DNA from: Lachnospiraceae bacterium
GTDB lineage: Bacteria; Bacillota; Clostridia; Lachnospirales; Lachnospiraceae
Length of the DNA stretch: 64,000 nt
Reading direction: 5' to 3'
NCBI GenBank assembly: GCA_045642905.1
Contig: JAZUJT010000046.1
Coordinates: forward strand, 20,952 to 84,951
Positions 1 through 64,000 of this stretch are shown one piece after another (position 1 is the stretch's first letter; every line of letters begins with the position of its first letter). Made by a program: the position numbers and the translations under genes. The notes beneath the pieces are model-generated. The model made no database searches, was not told where the DNA came from, and was given only the letters and a program-made list of their open reading frames with translations.

Positions 1-120
1 AAGAGAAGCTGCGCTAAGGCAGGTATCCAGCAGGAAATCCGTAAGCGTGAGCATTATGAGAAGCCCAGCGTAAAGCGTAAGAAGAAGTCTGAAGCAGCCA
101 GAAAGCGTAAATATAACTAA
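1..120 (+). CDS. rpsU: 30S ribosomal protein S21, 3' part (5' end outside window)
   Basis: Frame 1 translates [39 protein letters not shown], the S21 signature (EHYEKPS); not in ORF track because it is truncated. Confidence 0.97.
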
Positions 121-132
121 TCAGATTTTTTT

Positions 133-168
133 AAAGTCCCCGATTTTGTTTCGGGGACTTTTTTCTTT
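133..168 (+). terminator. Intrinsic terminator after rpsU
   Basis: AAAGTCCCCGA/TCGGGGACTTT stem followed by a T-tract. Confidence 0.9.
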
Positions 169-200
169 ATTCTTTTAAGCGTTTATGATATAAATTTCTT

Positions 201-1061
201 ATGCATATGTATATTATTATCTTTATTCTCATAGTGTTGGTTTTGACTTTGGTGGGTGTCATTATTTATGACAGCAACCGTTTTGTCGTTGAAAAATATA
301 TTGTAAGAAACAAACTTATTTCCCAAAACGTTTCTTTTGTCTTCATTTCGGATCTTCACAATAAGGTTTACGGCGAAAATAATCAAAAGCTTATTTTAAA
401 AATCAAGGAGTTGAAACCGGATTTTATCCTTCTGGGCGGAGATATAGTAACCGCAAGACCGGGAAAATCGCTTAAAATCGCTTTTTCCTTGGTTAAGGAG
501 TTGCTTTCGATTGCGCCTGTATATTATGCGATGGGCAATCATGAATACCGCATGAGGCTGTATCCCGAGGTTTACGGTTCGATGTATGACGATTACGTTA
601 AGCTGCTTGACGGTATCGGCATTAAGTTTCTTGATAACGAAAGCATGGATGATTTCGGAATTACCATTACCGGTCTTTCGCTTGAAAGAGAATATTACAG
701 AAGATTTTGTACCGTTAAGATGGAGGAAGACTATATTTCTTCATTAATCGGCAAGAAGAAGGATTCGTTTCAGATTCTTCTTGCGCACAATCCCGATTAT
801 TTTAAAGACTATTGCGCATACGGTTCCGAGCTTATTTTATCGGGACACATTCACGGCGGAATGGTGAGACTTCCGCTTTTGGGCGGCGTTGTTTCGCCGA
901 GAGTTGTTCTTTTTCCCAAGTATGACGGCGGAGTTTACAAAGACGGTTCATCAACGATGATTTTATCGAGGGGGCTTGGAATGCATACTATTCCCATCAG
1001 GTTTAACAACCCCGGTGAGATATCTTATATTACCCTTGAAAAAGAAAAAGAAAACCTATAA
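201..1061 (+). CDS. Membrane-anchored calcineurin-like metallophosphoesterase (YkuE-like)
   Basis: N-terminal TM; motifs SDLH, GGD, GNHE, LAHNP, SGHIHGG; start could be 207. Confidence 0.9.
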   Translation: MHMYIIIFILIVLVLTLVGVIIYDSNRFVVEKYIVRNKLISQNVSFVFISDLHNKVYGENNQKLILKIKELKPDFILLGGDIVTARPGKSLKIAFSLVKELLSIAPVYYAMGNHEYRMRLYPEVYGSMYDDYVKLLDGIGIKFLDNESMDDFGITITGLSLEREYYRRFCTVKMEEDYISSLIGKKKDSFQILLAHNPDYFKDYCAYGSELILSGHIHGGMVRLPLLGGVVSPRVVLFPKYDGGVYKDGSSTMILSRGLGMHTIPIRFNNPGEISYITLEKEKENL

Positions 1062-1122
1062 AATGTTTTTCGTGTGACCGAGAAATTTTTCTTTAGGCCA
1101 ATTTATTTGACGGAGATTTTTT

Positions 1123-1869
1123 ATGCCGATTCCTGTAAAACTTGAAGTTTTCGAAGGCCCTTTGGACCTTTTGCTTCATCTTATTGAAAAGAATAAAGTT
1201 GATATTTATGATATTCCCATTGTAGAGATTACCAATCAATATCTTGAATACATCAAGCTTTTGCAATCACAGGACATGAACGTGATGAGCGAGTTTTTGG
1301 TAATGGCGGCTACTCTTGTCGATATTAAGTGTCGTATGCTTCTTCCCAAAGAGGTTAATGAAGACGGTGAGGAAGAAGATCCCAGAGAGGAACTTGTTGC
1401 CAAACTTTTGGAATACAAGATGTACAAATACATGGCCTTTGAACTTAAAGACATGCAGATTGATGCGGGTTGCTTTGTTACCAAGAAGGAAACGCTTCCC
1501 GATGAGGTCAGAAACTTCAAAGAGCCGATAGATTATAAGGCACTTATTGCCGACATGAATCTTTCAAAGCTTCATGAGATTTTTGACGAACTTTTGAAAC
1601 GCGAAACCGACAAGATTGACCCGATTCGTAACAACTTCGGCAAAATCGAGAAGGAAGCGGTCGACATGGAAGCGAAAGCTTCTTATATAGAAGAATTTAT
1701 CAGGAAAAACAAAAAGTTTTCCTTCAGAAAGCTTTTGCTGAAGCAGAATAGTAAACAGGAGATTATTGTTTCGTTTCTGGTTATCCTGGAACTTATGAAG
1801 GTTGGAAAGATTTCAATCGTTCAGGATAATCTTTTTGATGATATTATGATTTCTTCAAATGAATGTTAG
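1123..1869 (+). CDS. scpA: Segregation and condensation protein A
   Basis: FEGPLDLLLHLI motif; adjacent to scpB. Confidence 0.97.
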   Translation: MPIPVKLEVFEGPLDLLLHLIEKNKVDIYDIPIVEITNQYLEYIKLLQSQDMNVMSEFLVMAATLVDIKCRMLLPKEVNEDGEEEDPREELVAKLLEYKMYKYMAFELKDMQIDAGCFVTKKETLPDEVRNFKEPIDYKALIADMNLSKLHEIFDELLKRETDKIDPIRNNFGKIEKEAVDMEAKASYIEEFIRKNKKFSFRKLLLKQNSKQEIIVSFLVILELMKVGKISIVQDNLFDDIMISSNEC

Positions 1870-1879
1870 GAGTTTATAA

Positions 1880-2449
1880 ATGGAAAGACAGGAAAAACTT
1901 GCCACAATAGAAGCCATATTGTTTGCAATGGGTGATTCGGTTGAAGTATCCAAGTTATCATCGGTTTTGGAAATCGAAGAAGACGAAGCCAATGAACTTA
2001 TCGATGAGCTTTCAAAAAGATATGAAGGCCCCGAATGCGGTATTGAACTTATAAGACTTGAAGACAGTGTTCAGCTTGTTACGAAAGCGGGAATGTATGA
2101 ATCGCTTATTAAGATTGCGAAGGTTCCCAAGAAGATGGTTCTTTCGGATTCGGTTATCGAAACACTTTCAATTGTAGCCTATAAGCAGCCCATCACCAGA
2201 ATTGAAATTGAAAATATAAGAGGTGTCAGCTGCGATTTCCAGATAAACAAGCTTTTGGAATACAATCTTATTGAGGAACTCGGCAGAAAGGATGCGCCCG
2301 GTCGCCCCATTCTTTTCGGTACGACGGAAGAGTTCTTAAGAAGCTTCGGTGTTAAGAGCCTTAAGGAGTTGCCGGAAATGAATACGTTGCAGCTGGAAGA
2401 ATTTAAACGCCAGGCCGAACAGGAAGTTCAGATGTCGCTTCCAATATAA
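1880..2449 (+). CDS. scpB: Segregation and condensation protein B
   Basis: ETLSIVAYKQPITR, IRGV, GRKDAPGRPILFGTT motifs. Confidence 0.97.
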   Translation: MERQEKLATIEAILFAMGDSVEVSKLSSVLEIEEDEANELIDELSKRYEGPECGIELIRLEDSVQLVTKAGMYESLIKIAKVPKKMVLSDSVIETLSIVAYKQPITRIEIENIRGVSCDFQINKLLEYNLIEELGRKDAPGRPILFGTTEEFLRSFGVKSLKELPEMNTLQLEEFKRQAEQEVQMSLPI

Positions 2450-2462
2450 TTTTTGCTGTTTC

Positions 2463-2494
2463 AAGGAATCCTTTTACGGGTTCCTTTTTCTTTT
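2463..2494 (+). terminator. Intrinsic terminator after scpB
   Basis: AAGGAATCC/GGGTTCCTT stem plus T-tract. Confidence 0.75.
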
Positions 2495-2590
2495 GCCCAA
2501 AGAAAATTTAAAGGACACAGAATGTTCATTTTCTTGAGCAAGGAATAAGAATAAGTTAGCAATTATTTCTTTACTTTTAAGGTTGCATTA

Positions 2591-2599
2591 TGCTATACT
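2591..2599 (+). promoter_or_regulatory. Extended -10 element of decarboxylase operon
   Basis: TGcTATACT about 55 nt upstream of ATG 2653; GGAGG RBS follows. Confidence 0.5.
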
Positions 2600-2652
2600 A
2601 CCTTCCGAATGTGGTTTATTATGTATTCTAATATAAATGGAGGTAAAACCAA

Positions 2653-4080
2653 ATGAGTAACTCTTCAAAAGCGGGCCAGAGAATTGCTTCCCTGCTCGAT
2701 GAAAACAGTTTCGTTGAAATTGGCGCTCTTGTAACTGCAAGAAATACCGATTTTACTTCGAAACAGGTCGATGCTCCTTCTGACGGTGTTATTACCGGAT
2801 ACGGACTTATCGACGGAAAACTTGTTTATGTGTATAGCCAGGATGCTTCTGTTTCAAACGGAACAGTTGGTGAAATGCATGCAAGAAAGATTGCCAATCT
2901 TTATGATATGGCATTAAAGATGGGTGCACCTATCATTGCTTTACTTGATTCTGCAGGACTTCGTCTTGAGGAATCGACAGATGCCCTTGACGCAATGGCT
3001 TCAATCTACAATAAGCAGGCTATGGCTTCAGGCGTAATCCCCCAGATTGCCGCAGTATTCGGCAATTGCGGAGGCGGTCTTGCTATTAGCAGCGCAATGG
3101 CAGATTTTACTTTTGTTGAGGAGAAGAACGGTAAGTTATTTGTAAATTCTCCCAACGCACTTGATGGAAATTATACAGCAAAATGTGATACTGCTTCAGC
3201 AGAAAACGTTTGCAAGAGCGGTGTTGCTACCGCTAAGGGAGACGAGGATTTCGTTCTTTCAAGCATTCGCGAGCTTGTATCTGTTTTGCCTTCTAACAAT
3301 GATGCTAAAGAAGACTATGCAGAAACCGAAGATGATCTTAACAGAGCATGTCAGGGTATCGAAGGCTGCGTAGGCGATACAGCTATTCTTATTTCTCAGA
3401 TCGCAGATGACAATAACTTCGTTGAAGTTAAGGCTGATTTTGCAAAGTCCATGGTTACAGGATTCATCAGACTTAACGGAAATACTGTTGGTGTTGTAGC
3501 TAACAGAACAGAAGTTTACGGAGAAGACGGAAAGGTTGCTGAAAAGTTTGATAACGTTTTATGTCCTTGCGGATGTGAAAAGGCTTCAGCTTTCATTAAC
3601 TTCTGCGATGCATTCTCTATTCCCGTTCTTTCATTTACAAATGTTGCAGGCTTCAAGGCTACCAAGGAAGCTGAACAGAAGATGGCCAAGGCTGCCGCAA
3701 AACTTACTTTTGCTTTTGCCAATGCTACTGTTCCGAAGGTTAACGTTGTTATCGGAAAGGCATTCGGAAGCGCTTATACAGCAATGAACTCAAAGGCTAT
3801 CGGATGTGATCTTACAATCGCTTGGCCAAATGCCGAAATCGGTACAATGGATGCCAAGATGGCTGCAAAGATTATGTTTGCCGGCGAAGCTTCCGAAGTT
3901 ATTGATGCTAAGGCTGCTGAATATGCTGCATTACAGAACAATGTTGTTTCTGCAGCTAAGAGAGGATATGTTGACCAGATCGTTGAGCCTTGTGACACAA
4001 GAAAGTACGTAATCGGTGCTTTCGAAATGCTTTATACAAAGCTTGAAGATCGTCCCGCAAAGAAGCACGGCACAATCTAA
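2653..4080 (+). CDS. Acyl-CoA carboxyltransferase (MmdA/PccB-like, divergent)
   Basis: DGVITGYG, YSQD, GEMHARKI, GFIRLNG..VGVVAN, AAKRGYVD, KKHG motifs of the carboxyl-transferase family. Confidence 0.9.
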   Translation: MSNSSKAGQRIASLLDENSFVEIGALVTARNTDFTSKQVDAPSDGVITGYGLIDGKLVYVYSQDASVSNGTVGEMHARKIANLYDMALKMGAPIIALLDSAGLRLEESTDALDAMASIYNKQAMASGVIPQIAAVFGNCGGGLAISSAMADFTFVEEKNGKLFVNSPNALDGNYTAKCDTASAENVCKSGVATAKGDEDFVLSSIRELVSVLPSNNDAKEDYAETEDDLNRACQGIEGCVGDTAILISQIADDNNFVEVKADFAKSMVTGFIRLNGNTVGVVANRTEVYGEDGKVAEKFDNVLCPCGCEKASAFINFCDAFSIPVLSFTNVAGFKATKEAEQKMAKAAAKLTFAFANATVPKVNVVIGKAFGSAYTAMNSKAIGCDLTIAWPNAEIGTMDAKMAAKIMFAGEASEVIDAKAAEYAALQNNVVSAAKRGYVDQIVEPCDTRKYVIGAFEMLYTKLEDRPAKKHGTI

Positions 4081-4099
4081 CAGAAAGGTGATAATACAT

Positions 4100-4903
4100 A
4101 TGAAAAAATTACTTTCATTTTTATGTGTACTTACCTGCGTATTTGCTTTAACCGCTTGCGGAAGCCAGACGACTCTTTCGGATGTTGAGAATCAGAAGGT
4201 TCAGTATTGTCAACAGTATGCCGACAATATTTTTGCGTTGGCACAGGCTTATGGTAATCCCGAGTCTATCGAGGAACTTACGACTAATTACAATAAGCAG
4301 GAACTTGCTTATTTCTTCCAGTCATTGTTCTACAGCCAGTTCGGTAATTCAATCGAAGCCGAATTCGGAGCTTTTGAGGGACTTCTTACCACATACAACA
4401 ACACTGTTGATGCCATGGGCGGAATTGTTTCCACAGGTAACAGCACATATGATATTAACGGTAAGGAAATTACAATTTCAATGCCTCTTGAAGGTGTAAA
4501 TTGTAACGGTACTTATGTTGTTACATTTACAAATGATATATTCACAAAATTTGTTTCAGGTGAGTTTACCGCAAAGACATCTATTTCGCAGAAACTTTCT
4601 GAGGCAGGCAAGCATATGGGAAATGCCGGACTTAACACAGTTCTTGGTATGGGTACCGTATTTATTTTGCTTATTCTTATTTCCGGAATTATTGCTTCAT
4701 TCAATTTATTTAACGGCGATAAGAAGAAGGCTTCACCCGCAAAGGTTGAAACAGTATCAAATACAGTAGAAGAGAGTGAAGAACTTTCAGATGATACTGA
4801 ATTAGTAGCAGTTATTATGGCAGCAATCAGTGCATATGAAGGAAATGCTTCTACTGATGGCTTTGTCGTAAGATCTATCAGAAGAGCAAACAGGAGGAAC
4901 TAA
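4100..4903 (+). CDS. oadG: OadG-family (gamma/delta) decarboxylase subunit with N-terminal lipoprotein domain
   Basis: Start reassigned to ATG 4100 (RBS AAGGTG); lipobox LTAC; C-terminal TM (GMGTVF) and DDTELVAVIMAAI...FVVRSIRR signature. Confidence 0.85.
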   Translation: MKKLLSFLCVLTCVFALTACGSQTTLSDVENQKVQYCQQYADNIFALAQAYGNPESIEELTTNYNKQELAYFFQSLFYSQFGNSIEAEFGAFEGLLTTYNNTVDAMGGIVSTGNSTYDINGKEITISMPLEGVNCNGTYVVTFTNDIFTKFVSGEFTAKTSISQKLSEAGKHMGNAGLNTVLGMGTVFILLILISGIIASFNLFNGDKKKASPAKVETVSNTVEESEELSDDTELVAVIMAAISAYEGNASTDGFVVRSIRRANRRN

Positions 4904-4905
4904 TA

Positions 4906-5274
4906 ATGAAAAACTATACCATTACCGTTAACGGAAATGTTTATGACGTAACAGTTGAAGAAGGTGCAGGCGCACCCGTAGCAGCAGCACCCAAGGCAGC
5001 ACCCAAGGCAGCCCCCAAGGCAGCACCCGCAGCTCCCAAGGCTGCAGCAGGCGCACAGGGCGGAGTTAAGGTTGAAGCCGGTGCAGCAGGAAAGGTATTC
5101 AAGATTGAAAAGAACGTTGGAGATGCAGTAAAGAAGGGTGATGCAGTTGTTATCATCGAAGCTATGAAGATGGAAATCCCCGTAGTTGCACCCGAAGATG
5201 GAACAGTTGCATCTGTTAACGTATCAGTTGGTGATGCAATTGAAGCAGGAGCAGTACTCGCAACATTAAAATAA
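4906..5274 (+). CDS. Biotin carboxyl carrier subunit
   Basis: EAMKME biotinylation motif; Ala/Pro linker; YTITVNGNVYDV N-terminus. Confidence 0.95.
   Translation: MKNYTITVNGNVYDVTVEEGAGAPVAAAPKAAPKAAPKAAPAAPKAAAGAQGGVKVEAGAAGKVFKIEKNVGDAVKKGDAVVIIEAMKMEIPVVAPEDGTVASVNVSVGDAIEAGAVLATLK
4987..5022 (+). repeat. 3 x 12-nt coding repeat (APKA linker)
   Basis: GCACCCAAGGCA x2 plus GCCCCCAAGGCA. Confidence 0.8.
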
Positions 5275-5295
5275 TTTACCGGGAGGAATTAATCA

Positions 5296-6444
5296 ATGTC
5301 TTATATTTTAAATACTTTAGACAACCTGGTACATCAGACAGCATTCTTTAACCTCACTTGGGGTAACTACCTTATGATTGCGGTTGCTTGTTTCTTCCTT
5401 TATCTTGCAATTGCCAAGGAATTCGAACCCCTTTTGTTATTGCCGATTGCATTCGGTATGTTACTTGTTAACATTTATCCCGACATCATCGCTCCTCCTG
5501 GAAGCGACGGTTCGGCAGGTGGATTATTGTATTACTTCTATGTACTTGATGAATGGGCTATCTTACCTTCCCTTATCTTTATGGGAGTAGGAGCCATGAC
5601 AGACTTTGGTCCCCTTATTGCTAACCCCAAGAGCTTCTGGCTCGGAGCTGCAGCACAGTTTGGTATTTTCGCTGCTTACTTCGGAGCTATCGCTTTAGGA
5701 TTTAATGATAAGGCAGCTGCAGCTATCTCCATTATCGGTGGTGCTGACGGACCTACATCCATTTTCCTTGCCGGAAAACTTGGACAGACTAACTTACTTG
5801 GACCTATCGCAGTTGCTGCATATTCGTACATGTCACTTGTACCGATTATTCAGCCCCCGATTATGAAGCTTCTTACTACCGAGAAGGAACGTAAGATTAA
5901 AATGGCTCAGTTACGTCCTGTATCTAAGTTAGAGAAGATTTTGTTCCCTATTATCGTTACTATAGTTGTTTGTATGATTCTTCCTACAACAGCTCCCCTT
6001 GTTGGTATGCTTATGCTTGGTAACCTCTTCAAGGAGTCAGGTGTAGTTAGACAGCTTACAGAAACAGCTTCAAATGCAATGATGTATATCGTAGTTATCT
6101 TACTCGGTACTTCAGTCGGCGCTACAACAAGTGCAGAAGCATTCCTTAACTTCGGTACTATTAAGATCGTTGTTTTAGGTCTTGTTGCTTTCGCATTCGG
6201 TACGGCTGCCGGTGTATTGTTCGGTAAGTTAATGTGCGTACTTACACATGGTAAGGTTAACCCGCTTATCGGTTCTGCAGGTGTTTCTGCGGTTCCTATG
6301 GCAGCTCGTGTATCTCAGAAGGTTGGTGCTGAGGCAGATCCTACAAACTTCCTTCTTATGCACGCTATGGGTCCTAACGTTGCAGGTGTTATCGGTACCG
6401 CAGTTGTTGCCGGTACATTTATGGCTATTTTCGGAGTATTCTAA
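5296..6444 (+). CDS. oadB: Na+-translocating decarboxylase beta subunit
   Basis: FEPLLLLPI, IIGGADGPTSIF, AVPMAARV, HAMGPNVAGVIG motifs. Confidence 0.96.
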   Translation: MSYILNTLDNLVHQTAFFNLTWGNYLMIAVACFFLYLAIAKEFEPLLLLPIAFGMLLVNIYPDIIAPPGSDGSAGGLLYYFYVLDEWAILPSLIFMGVGAMTDFGPLIANPKSFWLGAAAQFGIFAAYFGAIALGFNDKAAAAISIIGGADGPTSIFLAGKLGQTNLLGPIAVAAYSYMSLVPIIQPPIMKLLTTEKERKIKMAQLRPVSKLEKILFPIIVTIVVCMILPTTAPLVGMLMLGNLFKESGVVRQLTETASNAMMYIVVILLGTSVGATTSAEAFLNFGTIKIVVLGLVAFAFGTAAGVLFGKLMCVLTHGKVNPLIGSAGVSAVPMAARVSQKVGAEADPTNFLLMHAMGPNVAGVIGTAVVAGTFMAIFGVF

Positions 6445-6500
6445 GATTAATCTTATGAATGCTTATGTCTATTGAATATACTAATAAGGAGAAAATAAAA

Positions 6501-7937
6501 ATGGCAGAAATTGAAAAGAAACCTGTTGGCATTACCGAAACAGTTCTCCGTGATGCTCATCAGTCTTTAATTCCAACCAGAATGCCTACCGAAATCATGC
6601 TTCCCATTCTTGATAAGCTTGATAAAGTTGGTTATCACTCAGTAGAGTGCTGGGGCGGTGCTACATTCGATGCTTCTTTAAGATTCTTAAAAGAAGATCC
6701 CTGGGAGAGACTTCGCAAGATTCGTGACGGTCTCAAGAATACTAAGACTCAGATGTTATTCCGTGGACAGAATATCCTTGGATATCGTCCTTACGCAGAT
6801 GACGTTGTATATGCTTTCGTTGAGAAGTCTATTTCAAACGGTATTGATATCATTCGTATCTTTGACTGCTTGAATGACTTAAGAAACTTACAGGCTGCAG
6901 TAGATGCTACAAACAAGATCAAAAAGCAGGAAGGACGCGGCGAAGCTCAGGTTGCTCTTTCTTACACATTAGGTGATGCTTATACTCTTGAGTATTGGGC
7001 AGATACAGCAAAGAAGATTGAAGAGATGGGTGCAGATTCCATCTGTATCAAGGATATGGCAGGTCTTCTTGTTCCTTACAAGGCTGCAGAGCTTGTTAAG
7101 GCTATGAAGGAGAACACAAAGCTTCCTATCCAGTTACATACACACTACACATCAGGTGTTGCTTCAATGACATACCTTAAGGCTGTTGAAGCAGGTGTTG
7201 ACGTAATCGACTGTGCAATGAGCCCCTTCGCTATGGGTACATCACAGCCCGCAACAGAAGTTATGGTTGAAACCTTTAAGGGAACTCCTTACGATACAGG
7301 ATTCGATCAGAACCTTCTTGCTGAAATCGCAAATCACTTCGCTCCTTACAGAGAAGAGTGCTTAAAGTCAGGCCTTATGTCTACAAAGGTTCTTGGCGTA
7401 AACATCAAGACATTACTTTACCAGGTACCCGGCGGTATGCTTTCAAACATGGTTTCACAGCTTAAGGAACAGCATGCTGAAGATAAGTTCCAGGAAGTTC
7501 TTGAAGAGATCCCGAGAGTTCGTAAGGACTGCGGTGAGCCTCCGCTTGTTACTCCTTCTTCACAGATTGTTGGTACACAGGCTATCTTCAACGTACTTAT
7601 GGGCGAAAGATATAAGATGGCTACAGGCGAGTTTAAGGATTTGCTTCGTGGTAACTACGGTCAGACCGTTAAGCCTATGAGCCAGGAAGTAATCGATAAG
7701 GTTATCCCCGGTGAACCCAGATCTACAGCTCGTTCAGCTGAAGCTACAGGCCGTACAAAGCCCGAGCTTGATTCACTTGAAGCTGAAATGAAGCAGTACA
7801 AGCAGCAGGATGAAGACGTTCTTTCATACGCTTTGTTCCCTCAGGTTGCTACTGACTTCTTTAAGTATCGTGAAGCTCAGCAGACAAAGGTTGATGTTGC
7901 CTCTGCTGATACCAAGAATGGTGCTTACCCTGTTTAA
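6501..7937 (+). CDS. oadA: Oxaloacetate decarboxylase alpha / transcarboxylase-5S-type keto-acid carboxyltransferase, without its own biotin domain
   Basis: RDAHQS, ECWGGATFD, IKDMAG, HTH, QVPGGM, PPLVTPSSQIVG; start at 6501 after AAGGAG. Confidence 0.93.
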   Translation: MAEIEKKPVGITETVLRDAHQSLIPTRMPTEIMLPILDKLDKVGYHSVECWGGATFDASLRFLKEDPWERLRKIRDGLKNTKTQMLFRGQNILGYRPYADDVVYAFVEKSISNGIDIIRIFDCLNDLRNLQAAVDATNKIKKQEGRGEAQVALSYTLGDAYTLEYWADTAKKIEEMGADSICIKDMAGLLVPYKAAELVKAMKENTKLPIQLHTHYTSGVASMTYLKAVEAGVDVIDCAMSPFAMGTSQPATEVMVETFKGTPYDTGFDQNLLAEIANHFAPYREECLKSGLMSTKVLGVNIKTLLYQVPGGMLSNMVSQLKEQHAEDKFQEVLEEIPRVRKDCGEPPLVTPSSQIVGTQAIFNVLMGERYKMATGEFKDLLRGNYGQTVKPMSQEVIDKVIPGEPRSTARSAEATGRTKPELDSLEAEMKQYKQQDEDVLSYALFPQVATDFFKYREAQQTKVDVASADTKNGAYPV

Positions 7938-7950
7938 TTATTAAAAAATT

Positions 7951-7982
7951 ACTGCCGAAGCTTATGCTTCGGCAGTTTTTTT
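7951..7982 (+). terminator. Intrinsic terminator of decarboxylase operon
   Basis: ACTGCCGAAGC/GCTTCGGCAGT stem plus T-tract. Confidence 0.92.
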
Positions 7983-7983
7983 G

Positions 7984-8024
7984 TTGTTAAATGAACGATT
8001 TGATAGTATAATAACGATTGTTAT
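7984..8024 (+). promoter_or_regulatory. Sigma-A promoter with overlapping inverted repeat (candidate TetR operator)
   Basis: TTGTTA-17-TATAAT (8007-8012); ATAAC-GATT-GTTAT at 8011-8024. Confidence 0.55.
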
Positions 8025-8086
8025 CTCGACTTTATATTTATGGTACCGGGTTAGAGTGATGAATTTATTTTTTCAGGGGGTTAATA

Positions 8087-8638
8087 ATGGCCAGAAAAGA
8101 ACTGATAAGTAAAGCGGATTTGGAGAATGCCGCTTTTTCAATGACCAGAGAGCAGGGCATCAATGAAGTTACTGCAAGAAAGCTTGCTTCTTATGCCGGT
8201 TGCTCGACACAGCCTATTTTCCGTCACTTTTCGGGAATGGACGAGTGTATTGATACTGTTTTTGACAGAAGTCTTTTATTCTTTGATGAATTTTACAGGC
8301 AATACGGTAAGAAGAGCCGTGTAGCGTTTGTGAATCTTGGTATGGCATATATTTCTTTTGCCGAAAAAGAACCGAATCTTTTTTCTTTTCTTTTTATTAA
8401 TGATAAATCCAATAAGGTTAATCTTTATTCCAAGCTAAACTCAAGAACCGGAGCCGTTATGAGTGAAATGAATTCCGCTCGGGCCGACGGTGTTAAGAAT
8501 CCCGAGTTGATTTTCATGAAAATGTGGATGCTTATTCACGGTGCGGCGTGTATGACAATTACCGGTGATTACGACCTTTCCAAGGATGAAACCAAGGAAC
8601 AGCTCGAACAGGCTTATAAGGCATTTATTAATATTTGA
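8087..8638 (+). CDS. TetR/AcrR family transcriptional regulator
   Basis: N-terminal HTH VTARKLA..AGCSTQPIFRHF; C-terminal W..IHG. Confidence 0.9.
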   Translation: MARKELISKADLENAAFSMTREQGINEVTARKLASYAGCSTQPIFRHFSGMDECIDTVFDRSLLFFDEFYRQYGKKSRVAFVNLGMAYISFAEKEPNLFSFLFINDKSNKVNLYSKLNSRTGAVMSEMNSARADGVKNPELIFMKMWMLIHGAACMTITGDYDLSKDETKEQLEQAYKAFINI

Positions 8639-8655
8639 TTTTGTGAGGTTTTTTA

Positions 8656-9588
8656 GTGGACGAGAATAATCTTTTATCATTAATTAATGAAAAATATCCT
8701 AAGTTAAGTAAAGGCCACAAGCTTATTGCGGCATATATTGTTGACAGATACGATCAGGCAGTTTTTATGACGGCCGCAAAGCTTGGCGAAACGGTAGGTG
8801 TAAGTGAGTCTACCGTCGTACGTTTTGCGACTGCGCTGGGGTTTGACGGTTATCCCGAATTTACCGAGGCTTTAACAGACTGGTACAAAGACAAGATGAA
8901 CGGCATTCAGAAAATCGGTGTAAAGTACGGTAAAAGTTCACAGTCCGAACTTATTACTTCGGTTTTGCATGCGGATATTGAGAAGATTGAAGATACTATT
9001 GAAAATCTTGATGTTAACGCTTTTGAAACAGCTGTCGATATTATTTTAAAGTCCAAAAAGATTTATGTTGTAGGTATTCGTTCATGCGAACCTTTGGCAG
9101 AGTTTTTGCAGTTTTATCTTAATATGATTCGCCCGGATGTATACCTATTAAAGACCACCAGCGCAAGTGAAATGTTTGAACAGATGATTCGAATTTCCGC
9201 GGATGACTGTCTTATCGGTATAAGTTTTCCGAGATATTCAATGCGTACTTTAAAGGCACTTGAATTTGCAAGGGACAGAAATGCCAACATTATTTCGATT
9301 ACGGATTCCATTCATTCACCCATGAATCTTTATTCGTCATGTAATTTATTGGCAAGAAGCGACATGGTTTCGATTGTTGATTCTCTTGTTGCTCCGTTAA
9401 GCGTTATTAATGCCCTTGTCGTTGCATTATGCCTTAAGCTTCCCGATGAGGTTAAGAAGAATCTCGAGACTCTTGAAGAAGTTTGGGCCAATTATCAGAT
9501 TTATCTTAATGATGAGATTAACTTTATTGATGATGAACCTGTCTTGAATTATTCACTCAACAAGAATACGGATGAGGTGGATGACTGA
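8656..9588 (+). CDS. MurR/RpiR family regulator (HTH + SIS)
   Basis: LSKGHKLIA, VSESTVVRFATALGFDG, ISFPRYS, ITDS; GTG start. Confidence 0.93.
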   Translation: MDENNLLSLINEKYPKLSKGHKLIAAYIVDRYDQAVFMTAAKLGETVGVSESTVVRFATALGFDGYPEFTEALTDWYKDKMNGIQKIGVKYGKSSQSELITSVLHADIEKIEDTIENLDVNAFETAVDIILKSKKIYVVGIRSCEPLAEFLQFYLNMIRPDVYLLKTTSASEMFEQMIRISADDCLIGISFPRYSMRTLKALEFARDRNANIISITDSIHSPMNLYSSCNLLARSDMVSIVDSLVAPLSVINALVVALCLKLPDEVKKNLETLEEVWANYQIYLNDEINFIDDEPVLNYSLNKNTDEVDD

Positions 9589-10814
9589 TGAATACTGTTA
9601 TTATCGGAGCCGGTGCCGCAGGCCTTATGGCAGCGTATTCTGCGGCTTTATCTCATGATAAGGTTACGATATTTGAGAAAAACGAAAAGGTCGGCAAAAA
9701 GCTGTTTATTACCGGCAAGGGAAGATGCAATGTAACCAATGCTTCCGATGCCGAGAACTTCTTTTCGAATGTTAATCGAAATCCGAAGTTTTTATTCAGT
9801 GCATTTTACGGCTTTGACAATAATTGCGTCATGGACTTTTTTGAGTCAAACGGGTGTCCTTTGAAGGTGGAAAGAGGAAACAGGGTTTTTCCGGTATCCG
9901 ACCATTCTTCGGACATTATAAAAGCTTTGGAAAAAGCGGTTTTAAATCAGGGCGTCAATATTGTTTTGAATACTCCGGTTGAAAAGATATTGTCTGAAAA
10001 CGGAGCGGTTACGGGTGTTTTATTAAAGAACGGAAAGCGTGTTTTTGCCGATAAGGTTATTCTTGCAACGGGCGGTATTTCGTATCCGCTTACCGGTTCA
10101 ACGGGTGACGGTTACGAATTTTCCAAAAATCTCGGACATACAATAATGGAACCCAAGGCTTCACTTATTCCTTTAACCTGTGAAGATATTTGGGTATCGA
10201 GCCTGATGGGTTTATCTTTAAAGAATGTTGAATTAAGCCTTGTTGATGAGAAGGGAAAGAAGATTTTTTCGGAAATCGGTGAAATGCTTTTTACTCATTT
10301 CGGCATTTCCGGGCCTTTGGTTCTTTCATTAAGTGCGTACTATCAAAATTGTAAAGATTTGGGAAAGAAGGTTTCTGTTTCGCTTGATTTAAAGCCCGGA
10401 CTTGATTTTGAAACGCTTGACAAACGCATACTCAGGGATTTTGAAGAAAACAACAACAAGGTTTTCAAGAATTCTTTGGATAATCTGTTGCCTCAAAGAC
10501 TGATTCCCGTTGTTATAGATAAATGCGGCACGGATCCTTTAAAGAAGGTTAATTTGATTACAAGAGAAGAAAGAAAAAGACTTGTAGAAACTTTAAAGAA
10601 TTTTTCTTTTGACATAAAAGGAACAAGACCGGTTGAGGAAGCCATTATTACAAGGGGCGGTGTAAACGTAAAGGAAATCAATTCCTCCACGATGGAATCT
10701 AAACTTGTCAAGGGACTTTATTTCGCCGGAGAAATAATAGATTGTGACGCAATGACAGGCGGATACAATCTTCAAATCGCCTGGTCGACGGGTTATCTCG
10801 CCGGGCTTGAATAG
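9588..10814 (+). CDS. HI0933/BaiN-family flavoprotein oxidoreductase
   Basis: GAGAAG, GKGRCNVTN, ATGG.SYP.TGSTGDG, LFTHFGISGP, TGGYNLQ. Confidence 0.93.
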   Translation: MNTVIIGAGAAGLMAAYSAALSHDKVTIFEKNEKVGKKLFITGKGRCNVTNASDAENFFSNVNRNPKFLFSAFYGFDNNCVMDFFESNGCPLKVERGNRVFPVSDHSSDIIKALEKAVLNQGVNIVLNTPVEKILSENGAVTGVLLKNGKRVFADKVILATGGISYPLTGSTGDGYEFSKNLGHTIMEPKASLIPLTCEDIWVSSLMGLSLKNVELSLVDEKGKKIFSEIGEMLFTHFGISGPLVLSLSAYYQNCKDLGKKVSVSLDLKPGLDFETLDKRILRDFEENNNKVFKNSLDNLLPQRLIPVVIDKCGTDPLKKVNLITREERKRLVETLKNFSFDIKGTRPVEEAIITRGGVNVKEINSSTMESKLVKGLYFAGEIIDCDAMTGGYNLQIAWSTGYLAGLE

Positions 10815-10823
10815 GAGGGTTTT

Positions 10824-11501
10824 ATGAACGGATTTTTTGCCATTGCGATTGACGGTCCCGCAGGTGCGGGAAAGAGTACAATTGCTCGAAAGGTTTCCAA
10901 GGAACTTGGATTTATTTATGTTGATACGGGTGCCATGTACAGAGCCATGGGTCTTTTCTGTCTTGAAAACTCAATTGACCCTGCCGATGAAAAGGCTGTC
11001 AACAGTCGCCTTGATGACATGAATGTTTCGATAGATTATGTTGACGGAGAGCAGGTTGTTATCTTAAACGGCAACAACGTTAACGGACTTATAAGAACTC
11101 CCGAGGTCGGTAACTTTGCTTCGGCGGTTTCGGTGCACAAAAAGGTAAGGGAAAAGATGGTTTCCTTGCAGCAGAAGCTTGCTCTTTCACAGAACGTTGT
11201 CATGGACGGAAGAGATATTGCTTCGGCGGTTTTACCCAATGCAGAGATTAAGGTTTATCTTGATGCGGATGTATCGGTAAGAGCCAAGAGACGTTTTGAC
11301 GAGCTTACGGAAAAAGGAGAATCCTGTGATTTTGATATTATTCTCGAGGAAATGAAGGAAAGAGATTACAGGGACATGCACAGAGACAATTCGCCGCTTG
11401 TAAGAGTTCCCGAAGCTACATTGATTGACAGCTCTTATATGAGCATCGATGAAGTCAAAGAAGCAATTATGAAGTTATATTATGAGAAAAAGGGAGAGTA
11501 G
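10824..11501 (+). CDS. cmk: Cytidylate kinase
   Basis: IAIDGPAGAGKST, DTGAMYRA, MDGRDI. Confidence 0.97.
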   Translation: MNGFFAIAIDGPAGAGKSTIARKVSKELGFIYVDTGAMYRAMGLFCLENSIDPADEKAVNSRLDDMNVSIDYVDGEQVVILNGNNVNGLIRTPEVGNFASAVSVHKKVREKMVSLQQKLALSQNVVMDGRDIASAVLPNAEIKVYLDADVSVRAKRRFDELTEKGESCDFDIILEEMKERDYRDMHRDNSPLVRVPEATLIDSSYMSIDEVKEAIMKLYYEKKGE

Positions 11502-11507
11502 CTTTAT

Positions 11508-12362
11508 ATGAATCGGAAGGTAACTCTTGCCGAACATGCGGGCTTTTGTTTCGGGGCAGCAAGAGGGTATGATGCCGTTGAAAATGCTCTTTTGAAGGAT
11601 ATGCCCATTTATACTTACGGCCCTATTCTTAACAATAAAAAGATTGTTGACGGTTTCTCACAAAAGGGTGTCCGCGTTGTTGATGATGTGGAAGAGTTCA
11701 AAAAGCTTCCTAAGGGACTGATTATCATAAGATCTCACGGTGTGCCCAAAGAAACTTACGAAAAGATTGTGGCTACCGGGTTTGAGGTATTTGATGCGAC
11801 ATGTCCTTTTGTTAAGCGCATACACAGAATCGTTGAAAAACAGAGTATGGAAGGCGATAAAATAGTAGTTATCGGTAATCCCTTGCATCCGGAAGTTATC
11901 GGTATTGTCGGATGGTGCGTTAATAAGGCGGAGGTAATCGAAAACCTTAATGAAGCGACTTTGTTTTCTAACTCTTCGCATCAAAGGGTTACTATTGTTT
12001 CTCAAACTACCTTTAATCGCAATAAATTTAAAGAATTAGTTGATATTTTCAATAAAAAAGATTATGATATAAATGTTATGAATACAATTTGCGATGCTAC
12101 TGCCATCAGACAGGAAGAAGCGGAGCTTTTGGCCGAAAAATGTGATGCCATGATTATTATCGGTGACACTAAAAGTTCAAACTCCGGCAAGCTGTATGAT
12201 ATTTGTAGCGAGAGGTGTAGCATGACATACTTTATAGAAACGGTTGATGACATTAAGGGGAAAATTCCGGAATCGGTCGAATCTATTGGTATAACAGCCG
12301 GGGCTTCAACCCCAAAATATATTATTGAGGAGGTTCAAAACTATGTCAGAAATGACTTTTGA
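11508..12362 (+). CDS. ispH: 4-hydroxy-3-methylbut-2-enyl diphosphate reductase
   Basis: AGFCFG, DATCPFV, HPEV, SQTT, TICDAT, SSNS, GITAGASTP. Confidence 0.95.
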   Translation: MNRKVTLAEHAGFCFGAARGYDAVENALLKDMPIYTYGPILNNKKIVDGFSQKGVRVVDDVEEFKKLPKGLIIIRSHGVPKETYEKIVATGFEVFDATCPFVKRIHRIVEKQSMEGDKIVVIGNPLHPEVIGIVGWCVNKAEVIENLNEATLFSNSSHQRVTIVSQTTFNRNKFKELVDIFNKKDYDINVMNTICDATAIRQEEAELLAEKCDAMIIIGDTKSSNSGKLYDICSERCSMTYFIETVDDIKGKIPESVESIGITAGASTPKYIIEEVQNYVRNDF

Positions 12363-13470
12363 ACAGATGCTCGACGCATCATTTAAAACAATACATACGG
12401 GAGAGGTTGTAGAGGGTACTGTTATCGACGTTAAGCCCAATGAAGCAATACTTAATATCGGCTACAAGTCTGACGGTGTTCTTAGCAAGGCAGAGTATAC
12501 CAATGAACAGAATGTCGACCTTACATCAGTCATCAAAGTTGGCGATACTTTAGATGTTAAGGTACTCAAGGTTAACGATGGTGACGGCCAGGTACTTCTT
12601 ACGTATAAAAGACTTGCTGCAGACAGAGGCTCCAAGAGACTTGAAGAAGCATTTGAGTCACAGGAAATTCTTACAGCCAAGGTTTCACAGGTACAGAACG
12701 GTGGCGTTTGTGTAGTAGTTGAAGAGGTTAGAGTATTTATTCCCGCAAGCCTTGTTTCAGACACATACGAGAAAGACCTTTCAAAGTATCTTGATCAGGA
12801 AATTGAATTCGTTGTTAAGGAATACAATCCCAAGAAGCGTCGCTTCATCGGCGATCGTAAGTCTATCCTTGTTGCAAGAAAGGAAGCTTTACAGAAGAAA
12901 CTTCTTTCATCTATCAAGGAAGGCGATGTAGTTGAAGGTACAGTTAAGAACGTTACGGATTTCGGTGTATTCATCGATCTCGGCGGTATTGACGGACTTT
13001 TACATATCTCGGAAATGAGCTGGGGACGTGTTGAGAATCCCAAGAAGAATTACAAGCCCGGCGATAAGCTTAATGTACTTCTTAAGGAAATCAGCGAGAA
13101 CAAGATTGCATTATCATTAAAGTTCAGCGATACAAATCCCTGGATTAACGCCGAAGAGAAATATGCAGTCGGAAATACGGTAACCGGTAAGGTTATGAGA
13201 ATGACTGATTTCGGTGCATTTGTTGAACTTGAATCAGGAATCGATGCTCTTTTACATGTTTCTCAGATTTCAAAGGATCACATCGAGAAGCCTTCGGATG
13301 TATTAAAGGTTGGCGATGAAGTTACAGCCAAGGTTGTTGATTTTAATCTTGAAGATAAGAGAGTCAGCATTTCGGTTAAGGCTTTGACAGCTCCCGAAGA
13401 AGTTAAGGAAGATGGCGATGTTGCCAGTGTTGACATCGAAGCTGTTATTGCACAGGATACAGAAGCATAA
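12343..13470 (+). CDS. rpsA: 30S ribosomal protein S1
   Basis: Four S1 repeats (DFGVFIDLGGIDGLLHISE; DFGAFVELESGIDALLHVSQ); ATG 12343 with GAGGAGG RBS inside the ispH 3' end. Confidence 0.95.
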   Translation: MSEMTFEQMLDASFKTIHTGEVVEGTVIDVKPNEAILNIGYKSDGVLSKAEYTNEQNVDLTSVIKVGDTLDVKVLKVNDGDGQVLLTYKRLAADRGSKRLEEAFESQEILTAKVSQVQNGGVCVVVEEVRVFIPASLVSDTYEKDLSKYLDQEIEFVVKEYNPKKRRFIGDRKSILVARKEALQKKLLSSIKEGDVVEGTVKNVTDFGVFIDLGGIDGLLHISEMSWGRVENPKKNYKPGDKLNVLLKEISENKIALSLKFSDTNPWINAEEKYAVGNTVTGKVMRMTDFGAFVELESGIDALLHVSQISKDHIEKPSDVLKVGDEVTAKVVDFNLEDKRVSISVKALTAPEEVKEDGDVASVDIEAVIAQDTEA

Positions 13471-13494
13471 ATATTTGATTGATGAGGTAGACCT

Positions 13495-14271
13495 ATGACT
13501 TTCGATTATGAGTATTTCAAGAAGGCAATCTACGATATGACTAAAATCGACTTAAATGCTTACAAAGAGAAGCAGATGAAACGTCGTATCGATACTCTTA
13601 TTGAGAAGCATAAGGTTGTGGGCTATGATAAGTATGTTGCTTTACTTAAAAGCGACAAGGAGAAGTTTGAAGAGTTTGTAAGTTATCTTACAATCAACGT
13701 TTCCGAATTTTACCGCAATCCCGAACAGTGGGAATTGATGGATAAGGAAATCTTCCCCGAACTTATCAAAAATTTCGGTAAGAACCTTAAGATTTGGAGC
13801 GCAGCATGTTCTACGGGAGATGAGCCGTATTCATTGGTTATGGCGCTTTCAAGACATGTTCCGTTAAATCAGATTAAGATTTACGCTACAGATATTGATA
13901 AGCAGATTCTTGAGAAAGCTAAGCTGGGTCTTTACAATGCGAAGAGTATTGAAAATGTACCCGACGACTTAAAGAAGAAGTATTTCACCGAGATTGGCGG
14001 AGCCTACAAGATTTCCGATGAAATCAAGGCAAGAGTTGAATTTACACAGCATAATCTTTTGAAGGATGATTTCCCTACAAATTATCATATGATTGTTTGC
14101 AGAAACGTTCTTATTTACTTTACCGAAGAGGCGAAGGATGAGATTTTCAGAAGATTTTCCGATTCTCTTTGCCACAAGGGCGTTCTCTTTATCGGAAGCA
14201 CGGAACAGATTATCAATTATAAGGATATGGGTTTTGCCAGAAAGAATTCTTTCTATTACGATAAGCCTTAA
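13495..14271 (+). CDS. cheR: Chemotaxis protein-glutamate methyltransferase
   Basis: TINVSEFYR, IWSAACSTGDEPYS, ATDID, CRNVLIYF. Confidence 0.95.
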   Translation: MTFDYEYFKKAIYDMTKIDLNAYKEKQMKRRIDTLIEKHKVVGYDKYVALLKSDKEKFEEFVSYLTINVSEFYRNPEQWELMDKEIFPELIKNFGKNLKIWSAACSTGDEPYSLVMALSRHVPLNQIKIYATDIDKQILEKAKLGLYNAKSIENVPDDLKKKYFTEIGGAYKISDEIKARVEFTQHNLLKDDFPTNYHMIVCRNVLIYFTEEAKDEIFRRFSDSLCHKGVLFIGSTEQIINYKDMGFARKNSFYYDKP

Positions 14272-14277
14272 ATTATT

Positions 14278-14304
14278 AAAGCCACATGCATTGCATGTGG
14301 CTTT
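14278..14304. terminator. Bidirectional terminator hairpin between convergent genes
   Basis: AAAGCCACATGCA-T-TGCATGTGGCTTT perfect inverted repeat. Confidence 0.8.
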
Positions 14305-14308
14305 GCTT

Positions 14309-15403
14309 TTACAATAGATTTGCCAAGATGTGATTGGCATAATCGGAAAACAGTTGTCTGTCGGTTTTTCTCTCGTCGGTAAGTTCGAAATAAGTAATCT
14401 TGGAATTATAGCTTTCTTTAAAGAACGGTTCAAATATCGGTTCCCATTGAGGCAAAAATCTCGATAATTTTTTCGTGTAGCAGTTTGAAACCTTGGCCTG
14501 TTCTCTTTTATCTTTATCAACGAAGGCTGCAACCGATTTGTGAAGTGCTATATCTTCGAAAGGAAGATAATAGTAATCTTTAAAATTCGCAAAGAAATAT
14601 TTAAGTTCACCGTTGCAAATAGGTACTCGTAAAAGTGCCTGAGTTCCGTTTCCGGTAAAATAAATTCCGTTGGATAAATATGTTACCGGTATCGGGAATG
14701 GATTTGGAAGTTCGAAGGCCATCAGAAGTTCTTCTTTATCGGCACCGTTTATATCAATAAATGATGATGCACTTACTTTCAAAACTTTCACCTTTTGGTT
14801 AAAAAGGTCGGAATATGAGAGTATCGGAAGCAGTTCGAGCATGCCTGCAATATCTTCAAAATTATGCAGAAGAAGCTTCTCTTTAAGGTCCTCGTCCTTA
14901 CTCTTTACATATTCATGATAGATTCCTATTAAATCGCCGCCGCTGTAGATGTCTTCGCGGTCGATTTTTAAAAACTTTTCTATGGTTTTCTGCTTGCAGT
15001 TTTCAATCTTAAGCAAAGGCTTTAACGGCTGTACTCTTTTATAAATATCAATTCCTTCAAATGAATCGAAATTATAATCAAGGTTAAATTCTTTGCATTT
15101 ATCAAGTATATAGGGAATATCAAAATTGTTTCCGTTAAAGTGAATTAACTTTTTAAATTTTTGGGCAAAATAAAAGAATTCTTCCAAAAGCTCAGCCTCG
15201 TCGCTGTAATCATTTGCAAAGAACTGGACGGTTTGCCATTTCTCATATTCATGGAAGACACAACCTATTAAATACAACTTGGATGTTTTTGCGGTAAATC
15301 CGGTAGTTTCAATATCAATAAACAAAATGTCTTCGGGATTGGATATTGTTGATATCGGATATGAAAGCTTAATGTTATCTAAAATATGACGTATGGTTTC
15401 CAT
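14309..15403 (-). CDS. YprB/RNase_H_2-type DEDD 3'-5' exonuclease with C-terminal extension
   Basis: FIDIETTG, FNGNNFDIPY, LHNFED. Confidence 0.85.
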   Translation of the reverse strand: METIRHILDNIKLSYPISTISNPEDILFIDIETTGFTAKTSKLYLIGCVFHEYEKWQTVQFFANDYSDEAELLEEFFYFAQKFKKLIHFNGNNFDIPYILDKCKEFNLDYNFDSFEGIDIYKRVQPLKPLLKIENCKQKTIEKFLKIDREDIYSGGDLIGIYHEYVKSKDEDLKEKLLLHNFEDIAGMLELLPILSYSDLFNQKVKVLKVSASSFIDINGADKEELLMAFELPNPFPIPVTYLSNGIYFTGNGTQALLRVPICNGELKYFFANFKDYYYLPFEDIALHKSVAAFVDKDKREQAKVSNCYTKKLSRFLPQWEPIFEPFFKESYNSKITYFELTDERKTDRQLFSDYANHILANLL

Positions 15404-15514
15404 GAGATTCTCCTTTATTTTCTACTATGATAACATCCATAATTATTTCTCTCAAGTATACGACTTTATGTTTAATATTTTATTATATTTTTCCTTTCTT
15501 TCGAACTGTTTTTT

Positions 15515-15543
15515 TTGACATAGGTTGCAATAAATAGTATATT
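15515..15543 (+). promoter_or_regulatory. Sigma-A promoter of rnf operon
   Basis: TTGACA-17-TATATT. Confidence 0.7.
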
Positions 15544-15593
15544 TATTTATATGGGCTTAGTAGCAAAATTAATTAAGCGAAGGGATTACAATT

Positions 15594-16913
15594 ATGGCAA
15601 AAATGACTTTTTCGGGAGGCATACATCCTTATGACGGCAAGGAGATGTCTAAGGATATTCCCATTAAAGAATTGAAGCCGGGTACAGAATTAATATATCC
15701 GTTGAGTCAACATATCGGTGCTCCGGCGAAAGCAATCGTTGCAAAAGGAAATCATGTTTACGCGGGACAGAAAATAGCGGAAGCGGACGGATTTATGTCT
15801 TCTCCGATTTATTCTTCGGTTTCCGGTAAAGTATTGGATGTTTGCGAGCGCCGCATTATTTCCGGTAACGATGCTATGTGTATTGTTATTGAAAATGACG
15901 GTATGTATATTCATATGGATCCCTGGTCGGTTAAACCTTTGGAAGAGATGACCGATGAGGAAATCATAAATCGTATAAAGGAAGCCGGTATTGTCGGTAT
16001 GGGCGGAGCCGGATTTCCTACTCATGTAAAGCTTACTGTTAAAGAACCGCAGAAGATTGACTATGTCATCGTTAACGGTGCCGAATGTGAGCCTTATCTT
16101 ACCAGTGATTATCGAAAGATGATAGAGGAACCCGAAGTCCTGTTGGAAGGACTTAAGGTCTATCTTAAACTTTTCCCTTATTCTCTAGGAATAATTGCAA
16201 TCGAAGACAATAAGCCCGATTGTATTAAAGTATTTAAGGCACTTACCAAAGAGGAGCCCCGTATTACGGTTAAGGCTTTGAAGACCAAGTATCCGCAAGG
16301 CTCGGAAAGACATCTTATTTACGCGGTTACGGGAAGAGAGATTAATTCCAAGCTGCTTCCTTCCAATGTCGGATGCGTCGTAAATAATGTTGATACCGTT
16401 ATTGCGGTCAGAAACGCAATATATAAGGGCATTCCGTTACTTTACAGAATCGTAACCGTAACAGGTAATTGTATTAAAAATCCCAGAAACTTTAAGGTTA
16501 GAATCGGTACCAAGTACAGTGAACTTCTTGAAGCCGCCGGCGGATTCAAGAAAGAACCGCAGAAGATTATTTCGGGTGGTCCCATGATGGGAACCTGTAT
16601 GTTCGATCTTGATGTTCCGGTTACCAAATCGGCTTCAGCGTTATTGTGTCTTTCAAATGATGATATTTCGAAAGCCGAATCGTCTGCGTGCATAAATTGC
16701 TCTGCTTGTACCAAAGCCTGTCCGAGCCGGCTGGTTCCCAAAGACCTTTCAAATCACGCCGAGTTTGGCAATGAAGAAGCTTTTCTTGAGGAACATGGTC
16801 TTGAGTGCGTTGAATGCGGATGCTGCAGTTACGTATGTCCCGCTAAAAGACCTTTGGCTCAGAATATAAAATCCATGCGCAAGATGTGCCTTGCCAATAA
16901 GAAGAAAAAGTAG
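15594..16913 (+). CDS. rnfC: Rnf complex subunit C
   Basis: QHIGAP, GIVGMGGAGFPTHVK, NGAECEPYLTSD, GGPMMG, two ferredoxin motifs. Confidence 0.97.
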   Translation: MAKMTFSGGIHPYDGKEMSKDIPIKELKPGTELIYPLSQHIGAPAKAIVAKGNHVYAGQKIAEADGFMSSPIYSSVSGKVLDVCERRIISGNDAMCIVIENDGMYIHMDPWSVKPLEEMTDEEIINRIKEAGIVGMGGAGFPTHVKLTVKEPQKIDYVIVNGAECEPYLTSDYRKMIEEPEVLLEGLKVYLKLFPYSLGIIAIEDNKPDCIKVFKALTKEEPRITVKALKTKYPQGSERHLIYAVTGREINSKLLPSNVGCVVNNVDTVIAVRNAIYKGIPLLYRIVTVTGNCIKNPRNFKVRIGTKYSELLEAAGGFKKEPQKIISGGPMMGTCMFDLDVPVTKSASALLCLSNDDISKAESSACINCSACTKACPSRLVPKDLSNHAEFGNEEAFLEEHGLECVECGCCSYVCPAKRPLAQNIKSMRKMCLANKKKK

Positions 16914-16925
16914 GAGGAAATTGTT

Positions 16926-17852
16926 GTGAACGGATTACTTAATGTTTCATCGAATCCGCATATCAGATCGAACATTACAACAAGCAGTATTATGCTTCTT
17001 GTTGTTATTTCGCTTCTTCCTGCTGCAGGCTTCGGTGTATTTCATTTTGGCTTAAATGCTTTGCTGCTTTTGTTTGTTTCAATCATCGGATGTGTTCTTT
17101 TTGAGTTTTTGTTTAACCTTTTATGCAAAAGAAAGACGACAATCGGTGATTTATCTGCCGTAGTAACAGGTCTTTTACTCGGCATGAATCTTCCTCCGAG
17201 AGCACCCTGGTGGATTGCTCTTGTCGGTTCGTTTTTCGCTATAGTTATAGTAAAGATGCTTTTCGGCGGAATCGGTCAGAACTTTATGAATCCTGCACTT
17301 GGTGCAAGATGCTTTTTGATGATTTCGTTTACTTCCATTATGACCAATTTCAATATCGATTCATACACCGGCCCGACTCCGTTAAGAATCATGAAGGACG
17401 GCGGAACCGTTGATATTATCGATATGCTTAAAGGATATACCGCAGGTACTATCGGTGAGACAAGCGCAATAGCTTTATTAATCGGTGCGGCATTTTTGGT
17501 TGTTTGCGGTGTAATCGATTTGGTTATTCCGGCTACTTATTTATTTTCTTTTGCCATCTTCATGGGTTTGATGGGCGGACACGGATTTGACGTTACTTAC
17601 ATTTGCGCACAGCTTGTAGGAGGCGGACTTATTCTTGGCGCGTTTTTCATGGCAACCGATTATGTTACAAGACCGGTTACTTATAAAGGTCAGTTCATTT
17701 ACGGCATTATCTTAGGATTTTTGACCTGCATTTTACGTGTTTTCAGCCCTATGGCCGAAGGCGTTTCTTATGCGATCATTATTTCGAACCTTTTGGTGCC
17801 GTTAATTGATAAATTTACGAAGCCTTCTTTCTTCGGGAAAGGAGCAGCATAA
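16926..17852 (+). CDS. rnfD: Rnf complex subunit D
   Basis: GGIGQNFMNPAL, GTIGETS, FFMATDY; GTG start. Confidence 0.95.
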   Translation: MNGLLNVSSNPHIRSNITTSSIMLLVVISLLPAAGFGVFHFGLNALLLLFVSIIGCVLFEFLFNLLCKRKTTIGDLSAVVTGLLLGMNLPPRAPWWIALVGSFFAIVIVKMLFGGIGQNFMNPALGARCFLMISFTSIMTNFNIDSYTGPTPLRIMKDGGTVDIIDMLKGYTAGTIGETSAIALLIGAAFLVVCGVIDLVIPATYLFSFAIFMGLMGGHGFDVTYICAQLVGGGLILGAFFMATDYVTRPVTYKGQFIYGIILGFLTCILRVFSPMAEGVSYAIIISNLLVPLIDKFTKPSFFGKGAA

Positions 17853-18550
17853 TGAAAGATTACAATGAACAGGTTGAAAACGAATTGAATGAAGAAGTGC
17901 TTGTTGTGGAGACTTCCGAAAAACTTTTTACCGGGGAAAGAGTTATGGAACTTTTGAAAAACACCTTGATTCTTTTCGCCATTACTTTTGTTTTCGGCGG
18001 TATTTTAGGTGTTGTTCATGCCGTTACTTTAGATCCCATTACCAAGATGGAACAGAAGGTTAAGGATGATGCCAACAAGGCAGTGTTTTCATACGCCGCA
18101 TCTTTCAAAGAAATTCCCGTTGATACAGAGAAGATGAAGGAGTTTTTTGAAGGAAGCTTTGATAAAGTCGATATAACCGGCGTATTGGAGGCATATTCCT
18201 CCAATAATGATTTGCAGGGTTATGTAATTGAAGTTACTTCTCATGAAGGCTTTGGCGGAGATATAGTTTTCAGCATCGGTATTATGAACAACGGTACGAC
18301 AAACGGTATTTCCATTACGTCCATAAGTGAGACGGTTGGTCTTGGCATGAATGCAGCCGAAGTTTTGGGACCTCAGTTTATTGAAAGAAATGCCGAAACT
18401 TTTGTTTTGACCAAAGAAAATGCCGTTTTGGACAATGAAATCGATGCCATCAGTAGCGCAACGATTACTTCAAAGGCTGTTGTAAACGGAGTAAATGCTT
18501 CAATTTGCTATTTTAAAAATGTTTTGATAGGAGGTAACGGTAATGAATAA
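17852..18550 (+). CDS. rnfG: Rnf complex subunit G
   Basis: Single TM, GFGGDI, ETVGLG, DAISSATITS FMN site. Confidence 0.93.
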   Translation: MKDYNEQVENELNEEVLVVETSEKLFTGERVMELLKNTLILFAITFVFGGILGVVHAVTLDPITKMEQKVKDDANKAVFSYAASFKEIPVDTEKMKEFFEGSFDKVDITGVLEAYSSNNDLQGYVIEVTSHEGFGGDIVFSIGIMNNGTTNGISITSISETVGLGMNAAEVLGPQFIERNAETFVLTKENAVLDNEIDAISSATITSKAVVNGVNASICYFKNVLIGGNGNE

Positions 18551-19997
18551 GAAAAATACCTTATCTTCTCAAATTTTTGAAAGACTTATAAACGGTTTAC
18601 TTAAGGAAAACCCCACATTTGTTCTTCTGTTGGGTATGTGTCCCACACTTGCGGTTACTACCTCTGCGATGAACGGATTGGGAATGGGTCTTACGACTTT
18701 GGCGGTTTTGGCACTCAGTAATGTAATGATTTCGGCTCTTAGAAAGATTATTCCTTCCAAGATACGTATCCCGGCATTTATTGTTATTATCGCTTCATTC
18801 GTAACAATTGTGGAATTGTTATTGAAGGCATATATTCCTTCGTTATACGATTCGCTCGGACTTTATATTCCGCTTATTGTTGTTAACTGTATAATTTTGG
18901 GACGTGCAGAAGCATATGCTTATTTAAATCCTGTTTTGCCTTCGCTTTTTGACGGTCTCGGAATGGGAATGGGATTTACGATTGCGCTTACAATTATCGG
19001 TAGTATCAGAGAAATTCTCGGTAGCGGTTGCATTTTCGGATACAATATTATGCCGAACTCGTTTATTCCCGTAAGCATTTTTGTTATGGCACCGGGTGCG
19101 TTCTTTGTATTGGCTGCTCTTACCGCGATTCAAAATGTCATTAAAGAAAAGGGTGAGAAGCGCGGAAAAGACATGTCCAAGATTCAGTCAGGCTGTGGCG
19201 GAAATTGTTTTGAATGTTCATTGGAGTGCGCTGATAAGAAGCTTGATAAGAAGAAAGACAAGTCCGAAACGAAGGATAATGATACAAATTCTTCAATAAA
19301 CAGCTCCGATAGTAAAGAAAAATCCAAGGAAGAGGAGAACACTTCAAAGAAGTCACTTTTCAAATTTATAAAAGCTTCCAAGGAAGAGCCGTTAAATGAC
19401 GTTGATGAATCCGGGAAAAATTCCAAGGACACTTTGGAATCCAAGGATCTTGAAAAAAACAATGAAGCTTTGGAACTTAAGGAGTCTTTGGAAGAGAAGA
19501 AGCCCATTGAAGATAATTCTGTTTCGGAAGATAAGCCTCTAAATGAGGAAAAGCCTCAGAAGGAAGAGAAGCCTCAAAAGGAGGAGAAACCTCAAAAGGA
19601 GGATAAGGCTTCCGCTAAAGAAAAGTCTTCCAAGAAAGATAAAGCTTTAAAGAAAGAGAAAATTTCCAAGAAGGAAAAAGCTTCAAAGGCTGATAAATCT
19701 TCCAAGGAGGATAATTTCAAAGATAAGGAAAATACTTTCTCGGAAGATAAAGATACCGAAGGAAAGAAGCAGATTGATTCCGAAGAAGTCGAGGAAAAAG
19801 AACTTTTAATCGTTGACGATTCGGATGATTTTGAACTTATTGATTTATCTGATTATAAGAGGGCATTAAGCGAAAACAAAAAGAATAAAAACGATAAGCC
19901 CAAGAAGCCTGTAAACAGAAGGGCAAGCATGGATAAAGCAATGCTTATGCTTTCCAAAGCTGAAGAAACTTTAAAGGAAGAGGAGGGTGACAAATAA
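18543..19997 (+). CDS. rnfE: Rnf complex subunit E with long C-terminal extension
   Basis: ENPTFV..LGMCP.LAVT, IPLIVVNCIILGRAE; core ~200 aa then Cys cluster and Lys/Glu-rich tail. Confidence 0.93.
   Translation: MNKKNTLSSQIFERLINGLLKENPTFVLLLGMCPTLAVTTSAMNGLGMGLTTLAVLALSNVMISALRKIIPSKIRIPAFIVIIASFVTIVELLLKAYIPSLYDSLGLYIPLIVVNCIILGRAEAYAYLNPVLPSLFDGLGMGMGFTIALTIIGSIREILGSGCIFGYNIMPNSFIPVSIFVMAPGAFFVLAALTAIQNVIKEKGEKRGKDMSKIQSGCGGNCFECSLECADKKLDKKKDKSETKDNDTNSSINSSDSKEKSKEEENTSKKSLFKFIKASKEEPLNDVDESGKNSKDTLESKDLEKNNEALELKESLEEKKPIEDNSVSEDKPLNEEKPQKEEKPQKEEKPQKEDKASAKEKSSKKDKALKKEKISKKEKASKADKSSKEDNFKDKENTFSEDKDTEGKKQIDSEEVEEKELLIVDDSDDFELIDLSDYKRALSENKKNKNDKPKKPVNRRASMDKAMLMLSKAEETLKEEEGDK
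19545..19598 (+). repeat. 3 x 18-nt coding tandem repeat (EEKPQK) in RnfE tail
   Basis: GAGGAAAAGCCTCAGAAG / GAAGAGAAGCCTCAAAAG / GAGGAGAAACCTCAAAAG. Confidence 0.85.
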
Positions 19998-20572
19998 TGA
20001 AAACATTATTATTGATTGCGGTCAGTTCAGCATTGATAAATAACGTTGTTCTCAGTCAGTTCCTTGGCCTTTGCCCGTTTCTGGGTGTTTCCAAGAAGAT
20101 AAAAACAGCTCTTGGAATGGGAACTTCGGTTATTTTTGTTATTACCTTATCATCTCTTGTGACCGGTTTGATTTATGAGTATTTGATGGTTCCTTTTCGT
20201 ATTGAATATTTGAAGACCATTATTTTCATTCTCGTAATTGCCGCTTTGGTTCAGCTGGTTGAAATGTTTTTGAAAAAGTATATTCCCGTTCTTTATGAAA
20301 GCTTGGGAGTATATTTACCGCTCATTACCACAAACTGTGCGGTTTTAGGTATTGCACTTACAAATGTTCAAAAGAGTTATTCGCTTTTGGAAGGTGTGGT
20401 AAACGGATTTGCAACGAGTGTGGGATTTACAATTTCGATAGTAATTCTTGCAGGTATTCGTGAGAAAATGCAATATAATGATATTCCGAAACCCTTTAGA
20501 GGAATGCCGATTGTTCTTGTTACGGCGGGACTTATGGCAATTGCCTTTTGCGGTTTTTCGGGACTTATGTAA
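19997..20572 (+). CDS. rnfA: Rnf complex subunit A
   Basis: NNVVLSQFLGLCPFLGVS, LPLITTNCAVLG. Confidence 0.97.
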   Translation: MKTLLLIAVSSALINNVVLSQFLGLCPFLGVSKKIKTALGMGTSVIFVITLSSLVTGLIYEYLMVPFRIEYLKTIIFILVIAALVQLVEMFLKKYIPVLYESLGVYLPLITTNCAVLGIALTNVQKSYSLLEGVVNGFATSVGFTISIVILAGIREKMQYNDIPKPFRGMPIVLVTAGLMAIAFCGFSGLM

Positions 20573-20587
20573 GGAGGTAATAATATA

Positions 20588-21388
20588 ATGGATTTTTGGT
20601 CGGTTTTGACAGCATTAATTATTATTTCCGTATTGGGAATTCTTGTAGGCGCTTTTTTGGGACTTGCCGGAATTGTATTTTCGGTAAAGACCAATCCGAA
20701 GGAAGAAGAGGTTTTGAAAGCTTTGCCCGGAAACAATTGCGGCGGATGCGGATATCCCGGTTGTGCGGGGCTTGCCAAAGCAATTGTATCCAATGAAGCA
20801 CCCGTTAATCAATGCCCGGTAGGCGGAGATGAAGTGGCTTCCGAAATTGCAATGATAATGGGTACCGAAAAGGTTGAAACGGAAAAGAAAGTTGCTTTTG
20901 TCGCATGTAAAGCGCATTGCTCGGATGTTACTTACGACTATGAGTATTACGGAGTTGAAGACTGCAGAATGTTAAGCTTTGTACCTAACGGCGGTCCCAA
21001 ATCCTGCAATGAAGGTTGCTTGGGATTCGGCTCATGCGTAAAGGCCTGCCAGTTTGGTGCTATTTCCGTTGTAGACGGTGTAGCGGTTGTTGATCGGGAG
21101 AAATGTAAAGCTTGCGGTAAATGTGTTGCTGTTTGTCCTAAACATTTGATTTCGCTTATTCCTTATAAATCACAGTTTGCTGTTGCCTGTTCCAACACCA
21201 AAAAGGGCGGAGTTGCAGCCAAACAGTGTAAGGTTGGTTGCGTAGGATGCGGAATTTGCGAAAAGAATTGTCCGCAGGATGCAATAAAAGTTAAAGACTT
21301 CAATGCCTCAATCGATACGGACAAATGCATCAATTGCGGTTTGTGTCAGGAAAAATGTCCCAAGAAAGTAATTGAAATTTTAAAATAG
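20588..21388 (+). CDS. rnfB: Rnf complex subunit B
   Basis: LPGNNCGGCGYPGC, CPVGG, multiple CxxCxxCxxxCP motifs. Confidence 0.96.
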   Translation: MDFWSVLTALIIISVLGILVGAFLGLAGIVFSVKTNPKEEEVLKALPGNNCGGCGYPGCAGLAKAIVSNEAPVNQCPVGGDEVASEIAMIMGTEKVETEKKVAFVACKAHCSDVTYDYEYYGVEDCRMLSFVPNGGPKSCNEGCLGFGSCVKACQFGAISVVDGVAVVDREKCKACGKCVAVCPKHLISLIPYKSQFAVACSNTKKGGVAAKQCKVGCVGCGICEKNCPQDAIKVKDFNASIDTDKCINCGLCQEKCPKKVIEILK

Positions 21389-21392
21389 TTAA

Positions 21393-21428
21393 AAAAATAC
21401 CTTGAGGAAAAATCCTCAAGGTATTTTT
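21393..21428. terminator. Bidirectional terminator between rnfB and apbE
   Basis: AAAAATACCTTGAGGA-AAAA-TCCTCAAGGTATTTTT. Confidence 0.92.
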
Positions 21429-22377
21429 ATTCAACTTCAAGTATTGACCTGTCTTTCATTACATAGATTACTTTCATTCCCGGATAACTTTTTACTATTG
21501 ATGATGCCTTATCGGGTCCTAAGATGAAGAGCGCCGTTGACATGGCATCCGCAATTTGTGAGTTCTCATAAACAACGGTTGTTGTATAGATATCGTTATC
21601 AACAGGAAATCCGGTTTCGGGATTCAATATATGATGATAAAATACATCATCCAATGTGAAGCTTCGCTGATAAATTCCGCTTGTAACAACGGATGAATTA
21701 CTTACGTATAAAAGCTTTGAATATCCGTCCTGTGATTCGGGATCATCTATCGCAATTGTGTAAGGCTTTCCGTCAAGTTTTGTTCCCAAAACTTTTATGT
21801 TTCCGCCAAGATTGATTATGGCCGATTGTACTTCATTTTCGATAAGATAATCAAAAAGCTTGTCTGCAATATATCCTTTGGCTATGCATCCTATATCGAC
21901 TTTGCAATTGTCTTTCAATGTTACGGTGTTTCCATCAATGGAAATATTGGAAGGATCCAAATACTGTAAAGCTTTTTTAACGGCTTCTTCGGAAGGAACT
22001 TTTTGCTGATAAAAATCCCATAAGCCTGTTACGGAACCAATAAGCGGATTGATGACATAATCCGTTTTATTGCTGATTTTCAAATACTCATTTAAAAGTA
22101 ATGCCGTTTCTTCATTTACCGTTACGGGATTTTCGTGTGAATGGTTTATCTTGTAAATGTCGGATTCGGGCTTGGATACGTTCCACATGTCATCGTAGTT
22201 TCTGATGATTTTAAAATAACCGTCAATAAGCTTTTGATTGTAGTGTGCATCGTATATTGTTAATGATACTATTGTGTCAAGAGAGTAATCCGAATAGTAA
22301 TTACCGCTCGGTTCTTTGCCGCAAGCGGATAAAAACAGCATTGCCGTTATTAATAATATTAACAATTTTTTTCTCAT
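21427..22377 (-). CDS. apbE: FAD:protein FMN transferase lipoprotein
   Basis: Lipobox LSAC; DIGCIAKGY, NLGGN, VTSG.YQR, YHHILNPETG, ADAMST. Confidence 0.95.
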   Translation of the reverse strand: MRKKLLILLITAMLFLSACGKEPSGNYYSDYSLDTIVSLTIYDAHYNQKLIDGYFKIIRNYDDMWNVSKPESDIYKINHSHENPVTVNEETALLLNEYLKISNKTDYVINPLIGSVTGLWDFYQQKVPSEEAVKKALQYLDPSNISIDGNTVTLKDNCKVDIGCIAKGYIADKLFDYLIENEVQSAIINLGGNIKVLGTKLDGKPYTIAIDDPESQDGYSKLLYVSNSSVVTSGIYQRSFTLDDVFYHHILNPETGFPVDNDIYTTTVVYENSQIADAMSTALFILGPDKASSIVKSYPGMKVIYVMKDRSILEVE

Positions 22378-22463
22378 TTAACGTCCTGTTTCACTCCATG
22401 TTTTCTTGTTGTACACATCATTATGTGATACATTATGAATATATGTTTTTGAGGTAATTATTT

Positions 22464-23579
22464 ATGAGACTTAATGATGAATATGATGATTATAACACAA
22501 GTAGAGGCAAATCTGTATCTGTTGCGGGAATAATTTCCATTTTGGCAATAGTAACTATCCTCGGAATTGTTCTTTTGAAAAATACATCCGCTAAAAAGGG
22601 TGCAAATACTTCGGCTTCAACATCGCCCGTTTCCGAAGTTTCTTCGGTGGGAACGTCTGTTTCCTCATTTGCCTCAGCTTACAAAGACAGTAATATTACA
22701 GTTTCCGATTTGGATTTTTATGACATGTATCCCAAAGAGGAGCCCGAAGTTGCCTCCGCAATGACTTCCGATGAGAAGGAAGAACTGGAAAAAGAAAATG
22801 TAGACGAATCCGAAGACGGAAAGCATACGAAAATCGTATGGCAGGACGGAACCGAAGAGTGGGTTGCAATAAGCCCTTATCTTCCTACGCATGATTATGA
22901 TTTCACCAATCTTATTAACAGATCCGGCATTATGGAATATTGGGAGAACGACAAGGTTACAAGCTATTTCGGCGTAGATATTTCCAAGGATAACGATTAT
23001 ATAGATTTTAACAAGGTTGCAAAAGCCGGTGTTTCTTTTGTAATGATTCGTGTAGGTGCAAGAGGATATCAGACAGGTCAGCTTTCGATAGATGAATACT
23101 TTACGGACAATATTAAGCGTGCAACAGATGCGGGGCTTAAAGTTGGCGTATATTTTATTTCGCAGGCAATTAATGAGGAAGAGGCTTTGGAAGAAGCCAT
23201 GCTTGTAACTTCCTGTATAGAAAATTACGACGTTGATTATCCGATTTGCTATGTCATGCAGCTTACCGAAAATGAGGTTTCACGTGTTGAGATTCTTAAC
23301 AGACAGGATAAGACGATTATCGCAAGAACTTTCTTAAATTACATTAAGGAATCCGGATATAAACCCATGCTGTACGGAAGCAAGTTATGGTTACTTAAGT
23401 ATGTGGAGCTGTCCAAGCTTATCGGAGATTTTGACATATGGCTTGGCGAGCCTTCGATGGATATTCCCGATTTTCCTTACAAATTTGCAATGTGGCAGTA
23501 TAACAGTGTCGGCTCGGTTGACGGTATAAAAGGTCCGGTCAATTTAAATATCAGTTTCACCGATTTCTCGTTAAAGTAG
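22464..23579 (+). CDS. Membrane-anchored GH25 (lysozyme-like) protein, catalytic acids apparently substituted
   Basis: N-terminal TM and Ser-rich linker; GVDIS, FVMIRVGARGY, GLKVGVYF.SQA, MWQY. Confidence 0.85.
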   Translation: MRLNDEYDDYNTSRGKSVSVAGIISILAIVTILGIVLLKNTSAKKGANTSASTSPVSEVSSVGTSVSSFASAYKDSNITVSDLDFYDMYPKEEPEVASAMTSDEKEELEKENVDESEDGKHTKIVWQDGTEEWVAISPYLPTHDYDFTNLINRSGIMEYWENDKVTSYFGVDISKDNDYIDFNKVAKAGVSFVMIRVGARGYQTGQLSIDEYFTDNIKRATDAGLKVGVYFISQAINEEEALEEAMLVTSCIENYDVDYPICYVMQLTENEVSRVEILNRQDKTIIARTFLNYIKESGYKPMLYGSKLWLLKYVELSKLIGDFDIWLGEPSMDIPDFPYKFAMWQYNSVGSVDGIKGPVNLNISFTDFSLK

Positions 23580-23594
23580 TAAACGGAGGACTAT

Positions 23595-25004
23595 GTGTAT
23601 TACAAATTAAATGTTCCTTTTGTGGAAAAGGATGAAGCCAAGAGATATGGCGCCAAATTTAATTTCACTGAAAAATATTGGTATTTTGAAGGCGATTCTT
23701 TGCCGGATGCACTTATGAAATGGTATCCGGATGCGGATATGGTTTCATCCAATACTTCTTCTTTGGATCAATATAAAAATGTGCTTGATGATTATTCGAA
23801 ATATAAAACCGTTTCACAGGTTAATGACATGATTTCGAATGCTTTTCGCGATACTCCGGAATTTTTGCATGTTTTTGTTGTCGGAGAAGTAACCAATTAT
23901 AACGGTAACGCCGGAAATACTTTTTATTTTGCCATAAAAGATGCTTACAGCCTTTTACCGTGCATTATGTTTAAAGGCGAAGCGGCAATCAACAAAGATT
24001 TTGTTCTTAAAAAAGGCATGCAGGTGGCGTTAAAAGGCTATATTGAATATTATGCGGCTACCGGCAAGAGCCAGTTAAGAGTTTTAAAGATTATTGAGGT
24101 CGGAGAAGGGGAAGCAAATATTGCTTTTTTAAAGCTAAAAGAAAAGCTTAAGGCGGAAGGTATTTTTGACCTTGATCATAAAAAGCAGATTCCCAAGCAT
24201 GCCACCAGAGTCGGCATTGTTACTTCCAAGGACGGACAGGCCATTAAGGATATTTGTGAAGTTTCAAAAAGGCGTAATCCTTATGTTCAGCTGATTTTAT
24301 ATCATGTCAATGTTCAGGGAAGGAATGCGGTTGAAACTGTTGTTGCCGGCATTAAGTATCTTGATGATTTAAATCTGGATGTAATTATCGTAGGTCGCGG
24401 CGGCGGTTCGGATGAAGAGCTTAAGGCTTACAATGAAGAAGCTATCGCCAGAACGGTTTATGCAGCTAATACGCCCATTGTTTCCGCTGTTGGTCACGAA
24501 GGCCATTGGACTTTGATTGACGATGCGGCTGATGAAAGAGCGGCTACTCCTTCGGAGGCGGCCGAAAAGGTTTGCCCGGATGTTATGTCCGATATTAAAA
24601 GGGTTAATAATTTAAAGGCTGAGATGACAAGAACAATGTTTTCAAAGCTCGATTTTTTGATGAGCAAAGTCAAGAATCTTTCGATAAGCCTTGAAAGCAA
24701 CAGCCCCGAGCGAAAGCTTAAGGAAAAGAAAGATAATCTTTTAAGGTCTTGTGAGAAACTAAACGATAACATTTTGAGTATACTTGACTTTAAAAAGCAT
24801 CGGTTCGCAGTAGCGCTTGAGCGACTTAACGGTTTATCGCCCACCGCAAAGCTTATAAACGGATTCGGTTATGTTTCCAAAGGTAATGAACCGTTACGAT
24901 TTGTAAAGGATGCCAATATAGGTGACGATGTTTTGATTACGATGTCGGACGGCGTAATAAATGCAACCGTAAATGAAGTGAATATCAGTAAAATCGGAGA
25001 ATGA
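23595..25004 (+). CDS. xseA: Exodeoxyribonuclease VII large subunit with N-terminal DUF5710-like domain
   Basis: GEVTN OB-fold, GIVTS..G.A..D, VQG, IVGRGGGS.EEL, SAVGHE, ATPSEAAE; GTG start after GGAGG. Confidence 0.93.
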   Translation: MYYKLNVPFVEKDEAKRYGAKFNFTEKYWYFEGDSLPDALMKWYPDADMVSSNTSSLDQYKNVLDDYSKYKTVSQVNDMISNAFRDTPEFLHVFVVGEVTNYNGNAGNTFYFAIKDAYSLLPCIMFKGEAAINKDFVLKKGMQVALKGYIEYYAATGKSQLRVLKIIEVGEGEANIAFLKLKEKLKAEGIFDLDHKKQIPKHATRVGIVTSKDGQAIKDICEVSKRRNPYVQLILYHVNVQGRNAVETVVAGIKYLDDLNLDVIIVGRGGGSDEELKAYNEEAIARTVYAANTPIVSAVGHEGHWTLIDDAADERAATPSEAAEKVCPDVMSDIKRVNNLKAEMTRTMFSKLDFLMSKVKNLSISLESNSPERKLKEKKDNLLRSCEKLNDNILSILDFKKHRFAVALERLNGLSPTAKLINGFGYVSKGNEPLRFVKDANIGDDVLITMSDGVINATVNEVNISKIGE

Positions 25005-25006
25005 TT

Positions 25007-25201
25007 ATGGAAAATAAAGAATTTAATGTGGACGAAGGTCTTTTAAAGCTTGAAGAAATCAATTCCAAGCTTTCCGATAAAGATATTGCATTAAACGATG
25101 CAATCGAGCTTTATAAGGAAGGAACAAAGCTTGCCGCTTTATGCAAGTCAACGCTTGAAGGCGTGGAGAAGGAACTCGAAATAATAAACGAAAGTAAATA
25201 G
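25007..25201 (+). CDS. xseB: Exodeoxyribonuclease VII small subunit
   Basis: LEEI..KL...L.DAI.LYKEG.KL...C...L; follows xseA; start 25007 or 25001. Confidence 0.92.
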   Translation: MENKEFNVDEGLLKLEEINSKLSDKDIALNDAIELYKEGTKLAALCKSTLEGVEKELEIINESK

Positions 25202-25209
25202 ACAATATG

Positions 25210-25258
25210 AAAAACTCTCTTTATCCTGAGGTAGGTCTTTGGGTAAAGAGAGCTTTTT
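25210..25258. terminator. Bidirectional terminator between xseB and AP2 gene
   Basis: CTCTCTTTATCC/GGGTAAAGAGAG stem flanked by A- and T-tracts. Confidence 0.7.
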
Positions 25259-26051
25259 ATTTTTGCCTGTAATCGGATATGTTATCTGAAATTTGTGTAG
25301 CTGAATAAATGGCGGCATATTCTTTGGAAGATAAATCTTCAAGATAGTTTTGCATGAAATTTTTGTTTATCCCGTTTTTCTTTAACGTATCGACGGCTTT
25401 GTTGTAAGCGATTGCGGCGACCGTTATGTCTTCGTAAGTGCCAACCTTTAAATTTCCGTTTACGTGAACCAGAACTTCATAATATATGTCGGAACCGTTT
25501 TCTTTCTTGAGAACGCCGAAATAGGGATTAATTATCTCAAGATTTTCGCGCCTGAAATCCAGCCGGTCTTCATTGGCAAAAACAAAATCTCTTCCCACGA
25601 CGGAAAAAGGGCGGATGTTAAATCGTGACAAAACGGATTCCTGCATGCCGAAATCCGAAACGAAGAAGTGATTTCCGCGCTTCATTATTTTATGTGAGGA
25701 AAAATAAAATAAATCGTCCATATCAAACTTGAGTTCATCCACAGGCGAAAGAAAATAACTGAAATAACTTTTTCTAAGATAAATGGGGTTGGAAAAATAA
25801 ATATTGTTATCGCGCAAATTAATAATCGTAATGAACTTTTCGAATTTTAACGGACAGTCATCGGAATATGAAGAAAGGAAAACAGTTGTATCATTATAAA
25901 GATTCAGTGCATATGAGTAAGCATTGGCGGCGCTTTCAAGAGAAGGATAGCTTCCAAGACTTATGTGCTTTTTATTAACCGTGACGGATGCACGGTAATT
26001 ATATTGTCCGTTTTTTAATTTATCTACGTAAACACCTTTGATATTTTCCAT
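25257..26051 (-). CDS. AP2-domain protein with degenerate HNH-like centre
   Basis: Two AP2-like units (KGVY..YRASVTVNKKHISLGSY...AANAY; YFGV..VNGNLKVGTY...AAIAYNKA) flanking DRLDFRRENL. Confidence 0.7.
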   Translation of the reverse strand: MENIKGVYVDKLKNGQYNYRASVTVNKKHISLGSYPSLESAANAYSYALNLYNDTTVFLSSYSDDCPLKFEKFITIINLRDNNIYFSNPIYLRKSYFSYFLSPVDELKFDMDDLFYFSSHKIMKRGNHFFVSDFGMQESVLSRFNIRPFSVVGRDFVFANEDRLDFRRENLEIINPYFGVLKKENGSDIYYEVLVHVNGNLKVGTYEDITVAAIAYNKAVDTLKKNGINKNFMQNYLEDLSSKEYAAIYSATQISDNISDYRQK

Positions 26052-26172
26052 TATGTTTTCCTCTTTTTTCAGTTTATCAGATATTAAATAAAAATAAAAT
26101 AAATATAAATAAACAGTTGAATAGTTTTCATAACGGTATTAGAATTAACATAGATTTTTCAAGGGGTATGCC

Positions 26173-26526
26173 ATGGGATATTTTTCATTAACCAAAAGTG
26201 ATTTCAACAGTGAATTGATTAAGGCAGAGTACAAAAGCTCATTAAAACAGGGCTTTTTCTGTTTTGGTTCAAGTCACTTTTTTTGTGTTAAAGGCTTCAA
26301 AAAGTATTTCATCGAATACGCTGAAATAGAGCGTGCGTTCAGAAGAGTTATGCTTATTTCCAACGGTAACAGAAAAGATTATCGTATGGAAGCTCTTGTA
26401 ATAATGTCTTCGGGTAAGGAAGTTGCCAATTTCGGAATAAAGACTACCGAAGAAGCCGTTAAAATTCTTGATAAACTTAAAGACAGAGCACCGTCTGCTT
26501 TATTTGTATGTCCCGAGAAGGAGTAA
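26173..26526 (+). CDS. Hypothetical protein
   Basis: 117-aa ORF with AAGGGG RBS, first of a three-gene run ending in cstA. Confidence 0.75.
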   Translation: MGYFSLTKSDFNSELIKAEYKSSLKQGFFCFGSSHFFCVKGFKKYFIEYAEIERAFRRVMLISNGNRKDYRMEALVIMSSGKEVANFGIKTTEEAVKILDKLKDRAPSALFVCPEKE

Positions 26527-26529
26527 CAT

Positions 26530-27024
26530 ATGAACAGGGATGAAGTTTTTGAAAGAGCATTATTAAGATATAAGCGTTATTACAACATTATCTTGGACGA
26601 TGTTACCGCACCGTTTAAAGCTGAGGCGATTTTTAAGTCTCATAACGAACAGTATTATCTTATAAAAGCGGCCAAGGTCGCTGATATAGACTCCAACGAA
26701 TACGTATTTTTGGACAGCTGCGAAGTATTAACCTTAGATCGTTTGAATGAAATCGAAAAGATTGCATGGGAAACCGGGTTGTCGAGAATAGTGCCCAGCT
26801 CGAGTCATCGAAATTCCGATACTACTTTGATTATTATTGCAGACCGTATTAATCAGGATGCTTTCGAGCAGGTTAAAAAACTTCGCCATTATAAATCCTT
26901 TTATTGGGGATTTCAGGGTTGGAGCAACTTCAGAGTGGTTGCAATAGAAGTTTCTTTGAAACGGATCGCTTATAACCGCCAGGGGCGTTCATTAAAGAAA
27001 CTTTTTGGCAATATATTAATTTAA
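26530..27024 (+). CDS. Hypothetical protein
   Basis: 164-aa ORF with GGAG RBS, 3 nt after the previous stop. Confidence 0.8.
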   Translation: MNRDEVFERALLRYKRYYNIILDDVTAPFKAEAIFKSHNEQYYLIKAAKVADIDSNEYVFLDSCEVLTLDRLNEIEKIAWETGLSRIVPSSSHRNSDTTLIIIADRINQDAFEQVKKLRHYKSFYWGFQGWSNFRVVAIEVSLKRIAYNRQGRSLKKLFGNILI

Positions 27025-27043
27025 CATTATAAGGAGAAGAGAC

Positions 27044-28747
27044 ATGACAGCATTACTTATCATTATTGCAGCAATTGCTTTGCTTGTTCTTGGATATGTA
27101 TTTTATGGTTCATGGCTTGCTAAGCAGTGGGGTATCGATCCCAACAAAAAGACTCCTGCTATTGAAATGGAAGATGGTGTAGACTATGTTGCAGCTAAGC
27201 CTGCAGTATTAATGGGACATCATTTCTCATCAATCGCCGGAGCAGGTCCTATTAATGGTCCTATTCAGGCTTCCGTATTCGGATGGCTTCCTGTATTCTT
27301 ATGGTGTGTTATCGGTGGTATTTTCTTTGGCGGTCTTCAGGACTTTGGTTCACTTTTCGCATCCATTCGTCACGAAGGAAAATCTGTTGGTGAAATCATA
27401 AAGGATTCAATGGGAACTAAGGCTAAGAAGTTATTCATTATCTTCGCACTTTTGGTTCTTATCCTTGTTATTGCTTCTTTCGTAAACGTTGTTGCCGGAA
27501 CATTCAAGTCAGATACATTCGGATTCACAACCGGTGCCAATGTTACAGGTAATGAAACAACAGCTATTATTTCACTTTTATTTATCGTTCTTGCTATTAT
27601 TTACGGTATTATTACCAACAAGCTCGGAATGAAGACAGTTCCCGCAACCATTATCGGACTTATCGGTGTTGTTCTTTCTGTAGTACTTGGTCTTAATGTA
27701 GGTTTCGCAATGAGCCGTACAGCATGGATTGTTGTAATCGGTATTTACATTGCAGTTGCATCACTTGTTCCTGTATGGATTCTCTTACAGCCTCGTGATT
27801 ACCTTTCAAGCTTCTTACTTTACTTCATGATTGCTCTTGCAATCATCGGTATTGCAGTAGCAGCTTTTGCAGGTACAGCAGCATTCAGCATTCCTGTATT
27901 TACAGGCTGGAGCACAAAGATTGGTACTTTGTTCCCCGCATTGTTTATTACTGTTGCTTGTGGCGCCTGCTCAGGTTTCCACTCACTTATTTCAACAGGT
28001 ACATCATCAAAGCAGCTTGACAACGAAAAGAACGCCAAGGCTATCGGTTACGGCTCAATGCTTATCGAATCAGCTTTAGGTATCATTTCACTTATCGCTG
28101 TTGGTATGGTATTTGAAAAATATACTGCCGGAGAATTCGGTTCACCTTCAGCTGCATTTGCAGCAGGTATCGGTATCATGTTCGGCGGTGAAGGAACAAC
28201 TCAGTACAAGACAGTTTATGCATTACTTACACTTGCTGTTTCGGTATTCGCATTAACATCTCTTGATACAGGTACAAGACTTTCACGTTTCATGTTTTCG
28301 GAATTATTCCTTAAGGATGATGAAGAGACATGGAAAGATGCCAAGGGCGTAAGAAAGCTTCTTGCTCATCCTTTATTCGGTACAACATTAATGGTTGTTG
28401 TTGGCTGTATCCTCGGTGGTCTTTCACTTTCACAGATTTGGGGATTATTCGGTGCAGCTAACCAGTTACTTGCAGGTATTGCTCTTATGGCAGTTGCTGC
28501 ATGGCTCGGCGAAGTTGGAAAGAACAACAAGATGTTCTTCATTCCTATGGCATTCATGCTTATCGCTACACTTACAAGCCTTGTTATGACTATTATCGGC
28601 AAGGTAAAGGCAGTTGGTGCAGGCGCAGCAGCATGGGGTGACTGGTTCCAGTTAATCTTTGCTCTTGCAATGGTTGTACTTGCTGTAATTCTTGTTATCG
28701 AAGGTGTTCAGACATTTGCTAAACAGCTCGTTAAGAAGAACAAATAA
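27044..28747 (+). CDS. cstA: Carbon starvation protein A family transporter
   Basis: DGVDYV, GHHFSSIAGAGPI, LLQPRDYL, ACGACSGFHSL, FGAANQLLA. Confidence 0.95.
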   Translation: MTALLIIIAAIALLVLGYVFYGSWLAKQWGIDPNKKTPAIEMEDGVDYVAAKPAVLMGHHFSSIAGAGPINGPIQASVFGWLPVFLWCVIGGIFFGGLQDFGSLFASIRHEGKSVGEIIKDSMGTKAKKLFIIFALLVLILVIASFVNVVAGTFKSDTFGFTTGANVTGNETTAIISLLFIVLAIIYGIITNKLGMKTVPATIIGLIGVVLSVVLGLNVGFAMSRTAWIVVIGIYIAVASLVPVWILLQPRDYLSSFLLYFMIALAIIGIAVAAFAGTAAFSIPVFTGWSTKIGTLFPALFITVACGACSGFHSLISTGTSSKQLDNEKNAKAIGYGSMLIESALGIISLIAVGMVFEKYTAGEFGSPSAAFAAGIGIMFGGEGTTQYKTVYALLTLAVSVFALTSLDTGTRLSRFMFSELFLKDDEETWKDAKGVRKLLAHPLFGTTLMVVVGCILGGLSLSQIWGLFGAANQLLAGIALMAVAAWLGEVGKNNKMFFIPMAFMLIATLTSLVMTIIGKVKAVGAGAAAWGDWFQLIFALAMVVLAVILVIEGVQTFAKQLVKKNK

Positions 28748-28760
28748 TTTATAAAAATTG

Positions 28761-28792
28761 TGAGCCTCGGATTTATCCGGGGCTCATTTTTT
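28761..28792 (+). terminator. Intrinsic terminator after cstA
   Basis: TGAGCCTCGGA/TCCGGGGCTCA plus T-tract. Confidence 0.88.
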
Positions 28793-28870
28793 ATGCCTTT
28801 TTTCTATTGAATTATCTTTGGTTTTCATATATCTTAGAATAGATATATTATAGGAAGAGGGTATAAGAAT

Positions 28871-30352
28871 ATGTATTATACAAGTACACGTGATAATTCC
28901 GTAAAACTTTTGGCCTCACAGGCAGTACTTAAAGGCCTTTCTGATGATGGCGGACTTTTTGTTCCCGAAAAGATTCCCACACTTTCAATTCCTTTGTCTG
29001 AGATAGGCAATCTTTCTTATCAGGATCTTGCTTATGAAGTAATGAAGGGATTTCTGGATGACTATACAGAAGAGGAACTTAGAAACTGTATTAACAGTGC
29101 ATATGATTCCAAGTTCGATACAGATGAGATTGCTCCCCTTGTAGAAGCTAAAGGTCAGTATTATTTGGAACTTTTCCACGGAAAGACCATAGCTTTTAAG
29201 GATATGGCGCTTTCGATTTTACCGCATTTATTAATTACTGCTGCCCGCAAGAACAATTGCAATAACGAAATCGTTATTTTAACGGCGACAAGCGGCGATA
29301 CCGGTAAGGCTGCTTTGGCAGGCTTTGCGGGAGTTGAGGGTACAAGAATTATTGTCTTTTATCCCAAGCATGGCGTTTCCAAGGTTCAGGAACTTCAGAT
29401 GGTTACCCAAAAGGAATCCAATACCAAAGTAATCGGTGTTAACGGAAACTTCGATGATTGCCAGTCCAAGGTTAAAGAACTTTTTGCCGATGAAGAACTT
29501 AAGGCGTTAATGAATAATAAGGGCTTTCAGTTTTCTTCAGCCAATTCGATTAATATCGGTCGTTTGGTTCCTCAGGTTGTTTATTATGTATATGCATACG
29601 GTAAGCTTGTTAAGGAAAAGCGCATAAATGCAGGCGATAAAGTTAATTTCTGTGTTCCCACAGGTAATTTCGGAAATATTCTTGCCGCATATTTTGCAAG
29701 CAAAATGGGTATTCCCGTAAATAAGCTTATTTGTGCATCCAATGAAAATAAAGTATTGTTCGACTTCTTTGAAAGCGGAGAGTACAACAAGAACAGAGAT
29801 TTTATTTTGACAAAATCACCTTCAATGGATATCTTGATTTCTTCCAATCTCGAAAGACTTATTTATCTTTCAACAGGAAGAGACGATAAGAAAAACGCTT
29901 CTTTGATGAATGATTTGAAGACAAGCGGCAAATATGTTATTACCGATGACATGAAGGAATTCATAAAAGATTTTACAGGTGTATTTGCGTCCGAAGCCGA
30001 TTGCGCCGAAAAGATTAAGTCACTTTATGAAGATACAGGTTATGTTATTGATACACATACTTCCGTAGCCGCTGCAGGTTATGACAAATATGCCAAGGCT
30101 ACAAGCGATTCATCGCCGGTTGTTATTGCATCAACGGCAAGTCCGTTCAAATTCCTTAAGAGCGTTATTACGGCTATTGATTCAAAGTATGCCGATTCTG
30201 ATGATTTTGAACTTATTGATGTTCTTTCAAAGACTTCAAATGTTGATGTACCTCAGGCTATTGAAGATATCAGAAATGCCGTTATCGTTCATGATACGGT
30301 TTGTGATGTAAATGAAATGAAATCTCTCGTTATGGAGAATATGGGCTTATAA
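28871..30352 (+). CDS. thrC: Threonine synthase
   Basis: YTSTR, ELFHGKTIAFKDMAL, ATSGDTG, SSANSIN.GRL, VPTGNFGN. Confidence 0.96.
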   Translation: MYYTSTRDNSVKLLASQAVLKGLSDDGGLFVPEKIPTLSIPLSEIGNLSYQDLAYEVMKGFLDDYTEEELRNCINSAYDSKFDTDEIAPLVEAKGQYYLELFHGKTIAFKDMALSILPHLLITAARKNNCNNEIVILTATSGDTGKAALAGFAGVEGTRIIVFYPKHGVSKVQELQMVTQKESNTKVIGVNGNFDDCQSKVKELFADEELKALMNNKGFQFSSANSINIGRLVPQVVYYVYAYGKLVKEKRINAGDKVNFCVPTGNFGNILAAYFASKMGIPVNKLICASNENKVLFDFFESGEYNKNRDFILTKSPSMDILISSNLERLIYLSTGRDDKKNASLMNDLKTSGKYVITDDMKEFIKDFTGVFASEADCAEKIKSLYEDTGYVIDTHTSVAAAGYDKYAKATSDSSPVVIASTASPFKFLKSVITAIDSKYADSDDFELIDVLSKTSNVDVPQAIEDIRNAVIVHDTVCDVNEMKSLVMENMGL

Positions 30353-30378
30353 GAGTGTAACGCATATAGGGGTATACG

Positions 30379-31242
30379 ATGAAAAATCGAAAACACATTC
30401 TTGTTATTGATGATGTTACAACCAATTTAAGATGTCTTGGTGAAGTTTTGAAGGACTTTTATTCGGTTTCAATGGTAAAATCGGGTGCTCAGGCATTAAA
30501 ACTTATGAAGAAGACCAAGCCCGATTTGGTTCTTCTTGATGTTAGGATGCCCGAAATGGACGGATACGAAACTTTCAGCCATATGAAGGAAGATGAAGAG
30601 CTTAGTTCGGTACCCGTAATTTTTCTTACCGCCGATAAAGCCGACGAAAGTGAGATTAAAGGTCGGAAAATGGGTGCGGCCGATTATATCAAAAAGCCTT
30701 TTGAACCTGTCGAGATGTTAAAGCGAATTGAGTATATTTTGGAAAATTACAATTCGTTTGCACCTTCTGTTATTGAATTGGATGTTTTCGTTGATACTAT
30801 CGAAAACATTAGCAAAAAGGATGGCTCGGGAGCTTTGCTTTTGCTTGACCTTAGCAATATTTTGGGCTTAAAGGATGAAAACGGTAATATTAGTAACAAT
30901 AACGTCCATGATCGTTTCCTGGATTGCCTTAGTTCATTCATTCACAGAGATGATTTTGTGTCGATTAATTCCGACGAAAAGATGCTTGTCTTTTTGAAGG
31001 ATGCGGTTAATGTTGATAAACTTTATCCTCGTGTTGTTAACTTAATCGATAATATCGACGGTAAGCTTTCTGTTGTTAAGAAAGATAATTCGTTAAGTTC
31101 GGTTGCCGTTGGCGTTTCGATTATGCCTTATGACGGCAAAAGCTTTGCCAAGTTATTTAATAACGCCAATCTGGCACTTTCTTTTTCGCGTAAAGAAAAT
31201 GGTTCAAAACCTCATTTCTTTAACCCGAATGAAATATATTGA
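30379..31242 (+). CDS. Response regulator: receiver + degenerate GGDEF-like domain
   Basis: IDD, LLDVRMPEMDG, IFLT, KPF; C-terminal LLLLDL...VGVS..P.DG..F..L...A..AL pattern with NSDEK in place of GGDEF. Confidence 0.85.
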   Translation: MKNRKHILVIDDVTTNLRCLGEVLKDFYSVSMVKSGAQALKLMKKTKPDLVLLDVRMPEMDGYETFSHMKEDEELSSVPVIFLTADKADESEIKGRKMGAADYIKKPFEPVEMLKRIEYILENYNSFAPSVIELDVFVDTIENISKKDGSGALLLLDLSNILGLKDENGNISNNNVHDRFLDCLSSFIHRDDFVSINSDEKMLVFLKDAVNVDKLYPRVVNLIDNIDGKLSVVKKDNSLSSVAVGVSIMPYDGKSFAKLFNNANLALSFSRKENGSKPHFFNPNEIY

Positions 31243-31583
31243 GGTATTACTTTATGGCAATTGATATTCTGTTTCTTTTGACTGGAGCTTATCTTTTGAT
31301 TAATACATTTATTATGAAGAAGAAAGGTACCATTCCGGCTCCGCTTGTTAGTAAAAAAGTTAATCTTGAAAAGGCCCGTGATGTGGACGGTTATATCAAA
31401 GCGATTTTTCTTCCCAATGTTTATTTCGGGGTTTCTTTGGTATTGATTTCGCTTGTAAGTATTTTTGTCGGTTACTATGCCATTCCGAGCTGGATTTCGA
31501 TTGCACTTTTTGCCTGCTATTTCGTAAGCCTTATTTTATATTCCGTTTTTTCGGTTAAGATTCAGAACAAATATTTGTTTTAA
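31239..31583 (+). CDS. Small membrane protein (three hydrophobic segments)
   Basis: TTG start overlapping previous stop; hydrophobic helices. Confidence 0.7.
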   Translation: MRYYFMAIDILFLLTGAYLLINTFIMKKKGTIPAPLVSKKVNLEKARDVDGYIKAIFLPNVYFGVSLVLISLVSIFVGYYAIPSWISIALFACYFVSLILYSVFSVKIQNKYLF

Positions 31584-31600
31584 ATGAATTGGAGAGTTTT

Positions 31601-33121
31601 ATGAGTACAAGAAAATCTGCAGTAAATAATCGTGATATTATTTGGAGCGATGTGGTATATCGTGTTCTTAAAAATTGGCCCACACTCATCATTATGATGG
31701 TAGTTTTTGCCGGAGTGGCTTTTGTTTTCGGTAAGAAATATAATGCCAAAGTAAAAGTATATAACGATAACCTTAAGCCTGTTGTGGTCGAGAGCACAAA
31801 TACAATATCAGAGGAAGAGAAGCAGGCCGTAGTAGATGAGGCATTATCTCTTTCCGAGGATGAGCTGAAAGCAAAATTATTTGCCAGTCAGGTTTCCGAT
31901 GTTTATGCTCTTGAAACGGATATGATTATTTTTAATCAGGCATTTTACAGTACTATTTGGAATTTTGCTTCGTATACCACCGGAATAGAGATGCAATATG
32001 TCATAAAGAGTCCCGATTCGGATGATAATTATGATTATGCTTCTTTATTATGTTCATATATTGATGACGGAAAGATGAGCGGATGGATAGAAAGTGCAGG
32101 TCTCGATTATGCTTCCAACGCAAATAATTTCCATGCTTTTGTCGGCGGGAATATTGATAATACCGAGAAATCAAATGTTGTTACCATCTATTTCTTTTTG
32201 AAAAATCCTGCTGAAAATGACGGTGTTATTGCCGCACTTGATCAGTATGTTGTTGATGTTATGAATATGTTTAACGGTCAGGGCGCTAATTTATATGCTA
32301 CCAAGATTCATGTGGGTTCATCCAGAGCGGCTACATATTATTTCAAGAACAAAAAGAGTGAACTTACTTTACTTTGTCAGGAAAAACTTTCGACAATGAA
32401 TTACCGCAGAAGTTTATTTAATGCTTATCAGCAGGCATTATATAATCTCAGAGGTTGCGGTTGGCAGTTCAGTCCCGTAACTTATGTTGATCCGAGCACT
32501 GTATACTCGGAAGAACCTGCAGAAACCGAAGCACCCAAGATTCATAAGAAGAAAACCCTTCCGCTTTCATTGCTTGTACCTGCGGGTGCTGCCGGTGCAT
32601 TTGCACTTTATTGTGTTATTGTTTTCTTCGCTACAATCTTTTCGGGTAAGATTTCCTTCAAGGATGACTACTATGAAATTTTCGGACTTTATTCTTTTGA
32701 CAGAGTAAAGTCATGCAAAAAGAAGAAATTCTTTATTAACAGAGCCATCAATAAGATTAATTATGCAGGTATTTCCGCTTCATCCGAAGATGAAAGTATT
32801 GAACGTATTTCTTCATCGGTAAGTGTTATTAATTCTACTAACAAGATTAACAAGCTTGCCATTTCGGGACTTAGAATGGATGAGCATAAGGGCGATGTAT
32901 GCAATAAGATTAAAGAAGCATTGAAGGCTTTGGATATCGATGCTGTTGTTGTAAACAACGTACTTACCGATTCGTCATCACTTGCTTTGCTTAATAATGT
33001 TGATAGTGTTATAATGGTTGAGACGGCTGACCGTTCCAAATACAACGAAGTATTTGATGAAATTGAACTTTATAGCAGACAGAACATTCGAAAGCTTGGA
33101 ATTATAGTATTTGAAAGTTAA
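31601..33121 (+). CDS. Wzz/CpsC-like polysaccharide co-polymerase with truncated CpsD-like tail
   Basis: Two TMs flanking a large external domain; C-terminal DSVIMVE...S.Y.EV..E......LGII pattern; ATG 31601 after GGAG. Confidence 0.6.
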   Translation: MSTRKSAVNNRDIIWSDVVYRVLKNWPTLIIMMVVFAGVAFVFGKKYNAKVKVYNDNLKPVVVESTNTISEEEKQAVVDEALSLSEDELKAKLFASQVSDVYALETDMIIFNQAFYSTIWNFASYTTGIEMQYVIKSPDSDDNYDYASLLCSYIDDGKMSGWIESAGLDYASNANNFHAFVGGNIDNTEKSNVVTIYFFLKNPAENDGVIAALDQYVVDVMNMFNGQGANLYATKIHVGSSRAATYYFKNKKSELTLLCQEKLSTMNYRRSLFNAYQQALYNLRGCGWQFSPVTYVDPSTVYSEEPAETEAPKIHKKKTLPLSLLVPAGAAGAFALYCVIVFFATIFSGKISFKDDYYEIFGLYSFDRVKSCKKKKFFINRAINKINYAGISASSEDESIERISSSVSVINSTNKINKLAISGLRMDEHKGDVCNKIKEALKALDIDAVVVNNVLTDSSSLALLNNVDSVIMVETADRSKYNEVFDEIELYSRQNIRKLGIIVFES

Positions 33122-33129
33122 GTATATTT

Positions 33130-33159
33130 ACGGAGGAGAGATTTCTCCTCCGTTTTTTT
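33130..33159 (+). terminator. Intrinsic terminator
   Basis: ACGGAGGAGA/TCTCCTCCGT plus T-tract. Confidence 0.9.
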
Positions 33160-33211
33160 AAGTGTACTATTTGGTGCACATATTTATAAAACAGTATTGG
33201 AGGCTTACAAA

Positions 33212-33862
33212 ATGAACAACGAAGAATTATTAATGCATGTTGATCATACTCAGCTTAAGGCATTTGCAACATGGGAAGACATTGCTAAATTATGCGACGA
33301 GGCAGTTAAATACAATACCGCTTCGGTTTGCGTTCCGCCTTGCTACATTAAAAGAATTCACGACAAGTATAAGGAAAGCGTAAATATCTGTACCGTTATC
33401 GGATTCCCTTTAGGATATTCCGTAACTGAAAGCAAGGTTGTTGAGGCTAAAAAGGCTATTGAGGACGGAGCCAATGAAGTTGATATGGTAATTAATATTT
33501 CTGATGTCAAGAATAAAGATTACGATAAGGTTTTGGCAGAAATCAAGGCTATAAAGGCAGCCTGCGGAAACAAGATTTTAAAGGTTATTATCGAGACCTG
33601 TTATCTTACGGATGACGAAAAGAAGAAGATGTGTGAGATAGTAACAGAGGCTAAGGCAGATTACATCAAGACTTCCACCGGCTTCGGTACCGGCGGAGCT
33701 ACTTTTGATGATGTTAAGCTTTTCGCCGACAATATCGGTCCCGACGTTAAGATTAAAGCTGCGGGCGGTATTCGTACCAAGGAAGATATGGAAAAATTCC
33801 TGGAACTTGGTGCCGACAGATTAGGTACCTCATCGGCAATTTCTATTTTGGAGGCAAAATAA
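33212..33862 (+). CDS. deoC: Deoxyribose-phosphate aldolase
   Basis: DHTQLK, CTVIGFPLG, EVDMVIN, KVIIET, KTSTGF, KAAGGIR, RLGTSS; ATG 33212 after GGAGG. Confidence 0.96.
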   Translation: MNNEELLMHVDHTQLKAFATWEDIAKLCDEAVKYNTASVCVPPCYIKRIHDKYKESVNICTVIGFPLGYSVTESKVVEAKKAIEDGANEVDMVINISDVKNKDYDKVLAEIKAIKAACGNKILKVIIETCYLTDDEKKKMCEIVTEAKADYIKTSTGFGTGGATFDDVKLFADNIGPDVKIKAAGGIRTKEDMEKFLELGADRLGTSSAISILEAK

Positions 33863-33867
33863 AATTT

Positions 33868-35664
33868 ATGAGTAATGCAATTGCCAATAGAATCAGTTTA
33901 CTTCGTAAAAAAATGCGCGAAGAGGAAATTGAATGGTATTTAATTTCCTCGGAAGATTATCACGGCTCGGAGTATGTAGCGGATTATTTTAAGGTTCGTG
34001 AATACTATACCGGATTTACCGGTGACAATGCCGTTTTGATAATCGGAAGTACAAACGCTTATATGTGGACCGATGGTCGTTTCTTTATACAGGCGGCCAA
34101 TGAACTTGAAGGAACAGGTATCGAACTTATGAAAATGGGTGAAGAAAATGTTCCCACGGTTATTGAATTTTTGAAAGCCAATGTTAAGGAAAACGAATGT
34201 CTTGCTTTTGACGGAAGAACTGTTTCAAACAGCTTCGGAAATAAAGTGAAAAATATTTTCAAGAAGTCCAAGGCTGATATGAAGTACGGCTGTGACATCG
34301 CCGGAGAATTGATGAAAAGACGTCCCGGTAAGCCTTGTTCGAATCTTTTTGTTTTGCCCGATGATGTAAGCGGCGAAAGTATGCATTCGAAAATCGAGCG
34401 AGTTAAAGCTTCTTTAAAGGAAAATGATGCGGATGCATTTTTCCTTTCCAAGCTTGACGATATCATGTGGCTTACTAATATTCGAGGAAACGACATTCCC
34501 TGCAATCCTGTCGCATTAAGTTATTTATTTATGACACTTGATAAGACTGTGATTTTCCTTCAAAAGAAAGAGGTTTCCAAAGAAATCAAGGCTTATTTTG
34601 ACAAGAATAATGTTGAGATAAGTGATTACGACGAAGTTCTTGATTATGTTTCGGATATTCCGGCGGAATTGAACGTTCTTGTAGACGAAAACAATGTTAA
34701 TTTTTCAATTATGTCCATTCTTGAAAACAGAGTGCAGGTTGTCAAGAAACCGAATCCGACCGAAGGCTTTAAGGCTGTCAAGAATGAAACAGAGTTGAAA
34801 CGATTAAGAGAGATTCTCATTGAAGACAGCGCTGCTGTTACCAAGTTTATATATTGGCTAAAGAAAAATATCGGCAAAAAGACCATTACCGAAGTATCCG
34901 CCGCAGAATATCTTGATAATTTAAGAAGCAAAATTCCCGGATTTTTAGGCCTTTCTTTTCCTACAATTTCGGGTTATAACGCAAATGCCGCAATGATGCA
35001 TTACGAGGCTACAAAAGAGAGCCATGCGGTGTTAAGTCCCATGGGAGCGTTATTGGTCGATTCGGGCGGACAATACATGAAAGGTACGACCGATATTACG
35101 AGAACAATTGTCCTGGGTGAAGTTTCGGATAAGTTTAAATGCCATTTTTCAAAGGTCGCGGCCGGCATGCTTTCTTTGGCCAATGCCAAGTTTTTGTATG
35201 GTTGCACGGGTCGAAATGTAGATATACTCGCGAGACTTCCTTTATGGGAAATGAATATGGATTACAAGTGCGGAACGGGTCACGGCGTCGGATATATATT
35301 AAATGTCCATGAAGGTCCGCAGTCCATTAGATGGAAGTATGTAAAGGATTCTTCGGAAGCCGTTCTTGAAGAAGGAATGATTATTACCGACGAGCCCGGT
35401 GTTTACATTGAAAATGAATACGGTATTCGTACAGAAAATGAAATTCTTTGCAGAAAAGGTGTTAAAAATTCAGACGGTCAGTTTATGTATTTTGAAAATC
35501 TGACATATACACCCATCGACAGAGAAGCGCTGGACAAACAGTATTTGTCAAAGGCCGATATAGAGAACATTGATGCTTATCATCAAAAGGTTTACGAGCT
35601 TACAAAAGACTATATGAACGAAGAGGAAAGAACGTGGCTTTATGAAGTTACGAGACCTTTATAA
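33868..35664 (+). CDS. Xaa-Pro aminopeptidase (M24, aminopeptidase P family)
   Basis: D.HGSEY, WTDGRF, DSGGQY..GTTDITRT, GTGHGVG..LNVHEGP, DEPGVY. Confidence 0.93.
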   Translation: MSNAIANRISLLRKKMREEEIEWYLISSEDYHGSEYVADYFKVREYYTGFTGDNAVLIIGSTNAYMWTDGRFFIQAANELEGTGIELMKMGEENVPTVIEFLKANVKENECLAFDGRTVSNSFGNKVKNIFKKSKADMKYGCDIAGELMKRRPGKPCSNLFVLPDDVSGESMHSKIERVKASLKENDADAFFLSKLDDIMWLTNIRGNDIPCNPVALSYLFMTLDKTVIFLQKKEVSKEIKAYFDKNNVEISDYDEVLDYVSDIPAELNVLVDENNVNFSIMSILENRVQVVKKPNPTEGFKAVKNETELKRLREILIEDSAAVTKFIYWLKKNIGKKTITEVSAAEYLDNLRSKIPGFLGLSFPTISGYNANAAMMHYEATKESHAVLSPMGALLVDSGGQYMKGTTDITRTIVLGEVSDKFKCHFSKVAAGMLSLANAKFLYGCTGRNVDILARLPLWEMNMDYKCGTGHGVGYILNVHEGPQSIRWKYVKDSSEAVLEEGMIITDEPGVYIENEYGIRTENEILCRKGVKNSDGQFMYFENLTYTPIDREALDKQYLSKADIENIDAYHQKVYELTKDYMNEEERTWLYEVTRPL

Positions 35665-35690
35665 TTATTCTTTTATTTATAATGTTTATA

Positions 35691-35720
35691 TTGACTTTTG
35701 TATAAACACGCGGATATAAT
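35691..35720 (+). promoter_or_regulatory. Sigma-A promoter of PEP carboxykinase
   Basis: TTGACT-18-TATAAT. Confidence 0.7.
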
Positions 35721-35795
35721 ATTTTAGGTATTTTTATAAGTTAGTTTTACCAATATTCGTATTTTTATACGAGACAATAAATAAGGAGGACTATT

Positions 35796-37523
35796 ATGTC
35801 AACAAAAGCTTATTATCCGATTTCTGAAATCGGTGCCGGTAAGGTTGGCTTCTCAAAGACTCGTTCTATTATCGAAGCTGCTTTTTACGGCAACAACGTT
35901 GTTAAGGTTAACACAGTAAGAGAAGCTTACGAGTTAGCAAAAAATTCACCCGGAACTATCGTAACAGATATGCCCGTTTACAGAGCAGAAGAGCAGGGTC
36001 TTGAGAAAGACACTAAGGTTCTTTGCTTCAACGATGGCGCTGTTACAGGTCGTTACGCAGCAGCTCGTCGTATCAAAGGCGAACCCGGTGTAGATGAGAC
36101 AAAGCTTGATAAGGTTGTTATGGACGCTGTTTACAAGACACGTTGGATGACAATGTATCATGCAGAGTGCTTTATCGGTCTTGATCCCGAATTCATGGTA
36201 AAGGCTCACCTTCTTCTTCCCGAAGGAGAAGAAAACCTTCTTTACAACTGGATGCTTAACTTCCAGTATATGTCTGACAAGTATGTTCAGATGTACAAGG
36301 ATTCTAAGCCTGTCGGCGATGGAAAAGAGCCTGATATTTATATCTTCTCTAATCCTCAGTGGTCTCCCGAAGAAGCTCCCGACGTTGACTTCAGCTGCTT
36401 AAGCGATCCTTTAACTCTTTGCTACTTCGATACAAACGCTAACTGCGCAGCTATTCTTGGTATGAAGTACTTTGGTGAGCACAAGAAAGGTACTCTTACA
36501 ATCGCTTGGGCTATCGCTAACAGAAACGGTTATGCATCATGCCACGGCGGACAGAAGGAATACAGCCTTGAAGGCGGTAAGAAGTTCGTTGCTTCTGTTT
36601 ATGGTCTTTCAGGATCAGGTAAGTCAACACTTACACATGCTAAGCACAATGGTAAATATGATCAGTTCGGTGGTATCAAGGTTCTTCATGATGATGCTTT
36701 CATCATCAACACAGATACATGTTCATCTGTAGCATTGGAGCCTACATACTTCGATAAGACAGCAGATTATCCTACAGGCTGTGCTGATAACAAGTTCTTA
36801 CTTACAGTTCAGAACGTTTCAGCTACACTTGACGAGGACAACAAGATTCAGATCGTTACAGAAGATATCCGTAACGGTAACGGACGTGCAATTAAGTCAA
36901 AGCTTTGGTCTCCTAACCGCGTTGACAAGATTGATTCTCCCGTTAATGCAATCTTCTGGATCATGAAGGATCCTACAATTCCTCCGGTAGTTAAGCTTAA
37001 GGGCGCTGCTCTTGCATCTGTTATGGGTGCTACACTTGCTACAAAGACATCTACAGCAGAACGTGTTGCTGCAGGTACAGATATGAACGCACTTCGTATC
37101 GTTCCTTACGCAAATCCTTTCCGTACATATCCTCTTGTAAACGACTATGAGAAGTTCAAGAAACTCGTTGAAGAGAAGAATGTAGATTGCTACATCGTTA
37201 ATACAGGTGACTTCATGGGAACAAAATGTAAGCCCGCTGATACACTTGGTATTCTTGAAACAATCGTTGAAGGCAAGGCTAAGTTCGAGAAGTGGGGACC
37301 TTTCTCTGATATCGAAATCATGTATGACTGGTCAGGAAAGACATCAGATGCTTTCAAGCCTGACATGAATGATAAGGATTATGTAAAGGCTCTTCAGAAC
37401 GCTATGCAGAACCGTGTAGACGCTGTTGAAGGCTTCGCTACAAAGAAGGAAGGCTATGACAAGCTTCCTGATGAAGCATTAGAAGCATTAAAGAAAGTTG
37501 TTAATGAGGCAGCTTCTCTCTAA
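35796..37523 (+). CDS. pckA: Phosphoenolpyruvate carboxykinase (ATP), divergent Firmicutes type
   Basis: YFGEHKKG, CHGG, GLSGSGKST, LHDD, NGR, NPF, VNTG. Confidence 0.88.
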   Translation: MSTKAYYPISEIGAGKVGFSKTRSIIEAAFYGNNVVKVNTVREAYELAKNSPGTIVTDMPVYRAEEQGLEKDTKVLCFNDGAVTGRYAAARRIKGEPGVDETKLDKVVMDAVYKTRWMTMYHAECFIGLDPEFMVKAHLLLPEGEENLLYNWMLNFQYMSDKYVQMYKDSKPVGDGKEPDIYIFSNPQWSPEEAPDVDFSCLSDPLTLCYFDTNANCAAILGMKYFGEHKKGTLTIAWAIANRNGYASCHGGQKEYSLEGGKKFVASVYGLSGSGKSTLTHAKHNGKYDQFGGIKVLHDDAFIINTDTCSSVALEPTYFDKTADYPTGCADNKFLLTVQNVSATLDEDNKIQIVTEDIRNGNGRAIKSKLWSPNRVDKIDSPVNAIFWIMKDPTIPPVVKLKGAALASVMGATLATKTSTAERVAAGTDMNALRIVPYANPFRTYPLVNDYEKFKKLVEEKNVDCYIVNTGDFMGTKCKPADTLGILETIVEGKAKFEKWGPFSDIEIMYDWSGKTSDAFKPDMNDKDYVKALQNAMQNRVDAVEGFATKKEGYDKLPDEALEALKKVVNEAASL

Positions 37524-37538
37524 TTTTTCAATGAATTT

Positions 37539-37572
37539 TACCCCGGAAGGCCTTGCCTTTCGGGGTATTTTT
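37539..37572 (+). terminator. Intrinsic terminator after pckA
   Basis: TACCCCGGAAGGC/GCCTTTCGGGGTA plus T-tract. Confidence 0.85.
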
Positions 37573-37585
37573 ATAGGTATGGATT

Positions 37586-38329
37586 ATGAAGAACAATTAC
37601 AGATTTATTATTCAATATGACGGTACGAGATATTACGGATGGGAACATCAGCCAAATACCGATATGACAATTCAGGGTAAACTTGAAAACGTCCTTTCGA
37701 AGATGACCGGTGAAGAAGTTGAGGTTCTCGGTGCGGGCCGAACGGATGCCGGTGTACATGCCGTCGGAATGGTTGCCAATGCTTTTCTTAATACAGATAT
37801 GTCTGTTGACGAAATAAAAGCATACATGAATCAATATCTTCCCGATGATATTGGCGTAAATTCGGTTATAAAAGCGGGAGACCGTTTTCACAGCAGATAC
37901 AATGCAACCGGAAAGACTTACTGCTATACATGTTATTATGGCGAGAATAAAGCTTTGTTTGACAGAAAGTATGTGTATTCTCTGGACAAAAAGCCTGATA
38001 TTGATCTTATGAAAAAAGCCGCCGAGATATTACGCGGTGAACATGATTTTGCTTCTTTTTGTTCCAACCCCAAAATGAAAAAATCTACTGTTCGAAATGT
38101 CGACAGTATTACTATAACGGAAGAAGGTAATTACATTAAATTTACTTATCACGGCTCGGGATTTTTACAGCATATGGTAAGAATTCTTACGGGTACTTTG
38201 CTTGAAGTGGGATTTAAGCAAAGAACTTTTGAATCAATGAACGATCTTATTGAATGTAAAGACCGCAAAATGGCCGGTATGACTGCACCGGCGTGCGGAT
38301 TGTGTCTGATTAAAGTTGATTATTCGTAA
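37586..38329 (+). CDS. truA: tRNA pseudouridine(38-40) synthase
   Basis: YDGT.Y.GW, GAGRTDAGVHA, HDFASF, FLQHMVR. Confidence 0.96.
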   Translation: MKNNYRFIIQYDGTRYYGWEHQPNTDMTIQGKLENVLSKMTGEEVEVLGAGRTDAGVHAVGMVANAFLNTDMSVDEIKAYMNQYLPDDIGVNSVIKAGDRFHSRYNATGKTYCYTCYYGENKALFDRKYVYSLDKKPDIDLMKKAAEILRGEHDFASFCSNPKMKKSTVRNVDSITITEEGNYIKFTYHGSGFLQHMVRILTGTLLEVGFKQRTFESMNDLIECKDRKMAGMTAPACGLCLIKVDYS

Positions 38330-38352
38330 AGATTTATTTATGGATGTCTTTA

Positions 38353-38381
38353 TTGTTTTTTTAATTGATAAGATATATAAT
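38353..38381 (+). promoter_or_regulatory. Promoter of 6S RNA
   Basis: TTGTTT-17-TATAAT about 7 nt before the RNA 5' end. Confidence 0.65.
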
Positions 38382-38387
38382 TAACTC

Positions 38388-38558
38388 AACCTAAGTGTTG
38401 ATTTCCTGTTATTTTTGAACCTACAGTTACTTTAAACGGGATTCCTATATCTTCACATCGATGTCAGGCCTCCATAGAGTGGAAGGCAGAAATGTGTTTG
38501 CGGTTACCCACCTAGATGATATCTAGGAGTCAAAAGGCAGGAGTCGCATTTGGGGGTT
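38388..38558 (+). ncRNA. ssrS: 6S RNA
   Basis: ~170-nt ORF-free unit; 5' AACCTAAGTG..GATTTCCTG..TTTTGA pairs with 3' TCAAAAG..CAGGAGTC..CATTTGGGGGTT; contains TTGAACC and CCCACC motifs typical of Firmicutes 6S; own promoter and terminator. Confidence 0.8.
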
Positions 38559-38562
38559 AATT

Positions 38563-38589
38563 GGCGGCTATAGGTCGCCTTTTTCTTTT
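38563..38589 (+). terminator. Terminator of 6S RNA
   Basis: GGCGGC/GTCGCC stem plus T-tract. Confidence 0.75.
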
Positions 38590-38600
38590 GGGAGATTGTT

Positions 38601-39485
38601 TTGAAAAAGTTTATTTCAATTTGCAAAGAATTCGGCAAACAGTTAAAGGATGATAATGTAAACGCATATGCGGGAAGCTGTGCGTTTTTTGTGTTTCTTT
38701 CATTAATTCCCGTTATTATTGTAATTCTTGCAATTCTTCCTTATACACCTGTTTCCGAAGCTGATTTGTTGTCGTTTTTTGATAACTTACTTCCGGATTT
38801 TGCAATGTCGATTATTTCCGGAATGATTTCGGAAGTATACGATAAATCCATCGGTATTATTTCGGTTTCCGCAATCGCTGCTTTATGGTCCGCAGGAAAA
38901 GGCTTCAATTCTCTTGTTTACGGCTTAAATGCCATTGAACATTATTCTGAAAAAAGAAACGGATTTCTCGTAAGACTCTTTTCGACAATTTATACGATAA
39001 TGATGCTTGCGGCCATTATTTTGCTTTTGGTTATCATGGTTTACGGCGGTATTGCTGTAGATATTATTGTCGGTTACTTCCCGTCACTTTCTAATTTAAT
39101 GGAACTTTTTATGATACTTCGAACGCTTGTAATGATTGTTATTATGTCTTTCGTGTTTGTTCTTTTGTATGCATTTTTGCCTTCCAAGCGTCGCAAGTTC
39201 ATCTATCATATACCCGGTGCAGCGTTTACCGCATTTTCATGGACTATTTTTTCTTATGTATTTTTTCTTTATGTTGATACTACCAATGCTTTCAGCATGT
39301 ACGGCAGTCTGACACTTATTGTTATCCTGCTTATGTGGCTTTATTTTCTTATGTATCTTGTTCTGTTCGGAGCAAATATCAATAAGTATTTAAGACCGTT
39401 TGTCAAAGCATATAATACGGAGCGAAAAGAAAGAAAAAAAGACAGATCCAATTGTGATACAAATGTCGAAAACCTTGACAAATAA
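38601..39485 (+). CDS. YihY/BrkB family membrane protein
   Basis: A...AFF.FLSLIP, ALWSA.KG, PGA, YGSL..IV.LLMWLY; TTG start. Confidence 0.9.
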   Translation: MKKFISICKEFGKQLKDDNVNAYAGSCAFFVFLSLIPVIIVILAILPYTPVSEADLLSFFDNLLPDFAMSIISGMISEVYDKSIGIISVSAIAALWSAGKGFNSLVYGLNAIEHYSEKRNGFLVRLFSTIYTIMMLAAIILLLVIMVYGGIAVDIIVGYFPSLSNLMELFMILRTLVMIVIMSFVFVLLYAFLPSKRRKFIYHIPGAAFTAFSWTIFSYVFFLYVDTTNAFSMYGSLTLIVILLMWLYFLMYLVLFGANINKYLRPFVKAYNTERKERKKDRSNCDTNVENLDK

Positions 39486-39503
39486 GCACTTTTTAAATAT
39501 ATT
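39475..39503 (+). promoter_or_regulatory. Sigma-A promoter of aminopeptidase-queA-LTA synthase run
   Basis: TTGACA-17-TATATT overlapping the yihY 3' end. Confidence 0.65.
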
Positions 39504-39591
39504 AGTATCTGTTGTTTTATCGTAATATTTCGCTTTTGAAATTTTTTAAAGCGATAAAGATTTATTTTTATTACGCAAGGAGATTATTCTT

Positions 39592-41007
39592 ATGGAACCT
39601 AAAAATGTATGGGAAACTTACAGTGCCAAACAGGCCAAAGAGTTGGAGGTTTTCTGCAAAGACTACAGAGACTTTCTTGATAACGGAAAGACTGAAAGAG
39701 AATGCGTAAATATTATTGTTAATCTTGCGGAAAAGTCGGGATATGTCGAGCTTGAAGAAAGATTAAAGAAGAAGACCAAGCTTAAAAAGGGCGAAAAGAT
39801 TTACGCTGTTAATATGAATAAGTCTATCCTTCTTTTTAATATTGGAGAAGATTCATTAAGTAACGGTATGAATATTCTCGGCGCTCATATCGATTCCCCC
39901 AGAATGGATGTAAAGAGCAATCCTTTATATGAAGATTCATCTATTTCTTATCTTGATACTCATTACTATGGCGGTATCAAGAAATATCAATGGGTTGCAA
40001 CACCTCTTTCAATTCACGGTGTTGTAGTCAAAAAGGATGGAACTACGATTGAAATTTCCGTAGGAGAAGAGGAAGATGATCCCGTATTCTTCGTATCCGA
40101 TTTGCTTATTCACCTTGCGGGAGACCAGATGGACAAGAAGGCTTCCAAGGTAGTTGAAGGCGAAGCTTTGGATGTCATTGTTGGTAACAAGCCTTTGGTT
40201 ATTAAAGCATCTAAGAATGCCGATTCCAAGGAAAGCAAGAAAGATCCCGTTAAAGCCAACGTTTTAAAAATCCTGAAAGATGATTACGATATGGACGAAG
40301 AGGATTTTCTTTCGGCAGAACTTGAAGTTGTACCCGCCGGCAAGGCAAGAGAAGCAGGCTTTGACAGAAGCATGATTCTTGCTTACGGACAGGACGACCG
40401 CGTTTGTGCATTCTCTTCATTATATGCAATGTTACAGGTTAAGGATGTTAAGCGTACTTCATGCTGTATCCTCGTTGACAAGGAAGAAATCGGTTCTGTC
40501 GGCGCAACGGGTATGACATCTCTTTACTTTGAAAATGTTATTGCAGAGCTTATTAATCTTGAAGGAAATTACAGCGAGCTTTCTGTCAGAAGATGCCTTG
40601 CAAATTCATGCATGCTTTCTTCGGACGTTAATGCCGCATTCGATCCTTCATATGCATATGCTTTCGAGAAGAAAAATTCTTCATACATGGGTAGCGGTAT
40701 GGTATTTTCCAAGTTTACCGCTTCAAGAGGAAAGTCCGGTTCAAACGATGCCAACGCAGAGTTCATTGCTTACCTTCGCAAGATTCTTGACGATGCCAAG
40801 GTTGTATATCAGATTGCCGAGCTTGGTAAGGTTGATATCGGCGGAGGCGGAACAATCGCTTACATTATGGCCAAGTACGGAATGAATGTTATTGATGCCG
40901 GAGTTGCCGTTCTTAACATGCATGCTCCTTACGAAGCCACCAGTAAGGCTGACGTTTACGAAACAATGAGAGGTTATGTAGCATTTTTAAATGCGATGGG
41001 AATGTAA
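39592..41007 (+). CDS. M18 family aminopeptidase
   Basis: GKTERE, GAHIDSPR, HYYGGIKKYQW, GQDDR, DKEEIGS, GGGGTIA, MHAP.E. Confidence 0.93.
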   Translation: MEPKNVWETYSAKQAKELEVFCKDYRDFLDNGKTERECVNIIVNLAEKSGYVELEERLKKKTKLKKGEKIYAVNMNKSILLFNIGEDSLSNGMNILGAHIDSPRMDVKSNPLYEDSSISYLDTHYYGGIKKYQWVATPLSIHGVVVKKDGTTIEISVGEEEDDPVFFVSDLLIHLAGDQMDKKASKVVEGEALDVIVGNKPLVIKASKNADSKESKKDPVKANVLKILKDDYDMDEEDFLSAELEVVPAGKAREAGFDRSMILAYGQDDRVCAFSSLYAMLQVKDVKRTSCCILVDKEEIGSVGATGMTSLYFENVIAELINLEGNYSELSVRRCLANSCMLSSDVNAAFDPSYAYAFEKKNSSYMGSGMVFSKFTASRGKSGSNDANAEFIAYLRKILDDAKVVYQIAELGKVDIGGGGTIAYIMAKYGMNVIDAGVAVLNMHAPYEATSKADVYETMRGYVAFLNAMGM

Positions 41008-41010
41008 TTA

Positions 41011-42045
41011 ATGGAAACACTTTTAAAATCGGATTATTTCTATGATCTTCCGGAAGAATTAATTGCACAGGACCCTTTGACCGACCGTTCGTCATCAAGA
41101 CTTATGCTTTTGGATAAGAAAAGCGGCGAAGTTGAGCACAAGACTTTTTCGGATATAAAAAGCTATTTGCGCGAAGGCGACTGCCTTGTACTTAATAATA
41201 CCAAGGTTATTCCCGCACGACTTATGGGCAAAAGAAAAGATACCGGTGCGGTTATCGAAGTCCTTTTACTTAAACGTCGCGATAACAATGTGTGGGAAAC
41301 ACTTGTTAAGCCGGGCAAAAAAGCCAAGGTCGGACAGGTTATTGAATTCGGTGACGGATTGCTTACGGGAACCGTTATAGGGATAGAAGAGGAAGGAAAT
41401 CGATTAATTCGATTTGACTTTGACGGAATTTTTGAAGAGATTTTGGATAAACTCGGAGAAATGCCTTTGCCTCCGTATATTACGCATAAGCTTCAGGACA
41501 AGAATCGTTACCAGACTGTTTATGCCAAGTATGAAGGCTCTGCCGCAGCTCCGACCGCAGGACTTCATTTCACCAGTGATCTTTTAAAAGAAATAGAAGC
41601 AATGGGTGTAAAAATTGTTTTTGTTACTTTGCATGTAGGTCTTGGAACATTCAGACCCGTTAAGGAAGACAATATTTTAAATCACCATATGCATTCGGAA
41701 TTTTATCAGGTTTCGGAAGAAGCCGCAAAGACCATAAACGAAACCAAGAAATCCGGCAACAGAGTTATTTGCGTAGGTACCACAAGCTGCAGAACCGTTG
41801 AAAGCGCAAGCGATGAAAACGGAGTTGTTCACGCGGGCAGTGATAATACCGAAATATTTATTTATCCGGGTTATAAGTTTATGGTTCTGGATTGCCTTAT
41901 AACAAATTTCCATCTTCCGGAATCTACGCTTATTATGCTTGTTTCGGCTCTTGCCGGAAGGGATAATGTTTTGAATGCTTATAAAATTGCCGTTGATGAA
42001 AAATATCGATTCTTTAGTTTCGGAGATGCCATGTTTATTCATTAA
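41011..42045 (+). CDS. queA: S-adenosylmethionine:tRNA ribosyltransferase-isomerase
   Basis: [46 protein letters not shown]. Confidence 0.97.
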
Positions 42046-44291
42046 TGGCTGAGGTTTTTATGCTAAACGTTATAGAACTTATTGATTTGGATAAAGCTGA
42101 TAACGATGATACGGTATCGGAAGAGTCATTGAATGATTCTTCCGATATTTGTGATACTTCCGTTAAGAAAATCGGTTCAAATTTCTCTAAGATGTTTGAA
42201 CGATTTTCTTTTTTTGTTGTTGTTTTTCTTTTGCTTGAAATTGTATTTCATGTATGGGCTTTTAAAAAGTGTGACGCTTATTTCGGAGAAATTGTTGCCG
42301 TTATTGCATGCAATGCAATGATTTGCACTCTTTTTTCTTCATTCTTTCCCAAGGTACTCAATAAGATAATAACGGGACTCATTACGTTTACCGTATCGAT
42401 ATATTTTGTTGTTAACATTTTATATTACAGTGTTTTTCAGGTATTCTTTTCCGTTGCGTTAATTGATAAGACGAACATGAAGGTTGTTGAGTACAATCGG
42501 GAAATATTTACGGCATTTATGAATAACTTCGTTGTAATATTGATTACGCTTCTGGTGCCTGCGATTCTTTATGTTATTTCGCTTAAGGTCAATATATTTT
42601 GCTATGAAAGAGTTAAGCTTTTTATGCTGCCGGTAAATATCGGCTTTTTTGCCGTTACGGTTTTTATTCTTTACGTCGTAACTATATTGTACGGAAAAGA
42701 AACATTTTCTCCTTACAGTCAGATTTTTTATCAAAGCACATCCGAGGTCTCGGTTGACAGGCTCGGTGTTATCGGAAATTTTGAAACGGAAATTATCGAT
42801 ACGATAGTTCACAAAGATATTTTTCCCGAAGAGGCTTTTGAAGAGCCCGAAAAGGTCTGGGTTGACGATAGAAAAACCGAAGAAACCGTTTCGGGAAACA
42901 ATATCGAAGATCCGAAAGATTACGAGGCATCTTCCGATGAATCGAAGGTTGAAAACATACAGCCCGAAGAAAAGGTTATTGATACCTCGCCCAATATTCT
43001 CGACCTTGATTTTGTTGCCATGAAGGAAAAAGAAACCGATGAATTCGTGTCGGGTATTTCCAATTATTTGTCAACTGTTGAACCAAGTTACAAAAATGAA
43101 TATACCGGAATGTTTGAAGGATACAATTTGATATTTTTGACTGCCGAAGCTTTTTCAACATGGGCTGTGGATGAAAAACTTACTCCTACATTGTACAGAC
43201 TTACGCATGAAGGAATCGTTTGCAATAATTTTTATAATCCGAGAACCGGCGGATCGACAAGTGACGGAGAATTTGTTAACTGTACAAGTCTCTATCCTGT
43301 TTGCGGCAGCGCCAAAAACTTTAAGATTGTAGGTCAGAATTCAATGCCTTTCTCGCTTGGCAATATGTTTAACCGTAAATACAATATTACGAGCCGGGCA
43401 TATCATGATAATGACTATACATATTACGGACGAGATATTTCATATCCTGCGATGGGGTACTATTACCAGGGAATGGGAAACGGCCTTGAAATTGAGAATC
43501 ATTGGCCGGCAAGCGATCTTCAAATGATTGAAAGCACTGTAGACGAATATATTGATGATGATATATTCCATGTATATTACATGACCGTAAGCGGACATCT
43601 CAATTATGAGTTTTCTGGAAACTGGTGCAGTAAACTTCATAAGGATGAAGTTATGGACTTGCCGTATTCAACTCCCTGCAAAGCATATCTTGCCTGCAAT
43701 ATTGAGCTCGACCGAGCTTTGGAATATCTTATTAAAAAACTTGAAGAAAAAGGAATTGCCGAGAAGACCGTAATATGCTTTACGGGAGATCATTGGCCGT
43801 ACGGACTTACCAACGAAGAGATTTCGGAGCTTGCGGGACATGAAGTAGAGGAAAATTTCGAATTATTTAAATCAAGTCTTGTATTGTGGAGCGAATCCAT
43901 AAAGGAACCCATATACGTTGACAAGCAGTGCTCAAGCATGGATATTTTGCCGACTCTTTTGAATCTTTTCGGATTTGATTACGATTCGAGATTATTGATG
44001 GGCCGTGATATTATGTCCGATACCGAAGGTTTTGTCATGTTCATAAACAGAAGCTTTATTACGGATAAGGTTATGTACAATTCACTTACCAAGGATATTA
44101 CATATCTTACCGACGAGCCGGTTGATGATGAATATATTTCAACTCAGAAAAAGAAACTTAACAACAGATGGAAATATTCCGAACGTATAATGACTTATGA
44201 TTATTACAAATATATTTGCGATGAACTTGGGATAGAGATACCTTTTGTCGAGCAAAATTACGTTCCGGATTACAGCAAATTTACACCCTAA
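42045..44291 (+). CDS. LTA synthase / sulfatase-family membrane protein
   Basis: About five N-terminal TMs, acidic linker, NLIFLTAEAF, TSDGEF, TVSGH, GDH.PYG, DILPTLLNLFG, G.D. Confidence 0.85.
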   Translation: MAEVFMLNVIELIDLDKADNDDTVSEESLNDSSDICDTSVKKIGSNFSKMFERFSFFVVVFLLLEIVFHVWAFKKCDAYFGEIVAVIACNAMICTLFSSFFPKVLNKIITGLITFTVSIYFVVNILYYSVFQVFFSVALIDKTNMKVVEYNREIFTAFMNNFVVILITLLVPAILYVISLKVNIFCYERVKLFMLPVNIGFFAVTVFILYVVTILYGKETFSPYSQIFYQSTSEVSVDRLGVIGNFETEIIDTIVHKDIFPEEAFEEPEKVWVDDRKTEETVSGNNIEDPKDYEASSDESKVENIQPEEKVIDTSPNILDLDFVAMKEKETDEFVSGISNYLSTVEPSYKNEYTGMFEGYNLIFLTAEAFSTWAVDEKLTPTLYRLTHEGIVCNNFYNPRTGGSTSDGEFVNCTSLYPVCGSAKNFKIVGQNSMPFSLGNMFNRKYNITSRAYHDNDYTYYGRDISYPAMGYYYQGMGNGLEIENHWPASDLQMIESTVDEYIDDDIFHVYYMTVSGHLNYEFSGNWCSKLHKDEVMDLPYSTPCKAYLACNIELDRALEYLIKKLEEKGIAEKTVICFTGDHWPYGLTNEEISELAGHEVEENFELFKSSLVLWSESIKEPIYVDKQCSSMDILPTLLNLFGFDYDSRLLMGRDIMSDTEGFVMFINRSFITDKVMYNSLTKDITYLTDEPVDDEYISTQKKKLNNRWKYSERIMTYDYYKYICDELGIEIPFVEQNYVPDYSKFTP

Positions 44292-44376
44292 GTTCGCACT
44301 TTACAATGTTAATTGTTTTGGTTAAAATAGCAATTAAAGAAGATATTTTTCTTATAAAAATTTCGGAGGACTCGAT

Positions 44377-44715
44377 ATGCAGGAGAAAAGAAGAAGCAAA
44401 CGTACGGAACTTATATCTAAACTTTTGCTTAAAAGACTTGATGGTTCAAGTGTTGAAGAGGTAAACATCGAAGTATCCGATGTTTCCAAGACAGGGGTTG
44501 GGTTTACTTCCGATAAGGCATTAACTATCGGAGCGGTATATGAATCATTTCTTACTATTTGGACGAAGGAAGTTTTACATGCATTTGTTGAAATCGTAAG
44601 AATTGAAAAAGTCGGTAACAAGTTCAATTACGGCGGTATTTTTATCGGAATGCCCGAGATGGATGCAGCCAGAATCGAAACGTATCAGACTGTTGAGGAT
44701 GAGATAAGGAAATAA
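44377..44715 (+). CDS. Stand-alone PilZ domain protein
   Basis: RRSKR (RxxxR) and DVSKTG (DxSxxG) c-di-GMP motifs. Confidence 0.9.
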   Translation: MQEKRRSKRTELISKLLLKRLDGSSVEEVNIEVSDVSKTGVGFTSDKALTIGAVYESFLTIWTKEVLHAFVEIVRIEKVGNKFNYGGIFIGMPEMDAARIETYQTVEDEIRK

Positions 44716-44730
44716 ATGTACAATTTACTT

Positions 44731-44760
44731 AAAAGGCGCCTTTGCGAAGGCGTCTTTTTT
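44731..44760 (+). terminator. Intrinsic terminator after PilZ gene
   Basis: AAAAGGCGCCTT/AAGGCGTCTTTT. Confidence 0.85.
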
Positions 44761-44896
44761 GTTATATTTCTAAATTTTTACTTGCGTAAAGTCTATTTGT
44801 TTAGTAAAATGTACCTATGAAACCGAAATTTTGTGTTAATTTTTTGAAAAATGCAACAATTTTCGGAATCAATTCTATTTTCGGAGGTTAGCAAAT

Positions 44897-46990
44897 ATGA
44901 ATGTTTACACAACTGACAAGATAAGAAACGTCGTATTATTGGGGCACGGCGGATGCGGAAAGACTTCTCTTGCGGAAGCAATGGCATATCTTGCAGGTCT
45001 TACTTCTCGTATGGGTAAGACGGATGACGGAAACACAATCAGCGATTACGGTAAAGAAGAACAGAAGAGAAAGTTTTCAATAAATACATCATTGATTCCT
45101 CTCGAATGGGAAGGATATAAGATTAATCTTTTGGATACACCCGGATATTTCGATTTTGTTGGTGAAGTTGAGGAAGCTGTTGCAGCAGCCGATGCAGCCA
45201 TTATAGTTGTATCGGGTAAATCGGGATTTGAAGTAGGTACCGAAAAGGCGTGGGACATTTGCGAAAAGTATAAGCTTCCCAGATTTGTATTTGTTACGGA
45301 TATGGATTTGGATAATGCTTCATTTAAAAATGTTCTTGAAACAATGAGCGAGAAATACGGAAAGAGAATGGCTCCTTTCCATCTTCCCATCAGAGAGAAC
45401 GAAAAGCTTATCGGTTATGTAAATGTTATTTCCGAAACCGGTAATAAGTGGCAGGGTAAGGAAGCGGTTGAAATTCCCGTTCCCGAGTATTCAAAAGCCA
45501 ATCTTGCACAGTACAGAGATACTCTTCTTGAAACTGTTGCCGAGACAAGCGAAGAATTTATGGACAGATACTTCAGCGGCGAGACATTCTCCGAAGCTGA
45601 AATCAGAGCTGCATTAAGACAGAACGTTATGGATTCATCCGTTGTTCCCATGACAATGGGGTCAAGTGTTCTTTGTTACGGTATTTATACTTTGCTGGAT
45701 GATATTATTAAATACTTCCCCAGCCCCGAAAATTGCAAGATTGCCGGTATTTCCACAAAGACCAATGAAATTTTTGAAGCCAATTATGATTTCTCCAAGA
45801 CTAAATCGGCTTTCGTATTTAAGACAATTGTCGATCCTTTTATCGGTAAGTATTCACTCATTAAGGTTTGTTCAGGTGTATTGAAGCCCGATGACATGAT
45901 TTACAATCTTGATAAGGACATCGAAGAAAAGGTAAGTAAGCTTTATACTCTTCAGGGTAACAAGCCTATTGAAATTTCAGAATTACACGCAGGTGATATC
46001 GGTGCTATTCCGAAATTATCGGCTGCTCGTACAGGAAACTCACTTTCCACAAAGGCCAATGTTATCAAGTATCCTATGTTTGATGTTTCAAAGCCTTATA
46101 CATACAAGAGATATAAAGCTGTTAATAAAGCGGATATCGATAAGATTTCACAGGCTCTTCAGAAGATTACGCATGAAGACCTTACCATTAAGAATGTCAA
46201 CGATTCCGAGAACGGACAGATGCTTCTTTACGGAATGGGCGATATGCATCTTGACCTTGCTGTTTCCAGACTTAAGAACGAATATAAAGTTGAAGTGGAA
46301 CTTGAGAAACCCAAGATTGCATTCAGAGAAACCATTAAGAAGAAATCGGATGTTGAATACAAGTATAAGAAACAATCCGGCGGACATGGTCAGTACGGTC
46401 ATGTAAAGATGAGATTTGAACCTGCTGACGATATTAAGGTTCCTTATACATTCGAAGAAGAAGTTGTCGGCGGTGCTATTCCCAAGAACTACTTCCCCGC
46501 AGTTGAAAAGGGACTTCAGGATTCGGTTGAAAGAGGACCTTTGGCAGCATATCCCGTAGTCGGTGTAAAGGCTGTTTTATATGATGGTTCTTATCATCCT
46601 GTTGATTCTTCCGAAATGGCATTTAAGATGGCTACCATTCAGGCATTTAAGAAAGGATTTATGGAAGCAGGCCCCGTACTTCTCGAGCCTATTGCTACTT
46701 TAAAGGTTAATGTTCCCGATTCCTTTACCGGTGACGTTATGGGAGACCTTAATAAGAGAAGAGGCCGTGTTCTTGGCATGAATCCCATACCCGGCGGAAG
46801 ACAGATTATTGAAGCAAGTATTCCGATGATGAGCCTTTATGGTTATTGTACAGACCTTCGCTCCATGACCGGTGGACGAGGAGAGTACGAATATGAATTT
46901 GATCGCTATGAGCAGGCTCCCAGTGATATTCAGGAAGCTCAGGTTAAAGAACGTGCAGCTAAGGTTGCCGAATCAAATGTTGATGCATGA
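44897..46990 (+). CDS. Elongation factor G paralogue (EF-G II type, outside str operon)
   Basis: IRNV..GHGGCGKT, DTPG..DF, G.G..HL, KKQSGGHGQYG, DGSYHPVDSSEMAF, LRSMT.GRG. Confidence 0.92.
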   Translation: MNVYTTDKIRNVVLLGHGGCGKTSLAEAMAYLAGLTSRMGKTDDGNTISDYGKEEQKRKFSINTSLIPLEWEGYKINLLDTPGYFDFVGEVEEAVAAADAAIIVVSGKSGFEVGTEKAWDICEKYKLPRFVFVTDMDLDNASFKNVLETMSEKYGKRMAPFHLPIRENEKLIGYVNVISETGNKWQGKEAVEIPVPEYSKANLAQYRDTLLETVAETSEEFMDRYFSGETFSEAEIRAALRQNVMDSSVVPMTMGSSVLCYGIYTLLDDIIKYFPSPENCKIAGISTKTNEIFEANYDFSKTKSAFVFKTIVDPFIGKYSLIKVCSGVLKPDDMIYNLDKDIEEKVSKLYTLQGNKPIEISELHAGDIGAIPKLSAARTGNSLSTKANVIKYPMFDVSKPYTYKRYKAVNKADIDKISQALQKITHEDLTIKNVNDSENGQMLLYGMGDMHLDLAVSRLKNEYKVEVELEKPKIAFRETIKKKSDVEYKYKKQSGGHGQYGHVKMRFEPADDIKVPYTFEEEVVGGAIPKNYFPAVEKGLQDSVERGPLAAYPVVGVKAVLYDGSYHPVDSSEMAFKMATIQAFKKGFMEAGPVLLEPIATLKVNVPDSFTGDVMGDLNKRRGRVLGMNPIPGGRQIIEASIPMMSLYGYCTDLRSMTGGRGEYEYEFDRYEQAPSDIQEAQVKERAAKVAESNVDA

Positions 46991-47012
46991 TTAATTCATA
47001 TGTTATATAATG

Positions 47013-47041
47013 AGAAACGGTTGCAGGTTGCAACCGTTTCT
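47013..47041. other. Strong hairpin between EF-G II and Hpt gene
   Basis: AGAAACGGTTGCA-GGT-TGCAACCGTTTCT; weak T-tract, so terminator or mRNA stabiliser. Confidence 0.6.
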
Positions 47042-47068
47042 TAATATTTGTAAAGGTGGAATTTATTT

Positions 47069-47428
47069 ATGTTAGAATCACAGAAAGAAAAACTTTTGTC
47101 TTTGGATGTTGATTTGGATGAGACATTGGAACGATTTGTCGGTAATGAAAATTTGTTTTTTAAATGTTTGAATCGTTTTTTGGACGATACCAACTATCAT
47201 CAGCTGCTCGCCGCAATCGATATTAACGATGCAAAGGTTGCTTTTGAAGCTGCACATGCATTAAAGGGTGTAGCCGCAAATTTGGGATTTGTTAATTTGT
47301 ATCATGAAGTTTCTGTTATTACGGATGTATTCAGAGCAGGCTCCATGGAATATGACAAGGATAATTTTGAACGTATAAAGAGCGAATACAATAAAACCGT
47401 AGATGTTATTCGTACCTTGGGAATTTAA
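47069..47428 (+). CDS. Stand-alone Hpt phosphotransfer protein
   Basis: AHALKGVAANLG. Confidence 0.9.
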   Translation: MLESQKEKLLSLDVDLDETLERFVGNENLFFKCLNRFLDDTNYHQLLAAIDINDAKVAFEAAHALKGVAANLGFVNLYHEVSVITDVFRAGSMEYDKDNFERIKSEYNKTVDVIRTLGI

Positions 47429-47450
47429 CAATATATTGTATTGCATAAGC

Positions 47451-47482
47451 CGTTTGGAAAATCTTTCCAAACGTCTTTTTTT
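47451..47482 (+). terminator. Intrinsic terminator after Hpt gene
   Basis: CGTTTGGAAA/TTTCCAAACG plus T-tract. Confidence 0.85.
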
Positions 47483-47582
47483 ATGCCTTTTTAACTTCAT
47501 ATAGTGTATTAATACATCGGTCGGTAACTATATCTTGTAAAGATTACTCTTGATAAATTATCAATATATAGTAAAATAGAAC

Positions 47583-48800
47583 ATGAGTATTTATGATGAT
47601 TTGATAAAAGGGAATATTATGAATTCAGACAGTGCTGATAAATTTTCGTCTTATAAAGGAAATGATGCTGCAGCTTCGGATAAGAGAATAATTGAATTAT
47701 TAAAATCCAAATATGATTTCAATAATCCTGACGATGTAATTAAGTGTTACCGAGACATTCAGAATGTTCATTTTTCTTCGGAATTGGGAAGAAAATTTGA
47801 TGATTATATTTTTGACTTAAAGAATTCCGTAAAAAATGCCGATATAAATAAAAATAATGGTATTGTGCCCAAATCCGGAAAGGGTAATGTATCTTCGGGC
47901 GGTTCGGGTAAAGATAAAGTCAATAAAAGGGATACTTTAAAGAATAGCGATAAAAAGATTTCATATACGGATGACAGTATTCTTAATCAGGAAGCGATTA
48001 AGGAACTGAACCGCCGGAATAAATTACGAAATATGATAATTTTTCTTTTGCTCGCACTTGCAGGATGTTCGATATTTTTCTTCGGCATCTATTATAAGGA
48101 TGCGTATGAGGCACAGAAGGAAGCTCAACGATTTGCAGAGCTTAAAAGTTCCGAGGTATCACAGTTTATAACCGTTGAACAGGAACTTAAGAAAGACTAT
48201 GATACGACAGTTGTCATTCCGGAAATTTTGGATGAATACAAAGCTTTGTATAACAAGAATAAAAGTCTTATAGGATGGATAAAAATCGACGACACGAAGA
48301 TTGATTATCCCGTTATGCAGACAATTAATAACGATTATTATCTGAAACATAATTTTGACCAGAAGGAAGATGCAAACGGTTGTATTTTCCTTGATACCGA
48401 TTGCGACATTATTCTTGGATGTACCAATTATATAGTTTACGGTCATCATATGAATTCGGGTAAGATGTTCGGTTCTTTGGTTAAATACGGTTCATATGAT
48501 TTTTACAAGAATCATGACACTATTTACTTTGATACCATTTATGAGAAGGGCACATACAAAATCATGTATGTATTCAGGTCTCATATTTACAATGAAGATG
48601 AAATAGCTTTTAAGTATTATCAATTTATTCAGGCCAACTCGGAAGCGGAGTTCAATTCCGCAATGGATTCGATGGCCGAAATGTCATTATATGAAACAGG
48701 AGTTTATCCCCATTACGGCGATCAGCTTCTTACACTTTCAACCTGTGATTATCAGGAAGCAAACGGTAGATTTGTTGTTGTTGCCAAAAAGGTAGACTGA
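47583..48800 (+). CDS. srtB: Class B sortase with long N-terminal pre-TM extension
   Basis: GWI.I..T.IDYPVMQ..NN.YYL, YGHHM..GKMFG.L, LTLSTC, RFVV; start may instead be 47619. Confidence 0.92.
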   Translation: MSIYDDLIKGNIMNSDSADKFSSYKGNDAAASDKRIIELLKSKYDFNNPDDVIKCYRDIQNVHFSSELGRKFDDYIFDLKNSVKNADINKNNGIVPKSGKGNVSSGGSGKDKVNKRDTLKNSDKKISYTDDSILNQEAIKELNRRNKLRNMIIFLLLALAGCSIFFFGIYYKDAYEAQKEAQRFAELKSSEVSQFITVEQELKKDYDTTVVIPEILDEYKALYNKNKSLIGWIKIDDTKIDYPVMQTINNDYYLKHNFDQKEDANGCIFLDTDCDIILGCTNYIVYGHHMNSGKMFGSLVKYGSYDFYKNHDTIYFDTIYEKGTYKIMYVFRSHIYNEDEIAFKYYQFIQANSEAEFNSAMDSMAEMSLYETGVYPHYGDQLLTLSTCDYQEANGRFVVVAKKVD

Positions 48801-48817
48801 CCTAAAAGGAGATCATT

Positions 48818-51800
48818 ATGGCACTTAAGAAGAAAACTTCAAGAAGAACAAAAAGAATTGTGAGGAAGACTATTGCGGGTCTTTGTATGGCAAGTGCAAT
48901 AATTGTTGCCTGCATACCGGCACCCAAGACAGCCGCATATGTTACTCCTACAGGATATGATTATAAATATGCTGTTGAAGCAACTGACAGTACTCCCAAG
49001 GCATCTATGGGTGATCCTTTATATTCCAACGGCGTAGAATTGGATAAATTGTATTTTGACACTTTTAATCCCGGTGGTACGCTTCAGGAAGACGATCCTT
49101 CCGTATTTAAAATTATGAATGTTCTTCCACTTACCAACGGTACATATACACTAAATTGGCAGTTTAAGATTTATTTGCAGACTGTCGGTTCTATTCCGAT
49201 GGGTGTTATTTGTAAGTATAATTCAACCTATGCCGCAGATGATATTTCCATTCAGCCTACCATGCCTTTGGAATATATGATTATTTCGGCGGACGAATAT
49301 AATAAATTCTATAAAGTATTTGAAACGGCGGATACTGCCGATACAGCAGAATTTACTTTAAAAGACAATACAACCAAGAAGACTTTGCAGAATAAATATT
49401 ATTCCAAATATTCAGACTTTCCGGCTTCAATCATTACCGAAAATGATGATGAATGGTGGCTTGATAAATATTTCCATGATTTGTACACTCAATACTTAAG
49501 CTTGTTCCCGAAGTATGAGCAATATCTTGTTGATCTCGAACTTTATAACCAATATCAGTCCGACCTTGCTCATTATAATGCTTATCTTCAGTCATATAAT
49601 GAGTGGAAGGCTGCGGGAGAAGATCCCAATACAAAGCCTGCTGTTGTGGAAGAGCCCGAGTATGTAAAGAATCCTACCGTGGTAAATGAGCCTACGCTTG
49701 TATGCTATGTAAAGGATATGAAGATTGATGCCAAGAAATCTTTCTTCTGTGATGTAAACCCCGATTATAATAATAACCTTATTTCTCTTAAGGATTATAA
49801 ACTTGCCGAAGTACTTGATTACAGTCAGGCGGCTGCGGGAAGCCCTTCCGTAAAGACTGTATATATGCCTAAGGGTGAGCCGAATGCAAACTTTAACGAT
49901 CCCGGTTCCATCAGCGATGATAACCCCAATGACGGAAACGGTTTCAGAATTATCGACAAATGTCTTGTTATTGCCATCGGTGACAACGCTTTTCGTAAGA
50001 CTACGAATGTAAATTCACTTACTATTTGTCCCGAAATTAAATATATCGGTGATAATGCTTTCAGAGATTCATTTGTTTCCAATGTAACCTTTAGCAACGT
50101 TGAAAATATCGGAAACAGAGCATTTTACGGTTGTTCCAAACTGGATTCCATCAAATTTCCTTCCGGTGCCACAAATATAGGTACGGAAGCATTTTACGGA
50201 ACCGCCCTGACACAAGTTGTTTTCCCTGTATCGGTTGAGTATATCGGTCCGGGTGCATTTGCAAATTGTAACAGACTTACTTCTCTTGATTTCAGTACAA
50301 TGAACAAGACAAGTGCCACAATTGACAACTTTGCATTTTACGATGATATAAAGCTTACCGATATTAAGTTTTCAAATTCCATTAAGTTTATCGGAGACGC
50401 GGCATTTGCATGCAGCACTTCCGTTTCGGGTGCATTGACTACATTTACATTCCCCGAAAATATTTCAAGCGATCCTAACGGTCTCGGTAATTTTGTTTTG
50501 GCAGGTCGTACCAATTTGAAGCATGTAATTATGCCTCCGGATTACGGTAAATTTACGACTGTTGAATTACCTTACGGTACTTTTGCAAACTGTTTGAACC
50601 TTGAATGTGTTGAGTTCCCTACCGATTCGGATAATGCCAACTCCTGCGGTCTTGTTACGTTCGGAGTTTATAACGACGGTTCCAACACCAGAACTATTTT
50701 CGATTCAATTCGAAATAAGGATTTCTATGTAAGAGGTCCCGAACTTGATTACACCAATGCGGTTGCATCTCCCCGTAAGTCTACCTGGGGACTTAAGACC
50801 AACCTTGGCAATGATGTTCCTTATGTTTATACAGATGCTAACGGCGAGGAGCATTTTGAAATTTCAAACGGTGATTACATTTTAATTATTGATGATAATG
50901 GTATTTTACAGTCATGTAAGCTTTTGGATAACAGTCCGGCAACTCTTGCGGAAGGTATTGACATGATTATCCCCGAGAAGGTCGGAGATACCGAAGTTGT
51001 CGGTATTGCATCCACTTGCTTCAATGACAAGGATATCCACGATAACATGACTTCGCTTACCATAAACGATAATTCCATCAGTGAGATTGCGCCCGAAGCA
51101 TTCAAAAACTGTAAGCGTCTGGAGAAGGTAAGTATCGGTAATACGGTTACCAAGATTGGTGACAGTGCATTTGAAGGATGTAACAAGTTGACTTACGTTA
51201 ATTTCGAAGCACCTGTTAACGGATATTCTTCATTCCCGATTAGCAATATCGGTAACAATGCATTCAGTACCGGTGCGCCTACTCTTACTTTCGAAGGTGA
51301 TATCGAAGAAGGATACGGTCCTTTTGACTGGGCTATGCAGTACGATAACTACGTAGATCCCAATAACGGTGTAAGAGTATGTTACACAAGCGGTTATCCT
51401 ACATATTTAACCGTTATCGTTGACAACAGAAATAAGATGCCTACCCTTGTTTCATATCCTCATTACGAGATGATTGATGAACTTTCCGGAACCAAAGATG
51501 ATGAGCATCCTCTTTCCGAAAGATACATTCATCTCGGTGAAACATATGATGATAACGGAACTACCGAAATTTACAGTATGACTCTTAACGAGGAAAAGCT
51601 TGTTAACTCGACCTTGAACCTTGTTGTTCCCAAGGCTATTAAGTCTGTAGACGTTATGGGCTACATGAATAACAGTTCCAAGGAAGATCCCAATTTAACA
51701 GGTGTTCATACCAATACAAATAATGTTTCGAAGTATTTGTTTAAAGACTCATACTTTGACCAATATAAGAAGAACGGTCTTTTCTCGGGTTATTACGGAA

Positions 51801-53845
51801 ATGAGACCGATGCAGATGGCAAGAAACGTGAAAATCCTGCAGGCAGCTCTTTGGAAAAAGAAAGTAAAGGTAATGATATTTTAACTTCCATACGTTTGGA
51901 AGGCGTTGAATATCTTCCCGATTACTGCTTCGACAGCTGCGAACAGCTTAAGAGTGTATATATCGGTGATCAATGCGAATCCGTAGGTGCCGCACCTTTC
52001 ATCGGTTGCTATAACCTTACAAGCCTTGCAATCGATAATCCTTCTTACAAATGTGAAAACGGTATTCTTTACAAGGATAAAGGTGACGGTTCATATTCGC
52101 TTGTTGAAGTTTTAGGCTCAAGAGGAACTCTTGTCGGTGATTCAAAGCTTAAAGTATGCGAAAAGGATCCTTTGCTTTCATCCGTTTCAGAGATAGAAGA
52201 CAGTGCAATCATGGATTGCGGCGGCGTTTACGGAGTAGACCTTCGCGGTATGGATCTTATGAAAGTCCTTCCCGACAATTGCTTCAAAAACGACCATAAG
52301 TTAAGCCAGATTATTGTTCCGGATAATATTACTTCCGTAGGTCATGAGTGTTTTGCAAATACAATGGAAGGCATTCAGGTAGTATTTTACGGTGAAGAAG
52401 TATTCCTTCCTCCGGATACATTTAAGGATTTGGAAAACTTTGCCGTTGTTTCATATGAAAGATCTGCGGTAAGAAAAGCAGCAAGAGATTTAGGTGCTGA
52501 TGTTTCCCAGACTCTTGATTACACTTACAAGTGTCAGTTCTTCGATTGGGACGGAAAAGAACTTTCCGATATTATCTTTATCGTAGAAGGTGAGAATGTA
52601 AGTCTTGATTATGTACCGGAAGATCCTAAGCGTGTAGGATATAAGTTTACCGGTTGGGATAAGTCATTACAGAATATTTGCGAAGATACTCTTTTCTTTG
52701 CAACATATGAAGTTGATCCCGATTATGAGTACGAGCCCGGTGATGAAGATTCTTCGGGTTCGAAAGGTGGCTCGGGCTCCAAAAAGAAGACTTCGGAATC
52801 GGTTTCCGAAGGCGGCGGTGGTTCGGGTTCGGGTTCTTCCGACGATGACAGCGCTTCATCAACAAGTAAGAAAAAGAAAACTTCCGGAAGCAAATCATCC
52901 GGTTCAGGTTCGGGTTCGGGCTCAGGCTCGAGTTCGGGTTCGGGCGGCGGAGAAGATCCCGTTACTCCCGAGGATAAGAAGTTTTATACATTAACCGTTA
53001 ACGGCGGTAACGGAAGCGGCTCTTATGTTGAAGGATCAACCGTAGTTATTTCCTGTACGAATGTACCTGCCGGAAAACAGTTTGATAAGTGGATTCCCGA
53101 AACGGCTGACCTTGGTATTGCCAGTGTTTCGATTTCGGCAACTACGCTTGTTATGCCCGGTCATAATGCTGTAGTAAATGCTTCTTTTGTTGATAAAGGA
53201 ACTGCAACAACGACTCCGGCGTCTACAACCACCTCGACATCCGCATCGACATCCAAGAAAGATGACGGTGGCACAAAGGTTGTTGTTTCCAAGAACGGTA
53301 TTTCCAATACCGGACTTGCCAGCGCCAAGGTTACCGGTTCACCTGATGATTTTGTAATCAGAATAAATGAAACTCAGGCCGCTACCGAAGCTGTTGAAGC
53401 TGCACTTATTAACGAATACGGTTCACTTGACAATATCAGGTATTCGGCAATGGATATTACTTTATACGATGCTACAGGAAGTAATCTGATTACCGATTAT
53501 TCGGGACTTAGCATTTCAATTACAATTCCGATTCCGGATACACTTACACAGTATGCAGGTAACAACAAGGTTGCTGGTGTAGTTAATGACAGACTCGATA
53601 AATTGAATCCCAAGTATACTTCTATTGACGGAGTACCTTGTATGACATTTACCGCAACTCATTTCTCACCTTATACCATTTATGCTGATGTAACCAATAT
53701 TTCAACAGGAAAGATTGATGCTACACCCAAGACAGGTGATCATATTGAGCCCAAGTGGTTCCTTTCATTCGGACTCGCAGCTATATCAATTGCTTTGTTC
53801 TTCATGAAAGACAGAAAGAAGAAATCATATATTACTGTTGCTTAA
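48818..53845 (+). CDS. Large sortase-anchored BspA-type leucine-rich-repeat surface protein (1675 aa)
   Basis: Basic N-terminus plus hydrophobic signal; many IG..AF..C..L repeats; InlB-B-like repeats (P.RVGYKFTGWD; GKQFDKW); Gly/Ser linker; TPKTG + TM + basic tail. Confidence 0.9.
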   Translation: MALKKKTSRRTKRIVRKTIAGLCMASAIIVACIPAPKTAAYVTPTGYDYKYAVEATDSTPKASMGDPLYSNGVELDKLYFDTFNPGGTLQEDDPSVFKIMNVLPLTNGTYTLNWQFKIYLQTVGSIPMGVICKYNSTYAADDISIQPTMPLEYMIISADEYNKFYKVFETADTADTAEFTLKDNTTKKTLQNKYYSKYSDFPASIITENDDEWWLDKYFHDLYTQYLSLFPKYEQYLVDLELYNQYQSDLAHYNAYLQSYNEWKAAGEDPNTKPAVVEEPEYVKNPTVVNEPTLVCYVKDMKIDAKKSFFCDVNPDYNNNLISLKDYKLAEVLDYSQAAAGSPSVKTVYMPKGEPNANFNDPGSISDDNPNDGNGFRIIDKCLVIAIGDNAFRKTTNVNSLTICPEIKYIGDNAFRDSFVSNVTFSNVENIGNRAFYGCSKLDSIKFPSGATNIGTEAFYGTALTQVVFPVSVEYIGPGAFANCNRLTSLDFSTMNKTSATIDNFAFYDDIKLTDIKFSNSIKFIGDAAFACSTSVSGALTTFTFPENISSDPNGLGNFVLAGRTNLKHVIMPPDYGKFTTVELPYGTFANCLNLECVEFPTDSDNANSCGLVTFGVYNDGSNTRTIFDSIRNKDFYVRGPELDYTNAVASPRKSTWGLKTNLGNDVPYVYTDANGEEHFEISNGDYILIIDDNGILQSCKLLDNSPATLAEGIDMIIPEKVGDTEVVGIASTCFNDKDIHDNMTSLTINDNSISEIAPEAFKNCKRLEKVSIGNTVTKIGDSAFEGCNKLTYVNFEAPVNGYSSFPISNIGNNAFSTGAPTLTFEGDIEEGYGPFDWAMQYDNYVDPNNGVRVCYTSGYPTYLTVIVDNRNKMPTLVSYPHYEMIDELSGTKDDEHPLSERYIHLGETYDDNGTTEIYSMTLNEEKLVNSTLNLVVPKAIKSVDVMGYMNNSSKEDPNLTGVHTNTNNVSKYLFKDSYFDQYKKNGLFSGYYGNETDADGKKRENPAGSSLEKESKGNDILTSIRLEGVEYLPDYCFDSCEQLKSVYIGDQCESVGAAPFIGCYNLTSLAIDNPSYKCENGILYKDKGDGSYSLVEVLGSRGTLVGDSKLKVCEKDPLLSSVSEIEDSAIMDCGGVYGVDLRGMDLMKVLPDNCFKNDHKLSQIIVPDNITSVGHECFANTMEGIQVVFYGEEVFLPPDTFKDLENFAVVSYERSAVRKAARDLGADVSQTLDYTYKCQFFDWDGKELSDIIFIVEGENVSLDYVPEDPKRVGYKFTGWDKSLQNICEDTLFFATYEVDPDYEYEPGDEDSSGSKGGSGSKKKTSESVSEGGGGSGSGSSDDDSASSTSKKKKTSGSKSSGSGSGSGSGSSSGSGGGEDPVTPEDKKFYTLTVNGGNGSGSYVEGSTVVISCTNVPAGKQFDKWIPETADLGIASVSISATTLVMPGHNAVVNASFVDKGTATTTPASTTTSTSASTSKKDDGGTKVVVSKNGISNTGLASAKVTGSPDDFVIRINETQAATEAVEAALINEYGSLDNIRYSAMDITLYDATGSNLITDYSGLSISITIPIPDTLTQYAGNNKVAGVVNDRLDKLNPKYTSIDGVPCMTFTATHFSPYTIYADVTNISTGKIDATPKTGDHIEPKWFLSFGLAAISIALFFMKDRKKKSYITVA
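52751..52951 (+). repeat. Gly/Ser low-complexity linker (TCGGGT-type hexamers)
   Basis: Encodes SSGSKGGSGSKKKTS...KKKKTSGSKSSGSGSGSGSGSSSGSGGG. Confidence 0.8.
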
Positions 53846-53855
53846 GGGCGAATAA

Positions 53856-56651
53856 ATGGCAAAAAAGATTTTCAGAAGAAGCGTAGGAACCCTATTGATT
53901 CTTTTGGCCATATTGGTTTTAAGACTTCCAATGGGGTTAGATGCTTCCAAAACTAATACTCAATCCGATTTTTTGATGGACAATGACATATTGGTTAAAT
54001 ACACAGGCACGGCGGAAACCGTGTCTGTTCCTGATTCTGTTAAAGAAATCGGTGAAGAGGCCTTTAGCGGAAATTCTGTTTTAAAGAAGATTACTTTGCC
54101 CAAAAATCTTGAAAAGATTAGTTATGGTGCATTTTACGAATGCAGTTCGCTTGAAAAGATAGCGATACCCGACAAGTGCAATACCATAGAAACCGCTGCA
54201 TTCGGAAATTGTGTTTCATTAAAAGAAGTTTCAATGGGTGCCAATCTTAAGTCTCTCGGCAACGGTGTATTTGTCGGATGCTCTTCATTAAAGAAGATTT
54301 CATCCGCTTCCCCGGACTATATTTGCACCAATTCAGCTATATATAATAAGGACAAAACAAAATTAATCGAGGTTTTGCCCACTTTAAAATCCGATAATTT
54401 TAAAATCGCTTCATCAACAAAAACGATTATGCCTTATGCGTTTTACGGTTGTAATAAGATTAAGTCTGTAACATTACCGACGGATATTGCAGAAATTCCA
54501 TCTTATTCCTTTTCAAATTGTAACGGGCTTAAGAGTATTTCTCTTCCCTATTCCGTTTTGAATATTGACGCAAAGGCTTTTGAAAATTGTTCCAATCTTA
54601 CAAATGTGTTTATTCCCGAATCTGTTTCGTACATTCATTCAACAGCATTTGACGGATGCCCGAAGCTTTCGGTTGATGCTCCTACGGGATGCTATGCATA
54701 CAATTGGTTTAAGCAATTTGATAATTCCGATGTTGCGATAACCGACAGCGAAGATAACGATAATGATGTTATTTCGGATGACAGTGATGAAGAGAATAAG
54801 GAAGATAAGGAAAATACATCCGATAATAAACAGCCTTCCGAAAATAAGGACGGCAAGCAATTATTTGAAATACATACCGTTTCGGGAAACAATATAGGTC
54901 AGACTCGTGTTGTTGGAAGAAATGCGGTTTTCTTCATTGACAATACAGAGGCACCGGTAAGCGAAGAAAATATATCGGGTTCGGAAGCTTCTTTACCTTT
55001 GGATAATCCGGATTTTTCGGATTTTGATTTTATTCCCGAAGATAATAATTTGAAAGGTTCTTTGTTATTTAAACTTTCAATTGTTGATAACAAAATCGCA
55101 GGTAAAGCTTTTTACGGCGACACATCGTTGACTTCATATGAAATCCCGGAAAATATTTCTTCGATAGGTGATTTTTCTTTTGCCAGATCGGGACTTGAAA
55201 CCATAGTAATTCCGGATGGTGTTACTTCAATAGGATACGGTGCGTTTTATCATTGCGATAATTTGAAAAATATTGTTGTACCTTCTTCGGTTACGAGAAT
55301 TGAAGCATCTGCGTTCGATATGACCAGAATGATGGATAACTTCAAAAAGTACGGTTCTTCGGATTTCATGATTCTCGGAGACGGTATTTTGGTTGCATAT
55401 AAGGGAAAGGATAGTTCCGTTCATATTCCCGATGGCGTTAAACAAATCGGAGCGAATTGCTTTGAAAACAATAAGTCTGTTTCCGAAGTATATCTTCCCG
55501 ACAGTATAGTATCCATCGGAGAGGACGCCTTTAACGGTTGTTCTTCGCTTAAGTATTTAAGCGGCGGCATGAATTTAAAGACAATCGAAGACAGAGCATT
55601 TATGAATTGCCCGCTGGAGACCGTAAGAATAGTTGAATCGGTTGAAAATATCGGTTTAAGAGCTTTTGATTATTCGGACTCAGATATTTCGGAAAATAAG
55701 AAAGTTGCTTATTTCTACGGGGATGATCTTCCCAAGATTTATTATGGAAAGCTTTCATCGAGACTTACCAACGAAGATTACCGTAAGGATGCTTTAAGCG
55801 ATGTGAAAATTGCGGTTGTATCCAATGAAAACATTAATTTGAAAGGAACCGTTCTTGATAAAGATTTGTCCGGCTTTTCCGGAATTATTTGTGTAACTGC
55901 CGTTAAAAATTCGGGCTTATCGAACGGTACTTTGAAAATTATCGGAAATACTCTATCTTATGAAGAGGCTTTGGATTTCTCCGTTCCCGATACTGTATTG
56001 GTATTCGGAAAAGAATATGATTTGTCGCAGGATGAACTTTCGGTTTCCTTAAATGAGGTCTTAAGCAATCATATCGACGAGACTTCTGAGGCACAAAATT
56101 CTGAATCTGAAGAAACCGATACAATTAATATGGATGAGTATGTTTCTTTTGGCGGTTCGGATGATTTATATAAAATAGAGATTGCATACGATGAGCATCC
56201 AAGTGAGGAGATTAGCAGAGCTTATTACAGGGCATTTTCACAATCGGTGCCTTCAAACGTAATTTCGTTTGATATAAATGTTCATAAAAAGGACAGCGAT
56301 ATTTATCTTTCCAAGTTTGGCAAACAAATGCTTAAAGTATCGACTGATGTTCCGAGTATAGCAACACAAGGAAAGCTTCATCTTGTATGTCTTGATGATG
56401 ACGGTCAGCTTGAAGAAGTTAAATACGTTAATGTTAATGATGAATCGGGAAATAAACTTGAATTTTCCGTAAATCATACCGGCAAATTTGCATTTTACAG
56501 TATTAAGTCCGAATCGGACGGCATGAATATGGATGATTCGCCCGATACGGGAGATCATTCGATTGAACCTAAATTGTTTTTGGCAATAGGGTTGTTCCTT
56601 GCGGGAATTGCAATGTTTTTGATTAAGGGAAAGAAAAAATACATTGTTTAA
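53856..56651 (+). CDS. Sortase-anchored BspA-type LRR surface protein (931 aa)
   Basis: Signal peptide; two LRR blocks; acidic linker; SPDTG + TM + basic tail. Confidence 0.9.
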   Translation: MAKKIFRRSVGTLLILLAILVLRLPMGLDASKTNTQSDFLMDNDILVKYTGTAETVSVPDSVKEIGEEAFSGNSVLKKITLPKNLEKISYGAFYECSSLEKIAIPDKCNTIETAAFGNCVSLKEVSMGANLKSLGNGVFVGCSSLKKISSASPDYICTNSAIYNKDKTKLIEVLPTLKSDNFKIASSTKTIMPYAFYGCNKIKSVTLPTDIAEIPSYSFSNCNGLKSISLPYSVLNIDAKAFENCSNLTNVFIPESVSYIHSTAFDGCPKLSVDAPTGCYAYNWFKQFDNSDVAITDSEDNDNDVISDDSDEENKEDKENTSDNKQPSENKDGKQLFEIHTVSGNNIGQTRVVGRNAVFFIDNTEAPVSEENISGSEASLPLDNPDFSDFDFIPEDNNLKGSLLFKLSIVDNKIAGKAFYGDTSLTSYEIPENISSIGDFSFARSGLETIVIPDGVTSIGYGAFYHCDNLKNIVVPSSVTRIEASAFDMTRMMDNFKKYGSSDFMILGDGILVAYKGKDSSVHIPDGVKQIGANCFENNKSVSEVYLPDSIVSIGEDAFNGCSSLKYLSGGMNLKTIEDRAFMNCPLETVRIVESVENIGLRAFDYSDSDISENKKVAYFYGDDLPKIYYGKLSSRLTNEDYRKDALSDVKIAVVSNENINLKGTVLDKDLSGFSGIICVTAVKNSGLSNGTLKIIGNTLSYEEALDFSVPDTVLVFGKEYDLSQDELSVSLNEVLSNHIDETSEAQNSESEETDTINMDEYVSFGGSDDLYKIEIAYDEHPSEEISRAYYRAFSQSVPSNVISFDINVHKKDSDIYLSKFGKQMLKVSTDVPSIATQGKLHLVCLDDDGQLEEVKYVNVNDESGNKLEFSVNHTGKFAFYSIKSESDGMNMDDSPDTGDHSIEPKLFLAIGLFLAGIAMFLIKGKKKYIV

Positions 56652-56669
56652 AACATTTTGAAGTTACCT

Positions 56670-56702
56670 AAAAACTCACTGATATAAGGCAGTGAGTTTT
56701 TT
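56670..56702 (+). terminator. Terminator of sortase locus
   Basis: AAAAACTCACTG/CAGTGAGTTTTT. Confidence 0.88.
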
Positions 56703-56713
56703 GATTTTGTGGG

Positions 56714-56742
56714 TTGACACAAATCGTATGATTGTATACAAT
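56714..56742 (+). promoter_or_regulatory. Sigma-A promoter with GntR/FCD-type operator over the -10
   Basis: TTGACA-17-TACAAT; perfect palindrome ATTGTATACAAT at 56731-56742. Confidence 0.75.
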
Positions 56743-56781
56743 TATACTCATAAACTTTTTATGTGATTAAGGAGAAAGAAA

Positions 56782-58236
56782 ATGAACGACTCAAAAGACA
56801 TTTTCTTCACTAATGATTCCGGCGATTATTTTACAAACAGACCGGTTACCATGAATGAAAACAACAACCTTCTTCAAATTGAGGAACATATGTACATTCT
56901 TGATGACGTTAAGAAGCCGAATGTATTCCGTAATATGTTTCCTTATTCCGAAGTACCCAAGATTCCTTTTAATGATCGTATCGTTCCTCACAACATGCCC
57001 AAGGATATTTTCATTACCGATACGACATTCAGAGACGGACAGCAGTCCAGAGCTCCATATACAACCGATCAGATTGTTACTATTTACGATTATCTTCACA
57101 GACTGGGCGGTCCGAACGGCATGATTCGTGCCAGCGAATTCTTCCTATACAGTAAAAAGGACAGAGATGCTGTTTATAAATGTATGGAAAGGGGCTATAA
57201 GTTCCCCGAAGTTACAAGCTGCATTCGTGCAAGCAAGGAAGACTTTAAACTTGTAAAAGATATCGGTATGAAGGAAACAGGTATTCTTGTAAGCTGTTCC
57301 GATTATCATATTTTCCTTAAGCTTAAGATGACACGTAAGGAAGCCATGGAACATTATATCAGCATTATTCGTGATTGCCTTGAAGAAGGTATTTCACCCA
57401 GATGCCATCTTGAAGATATTACAAGAGCTGATATTTACGGTTATGTTGTTCCTTTCTGTGTTGAACTTATGCGTCTTATGGATGAATACAAGATTCCGAT
57501 TAAGATTCGTGCATGCGATACATTGGGATACGGTGTAAACTTCTCGGGTGCCGTTATTCCCCGAAGCGTTCAGGGTATTATTTATGCTATTCATACTCAT
57601 GCAGGTGTTCCCAGCGAACTTATTGAATGGCATGGACATAATGACTTTTATAAAGCGGTATCCAATTCTACCACAGCTTGGCTGTACGGATGTGCCGGTA
57701 TTAATACTTCTCTTTTCGGTATCGGTGAGAGAACAGGTAATACACCTTTGGAAGCCATGGTATTCGAATACGCTCAGCTTAAAGGTCATCTTAACGGAAT
57801 GGATACAACGGTTATTACAGAGCTTGCCGAATATTATGAGAAGGAAATCGGTTATACAATTCCCGAACGTACTCCTTTCGTAGGAAAGAACTTTAATGTA
57901 ACAAGAGCGGGAATTCATGCAGACGGTTTACTTAAGAACGAAGAGATTTATAACATTTTCGATACAGAGAAATTCCTTAACAGACCTGTTGTTTGTGCGA
58001 TATCCAATACTTCCGGTCTTGCCGGAATTGCACACTGGATTAATACCAAGTACAAGCTTAAGGATGATGCTGCTCTTGATAAGAATTGTCCTTTGATTAA
58101 GAAGGTAAAGGTTTGGGTTGACGAGGAGTATGCAAACGGACGAGTTACCGTTTTGACAGACGGAGAACTTACCAAGGCTATTAAAGACGCAGCAACAGAA
58201 CTTGGAGAAACTTATTCATGGCTGGATACGATTTAA
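56782..58236 (+). CDS. Re-citrate synthase (DRE-TIM / isopropylmalate-synthase superfamily)
   Basis: ITDTTFRDGQQ, HLEDITRAD, HGHND, GIGERTGN, AGIHADG; co-transcribed with icd. Confidence 0.8.
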   Translation: MNDSKDIFFTNDSGDYFTNRPVTMNENNNLLQIEEHMYILDDVKKPNVFRNMFPYSEVPKIPFNDRIVPHNMPKDIFITDTTFRDGQQSRAPYTTDQIVTIYDYLHRLGGPNGMIRASEFFLYSKKDRDAVYKCMERGYKFPEVTSCIRASKEDFKLVKDIGMKETGILVSCSDYHIFLKLKMTRKEAMEHYISIIRDCLEEGISPRCHLEDITRADIYGYVVPFCVELMRLMDEYKIPIKIRACDTLGYGVNFSGAVIPRSVQGIIYAIHTHAGVPSELIEWHGHNDFYKAVSNSTTAWLYGCAGINTSLFGIGERTGNTPLEAMVFEYAQLKGHLNGMDTTVITELAEYYEKEIGYTIPERTPFVGKNFNVTRAGIHADGLLKNEEIYNIFDTEKFLNRPVVCAISNTSGLAGIAHWINTKYKLKDDAALDKNCPLIKKVKVWVDEEYANGRVTVLTDGELTKAIKDAATELGETYSWLDTI

Positions 58237-58916
58237 AACAGGAAGTAACAGATAAATATTCGTTGAGAGGAAGAGTATTCAACAGAATTCGTGAGGATAT
58301 TCTTTCCGGTAAATATAAGGAAAATGATGAGCTTAAGGAAATAGCCATCGGTGAAGAACTCGGTGTTTCAAGAACTCCTGTGCGCGAAGCATTCAGGCAG
58401 CTTGAACTTGAAGGCCTGATTCAGATTATTCCGAATAAGGGCGCTTATGTTACCGGTATAACGATGGAAGATGTAAAGGATATTTACATGATTCGCTCAA
58501 AGCTTGAGGGATTATGTGCGGCATGGGCTTGCGAACATATTTCCGATGAACAGCTTGAAGAAATGGAAGAAAATATTTATCTTGCAAAGTTTCATGCCGA
58601 GAGAGGTCATTTTGAACAGATGACTGAACTTGATAATCGCTTCCATGAACTTATGTATGAAGCATGTAATTCCAAAATATTACATCATTTGCTTACTGAT
58701 TTCCATCAGTATGTTCAGCGTGTAAGAAAGAGAACTCTTTCAACAATAGACAGAAGTCTTGCTTCCAATCAGGAACATCAGAACATTATGGAAGCCATTA
58801 AAGCAAGAAATCCCGAAAAGGCCGAGCATTGTGCTACGACTCATATAAACAATGCATATAAGAACATGGTCAAGAACGGGTTAAAAGAAGCTTATTCTAA
58901 CGAAACGGAAGGTTAA
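58218..58916 (+). CDS. GntR (FCD subfamily) regulator
   Basis: [17 protein letters not shown]; FCD motifs D..FH and EH..I..AI. Confidence 0.93.
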
Positions 58917-58923
58917 TGATTTA

Positions 58924-60120
58924 ATGAGTAAAATTTTAATGACAACTCCTCTTGTAGAAATGGACGGAGATGAAATGACAAGAATACTTTGGAAGATGAT
59001 TAAGGATGAATTGATTCTTCCCTATGTAGACTTGAAGACCGAATATTACGATCTCGGTCTTGAAAATCGTAACAATACCAATGATGAAGTTACCAGGGAA
59101 AGCGCTCTCGCGACATTAAAGTATGGTGTTGCTGTTAAATGTGCGACTATTACTCCCAATGCCGCCAGAGTTGAAGAATATCACTTAAAGGAAATGTGGA
59201 AGAGCCCCAACGGCACCATTCGTTCAATTCTTGACGGTACTGTTTTCAGAGCTCCTATTGTTGTAAACGGTATCAAGCCTGTTGTAAATAATTGGGAAAA
59301 GCCCATTACGCTTGCAAGACATGCTTACGGCGATGTTTATAAGAATACGGAAATGAAGATTGACGGTCCCGGTAAGGCTGAGCTTGTATTTACTGCCGAA
59401 GACGGAACAGAGACAAGAGCATTAATTCATGAATTCAAGGGTCCCGGTGTATTACAGGGTATTCACAACACAATAGCTTCCATTACAAGCTTTGCTTATG
59501 CATGCTTTAATTACGCACTTGAGACAAAGCAGGATTTGTGGTTTGCCACAAAGGATACTATTTCCAAAAAATATGATCACACTTTCAAAGATATCTTTGC
59601 TGATATTTATGAGAATGAATACAAAGAAAAATTCGAAGCAGCCGGTATTACTTATTTCTACACATTGATTGATGATGCCGTAGCTCGTGTCATGAAGGAA
59701 AAAGGCGGATTTATCTGGGCTTGCAAAAACTATGACGGTGACGTTATGAGTGATATGGTTTCATCTGCATTCGGTTCTCTTTCGATGATGACAAGTGTTC
59801 TTGTTTCACCTAAGGGAGTATTCGAATACGAAGCTGCTCATGGTACAATTCAGAAGCATTATTACAGATACTTAAAGGGAGAGGAAGCCAAGTCTAATCC
59901 TGTTGCTTCAATTTTCGCATGGAGCGGCGCACTCAAAAAGCGCGGTGAGCTTGATAACCTTCCGGAACTTACAGCATTCGGCGATAAACTTGAAAAAGCG
60001 GTAATTGATACGATTGAAAGCGGTGTTATGACTGCCGACCTTTCAAGAATGTGTTCACTTAATGATGTTAAGACGGTTAATACTCTTGATTTCTTTAAGG
60101 CAATCAGAGAAAGACTTTAA
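58924..60120 (+). CDS. icd: NADP-dependent isocitrate dehydrogenase
   Basis: [33 protein letters not shown]. Confidence 0.96.
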
Positions 60121-60148
60121 TTTTTCTTTTTATAATCAAAAAAGATTT

Positions 60149-60194
60149 TGCACCTTATTTGTCCGATTTATGGCAAGTAAGGTGCATTTTTTTT
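60149..60194 (+). terminator. Terminator after icd
   Basis: TGCACCTTATTTGTC/GGCAAGTAAGGTGCA plus T8. Confidence 0.85.
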
Positions 60195-60281
60195 AACAAT
60201 GTCCGAATATCAATGTTCAATATAATCAAATATATTGTATAAAAACGTTATTTTTTCATGCCTTTTCATACTATAAATTGA

Positions 60282-60311
60282 TTGACGCGAAATTAACAAT
60301 AATATTATAAT
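60282..60311 (+). promoter_or_regulatory. Sigma-A promoter of rex
   Basis: TTGACG-18-TATAAT. Confidence 0.65.
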
Positions 60312-60374
60312 AAATCTATTATAGGGATTTTGTTCCCTGTAGAACATATTAGTATGGTCGGAGAATTTGTGTTT

Positions 60375-61028
60375 ATGGATAAAGAATTTGACGAGAAGAA
60401 TATATCACAGGCGGTTATCAGCAGACTTCCCAGATATTTTCGATATCTTGGCGAACTTAAGGACTCGAATGTCGAACGAATTTCTTCTCAGGAATTAAGT
60501 GAATTGATGAAGGTTACCGCTTCACAAATCAGACAGGATTTTAACAATTTCGGTGGATTTGGTCAGCAGGGATATGGCTACAGAGTAAATTATCTTTATG
60601 ATGAGATAGCCAAGATTCTCGGACTTGATAAGACGCACCATCTTATTATTGTCGGTGCGGGCAATCTCGGTCAGGCTTTGGCCAATTATATGAATTTTGA
60701 AAGAAGAGGTTTTCATTTTAAGGGTATTTTTGACTGCAATGAAGAACTTCACGGTAAAAAGATACGTGACATGTATGTTCAGCCCATGGAGAATCTTGAA
60801 TCATTTGTAAAGGATAATGATATAGATATTGCCGTACTTACGATTCCCAAGACAAGTGCCGTTGCGGTTGCCGAACAGCTTGTTAATTACGGAGTAAAGG
60901 CATTTTGGAACTTTGCTCATATAGATTTAAATGTTCCCAAGGAAATTGTTGTTGAGAACGTTCATTTGTCGGATTCTTTATTAAAACTTTCATATACAAT
61001 TAATTGTAATGGTGAAAAGTATGAATAA
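60375..61028 (+). CDS. rex: Redox-sensing transcriptional repressor Rex
   Basis: RLPRYFR.L, ISSQEL, SQIRQD...FG.FGQQGYGY, GAGNLG, WNFA; ATG 60375 after GGAG. Confidence 0.96.
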   Translation: MDKEFDEKNISQAVISRLPRYFRYLGELKDSNVERISSQELSELMKVTASQIRQDFNNFGGFGQQGYGYRVNYLYDEIAKILGLDKTHHLIIVGAGNLGQALANYMNFERRGFHFKGIFDCNEELHGKKIRDMYVQPMENLESFVKDNDIDIAVLTIPKTSAVAVAEQLVNYGVKAFWNFAHIDLNVPKEIVVENVHLSDSLLKLSYTINCNGEKYE

Positions 61029-61698
61029 ATCGGAAGATGATTTTAAAAAGGCTTTAGAGGGAAAGAAAATCCCTATTTTGACGTTGGATAATACGTGGCA
61101 CAGACTGTTTACGCAGACCGATCCGACGCCTGAAATTGCGGAACTTGAAGAAGAACTTAATAATCTTTTGAAGCAGCAGGGTAAGATTAATACCCAGACC
61201 AAAGAAATCCGTGCACTCAAGAAGAAGCTTATGGACGAAATTGTTTCATTAATGGATGAGATTTCAAACGGAAATTCCAAGAAGGCCCAAAAGAAACTTG
61301 ACGATAATAAGCGACTTATCGAAGAATGCAATCAAAAGCTTGAAGAAAACGGTGACGAGGGATATGATTTGCCTGCGAAAATCGATGAGACCAATTATCG
61401 GTTAATGCTTAAAACCATGGAAGTATGCTATGAGCAGATTCAGGATAATAACGAAGAAATTGAGGAAATCAGTAAATGGGTCAATGAAATTCGTGTAGAG
61501 CTCAAGAAGAAGGTTGTAAGAAAGCAACAGAAGATTAATCGTAATCAGAACTTCTACACTTATATGCACAATATTTTCGGAGCTGATGTGATCGATATAT
61601 TCGATATGAAATATAATGTTAAACCTTTAAGCTCGGAACCGTTTAAGCCTGATGCTTCTTCCAATGAAGTAATTGAGGAACCAAAGGATACTGTATGA
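61021..61698 (+). CDS. Coiled-coil hypothetical protein
   Basis: IPILTLDN.WH N-terminus, long heptad E/K-rich helix, YTYMH.IFG.DVIDIFD; overlaps rex stop. Confidence 0.8.
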   Translation: MNKSEDDFKKALEGKKIPILTLDNTWHRLFTQTDPTPEIAELEEELNNLLKQQGKINTQTKEIRALKKKLMDEIVSLMDEISNGNSKKAQKKLDDNKRLIEECNQKLEENGDEGYDLPAKIDETNYRLMLKTMEVCYEQIQDNNEEIEEISKWVNEIRVELKKKVVRKQQKINRNQNFYTYMHNIFGADVIDIFDMKYNVKPLSSEPFKPDASSNEVIEEPKDTV

Positions 61699-63242
61699 AA
61701 AATGTTCTGTCCGCTTCCAACATGAAGCTTCTTGAACAAAATACAATAGAATATTTGGGAATTGACGCAGCTGTTTTGATGGAGCGTGCCGCTTATTGCG
61801 TTGCGGAATATATAATAAATAATTTTCCGTCGGATTCATCTGTATTAATTCTTTCCGGAACGGGAAACAATGGTGCGGACGGTCTTTGCGTTTCACGTAT
61901 TCTTTCGGAACGTGGTTATTCTTCGGATATTTATATTTTGAAAGGTCATAAGAGTACCGCTCTTTTTGAAAAGCAAAAGGCTGTATTGGATAAGCTTTCG
62001 GCTTCATTTGTTGAGGATGTAAAGCCTTGTTATGATATTTATGTTGATGCTCTTACGGGCATAGGATATTCATATCGTAAAGACGATGATTTCTTTGCAT
62101 TAATTGAAAAGATAAATTCTTATAATGGCTTTAAAATCAGTCTGGATATTCCTTCCGGAACAGATGCGACAACAGGAGAAGTTAATGAGACTGCTTTTTG
62201 CGCTGATGTTGTTTTTTCTTTTGGCGCATATAAATCGGGATTGTTCAAGGGCAAGGCAGTTGACTATTACAAAAAGTTATATCTGGTGCCTGCGGGAATT
62301 TTTGATTTTGATAAAATTTATGATTATAAAATTCCGGAATCAAAGGATATTTTGAAAATATTGCCGAAGCGTGCAGCTTCATCCAATAAAGGAACTTACG
62401 GTAAGGTTCTTATTGTGGCGGGCAGCAATAAATCGTGCGGTTGTGCGATCCTTTCGGCTGTTGCAGCTTTTAAAGCAGGTGCCGGAATGGTTAAGATTGT
62501 TACACATGCCGGTAATAAGGAAGCTGTATACAGCGCCTGTCCGGATGTGATGGCTTCTTTTTACGATGATGGTTGTAATGATTTGTTCTTTAAGGAATTT
62601 ACTTATGACATGTCATGGGCCGATTGTGTTGTTATCGGACCCGGTATCGGCATAAATGATTTTTCAAAGTCATTTTTGGATATGGTTTTGGAGAATAAAT
62701 CAAACGTTTTGTTTGATGCGGATGCAATTAATTGTTTGGCCGAAGATGAAGCTCTTTTAAAGAAGTTTCTTAAAAAGGCATCGGATGAAAACCCGGTTTA
62801 TGTTATTACGCCTCATAAGGCGGAAAGCAAAAGACTTTTGGACAGCATGGAAAAGCTGAATTCAAAGATTAAATGCCTTGATGACTTGGCATCTTTATAC
62901 GGAGTAATTTGTGTGGACAAAGACTCCAGGACGAGAACTTTGGGAAATGCCGTTAAATACATTAATCCGTCCGGAAACGACGGCTTATCGGTTGCAGGGT
63001 CGGGAGATGTGCTTTCGGGTATTTTGGGAGCCTATTTTGCTTTTGCCGTTAAAAACAATTTGCTTAACGGCATAACGGAAATGGTCGCCGCGGGTGTTTA
63101 CGTACATGGTTTTTGCGCAGACCATATCAGCAAATCGGTTGATAAATCGTCAATTATGGCTTCCGATTTATCTTCCAATATTCCGATGATTTATAAGGAA
63201 CTTTTAAAAGACGGTGAAGACCTTTATTTATCATATTATTAA
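61695..63242 (+). CDS. nnr: Bifunctional NAD(P)HX epimerase/dehydratase (YjeF)
   Basis: LMERAA, GNNGADG, DIPSG; KGTYG, IGPGIG, DADA, ITPH, AGSGDVLSG. Confidence 0.92.
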   Translation: MKNVLSASNMKLLEQNTIEYLGIDAAVLMERAAYCVAEYIINNFPSDSSVLILSGTGNNGADGLCVSRILSERGYSSDIYILKGHKSTALFEKQKAVLDKLSASFVEDVKPCYDIYVDALTGIGYSYRKDDDFFALIEKINSYNGFKISLDIPSGTDATTGEVNETAFCADVVFSFGAYKSGLFKGKAVDYYKKLYLVPAGIFDFDKIYDYKIPESKDILKILPKRAASSNKGTYGKVLIVAGSNKSCGCAILSAVAAFKAGAGMVKIVTHAGNKEAVYSACPDVMASFYDDGCNDLFFKEFTYDMSWADCVVIGPGIGINDFSKSFLDMVLENKSNVLFDADAINCLAEDEALLKKFLKKASDENPVYVITPHKAESKRLLDSMEKLNSKIKCLDDLASLYGVICVDKDSRTRTLGNAVKYINPSGNDGLSVAGSGDVLSGILGAYFAFAVKNNLLNGITEMVAAGVYVHGFCADHISKSVDKSSIMASDLSSNIPMIYKELLKDGEDLYLSYY

Positions 63243-63344
63243 GCGATGATTTCTTGACTGAAGCATTGAATAAATGATAAAATATATTATTGTGAATTTT
63301 TATATATATTTGTTTGGCTTTTATATTTTTAGGGAGTATTTCAG

Positions 63345-64000
63345 TTGATTTTTAAAAAGAAAGATAACAGAAAAACCGAAAGTGATGTAATTGAAAACGA
63401 GTTGATTTCAATTATTAATGAAGGTCACGAGCAGGGAGTTTTGGAAACTTCCGAAGCGGTTATGTTAAATAACATTTTTGATTTTGTTGATAAGCAGGTT
63501 GGCAATATTATGACTAACAGAAGTAATATTGTCGCAATTGATAAGAATACATTGCTTATCGATGCTTTGAATTTTATGCTGGGCCAGTCATTTTCAAGAT
63601 ATCCCGTATTTGATGAAAATCTCGACAGCATTATCGGAATTTTGTATTTGAAGGATACGATGCGGTTTCATGCCAAGGATGAATCTTTGAATCTTCCGAT
63701 TTATCAGATTAAGAACCTTATTCGTAAGCCCATGATTGTGCCCGAGACAATGAATATTAATGAACTGTTCAAGGCGATGCAGTCGAGAAAGACTCAGATG
63801 GCCATGGTTATTGACGAATACGGTCAGACTACCGGTCTTGTTGCCATGGAAGACATTCTTGAAGAGATTGTCGGAAATATTATGGATGAATATGATGTCG
63901 AAGAGCGTCATATTCACAAAAAGGGTAAAGACAGTTTTATTATTGACGGTACGACTGCTTTATCGGAAATTGAACAGAAATTGCATATTTCTTTTGACGT
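63345..64000 (+). CDS. CBS-pair / CorC-HlyC domain protein (3' end outside window)
   Basis: TTG start after AGGGAG with in-frame stop just upstream; EL..II.EGHEQG.L, IMT.R, FSRYPV, VPET, VIDEYGQTTGLV.MED.LEEIVG.I.DEYD; no N-terminal TM domain. Confidence 0.85.
   Translation, partial: MIFKKKDNRKTESDVIENELISIINEGHEQGVLETSEAVMLNNIFDFVDKQVGNIMTNRSNIVAIDKNTLLIDALNFMLGQSFSRYPVFDENLDSIIGILYLKDTMRFHAKDESLNLPIYQIKNLIRKPMIVPETMNINELFKAMQSRKTQMAMVIDEYGQTTGLVAMEDILEEIVGNIMDEYDVEERHIHKKGKDSFIIDGTTALSEIEQKLHISFD

What the first reader, a model, noticed from the sequence alone, without database searches (positions are those of the whole stretch)
53345..56600. Sortase-B substrate pair with an HFS autoproteolysis-like switch: one possibly sheddable adhesin, one permanently anchored
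Seen: both LRR proteins end in a homologous ~110-aa beta-rich domain directly above near-identical sorting signals (TPKTGDHIEPKWFL at 53723; SPDTGDHSIEPKLFL at 56538). In the 1675-aa protein this domain ends FTATHFSPYTIY (H-F-S at 53660-53668). The paralogue has FSVNHTGKFAFY (H-T-G at 56475-56483), with Gly where the Ser nucleophile would be. Established: H-F/L|S/T is the cis-autoproteolysis motif of Nup98, PIDD ZU5 and adhesion-GPCR GAIN/GPS domains, and C. difficile SrtB recognises (S/P)PxTG. Inference: the large protein self-cleaves just above the wall anchor and stays non-covalently held until released (for example by force), while the second protein cannot. This would be a dedicated sortase locus with releasable and fixed adhesins.
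Basis: partly seen in the sequence, partly recalled or inferred. Interest (0 to 1): 0.72.

Follow-up and report, generated by a model that had tools for sequence, protein, structure and literature searches.

The report
Self-cutting and uncuttable surface protein pair
A three-gene unit of Lachnospiraceae bacteria encodes a wall-anchoring enzyme and two leucine-rich surface proteins that each end in a likely copy of a recently described bacterial self-cutting domain; the large protein keeps the cutting residues in every relative examined and likely cuts itself, while the small one has lost them throughout this genus (but not in most other genera) and would stay fixed to the wall.

Summary
Genes 47583-56651 form a predicted operon: a class-B-like sortase, LRR protein A (1675 aa, HFS) and LRR protein B (931 aa, HTG). 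They hold the only sortase and the only two sorting signals found in this 79%-complete assembly. The shared domain is most likely MAIN (microbial GAIN-like; Brogan and Rudner 2026), already shown to self-cleave at HF|S above sortase anchors, including in an LRR protein. The link to YfkN-type domains is indirect (intermediate profile, E 1e-8 to 2e-4); fold matches to ZU5/GAIN are weak (Z 4-6). A keeps HFS in 41/41, 30/30, 21/21 and 120/120 relatives. B's Ser-to-Gly change is fixed in this genus (31/31; purifying selection), but 18 of 22 plus 11 of 11 full-length B orthologues elsewhere keep H-F/L-S/T. Others lost the triad separately, the whole domain, the anchor, or the gene. 'One sheddable, one fixed' is therefore a derived, genus-level state, not the design of the locus. 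Cleavage, release, and adhesion are untested. Value: a natural matched series for asking whether MAIN cleavage matters.

The parts
47550..47577 (+). sigma-70-like promoter match upstream of the sortase, after a terminator-like hairpin at 47451-47473
   Evidence: 10 of 12 matches; consensus match only, 30 such sites found against 33.6 by chance
47583..48800 (+). class-B-like sortase, 405 aa; membrane segment aa 147-172; YGHH 286-289, TLSTC 384-388, GRF 395-397; conserved cytoplasmic N-terminal extension
   Evidence: PF04203 E 6e-15; TIGR03064 150.2 bits against cut-off 153.75; motifs; only sortase found in the assembly
48818..53845 (+). protein A, 1675 aa: predicted signal peptide, BspA-type LRRs, InlB B-repeat-like domains, Ser/Gly linkers, MAIN-like domain, sorting signal
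53267..53701 (+). MAIN-like domain of A (aa 1484-1628), the most conserved part of A
   Evidence: AF2 pLDDT 94.8; profile link to YfkN-type domains; conservation 0.6-0.8 against mostly 0.1-0.5 elsewhere
53660..53668 (+). H1615-F1616-S1617; predicted self-cleavage between F1616 and S1617
   Evidence: between strands E123-130 and E135-141 of the model; invariant
53723..53845 (+). sorting signal of A: TPKTG, membrane segment aa 1645-1663, basic tail
   Evidence: TIGR01167 23.6 bits, cut-off 15.9
53856..56651 (+). protein B, 931 aa: predicted signal peptide, two LRR blocks, acidic linkers, triad-less MAIN-like domain, sorting signal
54891..54941 (+). about 17-aa hairpin-like motif of B (aa about 346-362), kept in nearly every form of B, including forms lacking either LRR block, the MAIN domain or the anchor
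   Evidence: function unknown
56130..56516 (+). MAIN-like domain of B (aa 759-887) with H-T-G at 56475-56483 in place of H-F-S
   Evidence: AF2 pLDDT 88.4; homology to A; Gly in 31 of 31 genus orthologues
56538..56651 (+). sorting signal of B: SPDTG, membrane segment aa 902-926, basic tail
   Evidence: TIGR01167 16.1 bits, cut-off 15.9
56670..56701 (+). intrinsic-terminator-like hairpin closing the unit

Best explanation
This is a predicted three-gene operon in which one sortase likely anchors two secreted leucine-rich-repeat proteins to the wall; protein A likely cuts itself at F1616|S1617 in a MAIN (microbial GAIN-like) domain, and protein B carries a Gly-for-Ser copy that would not cut. Shown: gene order, motifs, homology and conservation. 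Inferred from the MAIN preprint: His deprotonates Ser, an N-O acyl shift and hydrolysis follow, and the last strand stays threaded in the sandwich. A's ectodomain (about 1,575 residues) would then hang without a covalent bond on a 23-residue wall stub (S1617-T1639) and could be pulled off; release by force is a hypothesis. B's loss is derived. It was fixed once in the ancestor of this genus, and the domain is kept under purifying selection, most likely as a folded spacer above the anchor. Cleavage is under strict selection in A and relaxed in B, whose tail is free to be cleavable, dead, deleted or unanchored. My odds: A cleaves 0.85; B does not 0.93; A's release has a force-sensing role 0.45.
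For: HFS invariant in A: 41 of 41 family loci, 30 of 30 genus sequences, 21 of 21 further loci, 120 of 120 listed hits. It lies in the turn between the last two strands of a confident model. A profile built only from 41 distant Bacillota domains (36 with HFS) hits two YfkN-type domains (E 1e-8), A (1.7e-5) and B (1.7e-4), with all HFS in register. Among 3,935 ORFs of the own genome its only other hit at E<1 is one further homologue. One YfkN-type protein has Metallophos, 5'-nucleotidase and LPXTG domains with HFS at 1337; the preprint gives S1346 for YfkN. Structural neighbours include CARD8 (Z 6.3), ankyrin ZU5 (6.0), BAI3 GAIN (5.4), NLRP1 FIIND (5.1), CD97 (5.0) and CELSR1 (4.9). The preprint states that ZU and GPS labels refer to this fold. 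B in the genus: HTG 28, HSG 2, QMG 1 of 31. Gly is written by three codons (GGA 16, GGT 8, GGC 5 of 29), and the median dN/dS is 0.09 over the 10 unsaturated pairs. The 32 HxG/QMG rows form one branch (support 100) and four losses are needed on the B tree. Ser-to-Ala abolishes YfkN cleavage. One sortase and two sorting signals in the assembly.
Against: No cleavage was tested. No fold match is significant: Foldseek best E 1.5e-3 (A) and 5.4e-3 (B); VIA Z all under 8, with unrelated glycosidase domains and an axonemal protein ranked above or level with ZU5/GAIN. The direct profile-profile comparison with two YfkN-type domains is weak (probability 4.4%, E 0.009). The intermediate rows were picked with our own profile. 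An H-X-S/T motif is not sufficient: BAI2 stays uncut despite HLS (PMC13062082, passages), and the MAIN preprint says 'nearly all' tested domains cleaved. Three of the 10 dN/dS pairs for B gave 0.4-0.8. No ligand is known for either LRR protein.
Confidence: 0.75

Rival explanations
1. Designed division of labour: the locus exists to display one releasable and one permanently fixed adhesin, and the Ser-to-Gly change in B was selected for that.
For: Gly is fixed in 31 of 31 genus sequences with synonymous turnover. At least four separate losses of the triad occurred in B and none in A. One other genus has HMG with an intact sorting signal (L060).
Against: 18 of 22 and 11 of 11 full-length B orthologues outside the genus keep H-F/L-S/T. 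In 12 of 40 loci B has no MAIN domain (10 with no C-terminal anchor) and in 5 it is absent. Relaxed selection on cleavage explains this without a designed pair; Gly may simply suit the turn.
Confidence: 0.2
2. Cleavage in A is a maturation step or by-product; the halves never part in life and the domain works as a rigid stalk, so both proteins are effectively fixed.
For: YfkN release was shown only with SDS or 95 C. GAIN halves stay tightly bound, and some receptors work uncut (PMC13197933, passages). B tolerates loss of the triad.
Against: The triad of A never varies across proteins down to 44% identity in this region, which is hard to explain if cleavage had no use. GAIN halves dissociate at 10-20 pN in tweezers.
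Confidence: 0.3
3. A does not cleave despite HFS (a cleavage-resistant domain, like BAI2), or the domain is an unrelated beta-sandwich.
For: Weak fold scores; weak direct profile match; BAI2 precedent.
Against: Invariant H, F and S in all sets; in-register transitive link to YfkN-type domains; MAIN position directly above an anchor.
Confidence: 0.13
4. B still cleaves, using the Thr/Ser of H-T-G or H-S-G in a shifted register.
For: The middle position is a hydroxyl residue in 30 of 31 genus sequences and His is kept in 30 of 31.
Against: The register is fixed by flanking aromatics. One member has QMG and another genus has HMG. The known chemistry needs His two residues before the nucleophile.
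Confidence: 0.05

Closest known systems
MAIN (Microbial Autoproteolysis INducing) domains; B. subtilis YfkN; Pseudoruminococcus massiliensis LRR-CBM26-MAIN protein (Brogan and Rudner, bioRxiv 10.64898/2026.05.12.724683; parts 1-6 of 7 read, supplements closed)
   Same: Signal peptide, large ectodomain with LRRs, HFS domain, then sortase signal; predicted cut at HF|S with the halves held together; common in Bacillota.
   Different: Here two paralogues share an operon with their own sortase. One carries a natural, purifying-selected Ser-to-Gly variant, and the B tail varies across genera. I saw no natural dead MAIN, no Lachnospiraceae and no such operon in the text read (find for 'Lachnospir', 'uncleaved', 'sortase B' gave 0). 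Tables S2/S3 may list these proteins.
Adhesion-GPCR GAIN domains, including non-cleaving BAI2 (HLS) and BAI3 (RLS) (PMC13062082, passages)
   Same: Same predicted chemistry; cleaving and non-cleaving paralogues coexist.
   Different: No seven-helix receptor and no tethered agonist; the stub would be linked to peptidoglycan.
ZU5/FIIND domains (CARD8, NLRP1, ankyrin, UNC5b)
   Same: Among the better structural neighbours (Z 3.7-6.3); CARD8 and NLRP1 are self-cleaving (recalled).
   Different: Cytoplasmic eukaryotic proteins; scores are below the significance mark.
Clostridioides difficile SrtB and its (S/P)PXTG substrates (PMC4155245, abstract); protease release of CD2831 (PMC4591827, search listing only)
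   Same: Single class-B sortase; SPxTG signal in B; sheddable sortase-anchored surface proteins.
   Different: A has T/S/N-P-x-T-G. Release here would be by self-cleavage, not by a separate protease. The sortase has an extra cytoplasmic N-terminal part.
BspA-type LRR surface proteins (Pfam LRR_5; LrrG/HupY)
   Same: LRR_5 repeats, E 1e-64 and 3e-92.
   Different: Far below the HupY/LrrG cut-off (40.9 and 125.4 bits against 1250); ligand unknown.

Membership tests
MAIN domain (protein A) | sequence homology to the YfkN domain | tested here: met
   Indirect: one intermediate profile hits YfkN-type L186/L188 (E 1e-8) and A (1.7e-5), HFS in register, no unrelated hit in 3,935 ORFs. Direct hhalign is weak. 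YfkN itself was not available; architecture-matched orthologues stood in.
MAIN domain (protein A) | GAIN-B/ZU5-like beta-sandwich fold | tested here: inconclusive
   pLDDT 94.8; Z 4.0-6.3 to ZU5 and GAIN chains, none at 8 or more; Foldseek best E 1.5e-3
MAIN domain (protein A) | H-hydrophobic-S/T in the turn before the last strand, conserved | tested here: met
MAIN domain (protein A) | order signal peptide, ectodomain, MAIN, surface anchor | tested here: met
   (signal peptide judged from hydropathy only)
MAIN domain (protein A) | Ser-dependent autoproteolysis with the halves staying bound | not testable with these tools
   needs expression and purification
MAIN domain (protein B, this genus) | homology to the family | tested here: met
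   E 2e-12 to A; 1.7e-4 to the distant-only profile
MAIN domain (protein B, this genus) | H-hydrophobic-S/T triad | tested here: not met
   HTG; Gly in 31 of 31. Filed as a triad-less MAIN-like domain, not an active member.
class B sortase (TIGR03064) | score above the curated cut-off | tested here: inconclusive
   150.2 bits against 153.75; best family by far
class B sortase (TIGR03064) | His, Cys (TLxTC) and Arg catalytic motifs | tested here: met
   YGHH 286, TLSTC 384, GRF 395; motif roles recalled
C. difficile-type SrtB substrate | (S/P)PXTG, membrane segment, basic tail | tested here: inconclusive
   met by B (SPDTG); A has TPKTG; both pass TIGR01167; anchoring untested
adhesion GPCR GAIN | seven-helix receptor behind the domain | tested here: not met
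   a single C-terminal membrane segment
adhesin | binding to a host, cell or substrate ligand | not testable with these tools
   LRR_5 and B-repeat-like domains only suggest it

The most novel reading that the evidence does not exclude
A and B form one two-chain surface complex. B docks in trans through its retained hairpin motif, which is why B can lose its MAIN domain and even its anchor. A's invariant self-cleaving joint is the single release point. In this genus the uncuttable, wall-fixed B acts as a leash or brake on the shed A, so the B tail tunes how easily the complex detaches.
Probability: 0.13. Interest if true: 0.65.

Novelty: new variant of a known kind. Interest (0 to 1): 0.36.

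Why it matters
The open question about MAIN domains is whether self-cleavage serves release in life. This operon gives a natural series on one orthologous protein (B cleavable, triad-dead, domain deleted, unanchored) beside a paralogue whose triad never varies. Wild-type and swap experiments could therefore test the value of cleavage without artificial mutants. The mechanism itself is already published, which caps the surprise.

Tried and rejected
Complex prediction of A(665-1628) with B's hairpin (36 aa): no answer, score 0.00, neither for nor against binding. Foldseek against PDB: no match at E<=0.001 for either model; Nup98 was not among the listed rows, which excludes nothing. PDB sequence search with the domain profile: 6 weak hits, best E 0.014, none informative. 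Pfam and NCBIfam have no model for the domain. ESM Atlas on a homologue's domain: unnamed hypothetical clusters and one low-share phage family, uninformative; two other Atlas queries could not be run. RNA runs: none listed. Columns of A that relax where B is missing (6 loci): 5 of 9 fall in the MAIN domain, but those loci are also more distant, so I did not use this. Hairpin search in 5 genomes whose locus lacks B: one 72-aa frame at E 0.1, otherwise not found. Frameshift explanation for short B genes: tblastn found no leftover B tail in 17 loci; the C-terminal-domain hits fell on A's own domain, and in L061 also on a separate upstream protein. The careful IQ-TREE run did not finish; quick and FastTree trees were used. 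Literature: searches found the MAIN preprint and nothing on this operon. Searches did not confirm my recollection of a natural H-L-G non-cleaving GAIN, so I do not rely on it.

Full report
Observation. The window encodes, on the plus strand, a 405-aa sortase (47583-48800), protein A (48818-53845, 1675 aa) and protein B (53856-56651, 931 aa), separated by 17 and 10 bases. A promoter-like match precedes them and a terminator-like hairpin follows (consensus matches only). A has HFS at residues 1615-1617 (nt 53660-53668) and B has HTG at 874-876 (nt 56475-56483), about 20 residues above TPKTG and SPDTG. The two C-termini align at 25% identity, E 2e-12, with the triplets in register. Both are LRR_5 proteins; A also has InlB B-repeat-like domains. 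Both tails pass the TIGR01167 cut-off. The sortase scores 150.2 bits on the class B model, just under its cut-off of 153.75, and has the His, Cys and Arg motifs. In this 79%-complete assembly it is the only sortase found, and A and B are the only frames that passed my sorting-signal filter.

What the domain is. AlphaFold2 gives confident models (mean pLDDT 94.8 for A 1484-1628, 88.4 for B 759-887). In A, HFS lies between the last two strands. Fold searches are suggestive only. Foldseek found nothing at E<=0.001. VIA-align lists CARD8 (Z 6.3), ankyrin ZU5 (6.0), BAI3 GAIN (5.4), NLRP1 FIIND (5.1), CD97 (5.0) and CELSR1 (4.9) among 48,161 chains. An axonemal protein and glycosidase domains rank above or level with them, and no Z reaches 8. 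The profile of the domain finds 2,262 cluster representatives at E<=0.001 and matches in 53 of 401 genomes of the phylum at E<=0.01. The distant matches I opened mostly end in HFS just before SLH-like or membrane tails (SLH judged by eye). A profile built only from 41 of those distant domains (36 with HFS; one doubtful row, L154, left out) hits two YfkN-type domains at E 1e-8, A at 1.7e-5 and B at 1.7e-4. Among 3,935 own-genome ORFs it hits only one further homologue. One of the YfkN-type proteins has Metallophos, 5'-nucleotidase and LPXTG domains with HFS at 1337. The direct profile comparison with those two domains is weak (E 0.009, probability 4.4%). I take the domain to be MAIN with about 85-90% confidence.

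What is known. Brogan and Rudner (bioRxiv 10.64898/2026.05.12.724683; parts 1-6 of 7 read; supplements closed) show that MAIN domains cleave between F and S of HFS. Ser-to-Ala blocks the cut and the halves stay bound. The domain sits just above sortase or SLH anchors, and an LRR-containing example from Pseudoruminococcus also cleaves. Release was shown only with SDS or heat; force is proposed. A GAIN study shows that the motif alone does not guarantee cleavage (PMC13062082, passages). C. difficile SrtB cuts (S/P)PXTG (PMC4155245, abstract).

A's tail matched 50 of 301 family genomes at E<=0.001, 42 of them strongly; I fetched 40 of those besides the window. The sortase lies upstream in 34 of 40 (3 at contig ends, 3 not found in the stretch). 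The downstream neighbours (HMGL-like gene, GntR-like gene or isocitrate dehydrogenase-like gene; the last two names recalled) recur in 32 of 40. This looks like a vertically inherited locus. A has HFS in 41 of 41, in the 120 best of 1,726 database hits, in 30 of 30 genus sequences and in 21 of 21 further loci (15 duplicates of 36 dropped). Its MAIN domain is the most conserved part of the protein. Source names and record titles place relatives in Lachnospiraceae, many from herbivore gut metagenomes.

B is plastic. Of the 40 loci, 23 have a full B with the domain (6 of them without an xPxTG signal), 12 have a short B without it (2 with a membrane tail only, 10 with no C-terminal anchor) and 5 have no B. 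The 22 full B proteins outside the genus read HFS 12, HLS 5, HLT 1, HCS 1, HMG 1, FLS 1, GVY 1. The further loci add 11 full B proteins, all HFS (7) or HLS (4), 5 short ones, 4 loci without B and 1 too short to tell. Inside the genus (31 genomes searched; 31 B sequences from 30 genomes) B reads HTG 28, HSG 2, QMG 1. The Gly is written by three codons and the median dN/dS of the domain is 0.09 over the 10 unsaturated pairs, 3 of which were 0.4-0.8. With the triad masked, the 32 such rows form one branch with support 100, and the tree needs four losses of the triad (FastTree, unrooted). A and the distant family have HFS, so loss in B is the simpler direction. Kin are not independent; the genus counts as one event.

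Mechanism. Shown: anatomy, homology, conservation. Inferred: both proteins are secreted and linked to peptidoglycan at xPxT|G. A cuts itself at F1616|S1617 and its ectodomain hangs on a 23-residue stub by strand insertion. B in this genus cannot cut and stays covalently fixed, with the dead domain serving as a spacer. Hypothetical: release of A by force, and adhesion. The pattern fits strict selection for cleavage in A and relaxed selection in B better than a designed pair, since most genera have two cleavable proteins, or A with a short or missing B. A selected fixed B in this genus is not excluded.

A side lead. One short hairpin-like motif of B (aa about 346-362) is kept in all 39 full-length and 11 of 12 short B proteins aligned. 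These include one lacking the first LRR block and three that end right after the motif. This suggests a partner in trans, perhaps A, and is the basis of the novel case. It has no structural test behind it.

Verdict. A real feature and a variant of a known kind: the MAIN mechanism is published, while the dedicated operon, the genus-wide dead paralogue and the variable B tail were not found in the searches. The preprint's closed tables may list these proteins. Interest 0.36.

Noticed in passing
window 47583-48020 (sortase aa 1-146): The sortase has a cytoplasmic N-terminal extension with a conserved block of about 60-70 aa in most family orthologues, with no Pfam match. It is unusual for a sortase and could regulate or localise it.
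   Followed up: partly
window 54891-54941 (B aa about 346-362): Hairpin-like motif kept in nearly every form of B, whichever LRR block, MAIN domain or anchor is lost; partner unknown.
   Followed up: partly
L131-L135 (G308, G314, G323, G306, G310): Large secreted proteins of the same genus carry a MAIN-like domain near the N-terminus (HFS or RFS at aa about 240-290), behind an acidic linker and in front of repeat domains, unlike the anchor-proximal position in the MAIN preprint.
   Followed up: partly
G000:C52:55263-57950 (minus): A third MAIN-like domain in the own genome, with KFS in place of HFS, in an 896-codon frame ending in a basic beta-rich tail without a sorting signal.
   Followed up: partly
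L137-L185: Distant family members across the phylum mostly have HFS before SLH-like tails; variants with RFS, KFS, EFS or no triad also occur, so triad-less MAIN copies are not rare.
   Followed up: no
window 44377-47428: A PilZ-like protein (below the Pfam cut-off), an EF-G-like protein (recalled) and a stand-alone Hpt protein lie upstream; this side is poorly conserved across the fetched loci.
   Followed up: no
L061:477-1928: In one genome another xPKTG-tailed protein with a weak MAIN-like match and a second sortase fragment lie upstream of the operon.
   Followed up: no
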